Assembly (NCBI GenBank): GCA_000004695.1
Contig: CM000154.2
Span: forward strand, 1,216,001 to 1,280,000
DNA from: Dictyostelium discoideum
Taxonomy: Eukaryota
DNA: 64,000 nucleotides
Direction of reading: 5' to 3'
In this document: one piece after another, positions 1-64,000 of the stretch
Position numbering within the stretch: position 1 is the stretch's first letter
How the letters are laid out: each line of letters opens with the position of its first letter
Made by a program: the position numbers and the translations under genes
Notes under the pieces: model-generated
Databases searched by the model: none
The model's input: the letters and a program-made list of their open reading frames with translations, nothing else
What the model was told of the DNA's origin: nothing

Positions 1-29
1 TTATTACTTTAAATAGAAATCGATTTTTC

Positions 30-32
<3 letters not shown>

Positions 33-71
<39 letters not shown>
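33..71. repeat. poly(T) homopolymer tract (~39 nt)
   Basis: Uninterrupted T run read directly; typical of Dictyostelium intergenic DNA. Confidence 0.9.
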
Positions 72-78
<7 letters not shown>

Positions 79-266
79 ATAGACAGGAAAATTAATTTTT
101 TAAATTTTTTATTTCTTAAAAAAAAAAAAATAAAATAAAAAAATAAAATGAATTTACAAAGAATTAATCTTTGTGTGTAAAAATACAATGGAAAATGAAA
201 ATGATTAAAAATAATTTTTTTTTTTTTTTTTGATTTAGTAACTATTGTTTAAATTTTTTATAAAAA

Positions 267-298
<32 letters not shown>

Positions 299-627
299 TT
301 TAAAGATATTTTTGAAGAAAAAAAAAACTTAAAAATAAAAAAAAAAATTGTCTCATGTGAAATCGTTAATCAAATCGACGATTATGTTTTTAATCATTTG
401 ATTTCTTTTTTTTTGAGGCCCAAAAAAAAAAAAATTTTTAATAAAAAATTGGAGGTTTTTTTTTTTTGCCGTTAGATTTTTTTTTATATTTTTTTTATTT
501 TTTTTTTATTTTTTATTTTTTTTTAGCTTTTGTAAACAGTGTTAAATTTCCAATAAAAAGTAAAATTTTAAAAAAAAAACCCAAATTAAATAAAAAAATT
601 ACCCAATATCCTTTTGCGTGAATAATT

Positions 628-659
<32 letters not shown>

Positions 660-1315
660 CATTTATTTATTATTTTTTAAAAATAGAGTTTGCAAATGAA
701 CATCAAAATATTTTATTAATTTGGCACCTCTGTTAGATGCAAATATTAAAATATTAATATAAAATTACACTTGTTGAGAAAATAAAATGACTGAAAAAAA
801 TTGTTAATTGTTTTATTTTTTTGATTATTGCTTTTTATTAGTTTTATTTTTTTTTTTTTCTTTATTTTTTTTTATTTTTCTTTTCTTTTTTTTTTTTTTA
901 TTTTTAAAAATTTAGAATTTCAGATCACACAAAAAAAAAAAAATTTTAAAAAAAAAAAATTTAACGTGCCCCAATCAAATAAAATTTTTCCGATTTCTTT
1001 TTTATTTTTTTCTTTTTTTATTTTTTTTTTTTTAAAGAATATTATTATTTCTTTTTCTTTTTTTTTAAAAATAAATAAAAAGGGGGAGTTTTTTTATTTA
1101 GGAATTAAAAAAAAAATATAATTAAATTTTTGGTTTACCATAATTTTTTTTTTTCCCAAATTTAACAAAAAATAGAAAATTTTTTTAAAAGTCCAATTAA
1201 AAAAAAAAAAAAAAAATTGAAAAAAAAAAAAAAAAAAAAAATTGAAAAAAAAAAATTTGTTTAAAAAAAAAAAAAAAAAAAAAAAAATGATACACACCCA
1301 TGAAATGTTCTATCA

Positions 1316-1417
1316 ATGGAACCTTTCAGCTATGAAATAGAAGGATTCAAAAAATCGGATAAAGATTTACCCTTAGAAATTAGTTGCAATGAAGAAGAAA
1401 ATGAATATAAAATGAAA

Positions 1418-1481
<64 letters not shown>

Positions 1482-1710
1482 GTAATAGTAATAATAGTAG
1501 TAATATTAATAATAGCAACTTTAATAAAATTTTCTTAATGAAATGGGTGATTGTTGTAAATATAATATCTCCATTCACAATATTTTATCTTTATCTCCTA
1601 TATTTTGATTCAATAAATAGTGAAGCAATTAAATCTGAAATGGAGTTTAATTTAATCATTCATATTTATAGATCAATGTGGTCACTGGTATTATTATTAT
1701 TTTTATCATC
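1316..1710 (+). CDS. EXS-domain membrane protein, putative exon 1 (N-terminus with poly-Asn run; 3' boundary uncertain)
   Basis: ATG at 1316 opens an ORF encoding MEPFSYEIEGFKK..., an (AAT)n poly-N tract, then hydrophobic segments. A GTATGT donor lies at 1711, but its phase (2) does not match any nearby acceptor, so the exon 1 to exon 2 junction is unresolved. The 3' part of this ORF may be intron read-through. Confidence 0.3.
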
Positions 1711-1758
1711 GTATGTATTATTTAATATAATAATATCATAAATTGGTTTATTTACTGA

Positions 1759-1804
<46 letters not shown>

Positions 1805-1865
1805 TAAAATTTATATATATGGGATAAATTTAATATAAAATACTTTTCAATTTTTAAATTTAAAG

Positions 1866-2175
1866 ATTTTTTAAAAAATCCACCCCTTCCAAATCCAAAT
1901 CCAAATATAAATATAAATATAAATGCGATATCAACAGATGAAGGACCAATTATATTTAATATTTTATTTAAAAAATCAATTGCTTTACTTTTTATTTTAT
2001 CAGTATCAGTTTTAGCTTCAATTTTAAATCAAAGTTACAATAATAAAATAATTTCAATATTTATATGGACTTGCTTTTTTATTACACTATTTTATAATAG
2101 ATTTATTAGATTATTAGTTACTGAAAATATTATTTTAATTTTAAAAGCACCATTTAAATCAATTACATTTTTATC
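1866..2175 (+). CDS. EXS-domain membrane protein, putative exon 2 (TM segments)
   Basis: The open frame reads PNPNININ AISTDEGPIIFNILFKKSIALLFILSVSVLASILNQSYNNKIISIFIWTCFFITLFYNRFIRLLVTENIILILKAPFKSITFL. The GTATGT donor at 2176 is phase 2, which matches the exon 3 acceptor. The 5' boundary (AG at 1864-65) is uncertain. Confidence 0.35.
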
Positions 2176-2210
2176 GTATGTATTATCAACTCTAATTTTT
2201 AAAGAAAATC

Positions 2211-2302
<92 letters not shown>

Positions 2303-2322
2303 TTAATAATAATAATAATAAT
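2211..2322. repeat. (AAT)n microsatellite (~110 nt), probably intronic
   Basis: Pure AAT repeat between the phase-2 donor at 2176 and the AG acceptor at 2335-36. It is skipped by the proposed splice. Confidence 0.8.
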
Positions 2323-2336
2323 ATTTATTTATTTAG

Positions 2337-2769
2337 GTTTTGGATTGCAGATCAAATTACAAGTTTATCAATATTTTTAAAAGATTTCAATATGTCATTA
2401 TGTTTTTTAATATCATTTTTTAACATTGAATATTGCAGTAAACAATTTGAATGGTTGTCAATAATAATACCAATATTACCATTTTCATTCCGAATTAATC
2501 AATGTCTTCGAGTTTATTATGATAATAATGAAAACAAATCACAATTATTCAATGCATTAAAATATTTTATGGGTTTGGTTGTTTTATTCTTTTCAAATCT
2601 TTATCATAATAAGGATAATGGCGAAGTTTATAAAATTTATTGGATTTCATTTGCAATGATTAGTACAATTTTTTCAACCTATTGGGATATTGTAAAAGAT
2701 TGGGGTTTATTTTCAAAAAGTTCAAAAAATTATTTATTAAGAGATCAATTATTATTTATTTATAAACCT
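2337..2769 (+). CDS. EXS-domain membrane protein, exon 3 (EXS core with WDIVKDWGLF motif)
   Basis: An AG acceptor at 2335-36 follows a T-rich tract. The frame encodes FWIADQITSLSIFLKDFNMSLCFL...NALKYFMGLVVLFFSNLY...YWDIVKDWGLFSKSSKNYLLRDQLLFIYKP, matching the conserved EXS motifs (Y..WD...DWGL, LR). A GTAAAT donor at 2770 ends the exon in phase 0. Confidence 0.55.
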
Positions 2770-2873
2770 GTAAATATTTTATTATTATTAATATTATTAA
2801 AAATATTTTTTAAAAATTAATATGCATATTAATATTTTAAACATCTTTTTTTTTTTTTTTTTTTATAAAAAAG

Positions 2874-3101
2874 TTTTATTATCACTCAATAATTTCAAAT
2901 ATAATTATGAGATTTACATGGGTTATATTAATAAATCCATCATATTTTGGGTTTAAATCAAGTAATGAAATTTTAATTGGTATATTTTTAGTGTCAATTG
3001 ATATTGTTAGGCGTTGTCAATGGAATTTTTTAAGGTTAGAATATGAAGTAATTCAATCAAGTTTTAAAAATTTTAAACAAATAAATATTGAAGAAATATA
3101 A
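2874..3101 (+). CDS. EXS-domain membrane protein, terminal exon (…IVRRCQWNFLRLEYE…)
   Basis: The AG at 2872-73 follows a poly-T tract and opens a phase-0 exon. It encodes FYYHSIISNIIMRFTWVILINP...DIVRRCQWNFLRLEYEVIQ, the characteristic C-terminal EXS signature (RRxxWNxFRLENEH-like). The stop is at 3099-3101. Confidence 0.6.
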   Translation, partial: FYYHSIISNIIMRFTWVILINPSYFGFKSSNEILIGIFLVSIDIVRRCQWNFLRLEYEVIQSSFKNFKQINIEEI

Positions 3102-3205
3102 CCAATTTTTTTTTCTTTTTTTTTTTTTTTTTTTTCTAAACTATTTAATACATATTTATTTTATATTTATTTATTTATTTTTTAATCTATAAATAGAATT
3201 GTTGG

Positions 3206-12295
<9,090 letters not shown>

Positions 12296-12356
12296 CTAAA
12301 AAAAAAAAATATGATTAGTATAAAATTAATAAAAATCTATGAGAAATATATATAAA

Positions 12357-12403
<47 letters not shown>

Positions 12404-12411
12404 TACATTAC

Positions 12412-12627
12412 AAGCAGAAGTATGATTTTTAATAGCATTATATAATTCAACATTTAATAATTGGTCAGGTAAAGATGCAATGAATTCAACCAAGAGAGCT
12501 GCTACATCATAGGGATCTTGTGGATCTGGATAATAGAAATTGAAATCACCAGTTCTTTCAAATGAATTTCTCATAAATTTAACTTTTTCATTATTATATT
12601 TTCTAAAGAATAAATCTTCAACATGAC
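12412..12627 (-). CDS. roco9: Roco-family kinase, exon 2 (RhoGAP domain, middle part)
   Basis: Acceptor ...attattattag at 12629-28; donor GTAATG at 12411-10. It encodes HVEDLFFRKYNNEKVKFMRNSFERTGDFNFYYPDPQDPYDVAALLVEFIASLPDQLLNVELYNAIKNHTSA, the RhoGAP core with the conserved V-A-x-LLK-x-F-x-x-LP-x-PLL motif. Phases are consistent (in 1, out 1). The flanking introns are 109 and 116 nt, and the second is poly-A/T rich. Confidence 0.7.
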
Positions 12628-12736
12628 CTAATAATAATAATTATAATTATATAATAATATTTTACTTTATATAAGAATATGAATTACAACAACAACAACC
12701 ACTACTACAAAATTATAAATTATAAATTTTACTTAC

Positions 12737-13553
12737 AATGACCTTCTAAAAATGAAATTGATTTCTCTAATAAAATTGGAATTGATAAACCATTATCTTG
12801 ACGTTTGATTAAAGAATATAATGGTGTACCAAAATATTGAAAATCTGAAAACTGATTACTATTATAGAAATGAATAGGTGGTGATTGTTGATCAAATATT
12901 GGTAATGGTGTATTTGGCATTATAAATTCAAAGTTTGAAATATTTGATTTAATTGATGATGATGAACCATTCTTTTCAGTTTTTAAAGATTTAAATTTTA
13001 ATGAATTATATATATGTTTTAGTTTCGATGATTTTGGTGGTTTTGGTGTTTTCACTGTACCAGACGATGATGATGATGATGCTGCTGACATAGTTGGTGA
13101 TGTTGTTGAAGTTGATGTTATATCTGATGATTCACTAGTTTGTGAATAGAACGAGTCTGATCTAATTCCACCATTACCACCATTATTTGATGGATTATAG
13201 TCAATACTTCTTGTACTTGAAGATCTTAATGATGAATATGAAGTTGAATTTGTGGATGCTGCTAATCTATTTATATTTTCAGAATCACCTTCAACTGATG
13301 GAGTATTTAAGGAATTAGTATTATTATTATTATTATCACCTTCCATAAATTGTTGTTGTTGTTGTTGTTGCTCATCATCTTGCTGTTGTTGTAATTGTTG
13401 TAAAATTTTCTTTTCTTTATCTTTTTTACTTGTTCCAAATAAAGTTTTAAATTTTAATGTTCCACTTCTTGATTTTTTAGTTTCTTCTTTTTCACCAGTA
13501 TCTTCATTTGATCTTTTGGATTTTTTATCAAATAAATTAGCAATTGATGTCAT
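12737..13553 (-). CDS. roco9: Roco-family kinase, exon 1 (N-terminal Ser-rich region and start of RhoGAP domain)
   Basis: ATG at 13553-51 (MTSIANLFDKKSKRS...) follows AT-rich intergenic DNA. The exon ends ...SIPILLEKSISFLEGH with a GTAAGT donor at 12736-31 in phase 1. The IPIL.EK.I.FLE motif is the start of a RhoGAP domain. Confidence 0.7.
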
Positions 13554-13959
13554 TATTTATTTTTATTATTATTATTATTATTATTACTGTTGTTATTACT
13601 ATTATTATTGTTATTATTTATGATTAAAAATTAATTTGTTAAAAATTTAGAAAAAAAAAAAAATATATATTTTTTTTTTTTTTTATTTTATTATTTATTG
13701 TTTTTAATATTTTTTTTTTTTTTTTTATAGTGAGGTGTGTGCGAATTTTAAATACCACCAAAATGATGGTGTGATTATTATTCTAAAATGAGTGGTTTTT
13801 TTCAACTGTCAAAAATAATAAAAAAATAAAAAAAAAAATTTAAAAATAAAATAAAAATGATTGGTTATTTTGAGTGTGTATGTATGTATGTGTGAGTAAG
13901 TGAGTGTGGTTTGAAAGAAAATAAAAATGAAAAGGGTGGCGAAATCCAAAAAAATCTCC

Positions 13960-13992
<33 letters not shown>

Positions 13993-14198
13993 TTAAAGTA
14001 CTATTTTTATTATTAATTATAAAATACACATTGAGTTGATACCTTTAATGTGGTAAAAAAAAAAAAATAATAATAAAGTGTTGAAACAAACAAAACAAAA
14101 AAAAAATAATTAAAAATACAATTTAGGCGCACTTTTTTTTTTTTTGAACGATGAAAAAAAAAATAAAAAAAAAATAAAAAAAAAAGAAAAAAAATCAA

Positions 14199-14230
<32 letters not shown>

Positions 14231-14520
14231 AAAATCAAAAAAAAAAAAATTTCAAATTTGAAGTGCTCAACCAATCAGTTTTTTTTTTTTTTTCTATTCA
14301 TTGAATTTTAGTTTTATTATAAAATAAAAAAACAATACCTGCTAAAATATGCAAACCCCAAAAAAAAAAAACTATTTATTTATTAATAAAATATATTATA
14401 TTTATTTTATTATATATATATATTTTTTTTGGTATTTGCATATTTTCTCTTTATCTTTATTGGAAATACAATTTTTTTTTTTTTTTTCTAAACAATTTTT
14501 ATTTTTTATTTTAATTTTAT

Positions 14521-14691
14521 TTATTTTTTATGATGAATAACGATTTGTTCTAAAATATCTTGTAAAGAAACAACACCAATTGGATGATGATCATCATTTA
14601 CAACAAATACTCTATGTGCTTTTTTTTCAGAAACATTTTCAACAACACTTTTAAATGTATCACTTGGTTTACAAAAAATATAATTATTATC
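14521..14691 (-). CDS. prkag: AMP-activated protein kinase gamma subunit (CBS-domain protein), exon 4 of 4
   Basis: Acceptor ttttttcag at 14694-92. It encodes DNNYIFCKPSDTFKSVVENVSEKKAHRVFVVNDDHHPIGVVSLQDILEQIVIHHKK*, which matches the last CBS motif of Snf4/PRKAG (VHRLFVVDE...GILSLADIL). Confidence 0.75.
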   Translation of the reverse strand, partial: DNNYIFCKPSDTFKSVVENVSEKKAHRVFVVNDDHHPIGVVSLQDILEQIVIHHKK

Positions 14692-14826
14692 CTGAAAAAA
14701 TAAAAAAAATAAAAAAAATAAAAAATAAAAAATTAATATTATTAAAATTTTAAAATAAATAAATAAATAAATAAATAAAATTAAATAAAATAATATTCTA
14801 TATTCTACGTATTAATAAAAACATAC

Positions 14827-15141
14827 AGTGACTTTTTTTAAAGCTTGTAAATATTCAGATACAGGTAAATGTAATAATTGAAGGTATTGGAATTTTGGTT
14901 TAATTAACTTTAAATCACTATCACCAATAGCGCCAATTAATTTACCTTGTGAATCTGTAACACCAACACCACTAACACCCATTTTTGAAATTAATTTGAA
15001 TGCATCCCATGCTTTTTTATCGCTTGAAATTGAAACTACATCACTTGTACCAATTTTCATCTCTTTAATTGTCATTTTACCTAATTTTTCTAATTCTTTA
15101 TCCATTGCAAATAAATGAGATATACATTCAATAATTCTTGA
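14827..15141 (-). CDS. prkag: AMPK gamma subunit, exon 3
   Basis: Acceptor aaaaaaag at 15143-42; donor GTATGT at 14826-21; phase 0 at both ends. It encodes SRIIECISHLFAMDKELEKLGKMTIKEMKIGTSDVVSISSDKKAWDAFKLISKMGVSGVGVTDSQGKLIGAIGDSDLKLIKPKFQYLQLLHLPVSEYLQALKKVT, a CBS domain. Confidence 0.7.
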
Positions 15142-15173
<32 letters not shown>

Positions 15174-15239
15174 TATATAATTAATAAAAAAAATAAAAAT
15201 AAAAATAAAAATATTTATGGTGATAAATTTATACGATAC

Positions 15240-15590
15240 ATTTGTAATTATATTACAAAGTTCACCTTTTTGATTTAATACGGCAACTCTTCTAATATTA
15301 TTTTTAACCATTAAACCAGCGACATTATCCAACATAGTTTCACTATCGACTACAATGAAAGGATCTCTTTTTGATGAATCACAAATATCAGCCACTATAC
15401 TTTTTTTAAATAATTTTCTATCTTGAAGATCCAATAAAACAGTATTGATATCACCTTCTTGTTCCCAATGTTGAGTTGTTGATGTTGTAACAATCTCTTT
15501 AATTAAATCTAACATTGAAAAGAAACAATAATATTTCTTTTCATTTGGGTTATAAACAGGAGCAGATAAAATATTATTTGAAATTAATTG
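15240..15590 (-). CDS. prkag: AMPK gamma subunit, exon 2
   Basis: Acceptor ttgctag at 15592-91. It encodes QLISNNILSAPVYNPNEKKYYCFFSMLDLIKEIV...DPFIVVDSETMLDNVAGLMVKNNIRRVAVLNQKGELCNIITN, which aligns well with Snf4 ([30 protein letters not shown]). The donor GTATCG at 15239 is weak, so the 3' end is +/- a few codons. Confidence 0.7.
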
Positions 15591-15660
15591 CTAGCAATAA
15601 ATAATATTTAATAAAATAAAAATAAAAAAATAAAAAATAAAAAAAATTAATAAATATTAA

Positions 15661-15663
<3 letters not shown>

Positions 15664-15723
<60 letters not shown>
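15664..15723. repeat. (TA)~30 dinucleotide microsatellite inside prkag intron 1
   Basis: Perfect TA alternation read directly from the sequence. Confidence 0.9.
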
Positions 15724-15726
<3 letters not shown>

Positions 15727-15749
15727 AAATTTATATACATATACATTAC

Positions 15750-15854
15750 TTTTAATGCAAGATCTATTGTATCTGTCATTGATACTGCTTTTATTACACT
15801 TGAGTCATTTGGAAAAACTGGTGAGGATGCCCTTAATGTTTTTAATAATTCCAT
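15750..15854 (-). CDS. prkag: AMPK gamma subunit, exon 1
   Basis: ATG at 15854. It encodes MELLKTLRASSPVFPNDSSVIKAVSMTDTIDLALK; the donor is GTAATG at 15749. The following intron contains the (TA)n repeat. Confidence 0.6.
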
Positions 15855-16073
15855 TTTTTTATTTTTATTTTCTTTATTTATTTATTTATTTATTTATTTA
15901 TTTTTTTTTTTTTTTTATTTTTTTTTTTTTTATTTTTTTATTTTTTTATTTATTTATTTTTTATTTATTTTTTTATTTATTTATTTGTACTTTGAAAATT
16001 AGTGATAGTTTAAAAAAAAAAAAAAAATAAAGAAGAAAAATTAATTGTAAAAAGGTTTTTTTTTTTTTATTTT

Positions 16074-16115
<42 letters not shown>

Positions 16116-16351
16116 AACCCTATCTTTTATTAGTTTTCAAATAGATTTAAAAAAAAAATAAAATAAAATAAAATTTTAAATTAAAAAAATAAAAAAATAA
16201 TGAAACACTATTTTGGCGTGACAAATTATTGAAATGTTGTTATCATAATTTCACTTTTTTATGGTAAACATTTTTAAAAACAATAATATTATTATATTTA
16301 ACACCACACTCACGCTACACAAATACATAAAATAGTTATAAAAAAAATATA

Positions 16352-16389
<38 letters not shown>

Positions 16390-16443
16390 TAGTGGGTTTT
16401 GTGAACATACAATTTTTATCTCTTTTATTTATTTTATATAAAG

Positions 16444-16478
<35 letters not shown>

Positions 16479-16695
16479 ATACCAAAATTATAAAAAAAAT
16501 AAAAATAAAAATAAAAATAAAAATAAAAATATAAATATAAAAAAAAAAAAAAAAAAAACCTTTTTATTTTTTGAATTAAAGCAGGGGATTATTATGCCCA
16601 TGATTTTTAATTATTCATATCCCTTTTTTTTATTTTTTTTTTAAAAAATTAAAATAAATTTGGGAATTCTCTATTTATTTTATTTTATTTTATTT

Positions 16696-16731
<36 letters not shown>

Positions 16732-16936
16732 TTTAATTATTAATAAATAAAAAATAAAATTAAATTAATAATTAAATATTGTAAGCAAATTTTTGTTCTT
16801 CTAGATGAGAAAAAAAAACGAAACATAACATTGTTTCCTTTTTGGATGTGAGAAATTAAAAATAAAAATAAAATAAAAAAAATAAAAAATAAAATTAAAA
16901 TTTTTTTTTAAAAAAATTTAAAGAAAAAAATTTTTA

Positions 16937-16976
<40 letters not shown>

Positions 16977-17062
16977 TTTTTTTTATTTAATAAAACATAT
17001 ACATATAACACATATTTTAATTACAAATACACACAACTCCTAAATAATAAAATTTTTAAAAA

Positions 17063-17072
17063 ATGAATATAA
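17063..17072 (+). CDS. IFRD/Tis7-like protein, putative micro-exon 1 (ATGAATATAA)
   Basis: Speculative. Exon 2 has no in-frame ATG and begins after an acceptor at 17326-27. The nearest upstream ATG that is followed by a donor (GTAAAT at 17073) in the correct phase (1) is this 10-nt exon. It would give MNI-R-EKKKTSHR... Confidence 0.2.
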
Positions 17073-17327
17073 GTAAATATCTTGATATAAAAATAAATAA
17101 CTAAACATTACTCTCTCAACAAAACAAAATACACACTCACACGCTCGCACCACCATATAAATTTATTTATATTTTATAATATAAAAAACTCAACTGAATA
17201 ATTTCACCACACACCTTCACATATTTAAACTGCATAATAAATTATATTAATAAAAAAAAAAAAAAAAATAACTTACACATATTAACTTTTTTTTTTTTTT
17301 TTTTTTTTTTATATTATTATATTATAG

Positions 17328-17904
17328 GAGAAAAAAAGAAAACCAGTCATAGATCAACAGTTGCAGTCCATAAAGCACTAAATGAAAAAGATAGAGAATT
17401 TAATTACTTTTTACCATTATTAAAAGAAAAGAAAACAAGTATTGTATCAAATGCAATCAATAATTTAAATTATATTCTTACATATCAATCTGAAAGAGAA
17501 GAACAAGTTAGCAAAGATATTCTCGAAGCTTTATGCCAACTCTTTACAAATGGTGTCTCTGGCAAATTGGATAAACCCGAAGAACTTGGTAAATGTATTG
17601 GTTTAGTATGCTTAAAGACTGGAGAAAATAATGAATTCTACCGTTATATTAAAACCACACTCTCTTCAATTATAACCGATGGTGAAGCTCACATTAAAGA
17701 TAATGAATTAATGGCTGCAATCTATGCGCTATCTCAGTCATGTTTCTATTGTTGTACTGATCGTGACTCTTATAAACATACAATTTCCTTATTCCAAGAT
17801 TTATTATATACACAAAAAAAAAAAAATATTCAAGATAAATTATTATCAGCTTGGTTATTATTATTAACAAGAGTTAATCCTCAAGAAATGACAAATTATA
17901 AAAT
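17328..17904 (+). CDS. Interferon-related developmental regulator (IFRD/Tis7) family protein, exon 2
   Basis: It encodes ...KALNEKDREFNYFLPLLKEKKTSIVSNAINNL...DKLLSAWLLLLTRVNPQEMTNYK(M). This aligns with human IFRD1 (SSLLAWTLLLTICPINEVKKKLEMHF). The donor GTAAAT at 17905 is phase 2. Confidence 0.65.
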
Positions 17905-17936
17905 GTAAATATTTTAAATAATATATTTATTAGTTA

Positions 17937-17937
<1 letters not shown>

Positions 17938-18030
<93 letters not shown>

Positions 18031-18031
18031 T
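17938..18031. repeat. (ATT)n microsatellite inside IFRD-like intron
   Basis: Pure ATT repeat of about 94 nt lying between the donor at 17905 and the acceptor at 18078-79. Confidence 0.9.
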
Positions 18032-18079
18032 ATTATTTTCAAATACTAAAAATTATTATTATTATTATTTTTTTTTTAG

Positions 18080-18875
18080 GGTTTTACCAAGATTAATTGA
18101 ATTATCAAAATCATCATCACAAAATGTTAGATTATCTGCATCATTGAGTATTGCAATGATTGTTGATGATGTTAAAGAAAAAGTATTGGAAGATTTTGAA
18201 AGTGAAATGGGTAGTGAAGATTTAAATGAAGATTATGAAGAATATGATGATGATGAAGATTATGATGGTGAATATAATTATGATGAAGAAGAAGAAGAGA
18301 TCGAAAGGGATTATAGAAGAAGTAGTGATAATGGAGGTAAATCAGCAGCACCAATTGATCAATTAAATAATTTAAGTTTTAATGGTGATGAATATAATAG
18401 CGATGATGATGAGGAAGGTGAATTTAGTGAATATAGTGAAGAGGATACAGTGAATCAATTCATTGTAGACGATGATCATATGGTACAAGTTATTGAAGGA
18501 ACCCTTAGTTTAAATAATGAAAAGGGTAAGAAAAAAATTCAATCCAAAACATTGTTACGTCAAATCCTTGGAAATTTAAAGGATGGTGATTCACCAAAAG
18601 AAACTATCATCATCTATGGTTTACCATTCCATTTCAGTGGTTGGAGAAAGTATATCCAATTGGAAGGTTTACGTAAACTCGTTGGTAATGCTATGATGGC
18701 TCAATGGCAAAATCCATTAATTCAAAAACAATTTGGTATTGAAATTCCTGAAGGTAATCGTTTAAGAGAAGCCAAATACCAATTAAAAAGATCAATCTCT
18801 CAAAAGAAAAAAGCAGACTATGATAGATCAGTTCGTTCAGAAAGTACTTTATTTGAAAATAATGCTGCCAATTAA
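18080..18875 (+). CDS. IFRD/Tis7 family protein, exon 3 (acidic region + conserved C-terminal domain)
   Basis: An acceptor ttttttttag at 18078-79 completes the ATG split codon. It encodes (M)VLPRLIELSKSSSQNVRLSASLSIAMIVDDVKEKV... then an acidic DE-rich stretch, then ETIIIYGLPFHFSGWRKYIQLEGLRKLVGNAMMAQWQNPLIQKQFGIEIPEGNRLREAKYQ. This matches the IFRD C-terminal domain (ETIKFGPERMYIDCWVKKHTYDTFKEVLGSGMQYHLQSNEFLRNVF). The stop is at 18873-75. Confidence 0.7.
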
Positions 18876-19204
18876 TTTTTAATAAATAAATAAAAATAAT
18901 AATAATAATAGTTTTAATTTAAATAATTTAATCTTCTCTCTCTATGATTAGAAAAAGTATTCTCAATTTTTATTTTTATTTTTTTTTAGGAAAAAAAAAA
19001 AAAAAAAATCAAAAAATTTTAAAAAAAAAAAAGAAATCAAAAAAAATATCCAAATTTTTTTTTTTATTTGAATGTATTGTAAATAAATTAAAGATTAAAG
19101 ATTTTAAAATAAACAATTCTCTATAATAAAAAAAAAAAAAAAATAAAATAAAATAAAAAAAATAATAATGTTTAAACAATTAAATTTGGCTGTTTGGGGA
19201 CTAA

Positions 19205-19252
<48 letters not shown>

Positions 19253-19607
19253 ATTTTTTTTATTTTTTTTTTTTTTCCAAAATTTTTTTTTTTTTTCCTA
19301 TCAAAAATTTTTCACGCTGTATTTTTTTTTTTTATTTTTTTTATTTTTATATTTTTTTATTTTTTTTTAATCAAGAATAACAATATTTTTAAAATAATAA
19401 TAAATTAAATTAATCTTGTACAATAAAATCCACCCAACCACCCACACACCACTACCACCCCACAAATATTTAAACACACACAAAACATTCACACACAAAT
19501 AATTGTATAATATAAATAAAATATTTTTTCTATATTTTTTTTTTTGTTAAGAAAAAAAAAAAAAAAAAAAAGATTTTTTAGAAAAAAAAAAAAATATTTA
19601 ATTAATC

Positions 19608-20195
19608 ATGAGTAATAATAATAATAGAGCAAGTATTTATGGTGGATTAGGATCAGTTGGTAAAATATTTGGAGCACCATTATTAGATGTGGTAATGAAT
19701 CAAAAGAGTAAAACAACATCATTAAATTCATCATCATCAGCAACCAACAATAACAATAGTACAGTAGAGGAGGTCAATATCCCATTATTCCTTCACAATG
19801 GATTTAAATATATTATTCAACATGGACTTGGTATCGAGGGTATCTTTCGTATTGCAGGTACTAAAGACAAGGTAAAACAATTACAAATGCAGTTGGATAA
19901 AGGGGAGAATATAGATTACGATGCATCAAAAGTTGATCCAGTGGATTTAGCAGATCTCATGAAAATATACTTTAGAGAATTACCAGACTGTTTATTACAA
20001 TCTGATCAGTATGACCATTTCATCTCACTTTTAACTTTAGATCGTTTAGGTCAAATTCAAAAATTACGTGAATTAGTCTCATCACTTCGTCCTGAAAATA
20101 GAGAAATGTTAAAACAATTAATTTGGTTCTTAGGTAGAATAGCTGTTAATTCAACTACAAATAAAATGTCTGAAGAAAATTTAGGTTTAGTTTGG
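19608..20195 (+). CDS. RhoGAP + WD40-repeat protein, exon 1 (RhoGAP domain)
   Basis: ATG at 19608. The RhoGAP motifs present are [10 protein letters not shown] (arginine finger), [21 protein letters not shown] and [12 protein letters not shown]. The donor GTAAAA at 20196 is phase 0. Confidence 0.75.
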
Positions 20196-20303
20196 GTAAA
20201 AAATTAATAAATACAATCACAATCATCAATTATCAATCATCAATCATCAATCATCAATCATCAATCAATGATTACATATCTATATTTAGGTATAAAGAAA
20301 TTA

Positions 20304-20354
<51 letters not shown>

Positions 20355-20516
20355 GGACCAAATTTGTTATGGAAAGGTGGTAAAGCTGTTAGCACAACTG
20401 ATATGATGGAATTAATGGCAGGTGCTGGTAAAATTAAATTAATTGTTACACTTTTAATTGAAGAACAAGAACATGTATTTAATAATTTAAATGCTACAAT
20501 TACAAAAGGTGAAATG
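20355..20516 (+). CDS. RhoGAP + WD40 protein, exon 2
   Basis: Acceptor poly-T...tag at 20353-54. It encodes [54 protein letters not shown]. Joined to exon 1 this completes the RhoGAP FGPNLL motif as ...LGLVW|GPNLLW. The donor is GTAAGA at 20517. Confidence 0.75.
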
Positions 20517-20581
20517 GTAAGAATATTAAGCAAATAGTTTAAACTCAATATTCAATACTAATTATTATTTATTTATTATAG

Positions 20582-20947
20582 AAAGTATCATTTATTAATA
20601 AAATTGTAGGTAATAAAAAGACATGTCAAGGTATTTCAATTATTGAAGATGGTGAAAGTAAATCAATTTGGACAGCAGATTCAGCAGGTATAATAAAAGT
20701 ATTCAATGCAGATAATTATGTTACAGAAAGAGAATGGGATTCAAATCTTGGTAGAATTCATACAATGACATCGGTTAGAGATCATGCTTGGATCGCTTCA
20801 AGTCAATCTGTTAGTCTTTGGAATAAAGCTGGTAATTTGGTTAAGGAGTTTCCAGGTTTTCATGTTTCTTTAACACCAGTTTATTCACATGGTGAATATA
20901 GAATTTGGGCTGGTACTGATCAAAAAATAACAATCTTTTCTTCAAAT
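20582..20947 (+). CDS. RhoGAP + WD40 protein, exon 3 (WD repeats)
   Basis: Acceptor tattatag at 20580-81. It encodes [46 protein letters not shown]...[21 protein letters not shown]...[16 protein letters not shown]; the donor is GTAAAT at 20948. Confidence 0.7.
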
Positions 20948-21026
20948 GTAAATATATATATATTTATTTTATTTTATTAATTATTTGTGTTTTATTTATT
21001 AATTTATGTTTTTTTATTTTTTTTAG

Positions 21027-21602
21027 ACATTAGAAATTGTACAAACTATTTCAATTCCAGGACAATTTATAGTTAGTATTACAGAGATATTTGGAGAAAG
21101 TAATCAAGTTTGGGTTGGTGCAACAGGTGGACAAATTATTATTTTTGACAAGACAACTGGTGAAGAGATTAGAAAGTTGAGTACACCAGCAAAGAGAAAT
21201 ATTACATGTTTAACCTTTCACAAGTATATGGATAAGGGTAAGGTTTGGGCAGGCTCTGAGGATAAATTAATATTTGTTATAGATCCATTCGATGATTATA
21301 GTATAGTTCAAACTGTTTCACATCCAGATTTACTTTTGATTAATACTTTGAAATCAATTTCAAAATCGGTTTGGAGTTGTAGTAGAGATTCTTCAATTAG
21401 AATTTGGGATTCAAATTCTTTCGAATTATTGGGTTCTCTTGATGATTACCATACCGATGCTGTCATTGATGCAATCTTAACTTATAATAATAGAAAAATG
21501 CGTTGGGAATTTTGGACTGCTAGTTTTGATAAATCAGTTTGTATTTGGAGTGTTTCAAGTGAACTTTTATCTCAACCACCACCTCCATTATTAAATGTTT
21601 AA
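21027..21602 (+). CDS. RhoGAP + WD40 protein, exon 4 (WD repeats, C-terminus)
   Basis: Acceptor ttttttag at 21025-26. It encodes [16 protein letters not shown]...[18 protein letters not shown]...[22 protein letters not shown]...[11 protein letters not shown]...[10 protein letters not shown]-type dipeptides appear throughout. Confidence 0.75.
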
Positions 21603-21670
<68 letters not shown>

Positions 21671-21901
21671 TAATAAAAATAATAATAATAATAAAATAAA
21701 TAATAATAAAAAAAAAAAAAAAAAAAAAATCTAAAAATAAAAAAACTAAAAATAAAAATAAAAAATTGTTGTTAAAATAGAAAATATCCAATTAAAATTT
21801 TTAATTAATTAAATTTCCAATTCCAAAATTGGGGAGGGGCGAACAAATCATTTCGTATCAGAAAAAAAGTTATTATTTTTTAATTTTTTTTTTTTATTTT
21901 T

Positions 21902-21942
<41 letters not shown>

Positions 21943-22052
21943 AAAAACACAAATTTTATTTTTTATTTTTTTTTTATTAATTTTTATTTTCATTCATTTC
22001 TCGGCAATCAAATTAATTTTTTAAATTATTTTTTTTTTTTTTTTTTGTTTGA

Positions 22053-22442
<390 letters not shown>

Positions 22443-22542
22443 TAACCACACCCACCCACACCCACTAATACAACACTCAACACTTCTTACATATCTATCT
22501 CTTTATACTTTTATACTTTAAAAATTTCAATTCAATTTTATT

Positions 22543-22573
<31 letters not shown>

Positions 22574-22594
22574 CTTTTTCTTTTTAAAAAAAAG

Positions 22595-22994
22595 TCAAAA
22601 TGATCAATCAGGTGATGGTACAACAACAGCAACCATTTTAACAAGAGCAATTTTTGCAGAAGGTTGTAAAGCAGTTGCTGCAGGTATGAATCCAATGGAT
22701 CTTTGGAGAGGTATTAATTTTGCAGTTGAAAAAGTTGTTGGTGAACTTAAAACCATTTCACGTCCAATTTCATCAACTGAAGAAATCTCACAAGTTGCAA
22801 CCATCTCTGCAAATGGTGATAAAGTTATTGGTAACCTCATTGCTAATGCAATGGAAAAGATTGGTAAAGAAGGTGTCATCACTGTTCAAGATGGTAAAAC
22901 TTTAAAAGATGAGTTAGAAATTATTGAAGGTATGAAATTTGATCAAGGTTTCATTTCACGTTATTTTATTAATGATGCTAAAGAACAAAAATGT
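22595..22994 (+). CDS. hspA: HSP60, exon 2
   Basis: Acceptor aaaaaaaag at 22593-94. It encodes [49 protein letters not shown]...[14 protein letters not shown], the classic chaperonin motif GDGTTTAT. The donor is GTAAGT at 22995. Confidence 0.9.
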
Positions 22995-23108
22995 GTAAGT
23001 AATAAAATAAATAAATAAAATAAATAAATAAAATAAATAAATAATTAAATAAATAAATAAATAAATAAATATTTATTAATATATTTTTTATTTTTTTTAA
23101 AAAAAAAG

Positions 23109-24089
23109 GAATTTGATGATCCAGTAATTTTAGTTGTTGATGGTAAAATTTCAAATGTTCAACAATTAGTACCAATTTTAGAGTTAGTTCATAGTAAACA
23201 TAAGAAATTAGTTATCATTGCAGATAATATTGAAGGTGATGCATTATCAGCATTAATTTTCAATAAGATGAGAGGTTTACAAGTTTGTGCAGTTAAAGCA
23301 CCAGGTTTTGGTGATCTCAAGAGAGTAAACTTACAAGATATTGCAGTTATTAGTGGTGCTCAAGTTATTAGTGAAGAATTAGGTGTTAGACTTGAGGATG
23401 TTGATATCACAATGTTGGGTAGTGCAAAGAAGATCACCATCGATAGTGATAGTACCATCATTTTAGATGGTGCCGGTGACAAAGCAGCAATTCAAGAACG
23501 TGTCGAATTAATTCGTGAATCACTCACTCGTACAACCTCTGATTATGACAAGACTCAACTCGAAACTCGTTTGGCAAAGATTGGTGGTGGTGTTGCTGTT
23601 ATTCGTGTCGGTGGAGCTTCAGAGGTTGAAGTTGGCGAAAAGAAGGATCGTATCACCGATGCCCTCAACGCCACAAAGGCTGCCGTCGAAGAAGGTATTG
23701 TTCCAGGTGGTGGCACAGCACTCCTCTACTCTACTTTAGCACTCAAGAAAATTAAAATGGATAACTTTGATCAAACCATTGGTGTAAAGATCGTTAGAGA
23801 TGCCCTTTTAATCCCATGTAAAACAATCGCAAATAATGCCGGTGTCGAAGGTTCTGTTGTCATTGGTCGTCTCTTATCAAAACGTGATTTCGAATATGGT
23901 TACAATGCTCAAAAAGGTGTTTATGAAAATATGATTCAAGCTGGTATCATCGATCCAACTAAAGTTGTTCGTACCGCTTTAATCGATGCTGCTTCTGTCG
24001 CTTCATTAATGACTACCACTGAAGCTATGGTAGTTGAAATTAAAAAAGATACTCCAATGCCACAAATGCCACCACAAATGGATTATTAA
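23109..24089 (+). CDS. hspA: HSP60, exon 3 (to stop)
   Basis: Acceptor aaaaaaaaag at 23107-08. It encodes [25 protein letters not shown]...AVKAPGFGD...[40 protein letters not shown]...[30 protein letters not shown]...PQMPPQMDY*. The spliced length is 556 aa, typical of HSP60. Confidence 0.9.
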
Positions 24090-24105
24090 AAAATATAAAT
24101 AAAGA

Positions 24106-24137
<32 letters not shown>

Positions 24138-24410
24138 TAAAATTAAAATAATTAAGATTTTAAAAAGTTATTTTTATTTTTGTTTTTATTTTTAAATTAT
24201 TATAAATAACCATTTTCTGATCGGGGTACCCCAGTCACCTTTTTTTTTTTTTTTATTAATTTTATTTTATTTTCAATTTTTTTTTCAATTTTTTTTTTTT
24301 AATTTTTTTTTTTTTTATTTTATCAAAAATTTTCAAAATTTTTTGTTTATATTAATTTTTTTATCTTCACAAAGCAATAATAAAGAAAAGAAAAAAATGA
24401 ACAATGTAAG

Positions 24411-24420
<10 letters not shown>

Positions 24421-24505
<85 letters not shown>
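24421..24505. repeat. (ATT)n microsatellite upstream of EDC4-like gene
   Basis: Pure ATT repeat of about 85 nt. Confidence 0.9.
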
Positions 24506-24557
24506 TATTAAAATAATTAAAAATATTGATAATAAAAATAATTAATAAATTAATAAA

Positions 24558-24595
<38 letters not shown>

Positions 24596-24644
24596 AATCA
24601 TTTGACATAATCATCATACAACCAATTCACAGAGAAAACTCTTT

Positions 24645-24988
24645 ATGAGTCATGAAGAGTTAGAAAAGCAACAAGAACAAGAGTTACAAACTCAACATCA
24701 ACAACAAGAAGAGAATAACAATAATAGTGTTTTAAGATTCTTTCAAAATTTAAGTGGTTCAATGGGTTCTATACCAACACAAGACCCATTACAACAACAA
24801 CAACAACAACAACAACAACCACCACTACCACAACAACCAAACATATTGTCATTTTTAACAGGAGAAATGAGAAGTGCTTCACCAACAATATCACCATCAA
24901 CATCATCAAATAATGTAAATATCAATCTTCACTCATCTGATAAATCAATAAAAAATTCAATTGGTAATCTAAATAATAAGAATTCTGC
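24645..24988 (+). CDS. Enhancer of mRNA decapping 4 (EDC4/Ge-1/Hedls)-like protein, exon 1 (Gln-rich N-terminus)
   Basis: ATG at 24645 gives MSHEELEKQQEQELQTQHQQQ...; a strong GTAAGT donor at 24989 is phase 2. An alternative phase-0 donor GTAAAT lies at 24915. The downstream 4 kb exon lacks an in-frame ATG near its 5' end, consistent with a spliced 5' exon. Confidence 0.45.
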
Positions 24989-25131
24989 GTAAGTTTTTAT
25001 TAATATTAATAATATATATAAAAAAAAAAAAAAAAAAAAAAAAAAAGGTTTAAAAATTAAATGTAATTTCAAATATTAATACAAATATTCCTTTTTTTTT
25101 TTTTCCTTTCTTTTTTTTTTTTTTAAGGGAG

Positions 25132-28100
25132 GGGCCTTCATTTAGGATTAAATTTATATGGGAAAAATATAAATATAAATTCAAAGAAATCATTGGGTAG
25201 TAAATTGGAAGTGGAATCCCAAACCGTTACAAGGGTCCAACCGAATAGACCAAGTAGTAATTTAATTGGTAATTTAATATCAGTGAATAAATATTTCATA
25301 TCTTACATTATAAAGGGTGAAAAGGTTAGAATATTGGATAAATCAAGTGCAACTAAAATCTTGTTAAAAGAGTTTCCAGACGTAATAGATATTCAATTTC
25401 ATAGTGAAAATGTAAACATTTTGTCATGTTGTAGTATGTCTGATGGTTGTATTTACATTTATGAAATCGTTAATAATGGTGAATCTATAAATGCAAAATT
25501 ATTATCAAAAATTAAACAACAACCACAACCACAACCACAACCACAACCACATGGTAGTTCATCATCATCATCATCATCATCTTATTATACAACTGTTAAA
25601 TGGCATCCAACTAAAAATGATACATTATTAACTTGTACAAATGATTCAAAATTGGTTTATGCTTTTAATATAAATCAACCTGATACACCATTATTCATAT
25701 TGGATCCAACAACTGGAAATATTCCAACTGGTTTATGTTGGTTCGTACAAGAGTCACCATTCAATGCTAGTGGTAATGTTTTTGAAAAATCATCAATTTT
25801 AATTGCAAATGGTGATATTTGTATTTTTAATCAACAACAACAACAACAACCAAATATTTATCAATTAGAGAGTACATATAGTAGTATTAATGGTAGTGAT
25901 GGTAATAATTTAGATTTCTTATTTGTTAATCATATCAATTTCGATACAATTGTTGGTGTTACAAGACAATCTGAAATTTATTTATTTAATAGACAATTTT
26001 CGGTGATTCAAAAGATTACCTTTTCAAATAATCTATTTTCAATTTGTTCATTATTATCAATTAAAGATTCATTTTTATTCATCTCTGATAGTAATAGTTC
26101 AAAAGCATATATAATTCATATAAACTCTGGTAAAAAAGATAAATCAAATGATATTATTGGTGATGGTAGTGATGATAAAGATGCTATAAATAGTTTAGAT
26201 GGTGATAATAATAATAATATCAATAGTAATAATAATAATAATAATAATAATGAAGATAATGGTGGTGATGAATATCCACATTTTGATTATATTAATGAAT
26301 GTGATTTTAAGAAACCAATTATTAGTTTTTGTTTTCAATCAACACCAATAATAAATAAGAGTACAAGTACCAATAGTTTATCATCATCAACTCAATCACA
26401 ACAAACTTATCAACATCAACAAGAGAAAACAATATTTAGTGCTTGTACAATTCAATCACATTCAGTTTTACTTCATTCAATTTCTTTAGATACTTATTAT
26501 GCTGAAAATGATCAATACTCTGTCAATTCACTTGAAAATGATGTTGTCGAACAATCTGGTTTATATTTAGATTCTTTAAATAGTATTAATGGTAATAATA
26601 ATAATAATAATAATAACAACAACAATAATAATAGTAGTAATGTTGGTGGTAATAAAAATAATGGTGTTTTATCACCAACTAGCAGTACAAATGCAACCAT
26701 TGGTAGTGAAGATGATGATATTAATAAGATAATATTATTAACACCAAAATCATTCACCCCTTCATCACCACCGCCATTATCATTACCTGAACCCGATTTA
26801 TCATCAAGTCCGACATCTGATGATCCAATATTTGGTAATGTTGTCAGTGGTAAGGGTGTAGTTAATAATAATACTACCACCACAACTTCTGAAAAACCAA
26901 AGAAAGAGCCTTCTGCTGCAAGAAATTTGAAAAAGAAAACAAAATCAAAAGAGAATGAGTCAAATAGTACTACTACTGCTGCTGCTGCCACTAACACTAG
27001 TGGTAATAATTCAACACCATCTTCAAGTAGTTCTTCACCAAATGGTACAAATTCCACAACACCATCAACTACAGTATTATCTCCACCATTGTTGGTTAAT
27101 ACAACTGATGATCAATCAGGGTCAACTTCACCAGCAAGTATTAAAAAAGTGAAACCAAAAACTTCAACTACAAAGGTCACCTCTTCAAGTTCAAATGAAT
27201 CATTAAATACTTTAGATACCAAAGAAAAAGAGAAAGAAAAAGAAAAAGAAAAAACACCAACTAAACTAATTAAATCTACAACAACGACAACAACAACTAC
27301 ATCAACCACAACAACTCCATCAGCCACAACACCAACCACAACAACACCAACCAAAAAGACTCCATCATTTGTTGCCCCACAATTAGTTATACCTTTAACT
27401 AATCCAGCTTCAAAATTAACACCATCAAAATCATTATCATCAACTAATGTTAACTCTGTACCAACTTCATCAACATCACAATCATCGTCAACAACAGCAC
27501 CAGCACCAATAACTACAACAACAATGACAACTGCAACAAATACATCTCCATCCTTGTCACCTCCAACTACTGCTAATTCAACTTCTACCACTTCAAATAT
27601 ACCATCATCATTTTTCTTTTCACCAACTGAAACTAATCAAGATCATATTAACACAAATGCACCATTACCAGTACTACCACCACCACCACTATCACCACCA
27701 CAACAACAACAACAAACTTCATCTCCAACAACAACAACAGCAGCAACAACAACTTCAAATTCAAATTCACAACCAATTCAACAATCAAATTATACATCAA
27801 ATAATATTCAACAATTATTTATGGAAATGGAAAATAATTTATTTAATAGATTAGAGAGATCAATGGCAAATCAATTTGCACAACATGAAAAAGAAAGAAT
27901 TGAAAGAGAGGCAATGGAGAAGGAAAGACATGAAAAACTTTTAACAATTGTTCATCAATCAATTACAACCATGATGAAGAGTAATCTCGAAAAGATTGTA
28001 AAGAAAGAGATTGCAGCAACATTTGTAAATTTAGAGAAAACTTTACCAACTACAGTTGAACAAACCATTGGTAAGATTGCACAAGACCAATTAAAGAAAT

Positions 28101-29197
28101 TATCAGTTAAAACTGATACACTTTTGAAATCATCATCAGAGGCAATCGTTTCAAACGTTAAACAATTGATTTGTTCAGACATTTTCGAAGGTTTGTTAAA
28201 GAACCAAATGGAAACCATTTTCATAAGTTATTTCCAAAGTATTTTAATACCAGGCTTTGAAAAATCTTGTCAATCCATGTTTAAACATTTAAGCTATACA
28301 TTTGAAAATGGTTTCAATCAAGCAATTCAACATCAAACTTTATCATCTCAAGGTCAACATTTAGCTTTAGAAAAGATTTTAAATGAAGGTAATACAGTAA
28401 TTAAACAATGTACAACTCAATTGGTTGAACAACAAGATCAATTATTAAAAGAATTTAAAAAACAACAACAACAACAAAATCAACAACAACAACAAAATCA
28501 TCAACAACAAAATCAACAACAACACCAACAACAACAAAATCAACAACAACAACAACAACAACAAATGTCACAAATGCCACCACAATTCCAACCTTTACAT
28601 CATGGTCCAACTGGTTTTTATCCTTTCCCACCACCACCTCATTCACCATTAAATAATCAACAACAACCACAAACACCACCACAACAACAACAACAACTAC
28701 AACAATCACAACCACAACCACCACCACAACAACAACAACAACAACAACAACAACAGCAATCACAACCACAACAACAAACTCAACAACAACAACAACAATT
28801 AATTAATCAAAAATTATCAGCTTACCCACAACTTAAAGCATTAGTAGAGACAAGTTATATCGATGCATTTAATTTTGCATTGAACGCATCAAATCTACAA
28901 ATGGTAGTTAGTCTTTGTTCATGTTTAGATCCATACACAGTTTTCTCTTCAAATAAATTCCCACAAACAATAATTTTATCATTGATTCAACAATTATCAA
29001 TCAATTTGTATACTGATACTGAACTTAAATTAAAATGGATCAAAGAGTGTTTATTCGTGGTCGATAATAGTAAGGCTGATGTCACTAAGAAGATTTTAAA
29101 CGTTTTGAAAAATAAATTGGATGAACATCAAAATTCAAATCCAAATTCAAATTCACACCTTCTTCAATCAATTAAATATATAATTAAAGATATTTAA
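25132..29197 (+). CDS. EDC4/Ge-1-like protein, exon 2 (WD40 N-domain, Ser/Thr/Pro-rich linker, conserved C-terminal helical domain)
   Basis: A phase-compatible acceptor AG at 25130-31 follows a T-tract; the alternative AG at 25125-26 pairs with the 24915 donor. WD-like repeats occur near the N-terminus (TTVKWHPTKNDTLLTCTNDSKLVYAFN). The C-terminal region aligns with human EDC4: LIPGFEKSCQSMFKHLSYTF vs VLPAFEKSCQAMFQQINDSF, and MVVSLCSCLDPYTVFSSNKFPQTIILSLIQQLSINLYTDTELKLKWIKECL vs LVLYVCETVDPAQVFGQPPCPLSQPVLLSLIQQLASDLGTRTDLKLSYLEEAV. The stop is at 29195-97. Confidence 0.75.
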
Positions 29198-29351
29198 TTA
29201 AATACATACATATATATAATAATAATAATATAATAATAATTACCAATTTCCTCTAGTTAAAAAAAAATAAATTTAAAATTTAAAAAAAAAAAAAACAAAA
29301 AAAACCAAACACATATTTTACAATTATTCTTTTATTATTATTATTATTGTT

Positions 29352-29717
29352 TTATAGATTATCTAAATCTTTAATTGAAATCAAATCATTTCTGGTTAAA
29401 CCATTTTGTTTTAATAACCTTTCAAAAGTTTGATAACCCTTTTTATAAAGTTGTGGATTTTCTTTTATGGTGAAATGTTTTGAGTGAATTTTTAAATTAA
29501 ATACATGTTTTATTTCATTTCCAAACATATTTAATTTTTCATTATTTGTAATTCTTAATAACAACTGTTGTTGTATTCCTAATATTTCAACATTTGCAAG
29601 ACATATATAAGCAATACCTAATTGATTTTTACAACTTTCATGTGATACTATTAATAATGGATGACTTTTTAATTCTAATTTTATAGCTTCTTCTCTATTT
29701 ATATAAGAATAATATGA
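29352..29717 (-). CDS. Small conserved-looking protein of unknown function (~163 aa), exon 2 of 2
   Basis: Acceptor ttttttttag at 29719-18. It encodes SYYSYINREEAIKLELKSHPLLIVSHESCKNQLGIAYICLANVEILGIQQQLLLRITNNEKLNMFGNEIKHVFNLKIHSKHFTIKENPQLYKKGYQTFERLLKQNGLTRNDLISIKDLDNL*. Codon usage looks coding-like but I recognise no family. Confidence 0.5.
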   Translation of the reverse strand, partial: SYYSYINREEAIKLELKSHPLLIVSHESCKNQLGIAYICLANVEILGIQQQLLLRITNNEKLNMFGNEIKHVFNLKIHSKHFTIKENPQLYKKGYQTFERLLKQNGLTRNDLISIKDLDNL

Positions 29718-29798
29718 CTAAAAAAAATAATATTATTAAAAAATTTATTTTAAAAATAGATTATGGTTTTTTTTTTTAAAAAAAAAAATAAAACTTAC

Positions 29799-29924
29799 TG
29801 AATTTGATAAAAACACTTTCAAAGGTGTAGAATTTATTTGACTTTCAATTAAGTGATACTTTGAACATTCAGATGACGAAATGAAATCACCAACCACTAT
29901 TTTTTCATTATAAATAGTTTCCAT
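29799..29924 (-). CDS. Small protein of unknown function, exon 1
   Basis: ATG at 29924-22 gives METIYNEKIVVGDFISSSECSKYHLIESQINSTPLKVFLSNS; the donor GTAAGT at 29798-93 is phase 0 and matches exon 2. Confidence 0.45.
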
Positions 29925-29955
29925 TGCTTCTTACTTTATAATATATCCACCTAAT

Positions 29956-29999
<44 letters not shown>

Positions 30000-30283
30000 T
30001 CAAATTTATTAAACAGTAATTTTTCAAATAAAAAAAACAAAACAAAAAAAAAAAATAAAGAAATTTCCAATCAAAAATTTGGGAATTTTTGTTTTATTGG
30101 AAGGAACATGACAAAAAAATGGGAGGAACAAACTTATCTTTGTTTTAAGGTTTTTTTTTTGTTTTATAGTTTTTGTTTTTTTATTTTTGATACTGCATAT
30201 TAATTAAATGCCAATATTCCAAAAACCTTAGTATTAATTTGAAATTAATTATTGTAATTTAGGAGTTACCCAGTTAGAAATTA

Positions 30284-30447
30284 AAAAAAAAAAAATTACA
30301 GAATGGTTGCATTCATTTTTTTATTTATTTTTTTAAAGAATTTTAAAAAATGAATGATAATAGAATTCTAAAAATAAACTTTTTTTTTTAAAAAAAAAAA
30401 AAAAAAAAAATACAGAATGGCACATTCATTTTTTTATTATTTTTTAT
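30284..30447. promoter_or_regulatory. Duplicated ~30-bp upstream motif (aaaaa..tACAGAATGG(t/c)(t/a)(g/c)CATTCATTTTTTTAtt) in a divergent promoter region
   Basis: Two near-identical copies of poly(A)-tACAGAATGGxxGCATTCATTTTTTTATT sit at ~30284-30335 and ~30390-30447, 114 bp apart. They lie between the start of the small unknown gene (29924, minus) and the twinkle ATG (30731, plus). A regulatory function is inferred only from position and duplication. Confidence 0.3.
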
Positions 30448-30587
30448 ATCATTTTGTGTTCTTTTGAGTGATCTATTTATCTATATGAAATTCATATTAA
30501 AAATAAATAAAATTAAATCTTTTAAACCAAAAAGGTGTCAAAATAAACCACACCAAGATTGATAATAAAAATTGACAAAAAAATTGG

Positions 30588-30632
<45 letters not shown>

Positions 30633-30730
30633 AATTTAAAATTTTTTTTTTTTTCTATCCAACATATAATATTTCGGTCGTTGTTTGAAACCAAATATAA
30701 AAAATAAAAATAAAATAAAATTAAAAAATC

Positions 30731-31063
30731 ATGATTTCACAATGTCGAAATTTGAATAAAACAATTCAAAGATTGTCATTGCCATCAAATATATTTAGAT
30801 TACAGTATTTTTCAACAACAACCTCTAGCACAATTCCAAAAGTAACCAACAAGAAATTAAAAGTAACAATAAAAAATAAAGATAAATTGGATATCCCATT
30901 AAATAATTTTGTTAATAATAAAGATAATAACAATGGACCATCACTAAAAATCAATTATGTTGGTGGTGAACTTGAAAATAATCCAACAACATCATCATCA
31001 TCACCTGTACAAACATCTTCAAAATCATCACCACAATCTACAACAACATTTAAAAATAATAAT

Positions 31064-31135
<72 letters not shown>

Positions 31136-33001
31136 TATAATAATAATAGTAATGAAAATAATTCATCAACATTTGTATCATCACATTATAAAGTAAATGA
31201 AGAATCAATGTTATCATATTTAGATAGAAAGAAATTAGTATATAAAATAATTGGTAAACAAATCATTGTTAAAGAGTGTCCATTATGTCATGATACAAAA
31301 GGTAAATTTGATAATTTTTGGAAATTATATATTTCAAGAGAAACAGCTGCTTTCTTCTGTCATAGATGTGGTTGTAAAGGTTCATGGATTGATTTAAAGG
31401 TAAATTTAGGTGATTTATCATTAGATCATTCAAATCATAAACCAATAATAAAATCACCAACAACAACATCAACAAATAAAACATCAAATAATGAAACTGA
31501 AGAATCAACAATTAGTATTGCAGATTTAAAAAAGATGTTAAATTATTCAAATGAATTAAATAATCATCAAGATGTAATAAAGAAATTAACAGGTAAAGAA
31601 AAAGGGGAGAGAGGATTATCAAAAGAGGTATTAGAATTTTATAAAGTTGGTGTAACAAGTCAACAATTCTTTTTTAATGATGAATGGCAAGAACATAAAT
31701 GTATAACATTCCCATGGACTACATTGGATAAAAAAGGTAATATTCAAGTACATCGTTGTAAATTAAGATCAACCAAAGAGAAATCATTACAAAGAATTGA
31801 ACCAAAAGGTGGTAAATGGGGATTCTTTGGTTGGCATACAATACCATCCGATGCAAAGGAGATTATCCTAACAGAGGGTGAATATGATGCAATGGCAGTT
31901 TATCAAGAAACTGGTATTCCCACAATTTCATTACCAAATGGTGCAAATAGTTTACCAATTGCTCTATTACCCCTATTGGAAAGATTTGAAAAGATTTATC
32001 TTTGGATGGACGATGACGTACCCGGTATGGAAGGTGCTGCAAAATTCTCAGAGAAATTAGGAATTCAACGTACTTTTATAGTTTCAACCAAACAAAATGA
32101 TCCAAATGGTCCAAAAGATGCAAACGATGCATTATTGGCTGGCAAAGATTTAAAAGCGATTTTATCAACAGCTGCCAATATACCACATGATCAAATTTGT
32201 GATTTCAGTGATGTAAGATCAATAATACATAATGAATTAAAGGATCCTCTATCGGTTATTGGTAAACAAAGTAAATGGTTCCCTTCATTTAATAAAGTTT
32301 TAAAAGGTCATAGAAAGGGAGAGTTAACCATTTTCTCTGGTCCAACTGGTATTGGTAAAACAAGTGTATTATCCCAATTATCTTTGGATTTCTGTTCACA
32401 GGGTACTAGAACACTTTGGGGTAGTTTTGAATTAAAAGTACCAAGATTGGCCAGAAAAATGTTATCACAATTTTCAAATTGTAATTTAGATAAACATGTT
32501 GAAAATTATCAAGAAATAGCAGACAATTTCTCAAATATGCCAATGTATTTCCTTAGATTCTTTGGTTCAACTCAAGTTGATAAAGTAATAGACGCTATGG
32601 AATATGCTGTTTACGTTCAAGATGTTGAACATATAGTTTTAGATAATTTACAATTCATGTTGGGTTCTCAAGCTAAAGGTATTGAAAGATTTGAAATTAT
32701 GGATGATTCAATTGAAAAACTTCGTAAATTCGCTTCTCAAAAAAATGTACATATCACTTTAGTAATTCATCCAAGAAAACAAGATATCGATCAAGTACTA
32801 AACATTAATGATATCTTTGGTACTGCTAAAGCTACTCAAGAAGCTGATAATGTTATCATTTTACAAAATTCTAAAAATAATCAACGTTATTTAGATATTA
32901 AAAAGAATCGTTTCTCTGGTGATCTTGGTATAATTCCTTTATCTTTTGAAAAAGAAACAAATAGATTTAGTGAATCAAATGAATTTGATAATAATAATTT
33001 A

Positions 33002-33038
<37 letters not shown>

Positions 33039-33044
33039 TAAATT

Positions 33045-33049
<5 letters not shown>
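30731..33049 (+). CDS. Twinkle-type mitochondrial DNA primase-helicase (T7 gp4-like): Zn-finger primase, TOPRIM and DnaB-like helicase domains; single exon
   Basis: ATG at 30731. The N-terminus (MISQCRNLNKTIQRLSLPSNIFRLQYFSTTTS) has the basic/hydroxylated look of a mitochondrial presequence. A CxxC...CxxC zinc ribbon is present (CPLCHDTKGK...CHRCGCKG). A TOPRIM-like segment follows (ILTEGEYDAMAVYQETGIPTISLPNGA...LWMDDDVPG). The helicase carries Walker A GPTGIGKTS and Walker B HIVLDNLQFM, plus an arginine-finger region; this is the same architecture as T7 gp4 and Twinkle. A poly-Asn insert lies near the N-terminus. Confidence 0.85.
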
Positions 33050-33081
<32 letters not shown>

Positions 33082-33147
33082 TAAATTTATAATAATAATA
33101 TTAAAAACACAAAAAAAAAAAAAAAGAATTTATTTTTTTTATATTAT

Positions 33148-34128
33148 TTAAATTTTTGAGGATGTTGGTGTTGGAATTTGTTGAAATGACAAATGATTAT
33201 TGTTTGGTGCATAATAGTTATAAGTTTGTTGTTGTTGTTGTTGTTGATGCCATTGACTTTGGTTTGAAATATCTTCATTCGTTGTTGCGGTATTTAGTTG
33301 ACTTCCACAATTTACATAATTATTTGAATAGTAATTGTAATATTGTTGTTGTTGTTGTAGGTGTTGTGGAACATGGTATCTTTGTTGTTGTGGTTGTTGT
33401 GGTGGTTGTTGTTGTTGATAAACCATTTGGTTATAATTTTTATTTTGGAATTGGTAAACTTTTGGACTTTGATTATTTTTAGAAATTAATGGACTATATG
33501 GGTTATTTGGTGAATGATTAGAATGTGGTGTTTGAATATTTTTGTATACCTTTTGGGGTAGTTGAATTAATCCATTTCCATATTTTTTATTTGTTGTACT
33601 TGGACTGTTAAAGTCCCATTTGGATGTAGAGGTAGAAGAAGAATAGTTTATATTTTTAAATACATTACCATGATTTAATGGTGAATGATCAGAGTTGTTT
33701 GATTTACATGGTGCTCCAAAAGAGTAAGACTTCATTAATGTTGGTGTTGTTGGGCTACTTATATTGCATGGTGAAGAATAGTTATTAGGTGACATTGATA
33801 TTGGTGATGAATTTGATGATTCATTATTTAATTTTACATGGTTATTGTAATTATTATTATTATTATTTTTAATTATATTAATATTACTATTTGAATTATT
33901 ATTTGTGTTATTAACACTTGAAATTGAAATTGGTGATAAAGAATTTGAAGGTTTTTCAGTTTTAAAGAAAACTGGAGCGGAGTTTGAAAGAATGTTTGAA
34001 CCATTAAATTCAGTAGGACTTGATTTATTACTATTTGGTTTTGTTAAACCACCTGATAAGGACAACTCTCTTTTTTTAACGGTTTTATTTAAAAGTTTTT
34101 GTTTTAATTTAATTTCTCTTTTTAATTT
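33148..34128 (-). CDS. Asn/Gln/Ser-rich low-complexity protein, exon 2 of 2
   Basis: Acceptor aaaatag at 34130-29; phase 0. It encodes KLKREIKLKQKLLNKTVKKRELSLSGGLTKPNSNKSS... followed by long N/S/Q-rich sequence. The stop is at 33148-50. Confidence 0.5.
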   Translation of the reverse strand, partial: KLKREIKLKQKLLNKTVKKRELSLSGGLTKPNSNKSSPTEFNGSNILSNSAPVFFKTEKPSNSLSPISISSVNNTNNNSNSNINIIKNNNNNNYNNHVKLNNESSNSSPISMSPNNYSSPCNISSPTTPTLMKSYSFGAPCKSNNSDHSPLNHGNVFKNINYSSSTSTSKWDFNSPSTTNKKYGNGLIQLPQKVYKNIQTPHSNHSPNNPYSPLISKNNQSPKVYQFQNKNYNQMVYQQQQPPQQPQQQRYHVPQHLQQQQQYYNYYSNNYVNCGSQLNTATTNEDISNQSQWHQQQQQQQTYNYYAPNNNHLSFQQIPTPTSSKI

Positions 34129-34213
34129 CTATTTTAAATGATTAAAAAAAAAAAAAGTTAATATATTTTATAAATTGAAAAAAAAAATAAATAAATTAAA
34201 TAAAAAATTTTAC

Positions 34214-34717
34214 CTTTATTTTTTTCTTTAAATTTGAATTTAAATTTTGTGTTGATTGATTCTTTGAAGAGTTTGAATTATTGTTACTGATTGAAGATTG
34301 GGTAGTAATATTGTTGGTATCATTTTTAGAATTTTGTTTTGAATCTTCATCGGAGTCATCATTATCATCATCATCACTAAAAATATTATTATTATTTTCT
34401 TCATTTTTATTTTTATTTAAAATTGAATTTAAAAAATTTTCTGCTTGATTAAATTCAATTGTATTATTTTCTAAATTGTTTTTTTCTTTTAAAAGGGGTT
34501 GTTTATTTATAATATTATTACCATTTAAAAATTCACCTGGTAAATCAATTATAACTTTTTCATTATCTTGGCATTTAAAAATTACCATTGTGTTTTTATT
34601 ATTAGTAGTATTGGTATTGGTATTATTATTATTATTATTATTATTATAAATATTATTATTATTATTAATATTATTATTATTATTATTAATATTATTATTG
34701 TTACTAATAGTATCCAT
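34214..34717 (-). CDS. Asn-rich low-complexity protein, exon 1
   Basis: ATG at 34717-15 gives MDTISNNNNINNN...MVIFKCQDNEKVIIDLPGEFLNGNNIINKQ...NSNLKKKIK; the donor GTAAAA at 34213-12 is phase 0. The function is unknown. Confidence 0.45.
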
Positions 34718-35571
34718 ATTTAGTATTGTGAAATTATTATCTATTAATAATGAAATTAACAATAAAAAAAAGTTGTGATCTTGAAAAAATATAATTTAAT
34801 GTTACAAATAAAAAATGTGGGTTTATTTATTATTTTTATTTTTAATTTTTTAACGAGCAATTATTCAAACTAAGATTTAATTAATTTTTTTTTTTTTTAA
34901 TATTTTTTTAATTTTTTTTTTTTTGTTTTTTTTTTATAATTAATACTAATTGTAGATATTTATTTTAGTTCAATTTTATTTTTAAAAAATAATAATAACA
35001 TAAATTAATTTGGAAACTAAATTAAAACTTTTAAAATTTGAGTTGACTTTTTTTTTTTTTTTTCAATAAAAAATAATTTCCAATGAAGATATATATTAAA
35101 GTGGGGGGTTTGTCAAAATCAGGAAAAAAAAAAAATATAAAAATTGGGGTAATAAAATAAACCACACAAACACATTAAATTCTAGAATTTCCGTATTCAA
35201 ATATTAAAAAAAAATTTTTTTTTAGAACAACACACAACCACACAACCCATAAATAATTTTTTTTTTTTATTTAAATAAAAAATCGTAAGGACAATAACAA
35301 CAATAACACACTTAAAAAGACAAATTTGATTTCATAAAACTTTATTTTTATATTTTTTTTTTATTTTAATTTTGACCCTATTTATTTTTTTTTTCTTAAT
35401 TTTCCTTTTTAATTCCTTTTGTTTAATTCCTATATATTTGAAAATAATATTAGTAAAGGATATTTTCATTTAAAATTAATTTGAAAAGATTATATATGTT
35501 TTTATAATTACAACAATAACATGCACCTCTTTTTTTTTTTTTTTTTTTTAATTATTATTATTATTATTATC

Positions 35572-35614
<43 letters not shown>

Positions 35615-36160
35615 TAATTAAAAATAAAAATATTAAAATTGTGTTTAATTCCTAATACTCTAGGGCAAAAAGATGGATGCGTGTGTTTCCAAACAATAAA
35701 ATGAATAAATAAAAACAATACAAATATGGTTTATAATAGATTAAATAATCTTAGTTAGAGAATGTGTGTTTGAGTGTGTGTTAATTTTTGTGTGTATTTA
35801 TATTTGAGAGAAGTGTGTGGGTCTAAAAATAATCTCTCATTTGTATACTCTTTATATAGTAATTTTAGTGGGTTGTTTATTATTATTGTTTTTTTTTATT
35901 TTTTTAATTTATTTTACAAAAATTTGATTAAATAGAGTGATTATATACAAATAATTATTTTAAATAAATAAATGTATTTTTTTTATTTAAAAATTATTTT
36001 TTCTTTTCCAAGTGCTAGTGATAGAGAGGAGAAAAAAAAATCAAAAAAAAAAAAAAAAAAAAAATCAAAAAAAGGTTTATTGTGTTTTAAGGGTGTGTTT
36101 ATGTGTGTGTGTTGTTAATAACAAATAAATAATGAGTGAATTTAATATTTATATGATATT

Positions 36161-36195
<35 letters not shown>

Positions 36196-36282
36196 TTATA
36201 ATTTTATATTATTATTATAATAATTTTAAATCAATTGTTTTTTTTAAAAAAAAAAATTTTTTTTTTTTTTTTTTTTAAGGGA

Positions 36283-36320
<38 letters not shown>

Positions 36321-36435
36321 CCCCGGGGGGATAATTTTTTAAAATTTTAATTTTCCCCTAAATTTTTGGAAAAAAAAAAAAAAAGTTTTAAATATATTTT
36401 TTTTATAAAAAAAAAAAAATTTTTAAAAAGAGGGG

Positions 36436-36468
<33 letters not shown>

Positions 36469-36636
36469 TTTTTTTTTTTTTTTTAAGATTGTTAAATAAT
36501 TATTAAAAATTATATAATAATAATAAAAAAAAAAAAAAATAATTAAATTTGCAATTAAATTAAAAAAATAAATAAATAAAATCGAAAATAAATAATAATT
36601 AAAATATAAATATAAAATTTTATATATTTTGTATAG

Positions 36637-36680
<44 letters not shown>

Positions 36681-36722
36681 AATAATTTTTTATTATTATT
36701 TAAATATATATAGAATTAAAAA

Positions 36723-37020
36723 ATGACTATTATGTCAGATATTATCGCACAAAGAACAATCTTGCTAATCGCGGATTTTTCATCGATTATTGGATGTTCT
36801 TTGGTTTTAATTGGATTTTGGAGGTTAAAACTTTTACGTAATCACATTACAAAAATTATATCATTATTTTGCGCAACTTCTCTATTTAAAGATGTAATAT
36901 CAACAATTATCACATTACTGTATAAACCCGACCAAACAGAATCTGGTTTTCCTTGTTATCTTCATGCAATAGTAATTACTTTTGGTTCATTAGCATGTTG
37001 GCTTTGGACTCTTATGTTAT
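36723..37020 (+). CDS. carB: cAMP receptor (cAR family class-E GPCR), exon 1 (TM1-TM3)
   Basis: ATG at 36723. It encodes [99 protein letters not shown]. From memory this is near-identical to D. discoideum cAR1 ([53 protein letters not shown]...[26 protein letters not shown]) but not identical, so it is a paralog. The donor GTATGT at 37021 is phase 1. The spliced length is 375 aa, which matches cAR2, so I call it carB tentatively. Family membership is certain; the paralog assignment is not. Confidence 0.7.
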
Positions 37021-37120
37021 GTATGTTTTTTTATTTTTTTATTTTCCTTATAAAAAAAAAAAAAAAAAAAAATTAAAAAAATTAATATTAATATTAAAAT
37101 TTTAATTTTAATTAAAATAG

Positions 37121-37852
37121 CATTTAGTATTTATAATTTAATAGTAAGAAGAGAACCAGAACCAGAAAGATTTGAAAAATTTTATTTTTGTCTTTGTTAT
37201 GGATTACCATTGATTAGTACGATTGTTATGTTATCAACACATATTATTCAACCAGTTGGTGGTTGGTGTTGGATTGGTGATAACTATGATGGGTATAGAT
37301 TTGGATTATTTTATGGGCCATTCTTTTTCATTTGGGGAACATCAGCAATTTTGGTTGGATTAACATCGAAATATACATACTCTGTAATACGTAGTAGTGT
37401 ATCTGATAATAAGGATAAACATATGACCTATCAATTTAAATTGATAAATTATATCGTTGTATTTTTGGTTTGTTGGGTATTTGCAATCGTTAATCGTATT
37501 CTAAATGGTTTAAATCAATTTCCAACGGTTCCAAATGTTTTACACACCTATTTCAGTGTTTCCCACGGTTTCTATGCTTCCATCACTTTTATTTACAATA
37601 ATCCATTGATGTGGCGTTACTTTGGTGCAAAATTCTTATTGATCTTTAGTAAATTTGGTTTATTTGTTCAAGCTCAACAACGTTTGGAATTAAATAAAAA
37701 TAATAATAATCCATCACCAATTATGAGATCAAAGAATGCTCTAGATAATGGTGCCGACTCTTCGGTTGTAGAATTACCTTGTCTCTCAAAAGCTGATTCT
37801 TTATCACTTGATGCTGAAAATAATATTGAAACTCCAAAAGAAAATGAAAATC

Positions 37853-37890
<38 letters not shown>

Positions 37891-37950
37891 AATCATTATA
37901 ATAATAATAATAACAATAATAATATAAATAATAAAAATGATATGATTTAA
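37121..37950 (+). CDS. carB: cAMP receptor, exon 2 (TM4-TM7 and His/Asn-rich C-terminal tail)
   Basis: Acceptor attaaaatag at 37119-20. It encodes [38 protein letters not shown]...[125 protein letters not shown]...; the stop is at 37948-50. This is collinear with cAR1 throughout. Confidence 0.7.
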
Positions 37951-38055
37951 AAGTGATAATAAAATAAATAATAAATAATCAATAATCAATAATAAGAACC
38001 TTCCCAAATAATATTTCAACAACTAAAAACGTGATTAACTTTTTTTTTTTTTGAA

Positions 38056-38093
<38 letters not shown>

Positions 38094-38146
38094 ATAACAA
38101 ATCATGATTAAATAATATTATTTAAATGATATATATAATTTTTTAG

Positions 38147-38207
<61 letters not shown>

Positions 38208-38757
38208 AAAAAAAAAAAAATAAAATAAAATAATTATTGTAATGTTATACTATGTACTATAATTAAAACATAGTATTTTTTTTTTATTTTTTTTTATGGT
38301 TGTTTTGAAATTCTTTTTAAAATTTCACAATTTTTATTTATTTATTTAAAATTTAATTAAATAAAAAAAATGAAAAAGAAAAAAAAGAAAATCGAAAATT
38401 TTTTAAAGAAAAAAAAAATAAAAAAAAAAAAAAAAAAAAATTTAGGGAATAAAATAAAAAATAAAATGAGTAAAAAAAAATAATTATATAATATATATTA
38501 TTACAGAAAAATAATAAATAAATTAATAAATAGAATAAGAAGTTTATTTGTTTTTAATTTTTAATTTTTTATTTAATTTTTTATTTAATTTTTTATTTAA
38601 TTTAATTTTTAATTTTTTATTTAAAATCGCACCACACTTTTTTAAAAGGTAGGTGTGTGAACTTGTTGTTCGGGATGTTTTTTTATTTTTTTTTTATATA
38701 TACATTAAACAATCCCAATAAACTAATCGAAAAGAATAGTTGAGAGAACTATTTCTA

Positions 38758-38785
<28 letters not shown>

Positions 38786-38788
<3 letters not shown>

Positions 38789-39073
38789 ATATACAAAATT
38801 CATTTTAACTTTTAAAGTTTGTGTCTGATTTTCACCATCATTTTCTATAAACTTTTTTAAAAAATTTAAAATCTTTGAACCAGTTGATTTATTTTCTTTT
38901 AATTCTTTTTTAATTTGTCTAATTTGATATTGTTGTTGTAGGTGTTGTTGTTGTCTTTGTCTACGAATTCTTCTCATTTCATCACGGTTGAAATTTTCGT
39001 TATTATTCATTGGAAAATATTCAAGGTTATTTAATTTCTTTTCAGTTGATAATTCATTATTTGTTGAGACCAT
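38786..39073 (-). CDS. Hypothetical small basic protein (95 aa)
   Basis: An ATG-initiated ORF encodes MVSTNNELSTEKKLNNLEYFPMNNNENFNRDEMRRIRRQRQQQHLQQQYQIRQIKKELKENKSTGSKILNFLKKFIENDGENQTQTLKVKMNFVY. It sits alone in an AT-rich intergenic region and I recognise no homology. It may be spurious or part of an unspliced small gene. Confidence 0.25.
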
Positions 39074-39159
39074 TTTTTTATATGTTTATTTGTTTTATTT
39101 ATTTATTTATTTTATTTTATTTTATTTTATTTTATTTTATTTTATTTTATTTTATTAAT

Positions 39160-39194
<35 letters not shown>

Positions 39195-39536
39195 CTTATT
39201 TATATTTATTTATATTTATTTAATAGTTTATTATTTATTTATGAAAATATTATAATTTGTATGAATGTATGTTGTTGCTAAGAGTTTCAACTATAAAATA
39301 AAATTTAATAATGTTAGGTCGACTAGTTATTAAAAAAAAAAAAAAAAAATAAAAAAAAAAAATAAAAAAATGAAAAATAAAAAAAATAAAAATTTAAGAA
39401 AATAAATAAAAAAAAAATAAAATAAAATAAAATTGAATTAAAAGAATATAGAGAAGGGTCGAAATTGGATCACTAAAAGACCACAATGTTAACCCCTATT
39501 TTTTTTTTTTTTTAAATTTCAATATTTGTCATTTTC

Positions 39537-39579
<43 letters not shown>

Positions 39580-40710
39580 ATAACAAATTAAATTTATTAT
39601 TTTTTTTTTTTTTTTATTTTTTTTTTTTTTCATAGTTATTTAGTTTAAGAAATATATTTTTATTTTACCTACTTTTTATTTATTATTGTAATTATTTTTT
39701 AAAATGAGATATTGTTATAAAAGAGATATCTTGTGATAATATTTTTTTTTTTTTTGTTTATAATTTATCTGATGAAGAGATAATGAATAAAAATAACTTT
39801 TTTTATTTTTTATTTTTTTTTCTTTGAGATTTTATAGTTTTTATTTTATTTTTCAAAATTTATTTTTTTTTTTTTTTTTTTTTTTTCCAGATTTAATTTA
39901 GTGTGAGTGGATGTGTAAATGAGTGTGGCACACAAAAAAAAATGGCTTTTTTTTTAATTTTTTAATTTTTTTTTTTTTTTTTTGGAGTAAGGGTTTAAAA
40001 AATTAAATTTCATTCATATTAATTAAATTGTGAGCTTTTTTTAGAGACCCTAATAATAGGAAACACATCATTCCATTTTTATTTACTTTAATTTCCTTAA
40101 AATACAATCATAATGAAATTCTAATTTTAACCACCACACTTTTGTTTTAATATTAAATTTATTTTTGTCATGTTAATAATTAATATTAACATTAATATTT
40201 TAACATTAATTTTTTTTTTTTTTTCTTTGATTAAAAACACAACACAATCCCTTTTTTTTTTATTTTTTTTTATTTTATTATTCAATTCATTTTGTTTGAT
40301 TCACTTTTTTTTTTTTTTTATTTCATTTTTTTACCTAAATTAGAATGGTGGTGGGATTTATTTTTAAAAGAAAGTGCAATTTACAAGTCCAAAACCTATT
40401 TTTGGTAAATTACTATTTTTGTGAATGTAAAAATTTTTTAAAAAAAAACAAAAATATAAAACAGGGTAACTATTTTCTAATTATAGCAAGGTAAAAAGTG
40501 GTGTGACACTTCTTGGAATCTAAAAGTTTAAAAAAAGAATAAAAAAAGATAAAAAAAGAATAAGATAATTATAAAAATAAAATAATATAAAATAAAAAAA
40601 ATTTATTAAAGATACTATCATTATTATTATTATTTTTATTATTATTATTATTTTTATTTTTTATTTTTAGTTTTCTTTATTTTTATTTTTTTTTTTGGAC
40701 CAACAACCAA

Positions 40711-42656
40711 CTAATTATTTTTAGAAATGTCAACAATTTTAGATAGTGTTGCAATTGCCATAACTCTTGAGTCTTTATCAGAATCGGATTGAGATACTTC
40801 AAATAAAAATTGAGCAATATCTTCAATTTCATCAGTGTAGTCTTGATCAATAACTGACTTTGTAATTGTCTCTCTATAGAATACTCTTGATAGTGAATAA
40901 AGTAATGACCTTCTCACATTTGAATCTCTATGTGATTTAAATGACCACAAAAATCTAACCAACTCTTTTGATATCATTCTAGTATCATTTGAATTACCTG
41001 CACATTCAACAATAACACCCAATGTATGAATTAATCTACTTAATAAAAAACTATCATATCCCATCATCATCTCACCACCACTAGCACCACCTTCATAACA
41101 TTGAGTAACTTTATCAAATCCACTTAATAATGGATAAAAATAAATTTTTACAAATTTATGGAATCTATTTGATTTTATTATTGGTCTAGGTGTCTTTCTT
41201 TGTCCCCATTTTCTAACAATACCAATTTGTTTTAAAATTGGTAATTTACTACTTTCACCACTACCACCACCACCATTAATATTAAATATACTATTTTTAG
41301 ACTCTTCATACTGTTGTTGTTGTTGTTCTTGTTGTTGTTGTCTTTGAGTATTTTGTTGATAATTTAAAGCTGATAATTCTTTAGCAGATTCAGAGATTGT
41401 TTCCAAGATTTCAATTCTTTGACCAATGCTAAAATTCTTTTGTTTGAAAGCATCAGTGAGATAAGGAATTACTAATGAAGTTGATTGAGTTGCTAAGGAA
41501 ACTAATGATTCATGACGAATTGATGAGAATGATTCTAAATCATATTCATTTGTTAAATGAATTAATGAATTTGCAAGTTGTACACTTAATTCATCTAAAT
41601 CATCAGGTAATGACCAAACTATATTTGATATTGAATTTAATGCATTCTCCCATGACTCTGCTGTATGTTTTTGACTTTGTAATTCTAATAAACAGTCTCT
41701 TAAATATATCTTTTTTTTAATACCATTTAAATCTGATTCATCATCATCTAAATCATATGGTTTTAAATCATCATCATCCTCATCCTCCTCCTCATCTTCT
41801 GAATTGATTTCTGTAATTTTTGGTCCATTTTGTACTACTTCTTCATCTTCATCTTCATCTTCATCTTCATCATCTTCATCATTCATAATTTTATCAGGAT
41901 CATCATATTTTTTAAATTCTTTTTCTAATAATTTTTTATAATGTTCTTTTGAGCTATTTGATTGTTTTTTTTCATTTCCAATATTTGATGATGCTGTACT
42001 GTTGCTTGTTGTATTGGTGGTGGTAGTGGTATTGGTGGTCGTTAAAGGTTCTTGAAAAATTGGTTTAAAATTTAAAGAAAAACATTGTTGATCAGGTGTA
42101 TCTAGTGAATAGTTGAATTTTAATGGTTCTGATGAATTATTATTATTATTATTATTATTAAATAATTTTGAAAATTGTTCAGCTACAAACATACCACGAT
42201 TATTTATATTTGAAATTGTAAATTTTAAATGTACATCAATACCACTTAATAATAAATGTTTAATATGTTCAATCTTATCTGATGGTAATGGTTTAATAGT
42301 TGATGTTGATGTTGAATTTGCTATTGATAATTTTTCAATAAAAAAAATTATTGATCTTGTAATATAAGAATGTTGCTCATTTGTACAATGTCTAATAAAG
42401 TAAGGATCTTTCCATGATTTTAATAAATTATTTAAAATTAAAAATAATAATGGTTCTTTATCTTCATTTGTACTACCTTCAAATAATAGTATAGAATAAA
42501 GTAAATCTAAATAACAATTTTGACTATTATTATCCATTACTTTTAAAATTAATATTTTATTTATCATTATATGTACAATCATTGAAATTTCATTTCTTCT
42601 TTTAAAAATTTCTAAAAATATTAATTTAAAAACATCTTTATATATATTATAACTAA
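40711..42656 (-). CDS. Tel2/TELO2 (Clk-2)-like HEAT-repeat protein, exon 2 of 2 (acidic CK2-type linker and conserved C-terminal domain)
   Basis: An acceptor ag at 42658-57 follows poly-T; the phase matches exon 1. A central acidic block (DEDDEDEDEDEDEE) is followed by LKPYDLDDDESDLNGIKKKIYLRDCLLELQ...SWENALNSISNIVWSLPDDLDELSVQLANSLIHL. I recall this as similar to the human TELO2 segment SLDSDDDLKPYDMSGD...VRDCVEAL. The C-terminal helical region follows and the stop is at 40711-13. Family assignment is moderately confident. Confidence 0.5.
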
Positions 42657-42736
42657 CTAAAAAAGAAGGAAAATAATTATTAGAATATTTTTTTTAAATA
42701 TATATATATTTAAAATGAAAAATAAAAATTACATAC

Positions 42737-43715
42737 ATTTTGATAATGATTTTATAATTGTTTCTAAAAATGTATCTAAACAACTACCTTGAATTCCAAT
42801 AATAATATTAGATGATAATTTCTTTTTTAATATTAAACTACTATTCTTATTATCATCTTGAAATAACTCTTTAAAGAAATTATTTACAATAATATCTTTT
42901 TCACCAATTTTAATCATTTTTGAAAATAAAATTGAATATTGGTTTGAAAATAATGTTATTATATTATTTATATTATTATTATCACTATTATTATTGAGGT
43001 TGGTAGAAATACTACTATTTACAGATTGAATACATTGTTGAATGATTTTGGAATAAAATAAATTATTATTGGTAAAGAATTCTAAAATATAATCTTTAAC
43101 TGATGATAATGGTGATTGAATATTCCTAATTCTATTATTTTTATAATAATATTGAATTGATCTACATTTATCTGGTATCAAACAAATTGATTTTATTATT
43201 AAATTCCAAATTGTTTCATGAATTTCTAAATCAATATTATTATTATGTTTTTTAAATTTTCTATTTTGAAATTCAATTATTAACTTTGATAAATTATTAC
43301 TATTATTATCATTTATAAATTTATATAAAATATTAAATAAAAAGTTTAATTTTTGTGAATATAATTCTTCATTATTTTTACTATTATTATTATTACTATT
43401 ACTATTATTATAATTATATTCTGATAATAATGTTGTTAATGTTATAAATGATTCTGATAATAAATTTGGTAAAAAGAAAAAACTTTCAAATAATTGTTTA
43501 TCAAATTCTGTGAATGCATAATACCAATTATCTAAAACATTTTCAATTAATAATTTTAAAATTGATGTTATTGTTACTTGATTATCATTATCATTATTTT
43601 CGCTATTATTATAATTTAAAAATGATTGTTTTAATTCCCTTAATTGTTCAATTATTAATTTTATATCTTTAGTTTGACAAATATTATTAATTAATTCTTT
43701 CAATGTTAAAACCAT
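42737..43715 (-). CDS. Tel2/TELO2-like protein, exon 1 (N-terminal helical repeats)
   Basis: ATG at 43715-13 gives MVLTLKELINNICQTKDIKLIIEQLRELKQSF...; the ORF track start at 43742 is a TTG. The donor GTATGT at 42736-31 is phase 1 and the intron is 80 nt. The spliced protein is about 974 aa. Confidence 0.5.
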
Positions 43716-43947
43716 TTTTATAATATTGAAATTCTTTCCCAAAAAAATTTTTATTTTTTTTAATTTTTTATTTTATTTTATTTTTTTTTTTTTTTTTTTT
43801 TTTTTTGGAATCCAGAAACCAAAAAATCTCAATAAAAAAAAAAATTTTTTTTTTTTTTTTTTTTATTTCAAATTTTTTATTTTCATTAAATTAATTAAAA
43901 ATAAAAAAAAAAACGAGTGGTTAAATTAATTGATAATAAAATAAAAA

Positions 43948-44336
43948 ATGACATCAAATATAACGGAATTAAATAAATGGATTGAAGGTTATGTTAATCC
44001 ACAATCAGAAGAATCAGTGAAAACCAATGCGATTAATATGGTTTTATTATATATGAAATCAAATAAAATTGATTTACAAGATGTGGTTCAAGGTTTAGGA
44101 GATTATTTAAAGAGTAATGATTCAATACTTCGTGCAAGAGGTACATTATTATTATCAGAAGTATTATGTAGATTACCAGATTTACCATTAAATCAAGATC
44201 AAGTTCATTTCCTTGCAATGTTTTATTGTGATCGTTTACAGGATTATGCATGTTCTTCAGAAGTTGTTAAAGGTATTACTGGTTTAATAACAAATCATAC
44301 TCCAGATTATCCTGATAATCAAAAATTATTAAGAAA
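43948..44336 (+). CDS. mms19: MMS19 nucleotide-excision-repair / cytosolic Fe-S assembly targeting protein, exon 1 of 6
   Basis: ATG at 43948. It encodes ...VVQGLGDYLKSNDSILRARGTLLLSEVLCRLPDLPLNQDQVHFLAMFYCDRLQDYACSSEVVKGITGL. This aligns with human MMS19 (VVEALGSSLENPEPRTRARGIQLLSQVLLHCHTLLLEKEVVHLILFYENRLKDHHLVIPSVLQGLKAL). The donor GTATGT at 44337 is phase 2. Confidence 0.85.
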
Positions 44337-44378
44337 GTATGTATTAATAATAATAATAATAAATAAATAAATAAATAA

Positions 44379-44442
<64 letters not shown>

Positions 44443-44474
44443 AATTAACACAAATAATTATTATTAATTTTTAG

Positions 44475-44813
44475 TATATTTTCAGAAGTTCATCCAACAT
44501 CATTAACTCAAGCACATAGAAAGATGGTATTACAAGTTATTGATATAATGTTTAATAAATGTTTATCAGAGATTCAAGAACTTAAAAATGATTTTATGGT
44601 TGGATATTTACAATTTATAGATAATGAAAAGGATCCAAGAAATTTAATATTCTCATTTAAATTATTACCAAAAGTAATTTATAATATACCAGAGCATAAA
44701 CACTTTTTAGAGAGTTTATTTGAAATTATATCTTGTTACTTTCCAATTTCATTCAATCCAAAAGGAAATGACCCAAATTCAATTACTAAAGATGATTTAT
44801 CAAATTCATTATT
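44475..44813 (+). CDS. mms19: MMS19, exon 2
   Basis: Acceptor aatttttag at 44473-74. It encodes ...DFMVGYLQFIDNEKDPRNLIFSFKLL...LFEIISCYFPISFNPKGNDPNSITKDDLSNSL. Human has DFTFGFIQVMDGEKDPRNLLVAFRIV...LFEVTSCYFPIDFTPPPNDPHGIQREDL. The donor is GTAAGT at 44814. Confidence 0.85.
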
Positions 44814-44818
44814 GTAAG

Positions 44819-44819
<1 letters not shown>

Positions 44820-44870
<51 letters not shown>
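44820..44870. repeat. (GT)25 dinucleotide microsatellite at the 5' end of mms19 intron 2
   Basis: A perfect 50-nt GT alternation begins 6 nt after the GTAAGT donor. Confidence 0.95.
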
Positions 44871-44873
<3 letters not shown>

Positions 44874-44935
44874 AAAATAAATATATTATAAAGTTATTCT
44901 AACCTTAAAAAAAAAAAAAAAAAAAAAAAAATTAG

Positions 44936-45330
44936 AAATTGTTTTTCATGTACACCATTATTAGCAGAACATTCAATTCCATTTTTAATTGATAAGATTT
45001 GTAGTAATTTAATTGAAACAAAGATTGAAGCATTACAAACATTGGTATATTGTTGTGATCGTTATGGTGGATTTGCAGTTCAACCATTTTTAGAAGAGAT
45101 ATGGAGTACATTAAGAACTTTAATTTTAACACACAAGAATACAACAGTTATTGAAGAATCAAAGAAAACCATTTTCTATTTAACAAGATCATTTACAAAA
45201 GAACGTAAAGTTTTAGAATCATTCCTTTCAATAATGATTAAAGAATGTCTTCATCATATTAAATCTTCACAAGATTCTAAAATTGCAATTTATTGTGCTT
45301 CAATTCTTTATCAATCTGTTAGTGCAAGTT
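44936..45330 (+). CDS. mms19: MMS19, exon 3
   Basis: Acceptor aaaattag at 44934-35. It encodes NCFSCTPLLAEHSIPFLIDKICSNLIETKIEALQTLVYCCDRYGGFAVQPFLEEIW... Human has ...LLPLLIEKVDSEILSAKLDSLQTLNACCAVYGQKEL. The donor GTATGT at 45331 is phase 1. Confidence 0.8.
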
Positions 45331-45443
45331 GTATGTATCTATAATTTTATTATATATTATATATTAAATATTAAATATTATATTAATTGTATTTATATTT
45401 TTATCTCTACTACTAAATCATCATAAAATATATACTATTATAG

Positions 45444-47137
45444 TATTATCATCAAAAATCATTTTAATTCATATTTTCCCAAATTTATTTAATTTCCTTA
45501 GTGAATTACAAAAACAAGATACAGTACAAAAAGTAAATGAACAAAATTCAGTGATCGCATTATTTAATGATTTATTGAAAGCAAATTCAATAGCATTTGA
45601 AATGTATTCAAATGAAAATAAAGAACCAAATCCATTAGAACCATTTGTTGATCAATTATTTAAATTATTTTCAGATTTATTATTATTGAATTCATCATCA
45701 TCAATTAGATCAAATTCAATCGAATGTTTATCAAATCTTTATATTTCAAAAAAGGTACATACTACTGAACAAGATGATGACGATAGTGAACAAATCACTA
45801 ATGAATTCCTTTTGGATTTAGAAAAGAGACAATTCATTATTAAAAGTTTAGTTTCACTTTTAAATAGTTCAGACAATACATTAAGACATAAGAGTTTAGA
45901 TTCATTGTTTACTATTGCCTCAAATGAAGATCCTTCAGTTTTAAATTTATATGTAATACCAACTTTATTACAAATGATTAATCATTCATCATGTAATATT
46001 AATACAACTAATAATAAAATTAATAATAACAATAATAATAATAATATTGTTATAAAAAATAATAAATGTCAAGATGAACATTGTAATGAAGATCATAGTA
46101 ATAAAAATGAAAATAATAATAATAGTAACGAAAATAGTAATGGTAATAGTACTAGTGGTAGTGATGATGATTTAAAACATTATTTAGAAGCTTTCACAAA
46201 ATTATGTACACATCAACCATTATTAGAGAGTGTTATACCACAAATTCAAGTACTACTTCAACATAATATTAAAGAAACTTATCAATCGAATGAAGATTTT
46301 GAAAAGAGTATATTGATTTTACAATCTATAAGTTTTATTTTAGAGAAATCAACAAATATTAAATCAATGACAATTTGTTCAAAATCAATTTTATTCCCAT
46401 TAATTAAAGGTTTATATAAACAAGAATTAATATCTTCAAGTAATGATAATAACAATAATAATAATAATAATAGTAATAGATTTAATCAAATTTTAACACC
46501 AACTTTAAAAATGATTCATTCAATTTTTGAAAATATTTCAATTGAATCACAAAAACCACTTTTAGAGAAATTAATTAAATTATTTTTAAATGGTGATACT
46601 TTAGTTATTAATTATCAATTACCAACAACGACAACAACAATAATTAAACCATTTGAAAAATCATCACCATATAAATATTTAATACCAATATTTACAACAA
46701 TCATCTCTCAAAGTAAATTAGATTTATCAGAAAATAATGAATTGAAACAATCACTTTACCAAATGTCATTAGATGTAAATGTAGATGATTCAATTGCAAT
46801 CTCTTGTTCAAAAGCTTATTCATCAATCATTAATAAACAACAACAACAACAACAACAAGATCAAATCAATTTCAATTTCTTTAATGATAATCTATTAAAA
46901 GTTATCAATGATACTACCACACCATTACCTTTGAAAATTAGACATTTAGATTTATTCACTTGGTGTACAAAAGCATTATTAACAAATGGTAATTCAATTA
47001 ATATTAAACTTGGTTCTTGTTTAGCTGATATCATTTCAAATGAAAATGTAGAATTATCTTATCATGCTTCAAAATCATTTGGTATTTTATTAAGTGAAAC
47101 TGATGTTTTAAATGAAAAATCTGGTTCAATTATAAAA
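45444..47137 (+). CDS. mms19: MMS19, exon 4 (central HEAT repeats with Asn-rich insert)
   Basis: Acceptor ctattatag at 45442-43. It encodes LLSSKIILIHIFPNLFNFLSELQKQDTVQKVNEQNSVIALFNDLLKANSIAF...; the donor GTAAAT at 47138 is phase 0. A (TA)n/(CA)n-rich intron follows. Confidence 0.8.
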
Positions 47138-47226
47138 GTAAATATATATATATATACACACACATATATAATATATATTTGAAAATTTTTATACTAATTT
47201 TTATTTTTTATTTTTTAAAAAATTAG

Positions 47227-47574
47227 ATCTTATTTGAACAAAAATTCTTTACATTAATGTTCCCAATTTTATTAGAATCATTTAAGGTTAGTAAAAATAA
47301 AGAATTACAAACAATCTCATCACATTATTTAATTGCAATTTCAAATTTACTTAAACATGTACCAAAAGAGATTTTACTTGCTGAATTAAATGAAATCTTA
47401 CCAATCGTTATGCAATCACTTAAAAGTTCTGATAATAATGATCAAGTTCAATTATTAGATAGTAGTTTACAAACTTTAACAATGTTAATCAATGAAACTC
47501 CTTCAAGTTTTATTTCTTATTTAGATTCTTTAATTCCTTCATTAATTAAAATTTCTACAAAATCTACAAAATAT
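47227..47574 (+). CDS. mms19: MMS19, exon 5 (start of conserved C-terminal domain)
   Basis: Acceptor aattag at 47225-26. It encodes ILFEQKFFTLMFPILLESFKVSKNKELQTISSHYLIAISNLLKHVPKEILLAELNEILPIVMQSLKSSDNNDQVQLLDSSLQTL... Human has MFRQRFFTDNVPALVQGFHAAPQDVKPNYLKGLSHVLNRLPKPVLLPELPTLLSLLLEAL. The donor is GTAAGT at 47575. Confidence 0.85.
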
Positions 47575-47694
47575 GTAAGTGTATAAAAAAAAATTTTAAA
47601 AAATCATAATAAATTTATATATATATATAATATATATTATATTATATATATTATATATTAATCCTTTTATTATTATTTTTATTATTATTATTAG

Positions 47695-47877
47695 AATTTA
47701 AAAAGATCAGCTTTAGAGATTTTAACATTATTATCAAAGTCAATTCCATTTGTTAATTTATTCCCTTATAAAACTCAAGTAGTTACAGATATAATTCCTT
47801 GTTTGGATGATAAAAAGAGAATAGTAAGAAGAGAGGCTCAAAAATGCAGAAACAGCTGGTATATTTTGCAAAAGTAA
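47695..47877 (+). CDS. mms19: MMS19, exon 6 (C-terminus)
   Basis: Acceptor tattattag at 47693-94. It encodes NLKRSALEILTLLSKSIPFVNLFPYKTQVVTDIIPCLDDKKRIVRREAQKCRNSWYILQK*. Human has VRIAALQCMHALTRLPTPVLLPYKPQVIRALAKPLDDKKRLVRKEAVSARGEWFLL. The spliced protein is about 1115 aa. Confidence 0.85.
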   Translation, partial: NLKRSALEILTLLSKSIPFVNLFPYKTQVVTDIIPCLDDKKRIVRREAQKCRNSWYILQK

Positions 47878-48526
47878 AAAATAAATGAATTTTAATGATT
47901 AATTTTCTTTTTTTTTTTTCCTATTTTTATTTTTTCTATTTTTATTTTTTCTATTTTTATTTTTTTCTATTTTTATTTTTTCTATTCTATTAATTTGATA
48001 TTTTCATTTCCTTAAATGGAATAAATTCACATTTGTTTCTATATTTCTTTTTGAGAGTTTCTGAAAAAAAAATAATAAATAAAAAATAAAAACAATACTA
48101 AAATGTCTTTTTATTAATTTGTTAATTATTTTTTTTTTTTATTCATATTATTTTTTGTTACCCAAAAAAAAAAAAAAAAATTTAAAAATATAATATGTAT
48201 ATATATATATATAAAAAAATAAAATTAAAAAAAAAAAAAAATTTTATAAAAATTTTAATTGCTTGGTTTTATATATAATATTTTGGGGTATGAGCAAGTA
48301 GTGATACTAAAAATATGAAACCCACATTGGAAAATAGATATTGGGAGTATTTGTTTAACACACTCACACACCAACCCCCATTAAATGTTTAAATTACAAT
48401 AATTTAAATATTGTTTAATTATTTTACAATATTACTTTTTGTTCAATGAAACAAACAATCATTTAACAATGTTGAAAAAAGTACTTTTCATAAATTAATT
48501 TAATTATTAAAATTTTTTATTTTTAT

Positions 48527-48565
<39 letters not shown>

Positions 48566-48760
48566 ACTTATAATATATTTTATTTATATATGTATTTTTT
48601 TAATTTTAAAAAAAATTCTATAAATAGTTGTTATTAGTCCTAAAATAATTATTTAAAAAAGATAAAAATAAAAAAATAAAAATAAAAATAGAAATAAATT
48701 AAATAAATAAATTAAAATAATTTAAAATCAAATATTTAATTTTAAAAAAAAATAAAAAAA

Positions 48761-51700
48761 ATGAAAATTATTTTTTTTATTTTTTTTATTTTTTTTTTTA
48801 TTCAATTGCTTTCAAACCGATATGTATTAGGTGAAAAATCAAATAATATTGATAATACTAAGGATGATAAATTAAGTCCTTTAAAACAAATATTACAAAA
48901 ACAAAGAAAACAAGCAGAAAATGAAAAGAATTTAATTAAAAATCTTGCAGAAATCATTTACACTGTGAAATCAATGGATCAATCACAATCTGAAACTGGT
49001 GATGTTTATATTGACCTATTCTTAGAGGATACCGATGGAAAGAATACTACAAAAATGGCAGAATCTATCTACAGTTTAATTGATACCTTGGAGAGATTCG
49101 ATATTGAAAAACGTCAATTACGATTAGAAAAAAAACAACGAAAACATAAACAATCTAAAACACAACAACAACAACTAGATTTAGTTAATGACAAATTCAT
49201 TTCAAAAAAATTACTGTCAATTGATATTGAAAATTTTGATTTTGAGAGAAATGTTGACAACAATCAACAACAACAAGATTTTGATATAATCGATCAAGAA
49301 ATCATTGATGGTTTACCAATAACTCATTATAAAGATGTTTATCTTCGAAATAAATTAATTTCAAAATCAGTTAATACTGACTCACAATCAAGTAATTCAG
49401 AAAATAATGAATCATCTTCAGTAGGTTTATCAATTGGTTCAACATCTTCACCAAACAGCTCACAAAAACCATCATTAGAATCGTCGTCAACAAACTCAAA
49501 ACCTCTTGAGCCACCCTCTCAAGAGTCACAAGGATCATCAGAAAATTCATCATCAATAGATTTATCTTCACAAGAATCTTACTCAAATGAACAGTCCTCA
49601 ATTGAGTCATTCTCACCAAGTTCCTCATCTAAAGAATCATCACAAGAATATTCTTCAAGTGAACCATCTCCTTCAAGTGGGCCATCATCATCATCATCAT
49701 TAAGTTCACAAGAATATTCTGCTGGTTCATCTTCAGTAAGCCTATCTTCAGTAGGTTCACACTCACAGGAATCTTCTGTAGGTTCATCTTTAGTAGGTTC
49801 ATCTTCTGTAGGTTCACAAGAATCTTTAGTAGGTTCATCTTCTGTAGGTTCACAAGAATCTTTAGTAGGTTCTTCTTCTGTAGGTTTACCTTCACAAGGA
49901 TCATCCTCAATAGATTCATCCTCACAAGAATCATCTTCAATAGGTTCAGTAGGTTCAACTTCACAAGAATCTTCAGTCGGTTCATCTTCACAAGAATCTT
50001 CAGTAAGTTCATTTTCAGTAGGTTCACCTTCACAAGGATCATCCTCAATAGGTTCATCCTCACAAGAATCATCTTCAATAGGTTCATCATCAGTAAGTTC
50101 ATCATCAAAAGGTTCGTCATCACAAAACAATGGACTAAGCTCTGAGCAACCTTTATCAGATAATGAATCAAATAGTGAATCAAACTCTTCACAATACATT
50201 TCAGAAAATGATTCAACTTCGTCATTACAAAATAATGACCCAAACTCATCATCACAAAACAATAATTCAAACTCTTTACAATCTGAATCTGAATCCTCTC
50301 AAAATGAATCAAATGAATCAAACTCTTTAGAAACCGAATCATCTTCAAATATTAAATCTAGTTCATCACAATCTGAAACATATCAATCAAGTTATGAATC
50401 TTCAAACTCATTTTCGTCTCAAAGTTCTGCTTTTGTATCATCTTCTTCTGAATCAAATGGTAGATCATCATCATCATCATCGTCATCATCCGCCTCCTCA
50501 TCATCATCATCACCAGAAGAACAATCATTTCCAATATCATCCTATTCAAATGATGAATGTGGAATTGAAGTTCAACAAATTATGTTAAAGAAATTAGGTA
50601 ATAATTTAGCATCATGGTCGATGAATATTATTAATTTAAAACCATTAATAGTTTTCGAACATATTTCAGTTTATAGAAAAGAGGCAATCACAAAACCAGA
50701 TAATTCAATTGGATATAATAAAGTGGATGTTTGGAATACCATTACTTCAAATGGTCGTCCTGAAGGAAAATTATTCTCATTTGTTTATATTGGAAATTTA
50801 GTTCCTGATAATTTCTTTATTTCTTGTGATAATAATACAACACCCCCAACTTTACCACCTACTCTATCACCAATTGATAATCATTTTTCATCATCTCAAC
50901 AACAATCCTCTTCACAATCCTCTTCATTTACACCATCCACATCTTCATCAACCCAAACTGAAGGATTAAAATGTAAATTGTCATATTCACAAAGAAGAAT
51001 TGGATATATTAGATTTGGAACTAAAATTAAATATATATGGTGGGTTGAAATTGCCAATAAAGGTGAAACAAGCATTGATAATCAATTATTTATTAAATTT
51101 GACCAAAATGTTGAAAATGTAAATGGATTAGATAAGGTTAATGTTGATGATGATAATAATAGTGAAGGTAGTTCAAGTATTGGAAGCAGTGATAGCATTA
51201 GAGATAGCATTAGTGATAGTGATAGTAGTGGTAGTGATAATAATATATATAAAGTTGGATCGAATGGTATACCATTAAGACCTGATAGTTTTTATGCATT
51301 TACATACTTTACACAATCAATTGTTCCAGCACAATTAGAATTTATAGATCATGATAATTGTGCTGAACCCATCGATTCGGGTAAACCATCACCAAATCAA
51401 CAAATTGGTACACCTGAAACTCAATGCTCAGCAGAAATTCATCAAGAGAAATTATCAACTAGTCTCACATTCTTTGGTTTCATTTCTTCATATGCTGTAA
51501 CAATTAAAAATACATCACCAGTTCAATCACTTTATGATTTAACAATCATATTTAAGAGTAGTATTAAAGAAGTAAATGGAATAGATCCATTAGTAATAAA
51601 TACATCAAGCTCAACAAATACTCAAATCTCTACAATCTCTGATTCAAATTATCAATTACCAGAATCATTACGTGTAATCGGTATAAAACCAAATCAACCT

Positions 51701-51796
51701 TTTGTTTTTTATTATGAAAAATATGGTTTCTTTTCATCTGATATTGAAATTCAAAATGAATTATGTTCACCAGAATACTTTTACAATAATAAATAA
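48761..51796 (+). CDS. Secreted Ser-rich mucin-like protein with internal tandem repeats and a conserved-looking Cys-containing C-terminal domain; single exon, 1011 aa
   Basis: ATG at 48761. The N-terminus is a hydrophobic signal peptide ([24 protein letters not shown]). A central domain of about 400 aa is >50% Ser and built from repeated SSVGSQESLVG-type units. The C-terminal ~400 aa is more complex (ECGIEVQQIMLKKLGNNLASW...GYIRFGTKIKYIWWVEIANKG...). I recognise no family. Confidence 0.6.
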   Translation: MKIIFFIFFIFFFIQLLSNRYVLGEKSNNIDNTKDDKLSPLKQILQKQRKQAENEKNLIKNLAEIIYTVKSMDQSQSETGDVYIDLFLEDTDGKNTTKMAESIYSLIDTLERFDIEKRQLRLEKKQRKHKQSKTQQQQLDLVNDKFISKKLLSIDIENFDFERNVDNNQQQQDFDIIDQEIIDGLPITHYKDVYLRNKLISKSVNTDSQSSNSENNESSSVGLSIGSTSSPNSSQKPSLESSSTNSKPLEPPSQESQGSSENSSSIDLSSQESYSNEQSSIESFSPSSSSKESSQEYSSSEPSPSSGPSSSSSLSSQEYSAGSSSVSLSSVGSHSQESSVGSSLVGSSSVGSQESLVGSSSVGSQESLVGSSSVGLPSQGSSSIDSSSQESSSIGSVGSTSQESSVGSSSQESSVSSFSVGSPSQGSSSIGSSSQESSSIGSSSVSSSSKGSSSQNNGLSSEQPLSDNESNSESNSSQYISENDSTSSLQNNDPNSSSQNNNSNSLQSESESSQNESNESNSLETESSSNIKSSSSQSETYQSSYESSNSFSSQSSAFVSSSSESNGRSSSSSSSSSASSSSSSPEEQSFPISSYSNDECGIEVQQIMLKKLGNNLASWSMNIINLKPLIVFEHISVYRKEAITKPDNSIGYNKVDVWNTITSNGRPEGKLFSFVYIGNLVPDNFFISCDNNTTPPTLPPTLSPIDNHFSSSQQQSSSQSSSFTPSTSSSTQTEGLKCKLSYSQRRIGYIRFGTKIKYIWWVEIANKGETSIDNQLFIKFDQNVENVNGLDKVNVDDDNNSEGSSSIGSSDSIRDSISDSDSSGSDNNIYKVGSNGIPLRPDSFYAFTYFTQSIVPAQLEFIDHDNCAEPIDSGKPSPNQQIGTPETQCSAEIHQEKLSTSLTFFGFISSYAVTIKNTSPVQSLYDLTIIFKSSIKEVNGIDPLVINTSSSTNTQISTISDSNYQLPESLRVIGIKPNQPFVFYYEKYGFFSSDIEIQNELCSPEYFYNNK
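49790..50100 (+). repeat. Coding tandem/dispersed repeats (36-bp unit GGTTCATCTTCTGTAGGTTCACAAGAATCTTTAGTA x2.5; ~54-bp unit TCACAAGGATCATCCTCAATAG.TTCATCCTCACAAGAATCATCTTCAATAGGTTCA x2) inside the Ser-rich gene
   Basis: Near-perfect direct repeats are visible in the nucleotide sequence. They explain the spurious long antisense ORFs 49579-50262 and 49629-50348. Confidence 0.8.
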
Positions 51797-51912
51797 AATA
51801 AAATAAAATAAAATAAAATAAATAAAATAAAATAAAATAAGATAACTAATAAATGAATGTTCTTTATTTTTTTTCTTTTTTTTTTTTTTTTTTGTTTTAT
51901 AAATAATTTATT

Positions 51913-53691
51913 TTAAAATGATTGTGAAACTAAAAGAGTAGCGGTTGTACTATTAAAACCATTAAAACCAAGTAATGTTTCAAATAATTCAATTTTACTA
52001 GGTGTTTTGTCAGCCTTAATATTAAATATTACTGATAAGGAACTCTCGCCACTTAAAGGATCTGTAAAACCACTTCCAATAGCACCACTTGGACTAAACC
52101 ATGAACGTTTACCTCTTTGTAAGAGCATATATTTAGTGGTACCATCAGTATATGTGATTTTAATAGTATAATCACAACCATTTGCATGACAATACCATGC
52201 ATATTTACTAACATTTGGTCTAATGTCAACCAATTGAGTTGAATTGGTTGGATCAAAAAAGGGCATAAGATTTCCTTTTGATTTAAAAATTGGATAAATT
52301 TGAGAAAGGTTGGCTGGTCCAACAAAACTGTGAGTGATGATGATTGTGTAAACATCTACATTTCTTTCAATTGGAAGACCATCATTTATACCATAGAGAC
52401 CATTGCTCTTGGTGGATGGAGTATAGGTTTCATATTTAAGAGTTGTTGTATTCCACTTTTTGTAACCAGTGGAAAAGGATTTATCATAAATGATTGAATC
52501 TTTGAAATAGTTTTGAATGGTAACTTCTTCATAATCTGCAAACATTGAGTATCTATAGCCTTGGGCTTGGTTACCTGCACCACCTTGCATTACAGATTGT
52601 TTAACGCAATTTTTATTTTGATCCAATATAAAACTTTTATTACAATTTTTATATGCACCAATATTTGATGGAATATTTACACTTAAAAATTCATTATGGT
52701 TCATATCAAAACCCCATTCTGATCCGAGCAAGCTTCCATCTACATATGGATAATTTCCACTCTTGTAACTATCACCGGCATGGGGCAAACCATAGCTATG
52801 ACCGGCCTCGTGGATGAAAATACCAGTATAGGAATAGTCTCCGGTACCCACGGAACCACCTCCTAAGCCTCCCCAAGGATCTGCATATTTACCATTGGCA
52901 CCCAAGTGAATAAGTGGAGCATAGTAAAGAACTGATGATGGACCTTCACCATTTGCACCTCTAATTCCACTCAAAATACCCAAAACGACACTCATAATCT
53001 CATAACCATCTCTTTTTTGGTCAGAGTTGGTTATTCTTAAACCTGGTAAATTATTTCTACCAGCTGGTAAAATTAAGTATGACCAATCAATTCTGGAAAT
53101 TGGGTGATTAAGTGCATTCAATGATGACAAAGACCATTTTTGAATTAATTCATCTGAAACATCTTTAGATATTGAACCAGTTACAGAGAGTGGTTGAGTA
53201 TTGGTATCGTTTGCACCAAATAAATAGAATGGAAGAAGCCACATATTTAAATTTGTTTCATGACCAATGTTTGGGAAAAAGAATTCAGATTTCAAGAGCA
53301 TAGTTGAAAATTGAATTTTCATTTTTGGTTTCATCCAATCTTTTGGAATTCTTATACTATGATGAACAGTGGAATATTTGGTACCATTGGATTCTGTTGG
53401 TGGCAATTTACTTGGATCATTAAGTGTTAATTTTCCCATTAATGAATCATCAACCCAAACTTTAACAGTATAGGAAAGAGTTTGATCTTGAAATTTGGCT
53501 AATAACAAAGACTCTCTGTTTGGAAGAATTTTTAATGTTACAGTATTATTTTTCCAACTTTTACCTTCAATTGGAAGTACATGTGTATTGGCAAATTTAA
53601 TATCACTGACTTGTAATCTTGAAGAACAGACTGCGCAATTAATATTTGTAATTAAATTTAAAAAAACTAATAAAATAATTAATATTTTCAT
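51913..53691 (-). CDS. Dictomallein-type secreted zinc metalloprotease (peptidase family M66, StcE-like); single exon, 592 aa
   Basis: A signal peptide MKILIILLVFLNLITNINCA is followed by the M66 zinc-binding motif GIFIHEAGHSYGLPHAGD (HExxHxxGxxH). Dictyostelium has a small dtml family of such proteins; which paralog this is cannot be told from the sequence. I take the start at 53691 from the ORF track; my own count put the ATG at 53690-88, so the boundary is +/-1. Confidence 0.7.
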   Translation of the reverse strand: MKILIILLVFLNLITNINCAVCSSRLQVSDIKFANTHVLPIEGKSWKNNTVTLKILPNRESLLLAKFQDQTLSYTVKVWVDDSLMGKLTLNDPSKLPPTESNGTKYSTVHHSIRIPKDWMKPKMKIQFSTMLLKSEFFFPNIGHETNLNMWLLPFYLFGANDTNTQPLSVTGSISKDVSDELIQKWSLSSLNALNHPISRIDWSYLILPAGRNNLPGLRITNSDQKRDGYEIMSVVLGILSGIRGANGEGPSSVLYYAPLIHLGANGKYADPWGGLGGGSVGTGDYSYTGIFIHEAGHSYGLPHAGDSYKSGNYPYVDGSLLGSEWGFDMNHNEFLSVNIPSNIGAYKNCNKSFILDQNKNCVKQSVMQGGAGNQAQGYRYSMFADYEEVTIQNYFKDSIIYDKSFSTGYKKWNTTTLKYETYTPSTKSNGLYGINDGLPIERNVDVYTIIITHSFVGPANLSQIYPIFKSKGNLMPFFDPTNSTQLVDIRPNVSKYAWYCHANGCDYTIKITYTDGTTKYMLLQRGKRSWFSPSGAIGSGFTDPLSGESSLSVIFNIKADKTPSKIELFETLLGFNGFNSTTATLLVSQSF

Positions 53692-53907
53692 TTTTATTTT
53701 TTTTTATTTTTTTTAAAAAAATAAAATTATTTGTTTGATTGAAATAAAAAAAAAAAAAAAAAAATTATTTATACAAAAAAAAAAAATAATAAATAATTAA
53801 ATAAATAAATAATAAAAAAATAATAAATAAATAAAATAAAAAAATGTAAATATTTATTTGAAATAAAATGTGATTAAAATGAAAAAGTAGATATGTTTTT
53901 TTTTTTC

Positions 53908-53943
<36 letters not shown>

Positions 53944-54812
53944 AAAAATGGGTTTGATTAGGCTGTTATAATAAAAATTCCAAGATCAAATTTTTTTTAT
54001 TTTTATTTTTATTTTTTTTTTTTTTTTTGCAAAAATATCTTTTAAACGCATTGAAATTTAATGGTTTTTATAATTTCATCAAGGTAAATATATTGTAATA
54101 TGAAAAGACAAAAAATAAGTTGGGAAAAAGTGGTTCTTAATCAAGCTTTAGATATCTTCAACCATTTTCAATTATTTTTTCAAATAATAATTTGTGGATC
54201 ACATTACCGAGGTGAAAGTTTAACGAAAAAAAATATCACCAAAATTGTTTTTAATAAAAAAAAATAAAAAAAATAAAAAAAAAACTGTTTTTTTTTTGGG
54301 GTTAAATAGTTACTCCATACCTTTTTTTTTTAAAAAAAAAAAATCCATTTCTTTTTCGTATAAGGTAAGATCTAATTTATTTTTTTTGGTTTAATTTTTT
54401 TTTTCTTTTTTATTTTTAGATTATTTACAAACAGTTTTATTATTTTTTTTGGGAATATTAAAAAAAAAAATTTAAAATTTTATTACTTGAAAAAAACAGG
54501 ATAAAAAAGTAAACCCCCAAAAATCAAAATAAATTGATAATTTTAAAAATAAAATTAAAATAACAAAATGAATATTAATTTTAAAATTAATATTCATTTT
54601 GTTATTTTTTTTTATTGTGATTTTTTTTATTGATTGTATTATTAAAATGATTTTGTAAAAATTAAAGAATATTAAAAAAAATAAATATTAATAAATAGTT
54701 TTTTTTGTTGAAAATTGATGACCTTATTTCTATTTTTTGTGTGAAAAAATTGATTGTTGTTAGTAAAATGATTAGAAAAAAAATTTTAAAAAAAAAAAAA
54801 ATAAAAACTTAC

Positions 54813-55045
54813 AGAGAAAACTTTTAATTTAAAACTATTTAAATTTCCATTCTTTTTCTTTGAATAAATAAGAAAACCTGCAGCACCAAGGATTAAAACT
54901 CCAGCAACAACACCAATTGCAATACCAGCGATTGCACCACCTGATAATCCAGAATCTTTTGATGGTAATTCCATTGTTGGATCTGCTCCACAATATTTTT
55001 GTTGAAATTCTGTTTCTTTCAAACCTGAATATTTGTTTAATTCAA
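54813..55045 (-). CDS. Small type-I membrane protein, exon 3 (extracellular Cys region, TM helix, short Lys-rich tail)
   Basis: Acceptor aaaaaaaatag at 55047-46. It encodes (F)ELNKYSGLKETEFQQKYCGADPTMELPSKDSGLSGGAIAGIAIGVVAGVLILGAAGFLIYSKKKNGNLNSFKLKVFS. A GTAAGT donor lies at 54812. The gene then either reads through to a stop within the poly-T tract, or splices to a 6-nt terminal exon AAATAA at 54729-54724. Confidence 0.45.
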
Positions 55046-55155
55046 CTATTTTTTTTATTTAAATTTATTTTTATTATTAATATTATTAAGTAAAATTTTA
55101 AAATTTTTTTAACTTTTAAAATGTTATTGTTATTATTATTATTTTTTTTAATTAC

Positions 55156-55258
55156 ATTTTGGTGTGTTTTGTCCTGGATTTGACTCAACTTGGTTTGTGT
55201 AAATAACTTCTGGATAATAATTACAAGTATTTAATTCAACAACTTGTAATAAATTAGT
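55156..55258 (-). CDS. Small type-I membrane protein, exon 2
   Basis: Acceptor ttttttttatag at 55260-59. It encodes TNLLQVVELNTCNYYPEVIYTNQVESNPGQNTPK; the donor GTAATT at 55155 is phase 1, consistent with exon 3. Confidence 0.4.
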
Positions 55259-55327
55259 CTATAAAAAAAATAATAAAATTAATATCTTTTTTGTTTAGAA
55301 AAAAAAAAAAAAAAAAATTTTATTTAC

Positions 55328-55498
55328 CTTCCAATTATCAAATTTTATTTGGATTTCATTTGTTGGATAGTTTATTTCATAATTATCCATCCAATTTAAA
55401 AATGATTGATAAAGTATACCATTATCTGGTAATGATTGACAATTATTTAAATTAATAAAAAATAATATGAATATAGATAAACAAATAATAAATTTCAT
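55328..55498 (-). CDS. Small type-I membrane protein, exon 1 (signal peptide)
   Basis: ATG at 55498-96 gives MKFIICLSIFILFFINLNNCQSLPDNGILYQSFLNWMDNYEINYPTNEIQIKFDNWK; the donor GTAAAT at 55327 is phase 0. Confidence 0.45.
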
Positions 55499-56146
55499 TT
55501 TTACAAGACTTATTTTAGATAAAAGATTTTTATAAATTAATAAAAAAAAAAAAAATAAAAAAAAAAAATCAACTTTTTTTTTTTTTTTTTTTTTTTAATT
55601 GAATTACATTAATGTTATAAAAAAAAAATGTTCTAAATTTGAAGGGACTGGATGTATAAATATCTACCTTTTTCGAAATAAAAAGTCATTATTTTAAAAA
55701 CTCGAAAACCAAACCGTTAGATATTTTTGATCAAAACAAAATCATTTTAATCGATTTGAGGGGTTTTTATTTTGAAAAAAAAAAAAAAAAAAAAAAATTA
55801 AAAACATTTACCGGTAATAACAACAACCCCACCCATTTTTAATTTTTTTTTCATTTTTTCATTTTTGTTAAAAATTGGGTTCTAAAAAAAAAAAATAAAA
55901 AAATTAAAATATCATTTTTTCCGCATTTTGATTTCATTTTCTTAAATTATTTTATTTTATTTAATTTTGTTTCCATTTTAATTTTTTTTTCATTAATTTT
56001 ATTTTTAATTATTTATTTATTTATTTGTTTATTTATTTATTTATTTATTTTTTATTTATTTATTTATTTATATATTTATTTAATTAATTAATTAATAATT
56101 TATTTATTTGATTTTTAATTTTTTTTTTTTTAAAAAAATTGTTTAG

Positions 56147-56177
<31 letters not shown>

Positions 56178-56180
56178 AAA

Positions 56181-56573
56181 ATGAAATTTTTGGCTAAATT
56201 AATTTTTTTAATTTTAATAAGTTCATGTGTAAATAGCCAATTGACTCCAAATGAAATCACTTTAATTCAAAATTACCATAATCAATGGAGATCCAATCCT
56301 AATGGTCCAACTCCAGTAACACCAATTTCCGGATTAGTCTACAATGAATCAATTGCAACTGCACTTAATTTAAATCTTAGAAAATGTGACGATTCTTACA
56401 GTAATATGTATCAATACGCTCAAAATAGTGAATGGCAAACTTGGGCCACTCCAATTTCATCTTTTAATTTAACTTCCATTCTTGTAAATATTGGAGAATC
56501 TTCAAAATATTATGATTGGTCAATTGCTGGTTGTAATAATATTTCTTCCTCAAATTGTGAAATTTGGACAAAT
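56181..56573 (+). CDS. CAP/SCP/PR-1-domain + papain-family (C1A) cysteine protease fusion protein, exon 1 (signal peptide and CAP domain part 1)
   Basis: ATG at 56181 gives MKFLAKLIFLILISSCVNSQ (signal peptide). The CAP1 motif appears as LIQNYHNQWRSNP (HNxxR) and the exon runs on to ...SNCEIWTN. The donor GTAAGT at 56574 is phase 0. The upstream poly-A tract read as MFRKKKK in the ORF track is 5' UTR. Confidence 0.75.
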
Positions 56574-56675
56574 GTAAGTTATTTTTTTATTTTATTTTTT
56601 TTTTTTTTAGATTTATTTAAAATTATTTAAATATTAAAAATAAAATATTAACATATTAATAATAATTTTAAATAG

Positions 56676-56900
56676 GCTGTCTGGAATAAAAGTAAAAGTT
56701 TTGGATGCGCCAAATCAATTTGTGATGAAACTATTGTATTATCATGCTCCTATTATCCAGCTGGTGGATTTAAAGGTGTCCTCCCATACAAGCCAACCAG
56801 TATAAACCCTTCAGCTTCTACCACTCCAAAAATGCCAAATTTTTCATCTGGAAGTGTTGATTGGAGTGATTATCAAACACCAGTTAGAGACCAAGGTGAA
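56676..56900 (+). CDS. CAP + cysteine protease fusion, exon 2 (CAP domain part 2 and start of mature protease domain)
   Basis: Acceptor aaatag at 56674-75. It encodes AVWNKSKSFGCAKSICDETIVLSCSYYPAGGFKG (the CAP motifs VW..S..GCA and CxYxPxGN), then ...SGSVDWSDYQTPVRDQGE. This is the canonical N-terminus of a mature papain-like domain (LPxSVDWRxxGAVTPVKDQG). The donor is GTAAGT at 56901. Confidence 0.8.
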
Positions 56901-56987
56901 GTAAGTTTTTAAAAAAAATCTTTTTTTTTTTAATTTTATTATTTATATAATATTCTAAAATTATTATTATTTTTTTAAAAAAAATAG

Positions 56988-57454
56988 TGCAAATCATGTT
57001 GGGTTTTTGGTTCTTTGGCAGCATTGGAATCAAGATATTTAATTAAAAATGGTGTATCAGAAAAATCAACATTACACTTATCAGCTCAAAATGCAATGAA
57101 TTGTATTACAAGTGGTTGTGAATCTGGTTGGCCAGCAAATGTATTTGATTATTTTGAATCATCAGGAATTGCATTTGAAAAAGATTATCCATATGATGCA
57201 ATTGGTAGTGATAATTGTACTTCATCTTCTAACAAATTTGAATACTCTGGTTATGATTCAGTTGAAAATACTAAAGACTCTTTAATCCAAGAATTAAAGA
57301 ATGGACCTATCACTATTGCTCTTTACTCTGATACTGCATTCCAAAGTTATGCTGGTGGTATTTATGATTCTGTTGAAGAATATAAAGATGTAAACCACAT
57401 TGTATTATTAGTTGGTTATGATAAACCAACAGATTCTTGGAAAATTAAAAATTC
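56988..57454 (+). CDS. CAP + cysteine protease fusion, exon 3 (catalytic Cys and His)
   Basis: Acceptor aaaaaatag at 56986-87. It encodes CKSCWVFGSLAALESRYLIKNG (active-site Cys in C-SCW-F), ...NHIVLLVGYD (active-site His), and KPTDSWKIKNS. The donor GTAAGT at 57455 is phase 2. Confidence 0.8.
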
Positions 57455-57456
57455 GT

Positions 57457-57489
<33 letters not shown>

Positions 57490-57529
57490 AACAAAATAAT
57501 TTTTACTAACTTTTAATAATTATTTATAG

Positions 57530-57632
57530 ACTTGGAACAAAATGGGGAGAATTAGGATATGCTCGTATAACTGCATCAAATGATAAGCTTGGTATCTTAC
57601 TTTATAATTCTTTTTTCCCAAAATTTAAATAA
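57530..57632 (+). CDS. CAP + cysteine protease fusion, exon 4 (Asn/Trp region, C-terminus)
   Basis: Acceptor tatttatag at 57528-29. It encodes (S)LGTKWGELGYARITASNDKLGILLYNSFFPKFK*, corresponding to papain NSWGxxWGExGYxRI. The spliced protein is about 396 aa. Confidence 0.75.
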
Positions 57633-57773
57633 AAATAAATTATTTAAACATTTAAAAAAAAAAAAAAAACATATACACATGTATTTATTTATTTATAATT
57701 TTTTTATTTTTATTTTTTTATGTATATTTAAAATTATACATTTTTATTTTTTTATGTGTATTTTTATTTTTAA

Positions 57774-57806
<33 letters not shown>

Positions 57807-57821
57807 AAATTGATTATTTAC

Positions 57822-58782
57822 TTAATTTAATTGAAAATAATCTTGATTATCATCTTCATCCTCTAAAGGTAATTTATCAATTAAAGAACGAATGTAATTT
57901 GAATTTTTTGGATCAAGATCCAAAGCGGTATTTAAAGAATCTAAAGCTTTATCGAGTTCGCCCAATTGTTTATAACATTTACCTAAAAGAATGTAGATTG
58001 GAGTTTCTTTTGGTTCAATTTCTTTAAACTCTAATAATTGATCGATAGCATGATGATATTGTTGATTTGCAAAGAGGAAGGCAGCTAATTTGAATTTTGC
58101 AAAGGTATTCTTTGGTTGAATTTCAATTGAACGATATAGCATATCAATACCGTCTTGAATTTTATTTGGATTATGTTGTAGGGTCATACCTAAATAACAA
58201 CATAACACCGAACTGGACTCATTGATTGATAATGCTTTTCTAAAATGATACTCTGCTAAATTGTATTTCTCTTGACGATAATAAATCAATCCAATGCCAT
58301 AGAAGGCATTGTAATGACGTGGGTCACATCTAATGGCCATTCTAAATGCATTCAATGCTAACTCCAACTCGTCGTTCGCTAAATATTCATGACCACATAA
58401 TGTATAGGCATAGGTCATGTCTGGATCCAATTGAATGGCTCTTCTAAACAATTTGATTGCAGCTTCATGATCACGTTGTAAACTGAAACAATTGCCTACC
58501 ACTACCCAAGAGTAGGGTGACAATCTATCGAATTCTGAATATTTATGTGCAATATAACTTAATTCTGCATCTTCATTCATTTGCCATAACAATGTTGAAT
58601 ATAATTCCATACCCTCTAATCTATATGGTTCCATTTGTGATACCTCTTGAAATATTGATCTTGCCTCTTTATAATCAATTAATTCATGATATGCTTTTGC
58701 TACTTTTGTTAATACCCATCCAGTTCTATATTGTTCTTCTGATAATCTTTTAAATGATTCAATTGCTTCTTTACATAAATAT
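57822..58782 (-). CDS. anapc3: Anaphase-promoting complex subunit 3 (CDC27/APC3), exon 2 of 2 (C-terminal TPR array)
   Basis: Acceptor attaaag at 58784-83. It encodes (L)YLCKEAIESFKRLSEEQYRTGWVLTKVAKAYHELIDYKEARSIFQEVSQMEPYRLEGMELYSTLLWQMNED...WVVVGNCFSLQRDHEAAIKLFRRAIQLDPDMTYAYTLCGHEY...RHYNAFYGIGLIYYRQEKYNLAEYHFRKALSINESSSVLCCYLG... This is collinear with human CDC27 (WCAAGNCFSLQREHDIAIKFFQRAIQVDPNYAYAYTLLGHEF...RHYNAWYGLGMIYYKQEKFSLAEMHFQKALDINPQSSVLLCHIG). The stop is at 57822-24. Confidence 0.9.
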
Positions 58783-58867
58783 CTTTAATATATTAAAATA
58801 AATTTTTTTTAATTATTAGATTAGATACTTTTTATAAAATTATTTTAAAATATATATATACACATAC

Positions 58868-60436
58868 AAACAAAGTAATCTATAAGAATCTGCTAAAATA
58901 AAAAATAATTCTAATAGTTGAGTTTGACCTTTATGTAATTCAATTAAACCTTCATATAGATCACCACCATTGAAATCCAAAATTGAAGATTCATCAAATT
59001 CATAGAAATTTGGTTGAACTGAATTATCAGTAATATTTAATTGATCATCCTCTTCTAATTCTAATTCGTCAATAGATTTATTATGATGATGGAGATGATG
59101 ATGTTGTTGATAATGATGGTTTTCTTCATCATAATCATCATCACTTAATGAAGATGATAAACTTTTTAAACTAAATTCTTCAGTTTTACCAAAATTAACT
59201 TGTTTCTTTGTTTTTGTTAATAAAACCTCTTTATCTGTAATTGATGTTGTTGTTGTCGTTGTTGTTGTTGTTTGTTGTTTAGTTTGTTGTTGTTGTTGTT
59301 GTTGTTTTGATGTTGATGAAGTAAATCCATGGACATCACTACTTGTTGATGTTGTAAATATTGGACTCTTTAAATCAAGTGACATTGGTGTATCAAATTC
59401 ATTACTCATAGATTTCTTTATCATTTGAGATGGTGGTGCGCTCTTTTTATGTTGATGTGGTTGTTGTTTCTGATGATGATGAACACCTGGAGTTGAAGGT
59501 GTGTATGGAGTTTGACTATTGCTAGAAGGGGGATGTTGTGATCCTTTACTGTCAGGTGTATCCATAACCATTGGTATTGGATCTACAACATTTTGAGAAA
59601 ATCTATTTGAAAGTATTGGTGTTATATGAGAAAGTGGTGTTTGTGGTGTAACGAAATATCGATTATTATATTTTTGTAGATTTTGTTGTGATGGTTGTTG
59701 TGGCTGTTGTTGTTGTTGCTGTTGCTGTTGTTGATTAGTTTGTTGAATAGATGCTTTAAAATTAATTGGTGTAATATGTATTGATGAATCATAAAATGAG
59801 GAAGGTGTTAAACCAACTCTATGGTTTGGATGATATGGCGGTTTTATAAAATTATTTGGTTTAATTGTATTCGTTGTTATATTTGTTGTACCTGTAGCTA
59901 CTGTTGATGTGATAGTTTGTTCATTATTTTTATTACTGCTATTATTATTATTAATATTGTTATTATTGTTGTTATTATTATTATTATTATTATTAACTTT
60001 ATTTTGATTTAAGCTATTTGATAAATATTGTTGAAATTGTTGATGTTGTTGATGTTGTTGTTGATTTAAATGATTAATTTGATGAATTAAATTTGTATGG
60101 GAGAATAAGTCAGAGATATCAATTTCGTCGGGACATATATTACATAATTGCTCAAAAGCTACCCATAGGAATGGATAGGTGTAAACTGATTTTTTCAAGT
60201 ATTTAATTGCTTTCTCTTTTTGATTCTTTCTCTTTGATATTAATCCCATTAAATAATAAACTGATCCAATGCTACAAGGAGAATCAAAGCCATATGATAT
60301 ACTATTTATATCAACTATATCATCAAATTCACAAAGTATATCACTATAAATACCATAATATTCATTTTCATTATTGTTGCTATTGCTATTGTTATTGCTA
60401 TCATTATTTTTATTACTATTGTTACATTTATCTTTG

Positions 60437-60511
<75 letters not shown>

Positions 60512-60819
60512 GGTTGAAAATATTTTTCAAAATATATACAACATTTAATAATTGATGATTCAGCTTCTTGAATATTACCAAGATCATAATTTGATAATGC
60601 TAATAGATATAGGTTCTTTATCATTGTAATTTGAGGATGTTGTTGAAGTATTAATAAACATTGATTTATTTTACCCATTTGATAATAGATTTGAGCTATT
60701 TTAAAAAGGTTATCTTCATTGGCTGTTGATGCATATAATCTCTCTGAAAGAAATAATGCATTCTTTATTAATCCACAATGTATTGATTCATCAATACTTT
60801 GAATCATTATTTCTTCCAT
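58868..60819 (-). CDS. anapc3: CDC27/APC3, exon 1 (N-terminal TPRs, long Asn/Gln/Ser-rich disordered insert)
   Basis: ATG at 60819. It encodes MEEIMIQSIDESIHCGLIKNALFLSERLYASTANEDNLFKIAQIYYQMGKINQCLLILQQHPQ... Human has AIWQALNHYAYRDAVFLAERLYAEVHSEEALFLLATCYYRSGKAYKAYRLLKGH. The donor GTATGT at 58867-62 is phase 2 and the intron is 85 nt. The spliced protein is about 970 aa. Confidence 0.85.
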
Positions 60820-60985
60820 TTTTTTTTTTTTTTTTTTTTTTCTTAAAAATTTAATTATTTAATAATAAAATAAAAAATAAAAAATAAATATTATTTTATA
60901 TTAATTGTTTGACAATCGTTAAACCTTTTATTTATCTTGAAAAAAAATTAAAAATTAGAAAAAAATTTTTTTGTTGTTTATATTA

Positions 60986-61034
<49 letters not shown>

Positions 61035-61133
61035 GGGGTTATCCTTTTTTTTTTTTTTTTGTATTTAAATTTTAATTTTTAAAACAGTTGAGCATTTTGG
61101 ATAATAAAAAAAAAAAAAAAAAAAAAATTAAAA

Positions 61134-61298
61134 ATGGAAAATAAAGAAGTACAATTTAACAAAGATAAATCGTTATACAGTAATAGTGATATAAGGCAAA
61201 ACAATAAGAATGATGTTGTAATTACAACCAATTTTCATAATAGCAATAATTACGATCGTTCATATAAAAATAATAATAATAATAGTGATAATAGTGAT

Positions 61299-61335
<37 letters not shown>

Positions 61336-61512
61336 GCAATATTAATATAAACTATGTATCTAACAATCCAAATAGTAATAAATATTCAAATAGTAGTAAA
61401 CTGGAAATAAGGAATAATCATAGATCCACTCCCTATGATAGACCAAATAATAATAAATATAATGTAAAAACAACATACACTCAAAACTTTAACCCTACAA
61501 ATAATAATAATG

Positions 61513-61572
<60 letters not shown>

Positions 61573-62219
61573 TTAATATTAATAATGGAAATACACACTA
61601 TAATAGCAAATACTATAACCAAAATAATAATAATGAAAATAAAGAAAATAAAGAAAATAATAATAATAATAATTTTAATAATAAAAAATTAAATGTTGTA
61701 TCATTACCATCAGTTTTAAAGAATCAAAAAGAAACTGATGAAGAAAAGATTAAACAAAGACAAAAGCAAATTGACTTTGGTAAAAATACAATTGGTTATG
61801 ATAATTATATTCAGAGAGTACCAAAAGATAAAAGAGATAGAATACATCCAAGAACACCTGACAAATATCAAAAATGTTCAAGAAGGTCTTGGTTAGGTCA
61901 AATTAAAATTTGGAGAAAAGCATTACACAAATTTGATCCAAATAAAAGTGATAATGATAATGAAGATAGTGATAATGATAATTATATTGATAACGATAAT
62001 GAAGATGATAATCTTAAAAATGAAAAAGATGAAAATATCATAAAAATTAAAAAAGTACATGATAAAGATTATGAAATTGATGAACAATTAACACCACCAC
62101 CACCACCACCACCAAAAATAATAGAAAAGAAAAAGGAAGAAGAAGAAGAAGAAGAAGATTATGAAATTGAATCACTTGAGGAGAATCAAGAATTTTTAAG
62201 ACAATTATTAACAAAATAA
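61134..62219 (+). CDS. Histone RNA stem-loop-binding protein (SLBP) homolog; single exon, 361 aa
   Basis: ATG at 61134. Most of the protein is poly-Asn low complexity, but residues ~195-260 read [63 protein letters not shown]. This is collinear with the human SLBP RNA-binding domain [71 protein letters not shown] stretch and an acidic tail follow. Confidence 0.75.
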
Positions 62220-62381
62220 AATTTAATTATTTATTTTCCAATCTTTTAAAAAAGAAATAACAATATATTTTTCTTTTTTTTTTTTTTTATTTTATTTTAT
62301 TTTTATTTTATTTTCTATTGTTTGTTTCTTATTAACTGATACCAGTGAATATCAATATTCTTTTTTTTTCTTTTTTTTTTT

Positions 62382-63589
62382 CTAATCAAAATTTGATTCA
62401 TCAACAGAATAAGATTCTTGAATTAAAACTATTTTCTCTTGATCATCTGCATAATGTTCAATATATTGAACATTATTTTTAGCATGAAAATCATTTAATA
62501 AAAAGTTTGCAACACAAGTTCTAGTTTCTGATTGATATTTACCATCTTTCCAAAGTATAATTGTATTATCCAATGAACCCGTTGCAATTGAATTATCACT
62601 TAATATTGATACGCAAGTTATAGATTCAGTATGACCTTTCATATCACCAATAAATGTTGGACGTACTGGTAATTTTAATTTATTTTTATTATTATTACTA
62701 TTTGAACTATTTAAACTATTAATACCATTATTATTATTATTATTATTATTACTATTACCAATACTACCACTTAAACTAAAAGCACCATAAAAACTATTAC
62801 TTAAACTTTGACCACTACCACTATTTTGATTCCCATTAAAACTACTATTAAGATTATTATTACTATTAGTATTACCATTATACATTATTTCATGAGGCCA
62901 ATTCCAAACTGAAACTCTTGAACCTGCCCAAGTTAAAATTTTAGTATTATTATATAATGTGATTGCACCATTAATTTCTATATAATTTGAATCCTCTTTT
63001 GAAGAGGGTGAAAATTCTAACATTGTACTACCACCTTTTGTAGTATCGAATATACTAAAACCCTTATTAATTGTTGCCAATAAGAAATCACCTGAACAAA
63101 TTGGAAATAAATAATTGATTGAATTTTTACAATGTTGTTGATAAAGTGGTGATAATGTTTTTGAACACCATACAATGATAGTTTGATCTTTTGAGCCTGT
63201 TACGAATCTGTCATTTGAGATATTGAATAAACTAGTGACAATATCTTTATGAGTTATATCTGATTGACCCAATGTTTTCGCGGTTTTATTCTCTTGATCG
63301 TATTGATAAGCTATTAGAAATGGTGATGATGGTCCTGCAACAATTATGAAATTGTTTACACAAAGTATACCATGAGTATACTCTTTTTGGATTCTAGCTA
63401 TACTTCTTTTAAATTCACCTTCTTCACTCCAAACTATAATATCATCATCATTTGAAATCGAACAAAATCCACCTGGTATCTTTTCTAAAAATTTTAAACT
63501 CTTTTCATGTTTCTCTAATGTTTTTAAACATTCTAATTGATGTGATTTATTTTCTTCATTATAAATTGGTATTTTATTTAAATCCCACA

Positions 63590-63590
<1 letters not shown>
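62382..63590 (-). CDS. WD40-repeat protein, last exon
   Basis: The acceptor ag at 63592-91 precedes ATGTGGGAT. Joining to the upstream exon gives ...SGSMDKKIK|MWDLNKIP, a textbook WD-repeat end (DxxIKxWDL), which supports the splice. It encodes further WD-like units (IIVWSEEG, TIIVWCSKT, SVWNWPHE, TIILWKDGK) and an Asn/Ser-rich insert. The stop is at 62382-84. Confidence 0.65.
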
Positions 63591-63623
<33 letters not shown>

Positions 63624-63703
63624 TTTTTTTATAATTAATAATAATGGATAATGAATAATGAATATATTGACTTATGTATTTATTTATTAATTTATATATT
63701 TAC

Positions 63704-64000
63704 TTTAATTTTCTTATCCATTGAACCTGATATTAAAATATTACTAAATGAGAGTAAGCAAGTTACACGTTGAGAATGTCCTTCTAATCTCATTAATAAA
63801 CGACCTGATGAAATTGACCAAATTAAAATGACACTATCATCACTTGCTGATGCTAATCTTTCTGAATCAATTTTCAATAATGTTTGAATTGGTAGTTTAT
63901 GCTCAGTAAGAATTTGAATTTCATTTAAACTTGGTAATTCTTGAATTTGATAATTTAAATTATTATTATTATTATTATTGTTATTATTGTTATTGTTATT
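63704..64000 (-). CDS. WD40-repeat protein, upstream exon (partial; gene continues beyond the right edge of the window)
   Basis: The frame is open from the window edge: ...NNNNLNYQIQELPSLNEIQILTEHKLPIQTLLKIDSERLASASDDSVILIWSISSGRLLMRLEGHSQRVTCLLSFSNILISGSMDKKIK. The donor GTAAAT at 63703 is phase 0. The 5' end is not in the window. Confidence 0.55.

Follow-up and report, generated by a model that had tools for sequence, protein, structure and literature searches.

Who primes mitochondrial DNA synthesis, and when animals lost the primase of Twinkle, are questions on which the Twinkles of non-metazoan organisms bear. One such case is a long reading frame of Dictyostelium discoideum. The first-pass annotation of this frame, made from the raw sequence, had described it as an intronless Twinkle homologue carrying all three modules of the T7 gene 4 protein (gp4), including a Cys4 zinc ribbon that metazoan Twinkle has lost, behind a predicted mitochondrial presequence. 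A bifunctional mitochondrial primase-helicase was expected from this arrangement. Does the frame encode an intact primase in addition to the helicase, and does the protein belong to mitochondria? We conclude that the frame is almost certainly the nuclear gene twm1 of D. discoideum, an orthologue of Twinkle and of T7 gp4 whose product is a mitochondrial primase-helicase. This finding is already known, since the gene has been characterised experimentally by Harman & Barth 2018 (PMC6299598).

Identity of the reading frame and its surroundings

The window, that is, the whole 64,000-nucleotide stretch of DNA that was analysed, has a G+C content of about 22% and contains plentiful Asn- and Gln-rich ORFs. 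The ORF listing of the window shows an ATG-to-TAA frame of 772 amino acids (Table 1). Using a stop frequency of 0.091 per codon, derived from the base composition of the window, the chance of 772 stop-free codons is about 1e-32. The ORF spans all the homologous regions, from the first methionine, which is common to D. firmibasis (MISQCRNLNKTIQR), to the C-terminus. The description as intronless is thereby confirmed, and it agrees with the published D. discoideum twm1, which has no introns and encodes 772 aa (XP_636842; Harman & Barth 2018, PMC6299598). The same authors describe Twm1 as having an Asn-rich stretch at both termini, a zinc finger, an RNA-polymerase basic motif and primase and helicase domains; for the first identification of twm1, or its prediction at the level of the family, PMC6299598 cites Shutt & Gray 2006.

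In order to establish the identity of the gene, the oligonucleotides published in PMC6299598 were compared with the window. Exact matches were obtained for primers TAS3.1 (31026-31045, minus strand), q5.2 (32024-32049, plus strand) and q3.2 (32108-32130, minus strand). The gene-specific part of TMTS3.1 ends at position 31000 and that of TAS3.1 at position 31045. Counted from an ATG at 30731, the published 1-270 and 1-315 bp fragments end at just these positions, so that this start codon fits. The expression construct of PMC6299598 corresponds to Twm1 residues 155-753, with exactly the last 19 residues removed. Placed on the window ORF, this construct lacks the presequence, the N-terminal spacer, in which the Asn tract lies, and the entire C-terminal Asn tail.

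Slight differences from the printed oligonucleotides were also observed. Compared with window positions 30729-30748 (ATCATGATTTCACAATGTCG), the printed sequence of TMTS5.1 and TAS5.1 (ATCATGATTTTCAATGTCG) contains a 1-nt indel that would shift the frame, and at position 30972 primer q5.1 reads C and the window T (Pro versus Leu codon). These differences are probably due to typographical errors in the supplement or to differences between the AX2 and AX4 strains.

Lookup of the exact 772-aa protein in a collection of 15 billion proteins gave no match. Therefore, the identity with XP_636842 is supported by length, primers and construct boundaries and not by comparing the two proteins residue by residue. 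The best database matches to the ORF were a D. discoideum protein (94%) and a D. firmibasis protein (85%), followed by other dictyostelids. Twinkle-named proteins of Acanthamoeba (an entry called 'mitochondrial helicase twinkle'), Balamuthia and Thecamonas ranked after the dictyostelids. The 94% match is an 808-aa variant from another D. discoideum assembly; its differences lie in the presequence, in the low-complexity spacers and in the C-terminal tail, apart from just three positions in the folded domains.

The flanking ORFs encode ordinary eukaryotic nuclear proteins, namely a Roco/myotubularin kinase, EDC4/Ge-1, Tel2, APC3 and SLBP. Taken with the primer and construct matches, these neighbours argue that the gene is the nuclear twm1. 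Scans of the window for tRNAs and Rfam families found none. The single exon had been set against neighbours that mostly have introns. Many adjacent same-strand ORFs can indeed be linked in frame if GT..AG stretches of 100-250 nt and 5-20% GC are removed (such as 34213..34066 and 42736..42636 on the minus strand, and 24989..25200 on the plus strand), and it is plausible from such sequence features that most neighbours carry introns. Several neighbours of twm1 are also very long uninterrupted ORFs.

Some other features of the window deserve description. The gap of about 1.5 kb between twm1 and the upstream EDC4-like gene is extremely AT-rich. A near-perfect poly(A) run of 41 nt (30594-30634) precedes the twm1 ATG by about 100 bp, and a run of 21 nt is located further up, at 30390-30410. 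The convergent downstream neighbour (33148-34762, minus strand) codes for an Asn/Gln/Ser-rich low-complexity protein with no Pfam match. Its stop codon is about 100 bp from that of twm1, and the gene is apparently split by a 148-nt intron with 10% GC (34213..34066). At 3231-12092 (minus strand), an uninterrupted ORF of 2953 aa encodes LRRs together with a myotubularin-like phosphatase domain and a protein kinase domain, an architecture that we take to be of the Roco-kinase type known from Dictyostelium. Another uninterrupted ORF, of 592 aa (51913-53691, minus strand), matches Peptidase_M66 (StcE-like metalloprotease, E=2.7e-133). Because this family is best known from bacteria, the amoeba may have acquired the ORF horizontally long ago.

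Table 1. Position and basis of the features of twm1 and its 3' flank in the window
Feature	Position	Strand	Basis
twm1 coding sequence, single exon, 772 codons + TAA	30731..33049	+	ORF listing; published 772 aa without introns, XP_636842; published primers match
Mitochondrial presequence region, residues 1-50	30731..30880	+	Composition: 10 K/R, no D/E, S/T-rich; published GFP fusion
Asn tract in the non-conserved N-terminal spacer, residues 109-139	31055..31147	+	29/31 Asn, all AAT, 23 consecutive
Zinc-binding domain (ZBD), residues 155-232, Cys4 C183/C186/C210/C213 (nt 31277-31369)	31193..31426	+	T7 gp4 alignment, AlphaFold, fold matches
Low-complexity flexible linker, zinc domain to RNA-polymerase domain, residues 233-261	31427..31513	+	pLDDT <50 at model residues 89-113
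Primase RNA-polymerase domain (RPD), residues 262-489	31514..32197	+	Pfam, T7 alignment, 40 homologues, AlphaFold, Foldseek
TOPRIM fold, residues 379-467, with E382, E384, D386, D427, D429, D463	31865-32131	+	Pfam Toprim_2
SF4 (DnaB/gp4-like) helicase domain, residues 511-747	32261..32971	+	Pfam DnaB_C + AAA_25; human Twinkle alignment; T7 motif mapping
C-terminal Asn-rich tail, residues 754-772 (NNNLN12INL), + stop codon	32990..33049	+	Last 19 residues are those removed in the published construct
43-bp tandem duplication, 2.4 copies, 98% identical, (AAT)n-ATAAATTTATAA	33003..33104	.	TRF + sequence reading

Conservation of the primase and helicase modules

Two alignments were used. One comprised 13 sequences, with T7 gene 4A (NP_041975), the window ORF and 11 eukaryotic homologues; the other comprised 40 non-metazoan eukaryotic Twinkle homologues. 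An AlphaFold2 model of residues 145-500 was compared with the PDB using Foldseek. This model, of mean pLDDT 87, shows two confident modules, ZBD and RPD/TOPRIM, with a disordered linker between them. [quoted passage not shown] In a sequence search of the PDB, human Twinkle was found at E=2e-107, T7 gp4 at 2e-16 and bacterial DnaB at 3e-5. Judged by these matches, eukaryotic Twinkle is closer to the ORF than either phage gp4 or bacterial DnaB is, and the designation of the ORF as a Twinkle homologue stands.

Both zinc-ribbon motifs of the first-pass annotation, CPLCHDTKGK and CHRCGCKG, occur in the ORF, where their cysteines are C183, C186, C210 and C213. All four align with the T7 gp4 ligands C17, C20, C36 and C39 and are invariant in the 13- as well as in the 40-sequence alignment, so that the ribbon is intact. 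The ZBD is modelled with beta strands, at pLDDT values of 88-96, and the fold matches that included a ZBD were 1nui and 2au3. No significant match to a curated Pfam zinc-finger model was obtained, either with the whole protein or with the isolated 92-residue segment; this miss reflects the coverage of the models, not a missing motif. The Pfam check suggested for the three modules succeeded in part, with Toprim_2 and DnaB_C found and zf-CHC2 negative. T7 residues D31 and H33 have no conserved counterpart at the aligned Twm1 positions, in a region where the alignment is uncertain.

The TOPRIM module is recognised by Pfam Toprim_2 (E=3e-6, above the gathering score) as well as by the Foldseek matches to the RNA-polymerase domains of T7 gp4 and DnaG; the RPD is modelled with pLDDT values of 90-98. 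Loss of the TOPRIM acidic residues would have spoken against a primase, and none is lost: E382, D427, D429 and D463 align with the identical residues E157, D207, D209 and D237 of T7 gp4 (MAFFT). In the alignment of 40 homologues, E382/E384/D386, D427/D429 and K462/D463 are invariant, as are the basic residues R342, K344, R346 and K351. T7 K122 pairs with the basic R342, and K128 and K137 pair with T348 and E357, respectively, in a part of the MAFFT alignment that is uncertain. The RNA-polymerase basic motif is counted as conserved in Twm1 in Fig. 7 of PMC6299598.

In the helicase region, DnaB_C (E=1.3e-12) and AAA_25 (E=4.8e-19) both score above their gathering thresholds. The motifs expected of a DnaB-like module are all found: Walker A GPTGIGKT with K543, the catalytic glutamate E567, the Walker B residue D638, the histidine sensor H680 and the arginine finger R727. 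K543, D638, H680 and R727 align with the identical T7 residues K318, D424, H465 and R522. E567 pairs with the T7 catalytic glutamate E343 in the phmmer alignment. The present analysis establishes the identity of the gene, the conservation of its domains and residues and its predicted fold, and thereby the presence of the catalytic and metal-binding residues and of the folds on which the enzymatic activities depend.

A poly-Asn insert of 30 residues encoded by (AAT)n had been said to interrupt the protein. The tract is present and its Asn codons are all AAT (29/29), but it has 31 residues (NNNI-N23-YNNN) and interrupts no module. In the alignment it falls into the stretch that separates the presequence from the conserved TFVSSHY start, and it precedes all three conserved modules. 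A period-3 array was detected by TRF at 31051-31162. The tract is shorter in another D. discoideum assembly and is absent from the other aligned homologues, D. firmibasis included. Active recombinant Twm1 was made without it (PMC6299598). The length of the linker between ZBD and RPD also varies between D. discoideum assemblies, and the C-terminal Asn tail is much longer (Asn/Leu) in the 808-aa protein. Both Asn-rich tracts lie outside the folded domains and are low-complexity spacers of a kind typical of Dictyostelium. At the 3' end, the 43-bp unit (AAT)n-ATAAATTTATAA comprises the end of the AAT tail with the last codons and the stop of twm1, all copied into the 3' flank. Because 43 bp is not a multiple of 3, slippage there would alter the C-terminal tail of Twm1.

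Mitochondrial targeting, activity and alternative readings

The first 50 residues include 10 K/R and 13 S/T, and the first acidic residue is D51. Such an acid-free, basic and S/T-rich composition is that expected of a matrix presequence. In a crude, home-made test, the hydrophobic moment of the N-terminus was not better than that of shuffled sequences (520/2000 shuffles). The published data settle the mitochondrial targeting of Twm1: N-terminal predictions gave 0.9887 with MitoProt and 0.852 with TargetP, and GFP fused to the first 90 residues (1-270 bp fragment, 30731-31000) co-localises with MitoTracker (PMC6299598). The annotated presequence is therefore supported both by its composition and by the GFP fusion, and a targeting prediction, the absence of which would have weakened the case, does exist.

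The combination of import, primase and helicase predicted for this protein has been demonstrated experimentally for D. discoideum twm1 (PMC6299598). In the same study, antisense inhibition (knock-down) of twm1 led to a lower mtDNA copy number. Recombinant Twm1 showed a DNA-stimulated NTPase activity and unwound fork substrates in the 5'->3' direction; it also synthesised primers on circular M13 ssDNA, which were extended by Klenow polymerase. The primase assay was performed in vitro with the truncated recombinant protein (residues 155-753). [quoted passage not shown] For twm1 itself, the priming question was answered in this publication of 2018, and the present work adds little beyond confirmation. 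A reading of the raw sequence alone did, however, correctly recover a known and experimentally validated function.

A mechanism may be proposed on these grounds. Twm1 would be synthesised in the cytosol and enter mitochondria by means of its basic, acid-free N-terminal presequence. By analogy with gp4 and Twinkle, it would act at the mtDNA fork as a ring-shaped SF4 helicase that moves along one strand in the 5'->3' direction, driven by NTP hydrolysis at the subunit interfaces, involving K543, E567, D638, H680 and R727. The N-terminal half would be an active primase of the DnaG/gp4 type. Its Cys4 zinc ribbon (C183/C186/C210/C213) would read the template, while the TOPRIM RNA-polymerase domain, with Mg2+ bound by E382, D427, D429 and D463, would produce short RNA primers that a DNA polymerase extends. 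We infer from the related enzymes the assembly into a hexameric ring, the reading of the template by the zinc ribbon, the two-metal chemistry of TOPRIM, the roles of the individual residues and the use of the primase in vivo.

Beyond acting as a fork helicase that also primes the lagging strand, Twm1 might even be a self-sufficient initiator of mtDNA replication. In this scheme, a specific site within the non-coding region of the Dictyostelium mitochondrial genome would be recognised by the zinc ribbon, the protein would load itself on circular DNA and the first primer would be made without the mitochondrial RNA polymerase. The possibility was raised by Harman & Barth (PMC6299598), and we regard it as rather unlikely. 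The strict conservation of the zinc ribbon and of the basic motif, with T7 D31 and H33 replaced, would fit a recognition sequence different from that of the phage enzyme.

Conversely, Twm1 could be a helicase only, as Twinkle is in animals. Its primase-like half would then serve in vivo as a DNA-binding or loading domain, and primers would come from the mitochondrial RNA polymerase. Human Twinkle does provide a precedent for the same overall architecture without primase activity, according to the available part of PMC9860392, and the reservations of the PMC6299598 authors concerning RNA polymerase and primase use in vivo leave room for such a division of labour. However, the zinc and Mg2+ ligands that are lost in human Twinkle are all present and are invariant across the 40 non-metazoan homologues, a pattern that speaks for catalysis being under purifying selection. 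Moreover, the primers made by recombinant Twm1 are extendable by Klenow polymerase (PMC6299598). Altogether, a protein deprived of any priming function appears very improbable, and a primase-helicase remains the preferred reading.

The other objection concerns the origin of the gene. An intron-free ORF amid probably intron-bearing neighbours could be a gp4-like gene recently acquired from a phage or virus, it could be contamination, or its protein could serve another compartment; in none of these cases would it be a resident host gene of mitochondrial function. The Twinkle/gp4 family itself derives from T-odd phages. This explanation is hardly credible, for several reasons. The composition and the Asn tracts are typical of the host, and the flanking genes are ordinary eukaryotic ones. 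Orthologues are found in every dictyostelid and in Amoebozoa generally, with an identity that declines with phylogeny (94, 85, 76, 70, 52%). The protein is much closer to human Twinkle (2e-107) than to T7 gp4 (2e-16), and its GFP fusion is mitochondrial (PMC6299598). Overall, the data are best accounted for by a resident nuclear gene encoding a mitochondrial primase-helicase.

Comparison with known primase-helicases

Human Twinkle (TWNK; PDB 7t8b, 8e2l) is an orthologous mitochondrial SF4 helicase. Residues 360-747 align with it end to end (E=2e-107) and the fold of the N-terminal domain is common to both proteins. In contrast, the positions corresponding to T7 E157 and D207 are occupied in human Twinkle by Ser and Gly, that of D237 is deleted, and the fourth zinc cysteine (C39) is replaced by Ser, whereas all these residues are kept in Twm1. 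The serine at the fourth cysteine agrees with the annotated loss of the Cys4 ribbon in metazoan Twinkle. The available part of PMC9860392 describes the human protein as devoid of primase activity.

One animal entry was considered as evidence against the loss of the primase in animals. The 'twinkle mtDNA helicase-like' protein of Schistocerca gregaria (P0027; GCA_023897955.2, JAKZLS010000243.1, L002 10001-12119) keeps the four zinc cysteines and the TOPRIM acidic residues, unlike the aligned human Twinkle. It lies, however, on an unplaced 597-kb scaffold with 8 genes in 22 kb and about 39% GC, and was rejected because this scaffold is too compact for a locust. The sequence probably comes from a non-locust eukaryote, a protist contaminant or symbiont in the Schistocerca gregaria assembly. 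The same caution applies to a match from Hirondellea gigas (P0042).

T7 gp4 (PDB 1nui, 1q57, 6n7i) has the same succession of Cys4 ZBD, TOPRIM RNA-polymerase domain and SF4 helicase as Twm1. The zinc ligands, the Mg2+ ligands, the Walker A and B motifs, the histidine sensor and the arginine finger are identical at aligned positions, although overall identity is only 24%. Twm1 differs from the phage enzyme by its presequence (about 50 residues), its spacer (about 100 residues, including the Asn tract), its Asn tail and a longer linker between ZBD and RPD. The acidic C-terminal tail by which gp4 binds T7 DNA polymerase (...DWSNDTDF) is absent from Twm1 (...NNINL), and T7 D31, H33, K128 and K137 are unmatched at the aligned positions. 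The nucleotide preference also differs, being ATP/dATP for Twm1 and dTTP for T7 gp4 (PMC6299598).

Finally, the Twinkle of Arabidopsis (At1g30680) is, like Twm1, a non-metazoan protein for which both primase and helicase activities have been demonstrated and whose zinc finger is functional, as reported in the available parts of PMC3610141 and PMC5737085. The plant protein differs from Twm1 in being dual-targeted, to chloroplasts and mitochondria, and it has a defined template recognition sequence, 5'-(G/C)GGA-3'.

Follow-up and report, generated by a model that had tools for sequence, protein, structure and literature searches.

Structure and conservation of carB, the gene for the cAMP receptor cAR2, and of its upstream region in Dictyostelium discoideum

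The carB gene of Dictyostelium discoideum, which encodes the cAMP receptor cAR2, is part of the annotation of the reference genome. It has been knocked out, and suppressor screens that made use of it led to SCAR/WAVE. It was reportedly cloned in 1993, and PMC2149354 cites Saxe et al. (Genes Dev 7:262, 1993) for cAR2/carB. Its relative cAR1 (carA) is the high-affinity receptor of the aggregation stage and shares with cAR2 the Dicty_CAR seven-transmembrane (7TM) architecture and a homologous phase-1 intron. Two further receptors, cAR3 (carC, 490 aa) and cAR4 (carD, 443 aa), are longer than cAR2.

Binding of cAMP and signalling through heterotrimeric G proteins are described for the cAR family in the literature (PMC2149354; 10.1101/694810). 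The affinity of cAR2 for extracellular cAMP is low, with a Kd of >5 µM, compared with 25–230 nM for cAR1, and chimera studies place the main cause of this gap in the second half of extracellular loop 2 (ECL2) (bioRxiv 10.1101/694810). The two receptors also differ in the timing of their expression, which is early for cAR1 and late, in prestalk cells, for cAR2 (10.1101/694810; PMC6345914). cAR2 is expressed in prestalk cells of the presumptive tip, and disruption of carB stops development in the tight mound, before a tip has formed (PMC2149354). CarB has been described as having a lower affinity and a later expression than CarA, and as directing prestalk cells in their tip-oriented migration (PMC10445921).

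We analysed a stretch of 64,000 nucleotides of D. discoideum DNA (the window) that contains a gene with a 375-aa product. An exact look-up shows this product to be identical to UniRef100_P34907 "Cyclic AMP receptor 2" (CAR2_DICDI), XP_636845.1, and EAL63320.1 of D. discoideum AX4. The preliminary description of the locus had named the gene as probably cAR2 (carB), which is borne out by this exact full-length match. The match to P34907 settles the paralog as carB and not carA, carC, carD, or a cAMP-receptor-like (crl) gene. We regard it as practically certain that the locus is carB and that its product is cAR2, which is among the four cell-surface cAMP receptors of D. discoideum. There is nothing new in this identification, as the gene is already known and well studied.

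The Pfam family Dicty_CAR (PF05462, class E GPCR) matches cAR2 with a score of 598.3 bits (curated cut-off 21; E = 3.4e-180), and the match spans residues 2–306 of the protein and profile positions 2–304 of 305. The match to the Pfam family 7tm_2 is weak (9.8e-10). The cDNA entry AAB25436.2, "cAMP receptor subtype 2" (1993), shows a single difference at residue 92, where it has Leu and not Cys (C92L). This residue belongs to the conserved CWLWTL motif in TM3 and is encoded by TGT at 36996–36998. Because the nine other cAR2 sequences all have Cys92, a residue that is near-invariant across the family, the Leu92 of AAB25436.2 is probably the outlier, either a mistake in this old entry or a variant of the strain.

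carB consists of two exons separated by a single intron (Table 1). Joining the exons gives an uninterrupted 1128 nt, corresponding to 375 codons and a stop codon. This splice reproduces P34907 exactly, so the two exons, their coordinates, and the spliced length of 375 aa proposed earlier are correct. When every possible single GT..AG excision was tried, removal of this intron alone reproduced the 375-aa protein. Residues 1–99 and the first base of codon 100, with TM1, TM2, and the greater part of TM3, come from exon 1. Exon 2 supplies the remainder of TM3, the helices up to TM7, helix 8, and a C-terminal tail predicted to be disordered. The genome as a whole has 22.7% GC.

Table 1. Features of the carB locus and its surroundings; positions are those of the window.
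Feature	Positions	Strand	Description
Twinkle-like primase-helicase	30731–33049	+	Toprim + DnaB_C, 772 aa
Divergent neighbour	33148–34717	-	Two exons, ~494 aa, low-complexity, Asn/Gln/Ser-rich
Divergent intergenic region	34718–36722		2005 bp, 13.6% GC; from carB to the ATG of the minus-strand gene at 34717
Conserved block (candidate promoter block)	35640–36240	+	About -1080 to -480 from the ATG; five-species alignment
Probable base-calling artefact	36190–36440		42 mismatches to the second D. discoideum assembly, GCA_054883475.1 (L001)
carB exon 1	36723–37020	+	298 nt; ATG at 36723; donor GTATGT at 37021
carB intron	37021–37120	+	100 nt, GTATGT...AAATAG, 5% GC, phase 1
carB exon 2	37121–37950	+	830 nt including stop TAA at 37948–37950
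(CAT)11 encoding His346–His356	37858–37890	+	Tandem repeat finder: period 3, 13.7 copies
TELO2 (Telomere_reg-2) homolog	40711–42582	-	
MMS19-like gene	About 43890 onward	+	Called in L001

A phase-1 intron is found at the homologous codon in carA (loci L002 and L003), carB, carC, and carD (the last two in locus L004). The context of this intron is common to the car genes, which read CWLWTL(C/M)L before it and (A/S)(F/I)SIY from the interrupted codon onward. Exon 1 is 298 nt long in carB, 301 nt in carA, 304 nt in carD, and 334 nt in carC. An exon 1 of 298 nt, followed by phase-1 introns of 87–217 nt, is also found in carB of D. firmibasis, D. citrinum, D. dimigraforme, and "D. cf. discoideum". 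The conservation of the intron position noted previously therefore stands across the four paralogs. Its placement after TM3 does not strictly hold, since codon 100, which the intron splits, is predicted to lie inside the cytoplasmic end, in the last turns, of TM3 (predicted helix 76–107).

We compared the four paralogs in a MAFFT alignment, in which residues 1–280 define the core and the cAR3 sequence was read from locus L004. Identity between cAR2 and cAR1 is 74.0% in the exon 2 core (residues 100–280), 61.9% in exon 1, 69.8% over residues 1–280, 28.9% in the tail, and 59.8% over all aligned positions. BLASTP gives an identity of 64–66% for the same pair. The value of about 75% previously given for the similarity to cAR1 is thus correct for the exon 2 core only, and exceeds the values for exon 1, for the core, and for the whole protein (60–66%). 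The core identity among the cAR paralogs is about 69–71%, with cAR2 at 68.8% to cAR3 and at 71.0% to cAR4. As the paralogs are this alike, similarity to cAR1 could not have picked the paralog, whereas the length and the exact match do. In the second half of ECL2, cAR2 contains DNYDG (residues 153–157) where cAR1 has VSFTG, and DNYDG is invariant in ten cAR2 sequences.

The genes carD (6001–7427) and carC (12119–13427) lie on the same strand of L004, about 4.7 kb apart, with one minus-strand gene of the Ras/Roc family between them. The cAR4-like and cAR3-like genes of D. dimigraforme carry consecutive locus tags. Only carA and carB orthologs have been reported from D. purpureum (PMC3188802). 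The proximity of carC and carD fits a local duplication giving the two paralogs that are reported missing from this species.

To what extent the locus could be something other than an intact carB can be judged from these comparisons and from the orthologs. The position of the intron and a core identity of ~70% are common to all cAR paralogs, so that collinearity with cAR1 would fit carA, carC, or carD as well, and a crl gene was also considered. The match to cAR2 is 100%, however, against 59.8–66% for cAR1, 56–67% for cAR4, and 68.8% (core) for cAR3, and the carA, carD, and carC loci were retrieved from contigs other than that of carB. Furthermore, a BLASTP search, which had been proposed as a check for a best match to carC, carD, or a crl gene, returned cAR2 as the best match and cAR1 (P0012) and cAR4 (P0013) as the next D. 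discoideum sequences (56–67%), with no crl protein among the 19 matches at E <= 1e-10. The probability that the gene is another cAMP receptor paralog or a crl gene is accordingly negligible. A decaying, non-functional copy, whose low-complexity tail would reflect relaxed constraint, might be suspected from the C-terminal 30 residues, which form a length-variable His/Asn repeat. This is contradicted by the intact reading frame and canonical splice sites of carB, by the strong published phenotype of its disruption (PMC2149354), and by the codon changes in the four other species. In codons 1–340, the ratio of synonymous to nonsynonymous changes is 75:3 in D. firmibasis, 45:0 in D. citrinum, 51:2 in D. 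dimigraforme, and 24:1 in D. cf. discoideum, and neither frameshifts or stop codons nor a dN/dS near 1 were seen in the orthologs of these four species. These counts indicate strong purifying selection on the receptor core, which rules out a decaying copy for all practical purposes.

The tail is the part of carB that varies. The run of 11 His described for it previously is confirmed as a pure (CAT)11 tract, immediately followed by an AAT-rich poly-Asn stretch. The tail also differs, as had been stated, from the Ser-rich tail of cAR1, with 8 Ser and 12 His among 109 residues in cAR2 and 18 Ser among 125 residues in cAR1. The location of the His tract in the cytoplasmic tail, where cAR1 has its regulatory serines, and the presence of a His/Asn-rich stretch at the aligned position in the tail of D. 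discoideum cAR3 could suggest that the tract serves cAR2 as a functional module, such as a sensor of metal or pH or a regulatory element. The distribution of the tract argues against such a role. Strains of D. discoideum have runs of 11, 11, and 10 His, isolates of "D. cf. discoideum" have runs of 10 and 5, and there is one His each in cAR2 of D. firmibasis, D. citrinum, and D. dimigraforme; residues outside the run are 98–100% conserved among the orthologs. A pure (CAT)11 in a tail that is predicted to be disordered is, moreover, the pattern of neutral triplet-repeat slippage. We consider a functional module improbable, and the His/Asn tail is most likely a young, length-polymorphic, neutral (CAT)n/(AAT)n expansion in a predicted disordered tail. 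The poly-His tract should therefore not be read as a signature of cAR2.

The AlphaFold model of cAR2, calculated from an alignment of 20 sequences, has a pTM of 0.67 and a pLDDT of about 80–95 in the core. The predicted helices comprise residues 2–34, 41–66, 76–107, 114–138, 156–191, 197–229, and 235–259, followed by helix 8 (261–276), and a short β-hairpin is predicted in ECL2 (142–151). Hydropathy alone reveals six segments; TM7 falls under a simple threshold, yet is a clear helix in the model. The ~80 residues of the tail from 298 to 375 have a pLDDT below 50 and are predicted to be disordered. The best Foldseek matches are GPCRs of the Frizzled (class F), adhesion (class B2), and class A groups, with a probability of 1.00 and TM-scores of 0.5–0.79, whereas the sequence identity of cAR2 to these metazoan structures is just 11–18%. 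A PDB sequence search and a Foldseek fold search found no solved structure of any Dicty_CAR member. Weak PDB matches at residues 330–360 pair the His run with expression tags of unrelated proteins and were ignored.

carB is separated from a divergently transcribed gene by an AT-rich region, which had been described as unusually long, at about 2 kb, and as shared by the two genes. Both statements agree with our measurements (Table 1), the region being long in its local context. In the 21-kb locus of L001, the gaps flanking carB measure 1985 and 2706 bp, compared with 99, 155, 231, and 794 bp for the other called intergenic gaps. The corresponding gap measures 1749–1917 bp in four other Dictyostelium species, in which the gene order is kept.

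Alignment of the five species reveals a conserved block within this region. Most 50-bp bins of the block are 68–86% invariant, with the exception of those at 35968–36067 (24–36%). The invariance is 0–30% in, for example, 35518–35617 and 36518–36667. Invariant runs in the block reach 31 bp, and the invariant blocks include AAAAGATGGATGCGTGTGTT, GTGTGGGTCTAAAAATAATCTC, ATTAAATAGAGTGATTATATACAAATAA, and TGAGTGAATTTAATATTTATATGATATTTCC. A second, weaker conserved zone is located at 35018–35470, nearer to the divergent gene. Two units composed of a TATA-like box and an oligo-dT stretch are found in the block, at about 35850–35905 and 36148–36190. A DUSE-like element, AACCCATAA, at 35244–35252 was considered as a possible small-RNA promoter element and dropped, as the other species do not share it. 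Scans of the whole window gave no Rfam match at gathering thresholds and no tRNA, and thus there is no evidence of a known RNA gene in the conserved upstream block.

GT repeats in the block also fit the GBF element as published, (T/G)G(T/G)G(T/G)G(T/G) (PMC2257962). Nine matches to this heptamer, KGKGKGK, are located at 35763–36112, where GT boxes lie at 35763–35822 and 36092–36112, and sixteen in the whole region upstream of carB. In the whole window 93 such G-box heptamers are found versus 31 expected, and similar clusters, in which the matches overlap, occur in other intergenic regions, for example at 19430–19497 and 22446–22464. A perfect (GT)n microsatellite of ~25 units at 44820–44870 (plus strand) accounts for a quarter of the G-box-pattern matches in the window, which calls for caution with naive counts of KGKGKGK. 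The matches upstream of carB are only a hint.

Comparison with the second D. discoideum assembly indicates that part of the carB promoter is probably misrepresented in the window. At 40 of the 42 mismatches listed in Table 1, the base in the window copies its neighbour, a "smearing" of homopolymers that changes, for example, ATTATTATTAT of the other assembly into AAAAAAAAAAA and ACTGTTTGATT into CCCCGGGGGGAT. The outgroup sequence L008 sides with L001 in 33 cases and with the window in 5, and the four other species agree with L001, not with the window, at 36190–36440. The window and L001 also differ in length, by 12 bp at 36274–36285 and by 9 bp in a T run at 36641–36676. In the rest of 34000–38200, the 4.2 kb that were aligned in detail, the two assemblies are identical except for a homopolymer at about 38180–38200.

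Where the window reads CCCCGGGGGGATAATTTTTT, the other species all read ACTGTTTGATTAATTTATT, and TTAAATTATTTGTAATAATAG is likewise shared by all other species in this stretch. The alignments thus point to a probable base-calling artefact in the source assembly of the window, which would hide two more conserved promoter elements. After correction for this artefact, the conserved block spans about -1080 to -330. As ~250 bp of the promoter are apparently mis-called in the window copy, motif scans or primers derived from it would be wrong.

The gene order around carB, consisting of a Twinkle-like helicase (+), a low-complexity gene (-), the intergenic gap, and carB (+), is conserved in the four other species. 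The low-complexity gene corresponds to the open reading frames 33148–34065 and 34196–34762 and to a 494-aa minus-strand gene called in L001. Its product has no match to a Pfam family, and its counterparts at the same position in the four species are 466–529 aa long. The neighbours of carB (the Twinkle-like, TELO2, and MMS19-like genes) are of housekeeping types.

A 95-aa open reading frame, MVSTNNELSTEKKLNN...KVKMNFVY, lies at 38786–39073 on the minus strand, convergent to carB and 835 bp downstream of it. It has no Pfam family and is uncalled in the L001 annotation. The frame is intact in four other Dictyostelium species, with 79–95% amino-acid identity, and corresponds to a 94-aa gene in D. 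firmibasis. Its conservation suggests that it is probably a real small gene. In D. citrinum, a gene of 1053 aa (L006, 6726–9887, plus strand) is located between carB and the conserved small open reading frame. At that position, no such gene is called in the other three species D. discoideum, D. firmibasis, and D. dimigraforme, and the D. citrinum gene is possibly an insertion or mobile element.

No dissection of the carB/cAR2 promoter was found among the papers searched. By footprinting across species, the 2-kb upstream region can be reduced to a block of ~600–750 bp that is worth testing. Tentatively, this block may be a control region for the tip- and prestalk-specific, post-aggregative expression of carB, possibly acting through the G-box-like (GBF-type) GT repeats. 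The units of TATA-like box and oligo-dT could perhaps be distal transcription starts, in which case carB would have a long 5' leader, a parallel to carA and its alternative promoters. In the resulting scheme, the conserved upstream block and its G-box-like repeats would drive the expression of carB in prestalk cells after aggregation. There, according to the ligand, affinity, expression, and phenotype described in the literature, cAR2 would bind extracellular cAMP with low affinity and would be needed for the formation of the tip.

What the first reader, a model, noticed from the sequence alone, without database searches (positions are those of the whole stretch)
56181..57632. Secreted CAP/SCP (PR-1-like) domain fused directly to a papain-family cysteine protease domain
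A 4-exon gene encodes a signal peptide, then a CAP domain with all four CAP signature motifs (HNxxR; VW..S..GCA; CSYYPAGG), then immediately the N-terminus of a mature C1A protease (SVDWSDYQTPVRDQGECKSCWVFGS). The protease retains catalytic Cys, His (NHIVLLVGYD) and Asn/Trp (KNSLGTKWGELGY). There is no I29-type inhibitory propeptide, so the CAP domain sits where the pro-region normally is. CAP domains are themselves proposed to be protease or lipid-binding modules. A CAP domain substituting for a cathepsin propeptide is unusual and worth examining for autoinhibition or targeting.
Basis: partly seen in the sequence, partly recalled or inferred. Interest (0 to 1): 0.7.

Follow-up and report, generated by a model that had tools for sequence, protein, structure and literature searches.

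The report
CAP–papain protease with separately encoded propeptide
This is a real, already annotated Dictyostelium gene for a secreted CAP-domain/papain-type protease that lacks its own inhibitory propeptide, and the "missing" propeptide domain is encoded by a separate membrane-protein gene placed head-to-head next to it in every social amoeba examined.

Summary
The four exons (56181-56573, 56676-56900, 56988-57454, 57530-57632, + strand) splice into a 395-aa protein. It is identical to D. discoideum AX4 DDB_G0288221 (UniProt Q54J84). Its order is signal peptide, CAP domain, 22-29-aa Ser/Thr/Pro linker, then a papain-family (C1A) domain with Gln204, Cys210, His343 and Asn361, and no I29 propeptide.

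The architecture is not new. [quoted passage not shown] The CAP:C1A family occurs throughout Dictyostelia, and the literature mentions this domain order.

The interpretation that CAP replaces the propeptide is poorly supported. The linker is disordered and ranges from 29 to 97 aa. "All four CAP motifs" is overstated, because only HNxxR matches strictly.

The new result lies 682 bp upstream on the other strand (54724-55498). That gene encodes a signal peptide, an I29 propeptide domain, a transmembrane helix and a short tail. The same head-to-head pair appears in 10 of 11 loci from 10 species, while the other neighbours differ. Both genes are under purifying selection and their divergence is correlated (r = 0.94).

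The best reading is a split zymogen with a membrane-anchored propeptide supplied in trans. Binding is inferred, not shown.

The parts
56181..56573 (+). Exon 1 of DDB_G0288221. It encodes the start codon, a predicted signal peptide (aa 1-19, MKFLAKLIFLILISSCVNS) and CAP domain aa 20-131, including HNQWR.
   Evidence: The signal peptide is inferred from the hydrophobic N-terminus only.
56676..56900 (+). Exon 2. It encodes the CAP C-terminus (aa 132-168, GCAKSIC...CSYYPAGGFKGVLPY), the linker (aa 169-190) and the first 16 residues of the C1A domain (SVDWSDYQTPVRDQGE) in one frame.
   Evidence: spliced translation; C1 HMM hit on fragment 56676-56909.
56988..57454 (+). Exon 3, the core of the papain-family domain (aa 207-361). 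It contains Cys210 (56997-56999), His343 (57396-57398) and Asn361 (57450-57452).
57530..57632 (+). Exon 4, the C-terminal part of the C1A domain (LGTKWGELGY...FPKFK) and the TAA stop codon.
56238..56786 (+). CAP/SCP/PR-1-like domain (aa 20-168, interrupted by intron 1). It ends in a CAPE-like CSYY|PAGGFKGVLPY segment.
   Evidence: Pfam PF00188 above its cut-off. The family profile hits solved CAP proteins (Na-ASP-1, PR-1, SmVAL4, P14a, GLIPR1) at E down to 3e-13.
56787..56852 (+). Ser/Thr/Pro-rich interdomain linker (aa 169-190, KPTSINPSASTTPKMPNFSSG), predicted to be disordered.
   Evidence: linker comparison; pLDDT <50 at 159-165 and 172-179.
56853..57629 (+). Papain-family (C1A) peptidase domain (aa 191-395, interrupted by introns 2 and 3). 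Gln204 lies at 56892-56894.
   Evidence: Pfam PF00112 E 1.7e-46. PDB sequence hits to cathepsin K/L and bromelain. Foldseek TM 0.82-0.88 to mature cathepsins.
55499..56180 (.). 682-bp AT-rich intergenic region shared by the divergent gene pair, a putative bidirectional promoter. Block 55661-55797 is conserved with D. firmibasis.
55328..55498 (-). Exon 1 of the I29-partner gene: signal peptide plus the first I29 helices (LPDNGILYQSFLNWMDNYEINYPTNEIQIKFDNWK).
55156..55258 (-). Exon 2 of the I29-partner gene: the end of helix 2 and a family-specific insert.
54813..55045 (-). Exon 3 of the I29-partner gene. It encodes the I29 strand and helix 3 (FELNKYSGLKETEFQQKYCG), a juxtamembrane segment, a transmembrane helix (aa 129-152, nt 54864-54935) and a Lys-rich tail.
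   Evidence: Kyte-Doolittle >2.2.
54724..54729 (-). Terminal micro-exon (Lys plus stop) of the I29-partner gene. The model was chosen by analogy with the D. firmibasis and D. dimigraforme orthologues, which end KKGH.
   Evidence: This is the least certain exon.

Best explanation
The locus is a two-gene module, not just a domain fusion.

Gene 1 (DDB_G0288221, + strand) is a paralogue of GmsA. It encodes a secreted protein made of a divergent CAP domain, a flexible Ser/Thr/Pro tether that is probably O-glycosylated, and a catalytically competent cathepsin-L-like C1A domain synthesised without a propeptide.

Gene 2 lies 682 bp away on the other strand, probably sharing a bidirectional promoter. 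It encodes a type-I membrane protein whose ectodomain is a cathepsin-propeptide (I29) domain.

Proposed mechanism. Both proteins enter the ER. There the I29 ectodomain binds the C1A domain in trans, as a cis-propeptide would. It would help the protease fold and/or keep it inhibited, and it would hold the protease at the membrane until it is released or displaced. The CAP domain would remain a tethered ligand-binding or targeting module rather than an inhibitor.

Shown: the gene structures, the domains, the intact catalytic residues, the absence of a cis I29, the conserved head-to-head pairing, purifying selection and correlated divergence.

Inferred: physical binding, foldase/inhibitor/anchor activity, co-expression, glycosylation, and any role in mating by analogy with gmsA.
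For: Gene and domains:
- The spliced product matches DDB_G0288221 exactly.
- CAP and C1A are both above the Pfam cut-offs, and no I29 is found in cis.
- The catalytic residues are conserved family-wide.
- The C1A fold is confirmed.

The neighbouring gene:
- It encodes a 170-aa protein. Inhibitor_I29 PF08246 scores 37.5 bits against a cut-off of 24.4 and covers the whole profile.
- It has a hydrophobic N-terminal signal and one transmembrane helix.
- Its ectodomain profile hits propeptides of solved zymogens. The best hit is the T. gondii cathepsin L propeptide 3f75_P at E 5.6e-8, followed by procaricain, pro-papain and pro-cathepsin H.

Conserved pairing:
- The same arrangement (I29-only gene on the minus strand, CAP:C1A gene on the plus strand) is seen in D. 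firmibasis, D. purpureum, P. violaceum, C. fasciculata (two loci), the D. dimigraforme gmsA locus, H. album, D. citrinum, T. lacteum and A. subglobosum. With this window (D. discoideum) that makes 10 clearly paired loci of 11, from 10 species.
- The remaining flanking genes differ between these loci.
- No cis I29 was found in 10 further CAP:C1A proteins.

Co-evolution and constraint:
- Pairwise identities of I29 ectodomains and C1A domains correlate at r = 0.94. The paralogue relationships match, so the pair duplicated as a unit.
- dN/dS between D. discoideum and D. firmibasis is 0.117 for CAP:C1A and 0.166 for the I29 partner.

Linker: it is disordered and variable in length.

Precedent: free-standing I29 proteins (CTLA-2alpha, crammer, BCPI) inhibit cathepsin-L-like enzymes (PMC4089206).
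Against: - There is no direct evidence of binding, inhibition or co-expression.
- The AlphaFold2 model of the I29 partner alone was unusable, with pLDDT 39.8.
- One locus (C. fasciculata DFA_01006, L010) has only a marginal I29-like neighbour, E 0.008.
- In D. citrinum L008 the neighbour is recognised only by my own family HMM.
- The partner in this window has lost the cytoplasmic HHSITAR tail and a ~21-aa insert that are conserved in GmsA-type partners. Its function may therefore have drifted.
- The I29 domain carries a 20-40-aa insert absent from classical propeptides.
- No D. discoideum protein for gene 2 was returned by the protein search, so its annotation status is unclear.
Confidence: 0.6

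Rival explanations
1. The CAP domain itself replaces the I29 pro-region. It would fold back on the C1A active site as an autoinhibitor or intramolecular chaperone and then be removed or displaced.
For: CAP occupies the N-terminal position where a propeptide would be, and no cis I29 exists. The CAP domain is under purifying selection, omega 0.18. In H. album PPL_11865 the CAP domain abuts the C1A domain with almost no linker.
Against: The linker is disordered and varies from 29 to 97 aa with mucin-like PT repeats. pTM is 0.58, so no confident interdomain pose is predicted. A dedicated I29 domain is conserved next door in 10 of 11 loci. I know of no precedent for CAP domains inhibiting C1A enzymes.
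Confidence: 0.1
2. The I29 membrane protein is a general cell-surface shield or regulator against cathepsin-L-like proteases, either the cell's own secreted or lysosomal enzymes or those of prey. It would share a promoter with the CAP:C1A gene without being its specific propeptide surrogate.
For: Free-standing I29 proteins elsewhere act as broad cathepsin L inhibitors (PMC4089206). Membrane anchoring suits a protective role. H. album L007 also has another C1 gene nearby.
Against: The pairing survives hundreds of millions of years and at least one duplication, while all other synteny is lost. Partner and protease identities co-vary, r = 0.94. The only C1A genes lacking a cis propeptide in these loci are the ones paired with it.
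Confidence: 0.2
3. The C1A domain needs no prodomain at all. It would fold autonomously and be secreted constitutively active, with its activity limited only by expression timing (for example gamete-specific, as for gmsA). Under this reading the neighbouring gene is functionally irrelevant.
For: The catalytic residues are intact and no cis propeptide is present. gmsA is reported to be tightly stage- and mating-type-specific (PMC4910948). L010 has no clear partner.
Against: From established knowledge of cathepsin L-like enzymes, which I cite from memory, folding generally depends on the proregion. The conserved adjacency and co-evolution also argue against irrelevance.
Confidence: 0.09
4. Gene-model artefact. 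The CAP exons and the protease exons would belong to two adjacent genes.
For: No evidence was found. No RNA-seq data for this gene were available to me.
Against: Exon 2 encodes the end of CAP, the linker and the start of C1A in one ORF. A paralogue is an intronless single ORF. Transcriptome-derived ORFs of relatives (Trinity, MMETSP) carry both domains. The GmsA database entry BAC06345.1 has the same architecture. Intron positions are conserved in D. firmibasis.
Confidence: 0.01

Closest known systems
[quoted passage not shown]
   Same: It is a paralogue with the same signal peptide-CAP-linker-C1A layout and no cis I29. Identity is 59% over the C1A half (BLASTP local alignment). For the D. dimigraforme GmsA orthologue, pairwise identity is 59% in C1A and 56% in CAP. 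The gmsA locus in D. dimigraforme has its own head-to-head I29 partner.
   Different: GmsA has a 42-97-aa PTTPAPTTPK repeat linker, against 29 aa here. It keeps Trp177 (KNSWG), where this protein has Leu. Its partner keeps a longer tail ending in HHSITAR-like residues. gmsA is reported as gamete- and mating-type-specific (PMC4910948). Nothing is known about expression of DDB_G0288221.
Classical cathepsin L-like zymogens (I29 propeptide fused to C1A, e.g. procathepsin L/K, propapain, procaricain)
   Same: The same two homologous modules are present. The partner's I29 profile hits their propeptides, and the protease domain hits their mature domains.
   Different: Here the two modules are separate polypeptides from divergent genes. 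The I29 module is membrane-anchored and carries an insert. The protease carries a CAP domain at its N-terminus instead.
Free-standing I29 inhibitors (mouse CTLA-2alpha/beta, Drosophila crammer, Bombyx BCPI)
   Same: They are propeptide-like proteins encoded apart from any protease domain, and they inhibit cathepsin-L-like enzymes in trans (PMC4089206).
   Different: From memory, those proteins are soluble, are not known to be gene-paired with a propeptide-less protease, and have target enzymes that keep their own propeptides. Here the partner has a transmembrane anchor and the adjacent protease has no propeptide.
Aphanomyces euteiches modular C1A:CAP proteases
   Same: They are extracellular papain-like proteases fused to a CAP domain. 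The paper notes that slime moulds have the reverse order, CAP:C1A (PMC10084794).
   Different: The domain order is opposite, with CAP at the C-terminus. No trans I29 partner was described, and the origin is presumably independent.
Plant PR-1 / CAPE peptide release by papain-like proteases (XCP1, maize CatB3 on Ustilago PR-1La)
   Same: The CAP C-terminus here (CSYY|PAGGFKGVLPY) has the spacing of the CNYx|PxGNxxxxxPY cleavage and peptide motif described in PMC10505147. A papain-like protease is the processing enzyme in those systems.
   Different: In plants and fungi the substrate and the protease are separate proteins. Here Asn is Gly in the motif, and no cleavage has been shown. This is a resemblance only.

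Membership tests
Peptidase family C1A (papain-like) | Sequence match to the Peptidase_C1 profile | tested here: met
   PF00112 scores 159.5 bits (cut-off 20.7), E 1.7e-46, aa 191-384. phmmer against the PDB gives E 3e-29 to bromelain and cathepsin K.
Peptidase family C1A (papain-like) | Catalytic Gln19/Cys25/His159/Asn175 (papain numbering) | tested here: met
   Gln204, Cys210, His343 and Asn361 align with the catalytic residues. Gln and His are invariant, and Cys and Asn are >=90% conserved, in the 28-sequence alignment. Trp177 is Leu in this paralogue; Trp177 is not a defining residue.
Peptidase family C1A (papain-like) | Papain fold | tested here: met
   The AlphaFold2 model has pLDDT mostly 85-96 in the C1A half. 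Foldseek TM (target-normalised) is 0.80-0.88 with rmsd ~2-3 A to mature cathepsins L/S/K and plant proteases.
Peptidase family C1A (papain-like) | Proteolytic activity | not testable with these tools
   This needs an enzyme assay.
Cathepsin-L-like zymogen (cis I29 propeptide) | Inhibitor_I29 domain N-terminal to the protease in the same polypeptide | tested here: not met
   No PF08246 hit at E<=1. None was found in 10 further CAP:C1A family members. Only 22-29 aa lie between CAP and C1A.
CAP / SCP / PR-1 superfamily | Match to the CAP profile and to solved CAP proteins | tested here: met
   PF00188 scores 31.7 bits (cut-off 21.1), covering profile positions 2-117 of 117. The family profile hits Na-ASP-1, PR-1, SmVAL4, P14a, GLIPR1, Ves v 5 and snake CRISPs at E 3e-13 to 1e-6.
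CAP / SCP / PR-1 superfamily | Signature motifs CAP1-CAP4 (PROSITE-type patterns, recalled from memory) | tested here: not met
   Only CAP3 (HNQWR) matches. CAP1 (EIWTNAVWNKS), CAP2 (VLSCSYYPAGGF) and CAP4 (NSEW) are recognisable but fail the strict patterns.
CAP / SCP / PR-1 superfamily | Conserved His/Glu/Glu/His cation-binding tetrad | tested here: not met
   The CAP1 histidine (RHYTQVVW in PR-1) aligns with Ile128 here and with Leu/Ser/Pro in relatives. The HNxxR His and the GEN-like Glu are invariant.
CAP / SCP / PR-1 superfamily | Alpha-beta-alpha sandwich fold | tested here: inconclusive
   The model's CAP half has mixed confidence, with blocks of 39-92 pLDDT. The listed top 50 Foldseek PDB hits were all matches to the C1A half (mature proteases or procathepsins); no CAP structure was listed.
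Inhibitor I29 (cathepsin propeptide-like) - for the neighbouring gene | Match to the I29 profile and to propeptides of solved zymogens | tested here: met
   PF08246 scores 37.5 bits (cut-off 24.4), profile 1-59 of 59, in the window protein. Orthologues and paralogue partners score 38-45 bits. The family profile hits 3f75_P (cathepsin L propeptide), procaricain, pro-papain and pro-cathepsin H at E 5.6e-8 to 6e-5.
Inhibitor I29 (cathepsin propeptide-like) - for the neighbouring gene | Three-helix I29 fold | tested here: inconclusive
   The AlphaFold2 model of the D. firmibasis orthologue was built with only 2 sequences and has pLDDT 39.8. The helix pattern is compatible, but the model is unusable.
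Inhibitor I29 (cathepsin propeptide-like) - for the neighbouring gene | Inhibits or chaperones a C1A peptidase | not testable with these tools
Biochemistry is needed.
GmsA family (dictyostelid CAP:C1A proteins) | Homology over both domains plus the same architecture | tested here: met
   E 1e-135 to GmsA. CAP and C1A are both aligned. The family is present in all sampled dictyostelid groups.
GmsA family (dictyostelid CAP:C1A proteins) | Gamete- and mating-type-specific expression | not testable with these tools
   No expression data for DDB_G0288221 were found. The gmsA statement comes from PMC4910948.

The most novel reading that the evidence does not exclude
The dictyostelid CAP:C1A genes and their head-to-head I29-TM neighbours would form a 'split zymogen'. 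It could have arisen by inversion of the 5' (signal peptide plus I29) part of an ancestral procathepsin gene. The propeptide would have become a membrane receptor, inhibitor and foldase that displays an otherwise soluble CAP-tagged protease on the cell surface. In the GmsA lineage this complex would act in gamete recognition or fusion. The protease might also clip its own CAP domain at the CAPE-like CSYY|PAGGxxxxxPY site to release a signalling peptide.
Probability: 0.2. Interest if true: 0.8.

Novelty: new variant of a known kind. Interest (0 to 1): 0.58.

Why it matters
Papain-family proteases are the textbook case of enzymes folded and kept latent by a covalently attached I29 propeptide. 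A lineage in which that propeptide has been moved to a separate, membrane-anchored gene product would be a natural experiment. That gene has stayed glued to the protease gene through speciation and duplication. It bears on what the prodomain is needed for (folding, inhibition or localisation) and on how zymogen control can be rewired.

It also gives a concrete, testable partner for GmsA. GmsA is one of the few gamete- and mating-type-specific proteins of Dictyostelium, and its mechanism is unknown.

The CAP-C1A fusion by itself is already in the databases and is of modest interest.

Tried and rejected
- Protein word-index search with the CAP domain alone returned nothing, not even the protein's own family. 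I replaced it with an exhaustive profile search.
- Look-up of the gmsA locus of AX4 failed because the product is not on record. I used the D. dimigraforme gmsA locus instead.
I could not establish whether AX4 annotates this gene. The homologue search returned only the D. firmibasis and D. dimigraforme orthologues.
- The AlphaFold2 model of the I29 partner was too poor to use, pLDDT 39.8.
- The afdb50 fold library was unavailable.
- Literature searches for DDB_G0288221, neighbouring gene IDs, and I29 with Dictyostelium found no paper on this gene or on the pair. The original gmsA paper (PubMed 12963116) is not held.
- I looked for a promoter motif shared by paralogous intergenic regions. Only the orthologous D. 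firmibasis region shares a block.
- Rfam and tRNA scans of the window found nothing.
- I rejected a cryptic cis I29, a gene-merge artefact and a second C1 or I29 gene elsewhere in the window.
Full report
**What is at the coordinates**

The window is very AT-rich (22.7% G+C) with short GT..AG introns. Joining 56181-56573, 56676-56900, 56988-57454 and 57530-57632 gives a 1188-nt CDS and a 395-aa protein. An exact-sequence look-up shows this is XP_636852.1/EAL63341.1, DDB_G0288221 of Dictyostelium discoideum AX4, UniProt Q54J84.

Pfam finds two domains:
- CAP (PF00188) at aa 31-157: 31.7 bits against a cut-off of 21.1.
- Peptidase_C1 (PF00112) at aa 191-384: E 1.7e-46.

There is no Inhibitor_I29 hit even at E<=1. 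The protease half aligns with bromelain, cathepsins K/L/S and papain-like plant enzymes. It keeps Gln204, Cys210, His343 and Asn361. An AlphaFold2 model superposes on mature cathepsins with TM 0.80-0.88.

A profile of the family's CAP domains hits solved CAP proteins (Na-ASP-1, PR-1, SmVAL4, P14a, GLIPR1, Ves v 5, snake CRISPs) at E down to 3e-13.

**Is it really one gene?**

Yes, on five grounds:
- Exon 2 (56676-56900) by itself encodes the end of the CAP domain (GCAKSIC...CSYYPAGGFKGVLPY), the linker and the first 16 residues of the protease domain in one frame.
- A D. citrinum paralogue has CAP and C1A in a single intronless ORF.
- Transcriptome-derived ORFs of relatives carry both domains.
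- The GmsA entry BAC06345.1 has the same layout.
- The D. firmibasis orthologue has introns at the same three positions.

**Corrections to the observation**

Of the four CAP signatures, only HNxxR (HNQWR) matches strictly. The PROSITE-type CAP1 and CAP2 patterns and the GEN motif, which I recalled from memory, are only recognisable in degenerate form. The CAP1 histidine of the cation-binding tetrad is Ile/Leu in this family. The "Asn/Trp" motif is KNSLG, so papain Trp177 is Leu in this paralogue, while GmsA keeps Trp.

**How unusual is the architecture?**

It is not unique. The closest relatives are orthologues in the D. discoideum complex, at 86-99% identity. [quoted passage not shown] All of these are CAP plus C1A.

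I ran an exhaustive profile search with the CAP domain and then scanned the hits with a local C1 HMM and with Pfam. This found about 20 further 50%-identity clusters with CAP followed by C1A and no I29. They come from Synstelium, Heterostelium, Acytostelium, Tieghemostelium, Cavenderia and unnamed transcriptomes.

A 2023 paper on Aphanomyces proteases already remarks that slime moulds have predicted extracellular CAP:C1A proteins (PMC10084794). gmsA is described as gamete- and mating-type-specific but not essential for mating (PMC4910948). No paper mentioning DDB_G0288221 was found.

**Does CAP replace the propeptide?**

The evidence points away from this. The segment between CAP and the protease is a Ser/Thr/Pro stretch. 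It is a fixed 29 aa in this paralogue, but 42-97 aa of PTTPAPTTPK repeats in GmsA orthologues, and the repeat number varies between strains. AlphaFold2 gives it pLDDT <50, and the whole model has pTM 0.58. The two domains are modelled individually, but their mutual arrangement is not confident. This looks like a flexible, mucin-like tether, not a docked inhibitor.

**The unexpected finding**

When I fetched the D. firmibasis orthologous locus, the divergently transcribed upstream gene carried a Pfam I29 hit. The window has the same gene on the minus strand, in exons 55498-55328, 55258-55156, 55045-54813 and 54729-54724. They encode 170 aa:
- a hydrophobic signal sequence;
- an Inhibitor_I29 domain (PF08246, 37.5 bits against a cut-off of 24.4, whole profile covered);
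- a short juxtamembrane segment;
- one strongly hydrophobic transmembrane helix (aa 129-152);
- a Lys-rich tail.

A profile of these ectodomains hits the propeptide parts of solved zymogens: T. gondii cathepsin L propeptide 3f75_P, procaricain, pro-bromelain, pro-cathepsin H and pro-papain, at E 5.6e-8 to 6e-5. It aligns with bona fide propeptides over helices 1-2 and the strand/helix-3 motif (xLNxFSDLxxxEF). A family-specific insert lies in between.

**Conservation of the pair**

I examined eleven CAP:C1A loci, counting this window. An I29-only gene sits immediately upstream on the opposite strand in each of these:
- D. discoideum (this window)
- D. firmibasis
- D. purpureum
- P. violaceum
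- C. fasciculata (two loci; in one, a single I29 gene is followed by two tandem CAP:C1A genes)
- D. dimigraforme, at the gmsA locus
- Heterostelium album
- Tieghemostelium lacteum
- Acytostelium subglobosum
- D. citrinum (third paralogue; the neighbour is recognised only by my family HMM)

Only the third C. fasciculata paralogue has a neighbour with a marginal match, E 0.008. The other flanking genes are unrelated from species to species, so this is not general synteny.

The partners share more than the I29 domain. They have a G(A/V)DA(S/T)LA segment, an LSTGAI(V/I)GIAVGG transmembrane helix, a KKKR stop-transfer sequence and, except in the window-type paralogue, a C-terminal HHSITAR motif.

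Pairwise identities of I29 ectodomains track those of the cognate C1A domains (r = 0.94) and CAP domains (r = 0.97). The paralogue relationships match, so the pair duplicated as a unit in the D. discoideum lineage.

Both genes are under purifying selection between D. discoideum and D. firmibasis:

| Region | dN/dS |
|---|---|
| CAP:C1A, whole | 0.117 |
| CAP domain | 0.18 |
| C1A domain | 0.07 |
| I29 partner, whole | 0.166 |

**Most likely mechanism**

I propose a split zymogen. Both products enter the secretory pathway. The membrane-anchored I29 ectodomain binds the propeptide-less C1A domain in trans. There it would act as foldase and/or inhibitor and hold the enzyme at the membrane. The CAP domain would stay attached through a flexible tether as a binding or targeting module.

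Three lines of evidence support this:
- the conserved pairing and correlated divergence described above;
- the known ability of free-standing I29 proteins (CTLA-2alpha, crammer, BCPI) to inhibit cathepsin-L-like enzymes (PMC4089206);
- the general dependence of cathepsin-L-like enzymes on their proregion for folding, which is established knowledge that I cite from memory.

Binding, co-expression, glycosylation and any role in mating are inferences. The head-to-head orientation is what an inversion of the 5' (signal peptide plus I29) part of an ancestral procathepsin gene would produce. That origin is speculation.

**A further resemblance, not tested**

The CAP C-terminus (CSYY|PAGGFKGVLPY) has the spacing of the plant/fungal CNYx|PxGNxxxxxPY CAPE motif. 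That motif is cleaved by papain-like proteases (PMC10505147). Self-processing is therefore conceivable.

**What failed**

- The I29-partner model was unusable.
- The afdb50 library was unavailable.
- The CAP-only word search returned nothing.
- I could not confirm whether AX4 annotates the I29 gene.
- No literature on the pair was found.

**Verdict**

The specific interpretation, CAP as a propeptide substitute, is not supported. The architecture is a known family that includes GmsA. The conserved, divergently encoded, membrane-anchored I29 partner appears not to have been described. It turns an ordinary domain fusion into a new variant of zymogen organisation that is worth experimental follow-up.

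Noticed in passing
window 55661-55797: A ~135-bp block inside the otherwise poorly conserved, 87% A+T intergenic region aligns almost end to end with D. firmibasis (TATCTACC...AAACTCGAAAA...GTTAGATAT...TTAATCGAT...). It is not shared with the intergenic regions of paralogous pairs. It may be a promoter or regulatory element of the divergent pair.
   Followed up: partly
window 54724-54729 vs L001 2612-2630: The D. discoideum I29 partner ends ...KVFSK*, whereas the D. firmibasis and D. dimigraforme orthologues end ...KVFPKKGH*. That is a 3-residue truncation by an earlier stop. No D. discoideum protein for this gene was returned by the protein search, so it may be unannotated or modelled differently in AX4.
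   Followed up: partly
window 51913-53691 (-): An intronless 592-aa ORF with a signal peptide and a full Peptidase_M66 domain (E 2.7e-133), a dictomallein/StcE-like metalloprotease. The D. firmibasis locus has the same neighbour.
   Followed up: partly
window 48761-51796 (+): A 1011-aa ORF with a signal-like N-terminus and hundreds of residues of Ser-rich low-complexity repeats (SSQESS/VGSSS). It looks like a mucin-like secreted or surface protein. It was not analysed.
   Followed up: no
window 57822-58634 (-): A convergent downstream ORF (270 aa; the last exon of a larger gene) made of TPR repeats with an ANAPC3 match. It is probably the C-terminus of a CDC27/APC3-like subunit.
   Followed up: partly
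L005, and P0005/P0042-P0048 (gmsA orthologues): The GmsA linker is a PTTPAPTTPK minisatellite-like repeat. Its copy number differs between strains and species, giving 42-97 aa and total protein lengths of 428-458 aa.
   Followed up: partly
L006 655-6434 (Cavenderia fasciculata): One I29-only gene is separated by only 55 bp from a CAP:C1A gene. A second, tandem CAP:C1A copy (DFA_08911) follows it. One propeptide gene therefore seems to serve two protease genes.
   Followed up: partly
L010 3322-4154 (Cavenderia fasciculata DFA_01006 locus): The upstream divergent neighbour has only a vestigial I29-like end (AYSDTSYDDFARGHLG) followed by a transmembrane helix (E 0.008). It may be a degenerating or highly diverged partner.
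   Followed up: partly
P0050 (2254 aa), P0059, P0060, P0064, P0070: Several very long proteins of unknown origin contain 5-10 tandem copies of CAP domains close to this family's CAP domain. They were not examined.
   Followed up: no

What the first reader, a model, noticed from the sequence alone, without database searches (positions are those of the whole stretch)
61134..62219. SLBP (histone mRNA stem-loop-binding protein) homolog with a well-conserved RNA-binding domain embedded in poly-Asn sequence
The 60-aa segment [63 protein letters not shown] matches the metazoan SLBP RBD almost residue-for-residue. This includes the TPNK phosphorylation motif position (TPDK) and YSRRSW. SLBP normally implies replication-dependent histone mRNAs that end in a stem-loop rather than poly(A). 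Its presence makes it worth checking the 3' ends of histone genes in this genome.
Basis: partly seen in the sequence, partly recalled or inferred. Interest (0 to 1): 0.6.

Follow-up and report, generated by a model that had tools for sequence, protein, structure and literature searches.

The report
Dictyostelium histone stem-loop-binding protein gene

Summary
Window 61134-62219 (+) is an intact single-exon ORF of 361 aa. Residues 201-269 match Pfam SLBP_RNA_bind end to end (110.7 bits against a cutoff of 27). The modelled domain superposes on human SLBP from the ternary complex (target-normalised TM 0.95, RMSD 0.6 Å). The base-reading arginine (R251, human R181) and the Thr-Pro phosphosite (T241-P242, human T171) are conserved.

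The window is D. discoideum: a neighbouring ORF is identical to AX4 DDB_G0288219. The gene is syntenic with its D. citrinum ortholog and under purifying selection (dN/dS 0.11 in the domain).

The window has no histone gene and no stem-loop. All eight dictyostelid H2A(X) genes I fetched carry a canonical histone 3' stem-loop, with compensatory stem changes and the recognised G invariant.

Identity to animal SLBPs is about 60%, not "almost residue-for-residue". The segment is 63 aa, not 60. The motif reads CSRRSW, not YSRRSW.

It is already known. The D. discoideum SLBP homolog is cited in a 2008 paper, and D. discoideum histone stem-loops are attributed to Dávila López & Samuelsson 2008. Whether dictyostelids use U7-type cleavage is still untested.

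The parts
61134..62219 (+). Complete single-exon coding sequence of the D. discoideum SLBP (histone RNA hairpin-binding protein) ortholog, 361 aa plus the TAA stop
   Evidence: ORF list. End-to-end alignment with the D. citrinum ortholog, 81% identity. The same 361-aa product is called in GCA_054883475.1. That locus is 99.8% identical to the window, with 0 mismatches and 1 gap.
61134..61727 (+). N-terminal low-complexity region (aa 1-198), 44% Asn with runs of N19 and N11. It evolves fast and has length differences between species.
   Evidence: Composition. dN/dS 0.47 against D. citrinum, with indels confined to the Asn runs. No Pfam match.
61428..61442 (+). Short motif TPYDR (aa 99-103). The (T/K/D)PYxR pattern is conserved in all five full-length dictyostelid orthologs inside otherwise unalignable sequence. 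Function unknown.
   Evidence: Alignment A1.
61734..61940 (+). SLBP RNA-binding domain (aa 201-269). Three helices are predicted at aa 203-217 (A), 220-228 (B) and 250-265 (C).
   Evidence: PF15247, 110.7 bits, full profile. AlphaFold model with pLDDT >90 for 70 residues. Foldseek against 4QOZ_C: target-normalised TM 0.95, RMSD 0.6 Å, 58% identity. dN/dS 0.11.
61794..61808 (+). Helix B segment GYDNY (aa 221-225). It occupies the position of the D/E-R motif (human AYDRY, fly AYERY) that is needed for U7 snRNP recruitment but not for RNA binding. Here the motif reads D-N.
   Evidence: Alignments. Role of the motif from PMC5435866. D-N is the majority state in 29 of 39 homologs, including insects and a mite.
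61854..61865 (+). TPDK (aa 241-244), the equivalent of the human TPNK motif whose Thr171 phosphorylation raises RNA affinity 7-11-fold.
   Evidence: Alignment to 4L8R_C. T and P are invariant in 39 of 39 homologs. Role from PMC10388802.
61875..61892 (+). CSRRSW (aa 248-253). R251 is the equivalent of human Arg181, the only residue that makes base-specific hydrogen bonds, to the G at the second position of the stem. Cys replaces human Tyr178.
   Evidence: Alignment. R in 37 of 39 homologs; C in 17 of 39, including every dictyostelid aligned. Role from PMC10388802.
61941..62012 (+). Acidic Asp/Ser/Asn-rich tail directly after the domain (aa 270-293, [24 protein letters not shown]). It sits where the 'processing domain' lies in human SLBP (an acidic 20 aa) and in Drosophila SLBP (alternating Asp and phospho-Ser).
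   Evidence: The sequence itself. The HMMER alignment extends into the fly ...KDSNSDS tail. Role of this region from PMC5435866. An acidic tail is present in all dictyostelid orthologs.
62166..62216 (+). C-terminal motif [17 protein letters not shown] (aa 345-361). The pattern LEENQxLLxxLL is conserved across dictyostelid orthologs. Function unknown, possibly a partner-docking helix.
   Evidence: Alignment A1.
62215..62220 (+). AATAAA overlapping the stop codon, the likely poly(A) signal of the SLBP mRNA itself.
   Evidence: Read from the sequence. Its function is inferred.
60820..61133 (.). A 314-bp A/T-rich intergenic region shared with the divergently transcribed anapc3 (APC3/CDC27) gene; presumed bidirectional promoter. 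It contains a lone G/C island, GGCGGGG, at 61032-61038, flanked by an A run and a T run.
   Evidence: Sequence. GGCGGG is conserved in D. citrinum while the surrounding sequence is not. anapc3 (DDB_G0288223) is RblA-repressed. The E2F-like reading is inference only.

Best explanation

RNA recognition. The three-helix domain at aa 201-269 should clamp the conserved 6-bp, 4-nt-loop hairpin in the 3' UTR of histone mRNAs. R251 would read the invariant G at the second stem position. Phosphorylation of T241 in the TPDK motif would probably tighten binding, as it does in animals. The domain, these residues and the cognate RNA element are shown here. Binding itself and phosphorylation are inferred by homology.

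Downstream role. Once bound, the protein would couple histone mRNA fate to DNA replication through 3'-end formation, stability and translation. The acidic tail after the domain sits where animal SLBPs carry their processing domain. It may recruit a cleavage machinery to a purine-rich element downstream of the hairpin. This step is inferred and only weakly supported. The literature reports that D. discoideum histone mRNAs carry both stem-loop and poly(A) signals, so SLBP may act on transcripts that can also be polyadenylated.

Flanking regions. The Asn-rich N-terminal half is a fast-evolving low-complexity spacer typical of this genome.
For: Family membership: PF15247 at 110.7 bits against a cutoff of 27, with full profile coverage. 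PDB hits are to SLBP chains only, at E about 1e-25. The AF2 model superposes on 4QOZ_C at target-normalised TM 0.95 and RMSD 0.6 Å, and no non-SLBP fold scores below E=6.

Key residues: T241-P242 are invariant and R251 is nearly invariant across 39 homologs. Their roles come from PMC10388802.

Functional gene: dN/dS is 0.11 in the domain against 0.42-0.47 in the flanks. The order anapc3(-)/SLBP(+)/next gene(-) is conserved in D. citrinum. The same product is called in an independent D. discoideum assembly.

Cognate RNA in the lineage: RF00032 hits lie downstream of 8 of 8 dictyostelid H2A(X) genes on the coding strand, at 28.3-40.4 bits; six reach the gathering score of 34, one scores 33.7 and one 28.3. 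There are no other Histone3 hits in about 150 kb of window and loci scanned. The stem is 100% paired, 2 of 6 pairs change on both sides, and both basal G-C pairs are invariant.

Other components and literature: the 3'hExo ortholog eriA exists in D. discoideum and is RblA-repressed with S-phase genes. The D. discoideum SLBP homolog is cited in PMC5054213. The related slime mould Physarum has two SLBPs, Lsm10, Lsm11 and stem-loops on most histone mRNAs.
Against: There is no experimental evidence for RNA binding, phosphorylation or a role in processing in any dictyostelid, either here or in the papers I could read.

I examined only one histone class, H2A/H2A.X, and not in the AX4 genome itself.

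The helix-B processing motif reads D-N rather than D/E-R. That is common among homologs, so it is uninformative rather than negative.

I neither sought successfully nor found U7 snRNA, Lsm10, Lsm11 or FLASH in dictyostelids.

In D. cf. discoideum and D. firmibasis the hairpin lies 203-220 nt after the stop codon. From my own knowledge, that is much further than is typical in animals (a few tens of nt). AATAAA or ATTAAA motifs occur both before and after it.

The downstream CAAAGA element was found post hoc, it is absent as such from group-4 Dictyostelium, and an upstream control window also shares a hexamer in 5 of 8 species.

The N-terminal half contains no tryptophan at all. The vertebrate translation-activation (SLIP1-binding) motif, which as I recall depends on a Trp, therefore does not appear to be present (by sequence inspection).
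Confidence: 0.88

Rival explanations
1. The same protein and the same RNA target, but without animal-type U7-dependent cleavage. In this reading Dictyostelium histone mRNAs are polyadenylated downstream of an internal hairpin. SLBP would act only as a 3'-UTR regulator of translation or stability, as SLBP-family proteins do on polyadenylated histone mRNAs in trypanosomes or in the Drosophila germ line.
For: The literature reports both stem-loop and poly(A) signals on D. discoideum and Physarum histone mRNAs, and poly(A)+ forms for all expressed Physarum histone genes. The hairpin lies 203-220 nt from the stop codon in the species closest to the window, and poly(A)-signal-like hexamers follow it. 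The papers I read report no U7 snRNA for Dictyostelium. T. brucei SLBP2 works through eIF4E2. Fly maternal histone mRNAs are polyadenylated in an SLBP-dependent manner (title and abstract of PMC11997800).
Against: The ACC(C/A) flank after the stem, where animal transcripts are cleaved, is conserved in dictyostelids. An acidic tail sits at the position of the animal processing domain. A purine-rich CAAAGA element lies at +10 to +13 in four species. Physarum has Lsm10 and Lsm11. A 3'hExo ortholog is co-regulated with S-phase genes. AATAAA-like hexamers are expected by chance in sequence that is 85% A+T.
Confidence: 0.35
2. The SLBP-type domain has been re-used for a different RNA target, or for a job unrelated to histones.
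For: The regions outside the domain share nothing recognisable with animal SLBPs and carry dictyostelid-specific motifs (PYxR and the C-terminal LEENQxLLxxLL). Tyr178 is replaced by Cys in every dictyostelid ortholog aligned.
Against: The exact cognate hairpin, with the G that R251 should read, is conserved by compensatory changes at dictyostelid H2A(X) genes and occurs nowhere else in the DNA I scanned. The RNA-contacting residues are under strong purifying selection. Cys at that position is also found in 17 of 39 homologs.
Confidence: 0.04
3. A chance ORF, a pseudogene or an annotation artefact.
For: None beyond the low-complexity flanks. One relative (D. dimigraforme, P0039) has a degenerate-looking gene model.
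Against: The chance of an open frame this long is about 1e-15. dN/dS in the domain is 0.11. Orthologs with conserved synteny occur across dictyostelids. Two independent assemblies agree on the gene.
Confidence: 0.01

Closest known systems
Human SLBP/HBP (PDB 4L8R, 4QOZ: ternary complex with the histone stem-loop and 3'hExo)
   Same: The three-helix RNA-binding domain is 58% identical over 72 aligned columns and superposes at RMSD 0.6 Å. Arg181 corresponds to R251, and Thr171-Pro corresponds to T241-P242. An acidic stretch directly follows the domain.
   Different: The motif is TPDK rather than TPNK. Cys replaces Tyr178. Helix B reads D-N rather than D-R. The N-terminal half is an Asn-rich low-complexity region with no Trp, so there is no recognisable SLIP1-binding or translation motif and no SFTTP/KRKL-type degron (by sequence inspection; the motifs are recalled from my own knowledge). 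The C terminus carries a dictyostelid-specific LEENQxLLxxLL motif.
Drosophila SLBP (PDB 4TUW, 4TUX, 4TV0)
   Same: Both proteins have an Asp/Ser-rich acidic tail right after the domain, and the HMMER alignment runs into it. In the fly that tail is phosphorylated and essential for processing.
   Different: The fly protein ends shortly after its tail, whereas the Dictyostelium protein continues for about 70 more residues. Phosphorylation of the Dictyostelium tail is unknown. The fly has Tyr, not Cys, before SRR.
Physarum polycephalum PpSLBP1 and PpSLBP2 (PMC8600027)
   Same: This is another amoebozoan slime mould with SLBP-domain proteins, stem-loops on most histone mRNAs and co-occurring poly(A) signals.
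   Different: Physarum has two SLBP paralogs. My search returned one full-length ortholog for each of five dictyostelid species, plus one degenerate model in a sixth (D. dimigraforme, P0039). Lsm10 and Lsm11 are reported for Physarum but were not examined for Dictyostelium.
Dictyostelid orthologs annotated 'histone RNA hairpin-binding protein' (Tieghemostelium lacteum, Heterostelium album, Cavenderia fasciculata, Polysphondylium violaceum; D. citrinum KAN0021900)
   Same: The architecture is the same: low-complexity N terminus, PYxR motif, SLPxxLKxQKETD lead-in, RNA-binding domain with CSRRSW, acidic tail and a C-terminal LEENQ motif. Synteny with anapc3 holds in D. citrinum.
   Different: They differ only in the length and composition of the low-complexity regions. 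The window protein is the longest, at 361 aa against 233-309 aa.
Xenopus SLBP2 and Trypanosoma brucei SLBP2 (SLBP-family proteins that do not act in processing)
   Same: They share the RNA-binding domain. They also show that an SLBP domain does not by itself prove a role in 3' cleavage.
   Different: Xenopus SLBP2 has Q-C at the helix-B motif and an unrelated, non-acidic sequence after the domain. The window protein keeps the Asp and has an acidic tail. T. brucei SLBP2 binds eIF4E2 through a central segment that is absent from other SLBPs.

Membership tests
SLBP / histone RNA hairpin-binding protein (Pfam PF15247 SLBP_RNA_bind) | Sequence match to the curated family profile above its gathering threshold, over the whole domain | tested here: met
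   110.7 bits against a cutoff of 27, E 3.4e-32, profile positions 1-70 of 70 at aa 201-269.
SLBP / histone RNA hairpin-binding protein | Three-helix RNA-binding fold superposable on solved SLBP-RNA complexes | tested here: met
   AF2 model with pLDDT >90 for 70 residues. Foldseek against the PDB: 4QOZ_C target-normalised TM 0.95 and RMSD 0.6 Å; 4TUW and 4TUX target-normalised TM about 0.91. The next non-SLBP hit has E>6. The model was built from an alignment of family members, so it is not independent of the sequence evidence.
SLBP / histone RNA hairpin-binding protein | The arginine that makes the only base-specific contacts, to the G at stem position 2 (human Arg181) | tested here: met
   R251 aligns with Arg181. 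Arg is present in 37 of 39 homologs. Its role comes from PMC10388802.
SLBP / histone RNA hairpin-binding protein | Thr-Pro phosphosite of the TPNK motif (human Thr171) | tested here: met
   T241-P242-D-K. T and P are invariant in 39 of 39 homologs, and Asp at the third position is in fact the commonest state, in 22 of 39. Whether the residue is actually phosphorylated cannot be tested here.
SLBP / histone RNA hairpin-binding protein | The cognate RNA element (6-bp stem, 4-nt U-rich loop, A-rich 5' flank, ACC 3' flank) is present in histone gene 3' UTRs of the same lineage | tested here: met
   RF00032 hits downstream of 8 of 8 dictyostelid H2A(X) genes, including D. cf. discoideum, at 28.3-40.4 bits (six reach the gathering score of 34). 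The stem is 100% paired, with 2 of 6 covarying pairs. I did not test the AX4 genome itself or other histone classes. The literature attributes D. discoideum histone stem-loops to Dávila López & Samuelsson 2008.
SLBP / histone RNA hairpin-binding protein | Direct high-affinity binding to the histone hairpin | not testable with these tools
   This needs EMSA or fluorescence polarisation with recombinant protein.
Processing-competent SLBP (animal SLBP1 type) | Helix-B D/E-R motif required for U7 snRNP recruitment | tested here: inconclusive
   The window has D223-N224. The acidic residue is kept and the Arg is not. D-N is the majority state (29 of 39), including in insect and mite SLBPs. The requirement was mapped with a multi-residue mutant.
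Processing-competent SLBP (animal SLBP1 type) | An acidic 15-20 residues directly after the RNA-binding domain (the 'processing domain') | tested here: met
   Residues 270-293, [24 protein letters not shown], are acidic with S-D pairs as in the fly tail. The same holds in all dictyostelid orthologs. This is a match of composition and position only.
Processing-competent SLBP (animal SLBP1 type) | Partner machinery: U7 snRNA, Lsm10, Lsm11, FLASH and a histone downstream element | tested here: inconclusive
   The window and the loci have no U7 hit, but they cover only a small part of any genome. An HDE-like CAAAGA lies at +10 to +13 in 4 of 8 species, but it was found post hoc. I could not query Lsm10, Lsm11 or FLASH, because no usable close query sequence was available.
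Vertebrate-type SLBP regulation | N-terminal Trp-containing translation-activation (SLIP1-binding) motif and an SFTTP/KRKL-type S-phase degron | tested here: not met
   Residues 1-198 contain no Trp, no SFTTP and no KRKL (sequence). The motif definitions come from my own knowledge, not from a tool. These features do not define the family.

The most novel reading that the evidence does not exclude
Dictyostelids may retain a complete animal-type cleavage system for histone mRNAs. In this reading the acidic tail of this SLBP recruits an as-yet-undescribed amoebozoan U7-like snRNP to a purine-rich element (CAAAGA, about 10-13 nt after the hairpin). The U7 5' end could then be predicted by complementarity and searched for in the genome. 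A second, smaller possibility is that SLBP is transcriptionally tied to the cell cycle. It would share a 314-bp bidirectional promoter with the RblA-repressed anapc3 gene, acting through the conserved GGCGGG box. That would differ from mammals, where (from my own knowledge) SLBP is regulated after transcription.
Probability: 0.3. Interest if true: 0.45.

Novelty: already known. Interest (0 to 1): 0.12.

Why it matters
SLBP outside animals shows that the hairpin-based system for histone mRNA 3' ends predates Metazoa. That point was made in 2007-2008 and Dictyostelium was one of the examples, so this finding adds no new biology. It gives a clean computational confirmation across eight dictyostelid genomes, with covariation in the hairpin. 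It also gives a residue-level map of what is and is not conserved relative to the animal proteins. And it turns up two small leads: an HDE-like element, and a conserved GC box in the promoter shared with anapc3. D. discoideum is a haploid, genetically tractable organism that lacks a G1 phase (PMC3386910). It would be a convenient system for asking whether U7-type cleavage exists outside animals and algae.

Tried and rejected
1. tblastn with H2A, H2B, H3 and H4 found nothing. Rfam found nothing at the gathering score or at E<=10.

2. Weak snoRNA-like Rfam hits at 49.2-50.5 kb (-) lie inside or antisense to a 1011-aa ORF and are far below threshold. I treated them as noise.

3. I tried to read Dávila López & Samuelsson 2008, Tan et al. 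2013, Dominski et al. 2001 and the Marzluff 2008 review. None is held. I relied on papers that cite them.

4. I looked for the SLBP gene in the RblA-repressed gene table of PMC3386910. It is not in the part of the file that is held, which was cut when stored, so the result is inconclusive.

5. I searched the literature for neighbouring DDB_G identifiers to pin down the gene ID. Nothing turned up beyond DDB0169192.

6. I considered the helix-B D-N substitution as evidence against a processing role. I rejected that because D-N is the majority state among homologs, arthropods included.

7. I considered the CAAAGA element as proof of an HDE and downgraded it to a lead. It was found post hoc, the naive P of 3e-5 is uncorrected for the choice of hexamer or for phylogeny, and an upstream control window also shares a hexamer in 5 of 8 species.

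8. I wanted Physarum Lsm10 and Lsm11 sequences as a close query for dictyostelid homologs, but no supplementary text is held. I ran no further search on a human query, which was unlikely to rank dictyostelid hits in the list.

9. I could not retrieve other histone classes (H3, H4, H2B, H1) from dictyostelids. Without a lineage-specific query, near-identical histones from other eukaryotes would fill the hit list.

10. The protein search returned no D. discoideum entry for this gene, although other AX4 proteins from this window are in the collection. The gene turned up only through the exact-product look-up in a newer assembly. I could not view the AX4 or dictyBase annotation directly.
Full report
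**Observation**

Window 61134-62219 (+) is an uninterrupted ORF of 361 codons plus a TAA stop. The window is 22.7% GC and the per-codon stop probability is about 0.09, so an open frame this long has a chance of about 1e-15.

It is 63 residues long, not 60. The N-terminal 198 residues are 44% Asn, with runs of 19 and 11. The C-terminal 89 residues are acidic.

**Domain**

Pfam SLBP_RNA_bind (PF15247) matches aa 201-269 over the complete profile (positions 1-70 of 70). The score is 110.7 bits against a curated cutoff of 27, with E 3.4e-32, and no other family matches.

Among PDB sequences, every hit with E below 0.01 is an SLBP chain: Drosophila 4TUX, 4TV0 and 4TUW at E about 5e-25, human 4L8R/4QOZ at 5e-23.

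I built an AlphaFold model of aa 190-290 from an alignment of 39 family members. It has pLDDT above 90 for 70 residues and helices at aa 203-217, 220-228 and 250-265. It superposes on human SLBP from the phosphorylated ternary complex (4QOZ_C) at target-normalised TM 0.95, RMSD 0.6 Å and 58% identity. The next non-SLBP match has E above 6.

That is strong conservation, but "almost residue-for-residue" overstates it.

**Key residues**

[quoted passage not shown] Phosphorylation of Thr171 in the TPNK motif raises affinity 7-11-fold.

In the alignment to 4L8R_C these residues correspond to R251 (in CSRRSW, aa 248-253) and T241 (in TPDK, aa 241-244). Across 39 homologs, Thr and Pro are invariant and the Arg is present in 37.

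Cys at that position is invariant in dictyostelids and occurs in 17 of 39 homologs.

**Organism and gene model**

A neighbouring ORF (51916-53691, minus strand) is identical, residue for residue, to D. discoideum AX4 DDB_G0288219, dictomallein-1.

A D. discoideum assembly (GCA_054883475.1, a 5.29-Mb chromosome) calls a gene with exactly this 361-aa product. Its DNA matches the window with no mismatches and one gap over 4.9 kb.

The D. citrinum ortholog (KAN0021900) aligns from the first to the last residue at 81% identity, and the differences are concentrated in the Asn runs. The window and the D. citrinum contig are collinear over more than 13 kb at 82-84% nucleotide identity. Both have the order anapc3 (-), SLBP (+), next gene (-).

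dN/dS against D. citrinum is 0.11 in the domain, 0.47 in the N-terminal region and 0.42 in the C-terminal region.

The window has no histone gene (tblastn). It has no Histone3 or U7 match at the gathering score or at E<=10.

I therefore fetched dictyostelid H2A(X) genes. The query carried the Dictyostelium-specific C-terminal tail quoted in PMC3380720. The loci came from eight species: D. cf. discoideum, D. firmibasis, D. purpureum, Tieghemostelium lacteum, Cavenderia fasciculata, Heterostelium album, Polysphondylium violaceum and Acytostelium subglobosum.

- Rfam RF00032 (histone 3' UTR stem-loop) hits every one of them, on the coding strand, 59-220 nt after the stop codon or annotated CDS end.
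- Scores run from 28.3 to 40.4 bits. Six reach the gathering score of 34, one scores 33.7 and one 28.3.
- No other Histone3 hit occurs in about 150 kb of window and loci scanned. That includes a divergent second H2A-like gene of P. violaceum and the 21-kb D. citrinum SLBP locus.
- The 6-bp stem pairs in 100% of cells. Two of the six pairs change on both sides (C-G to U-A, and U-A to A-U). Both basal G-C pairs are invariant, including the G that the Arg181 equivalent should read.

So the protein's cognate RNA exists in this lineage. I examined only one histone class, and not the AX4 genome itself.

**How far the animal mechanism carries over**

PMC5435866 shows that two parts of SLBP that do not contact RNA are needed to recruit U7 snRNP. 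One is the D/E-R motif of helix B. The other is the acidic 15-20 residues after the domain, which in the fly alternate Asp with phospho-Ser.

The window protein has D223-N224 at the helix-B motif. It has an acidic Asp/Ser/Asn tail (aa 270-293) at the second position. D-N is the majority state among the 39 homologs, insects and a mite included, so it says nothing against processing.

Downstream of the hairpins, CAAAGA lies at +10 to +13 in four species and a near-variant lies at +19 in a fifth. That position and purine-rich composition recall my memory of the animal histone downstream element. However, I found it post hoc. It is reduced to AACAAA in group-4 Dictyostelium. An upstream control window also shares a hexamer in 5 of 8 species. 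I treat it as a lead.

Some observations fit poorly with a purely animal-like picture. The hairpin is 203-220 nt from the stop codon in the two species closest to the window. The literature also reports both stem-loop and poly(A) signals for D. discoideum and Physarum histone mRNAs.

A 3'hExo ortholog (eriA) exists in D. discoideum and is RblA-repressed along with S-phase genes. I could not examine U7, Lsm10, Lsm11 or FLASH.

**What is already known**

- PMC5054213 (2008) states that D. discoideum has an HBP/SLBP homolog, DictyBase DDB0169192.
[quoted passage not shown] It also describes two SLBPs, Lsm10, Lsm11 and stem-loops in Physarum.
- Several dictyostelid orthologs are named "histone RNA hairpin-binding protein" in public databases.
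- I found no experimental study of the Dictyostelium protein.

I could not map DDB0169192 to these coordinates with the tools. That link is an inference. It rests on the search returning one full-length ortholog for each of five other dictyostelid species.

**Verdict**

The proposed follow-up is positive in related genomes. The finding is already known and of low interest as a discovery.

The open question is whether dictyostelids perform U7-type cleavage or use the hairpin and SLBP only on polyadenylated mRNAs.

Noticed in passing
window 60820-61133, GC box at 61032-61038: SLBP and the APC/C subunit gene anapc3 (exons at 58840-60819 and 57822-58634, minus strand) are transcribed divergently from a 314-bp A/T-rich spacer. 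The only G/C island in the spacer, GGCGGG(G), lies between an A run and a T run. It is conserved in D. citrinum while the surrounding sequence is not. anapc3 (DDB_G0288223) is strongly RblA-repressed, so this may be an E2F-type box shared by both genes.
   Followed up: partly
L004 4581-4610, L006 4562-4591, L007 3628-3657, L008 3651-3680 (30 nt after each H2A stem-loop): A purine-rich CAAAGA element lies at +10 to +13 after the hairpin in four dictyostelid species. C. fasciculata has CAAAAGAA at +19, and group-4 Dictyostelium has only AACAAA. This is HDE-like, but it was found post hoc and is statistically weak.
   Followed up: partly
L002 4469-4688 and L003 4463-4665, compared with L004-L009: The histone hairpin is 203-220 nt from the H2AX stop codon in D. 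cf. discoideum and D. firmibasis. It is 59-128 nt away in the other six species; for two of those (D. purpureum, A. subglobosum) the distance is measured from the end of the annotated CDS, which does not finish on a stop codon. The longer UTRs are 85-87% A+T and contain long A runs.
   Followed up: no
window 61428-61442, 61701-61739 and 62166-62216: Three short motifs outside the RNA-binding domain are conserved across dictyostelid SLBPs but are not seen in the animal proteins: (T/K)PYxR, the SLPxxLKxQKETD lead-in, and a C-terminal LEENQxLLxxLL. Their function is unknown.
   Followed up: no
protein P0039 (D. dimigraforme): This 202-aa model contains only the second half of an SLBP domain, with damaged key motifs: the Thr of TPDK is missing and the sequence reads CLRRSW. 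It is followed by unrelated sequence. It is either a mis-modelled gene or a decaying copy.
   Followed up: no
L010 2804-3400 (P. violaceum): A second, divergent H2A-like gene (198 aa, with no H2A_C domain hit) has no histone stem-loop, unlike the main H2A gene of the same species. This fits a replication-independent variant.
   Followed up: no
window 49227-50508 (-): A cluster of weak C/D-box snoRNA-like Rfam hits (18-31 bits, all far below the gathering scores) lies inside or antisense to a 1011-aa ORF with no Pfam match. It is probably compositional noise.
   Followed up: partly
window 25193-29197, 30731-33049, 40711-42582, 51913-53691, 62382-63590: The rest of the window is ordinary D. discoideum gene content: EDC4/Ge-1-like, a Twinkle-like Toprim+DnaB helicase, TELO2, dictomallein-1 (M66 peptidase) and a WD40 protein. 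There are no tRNAs.
   Followed up: partly
protein collection: The large protein search returned no D. discoideum entry for this gene, and the exact sequence was reported as absent from the cluster collection. Yet the exact-product look-up found it in a D. discoideum assembly, and other AX4 proteins from this window are in the collection. This is a gap in the tools or collection, not biology.
   Followed up: partly
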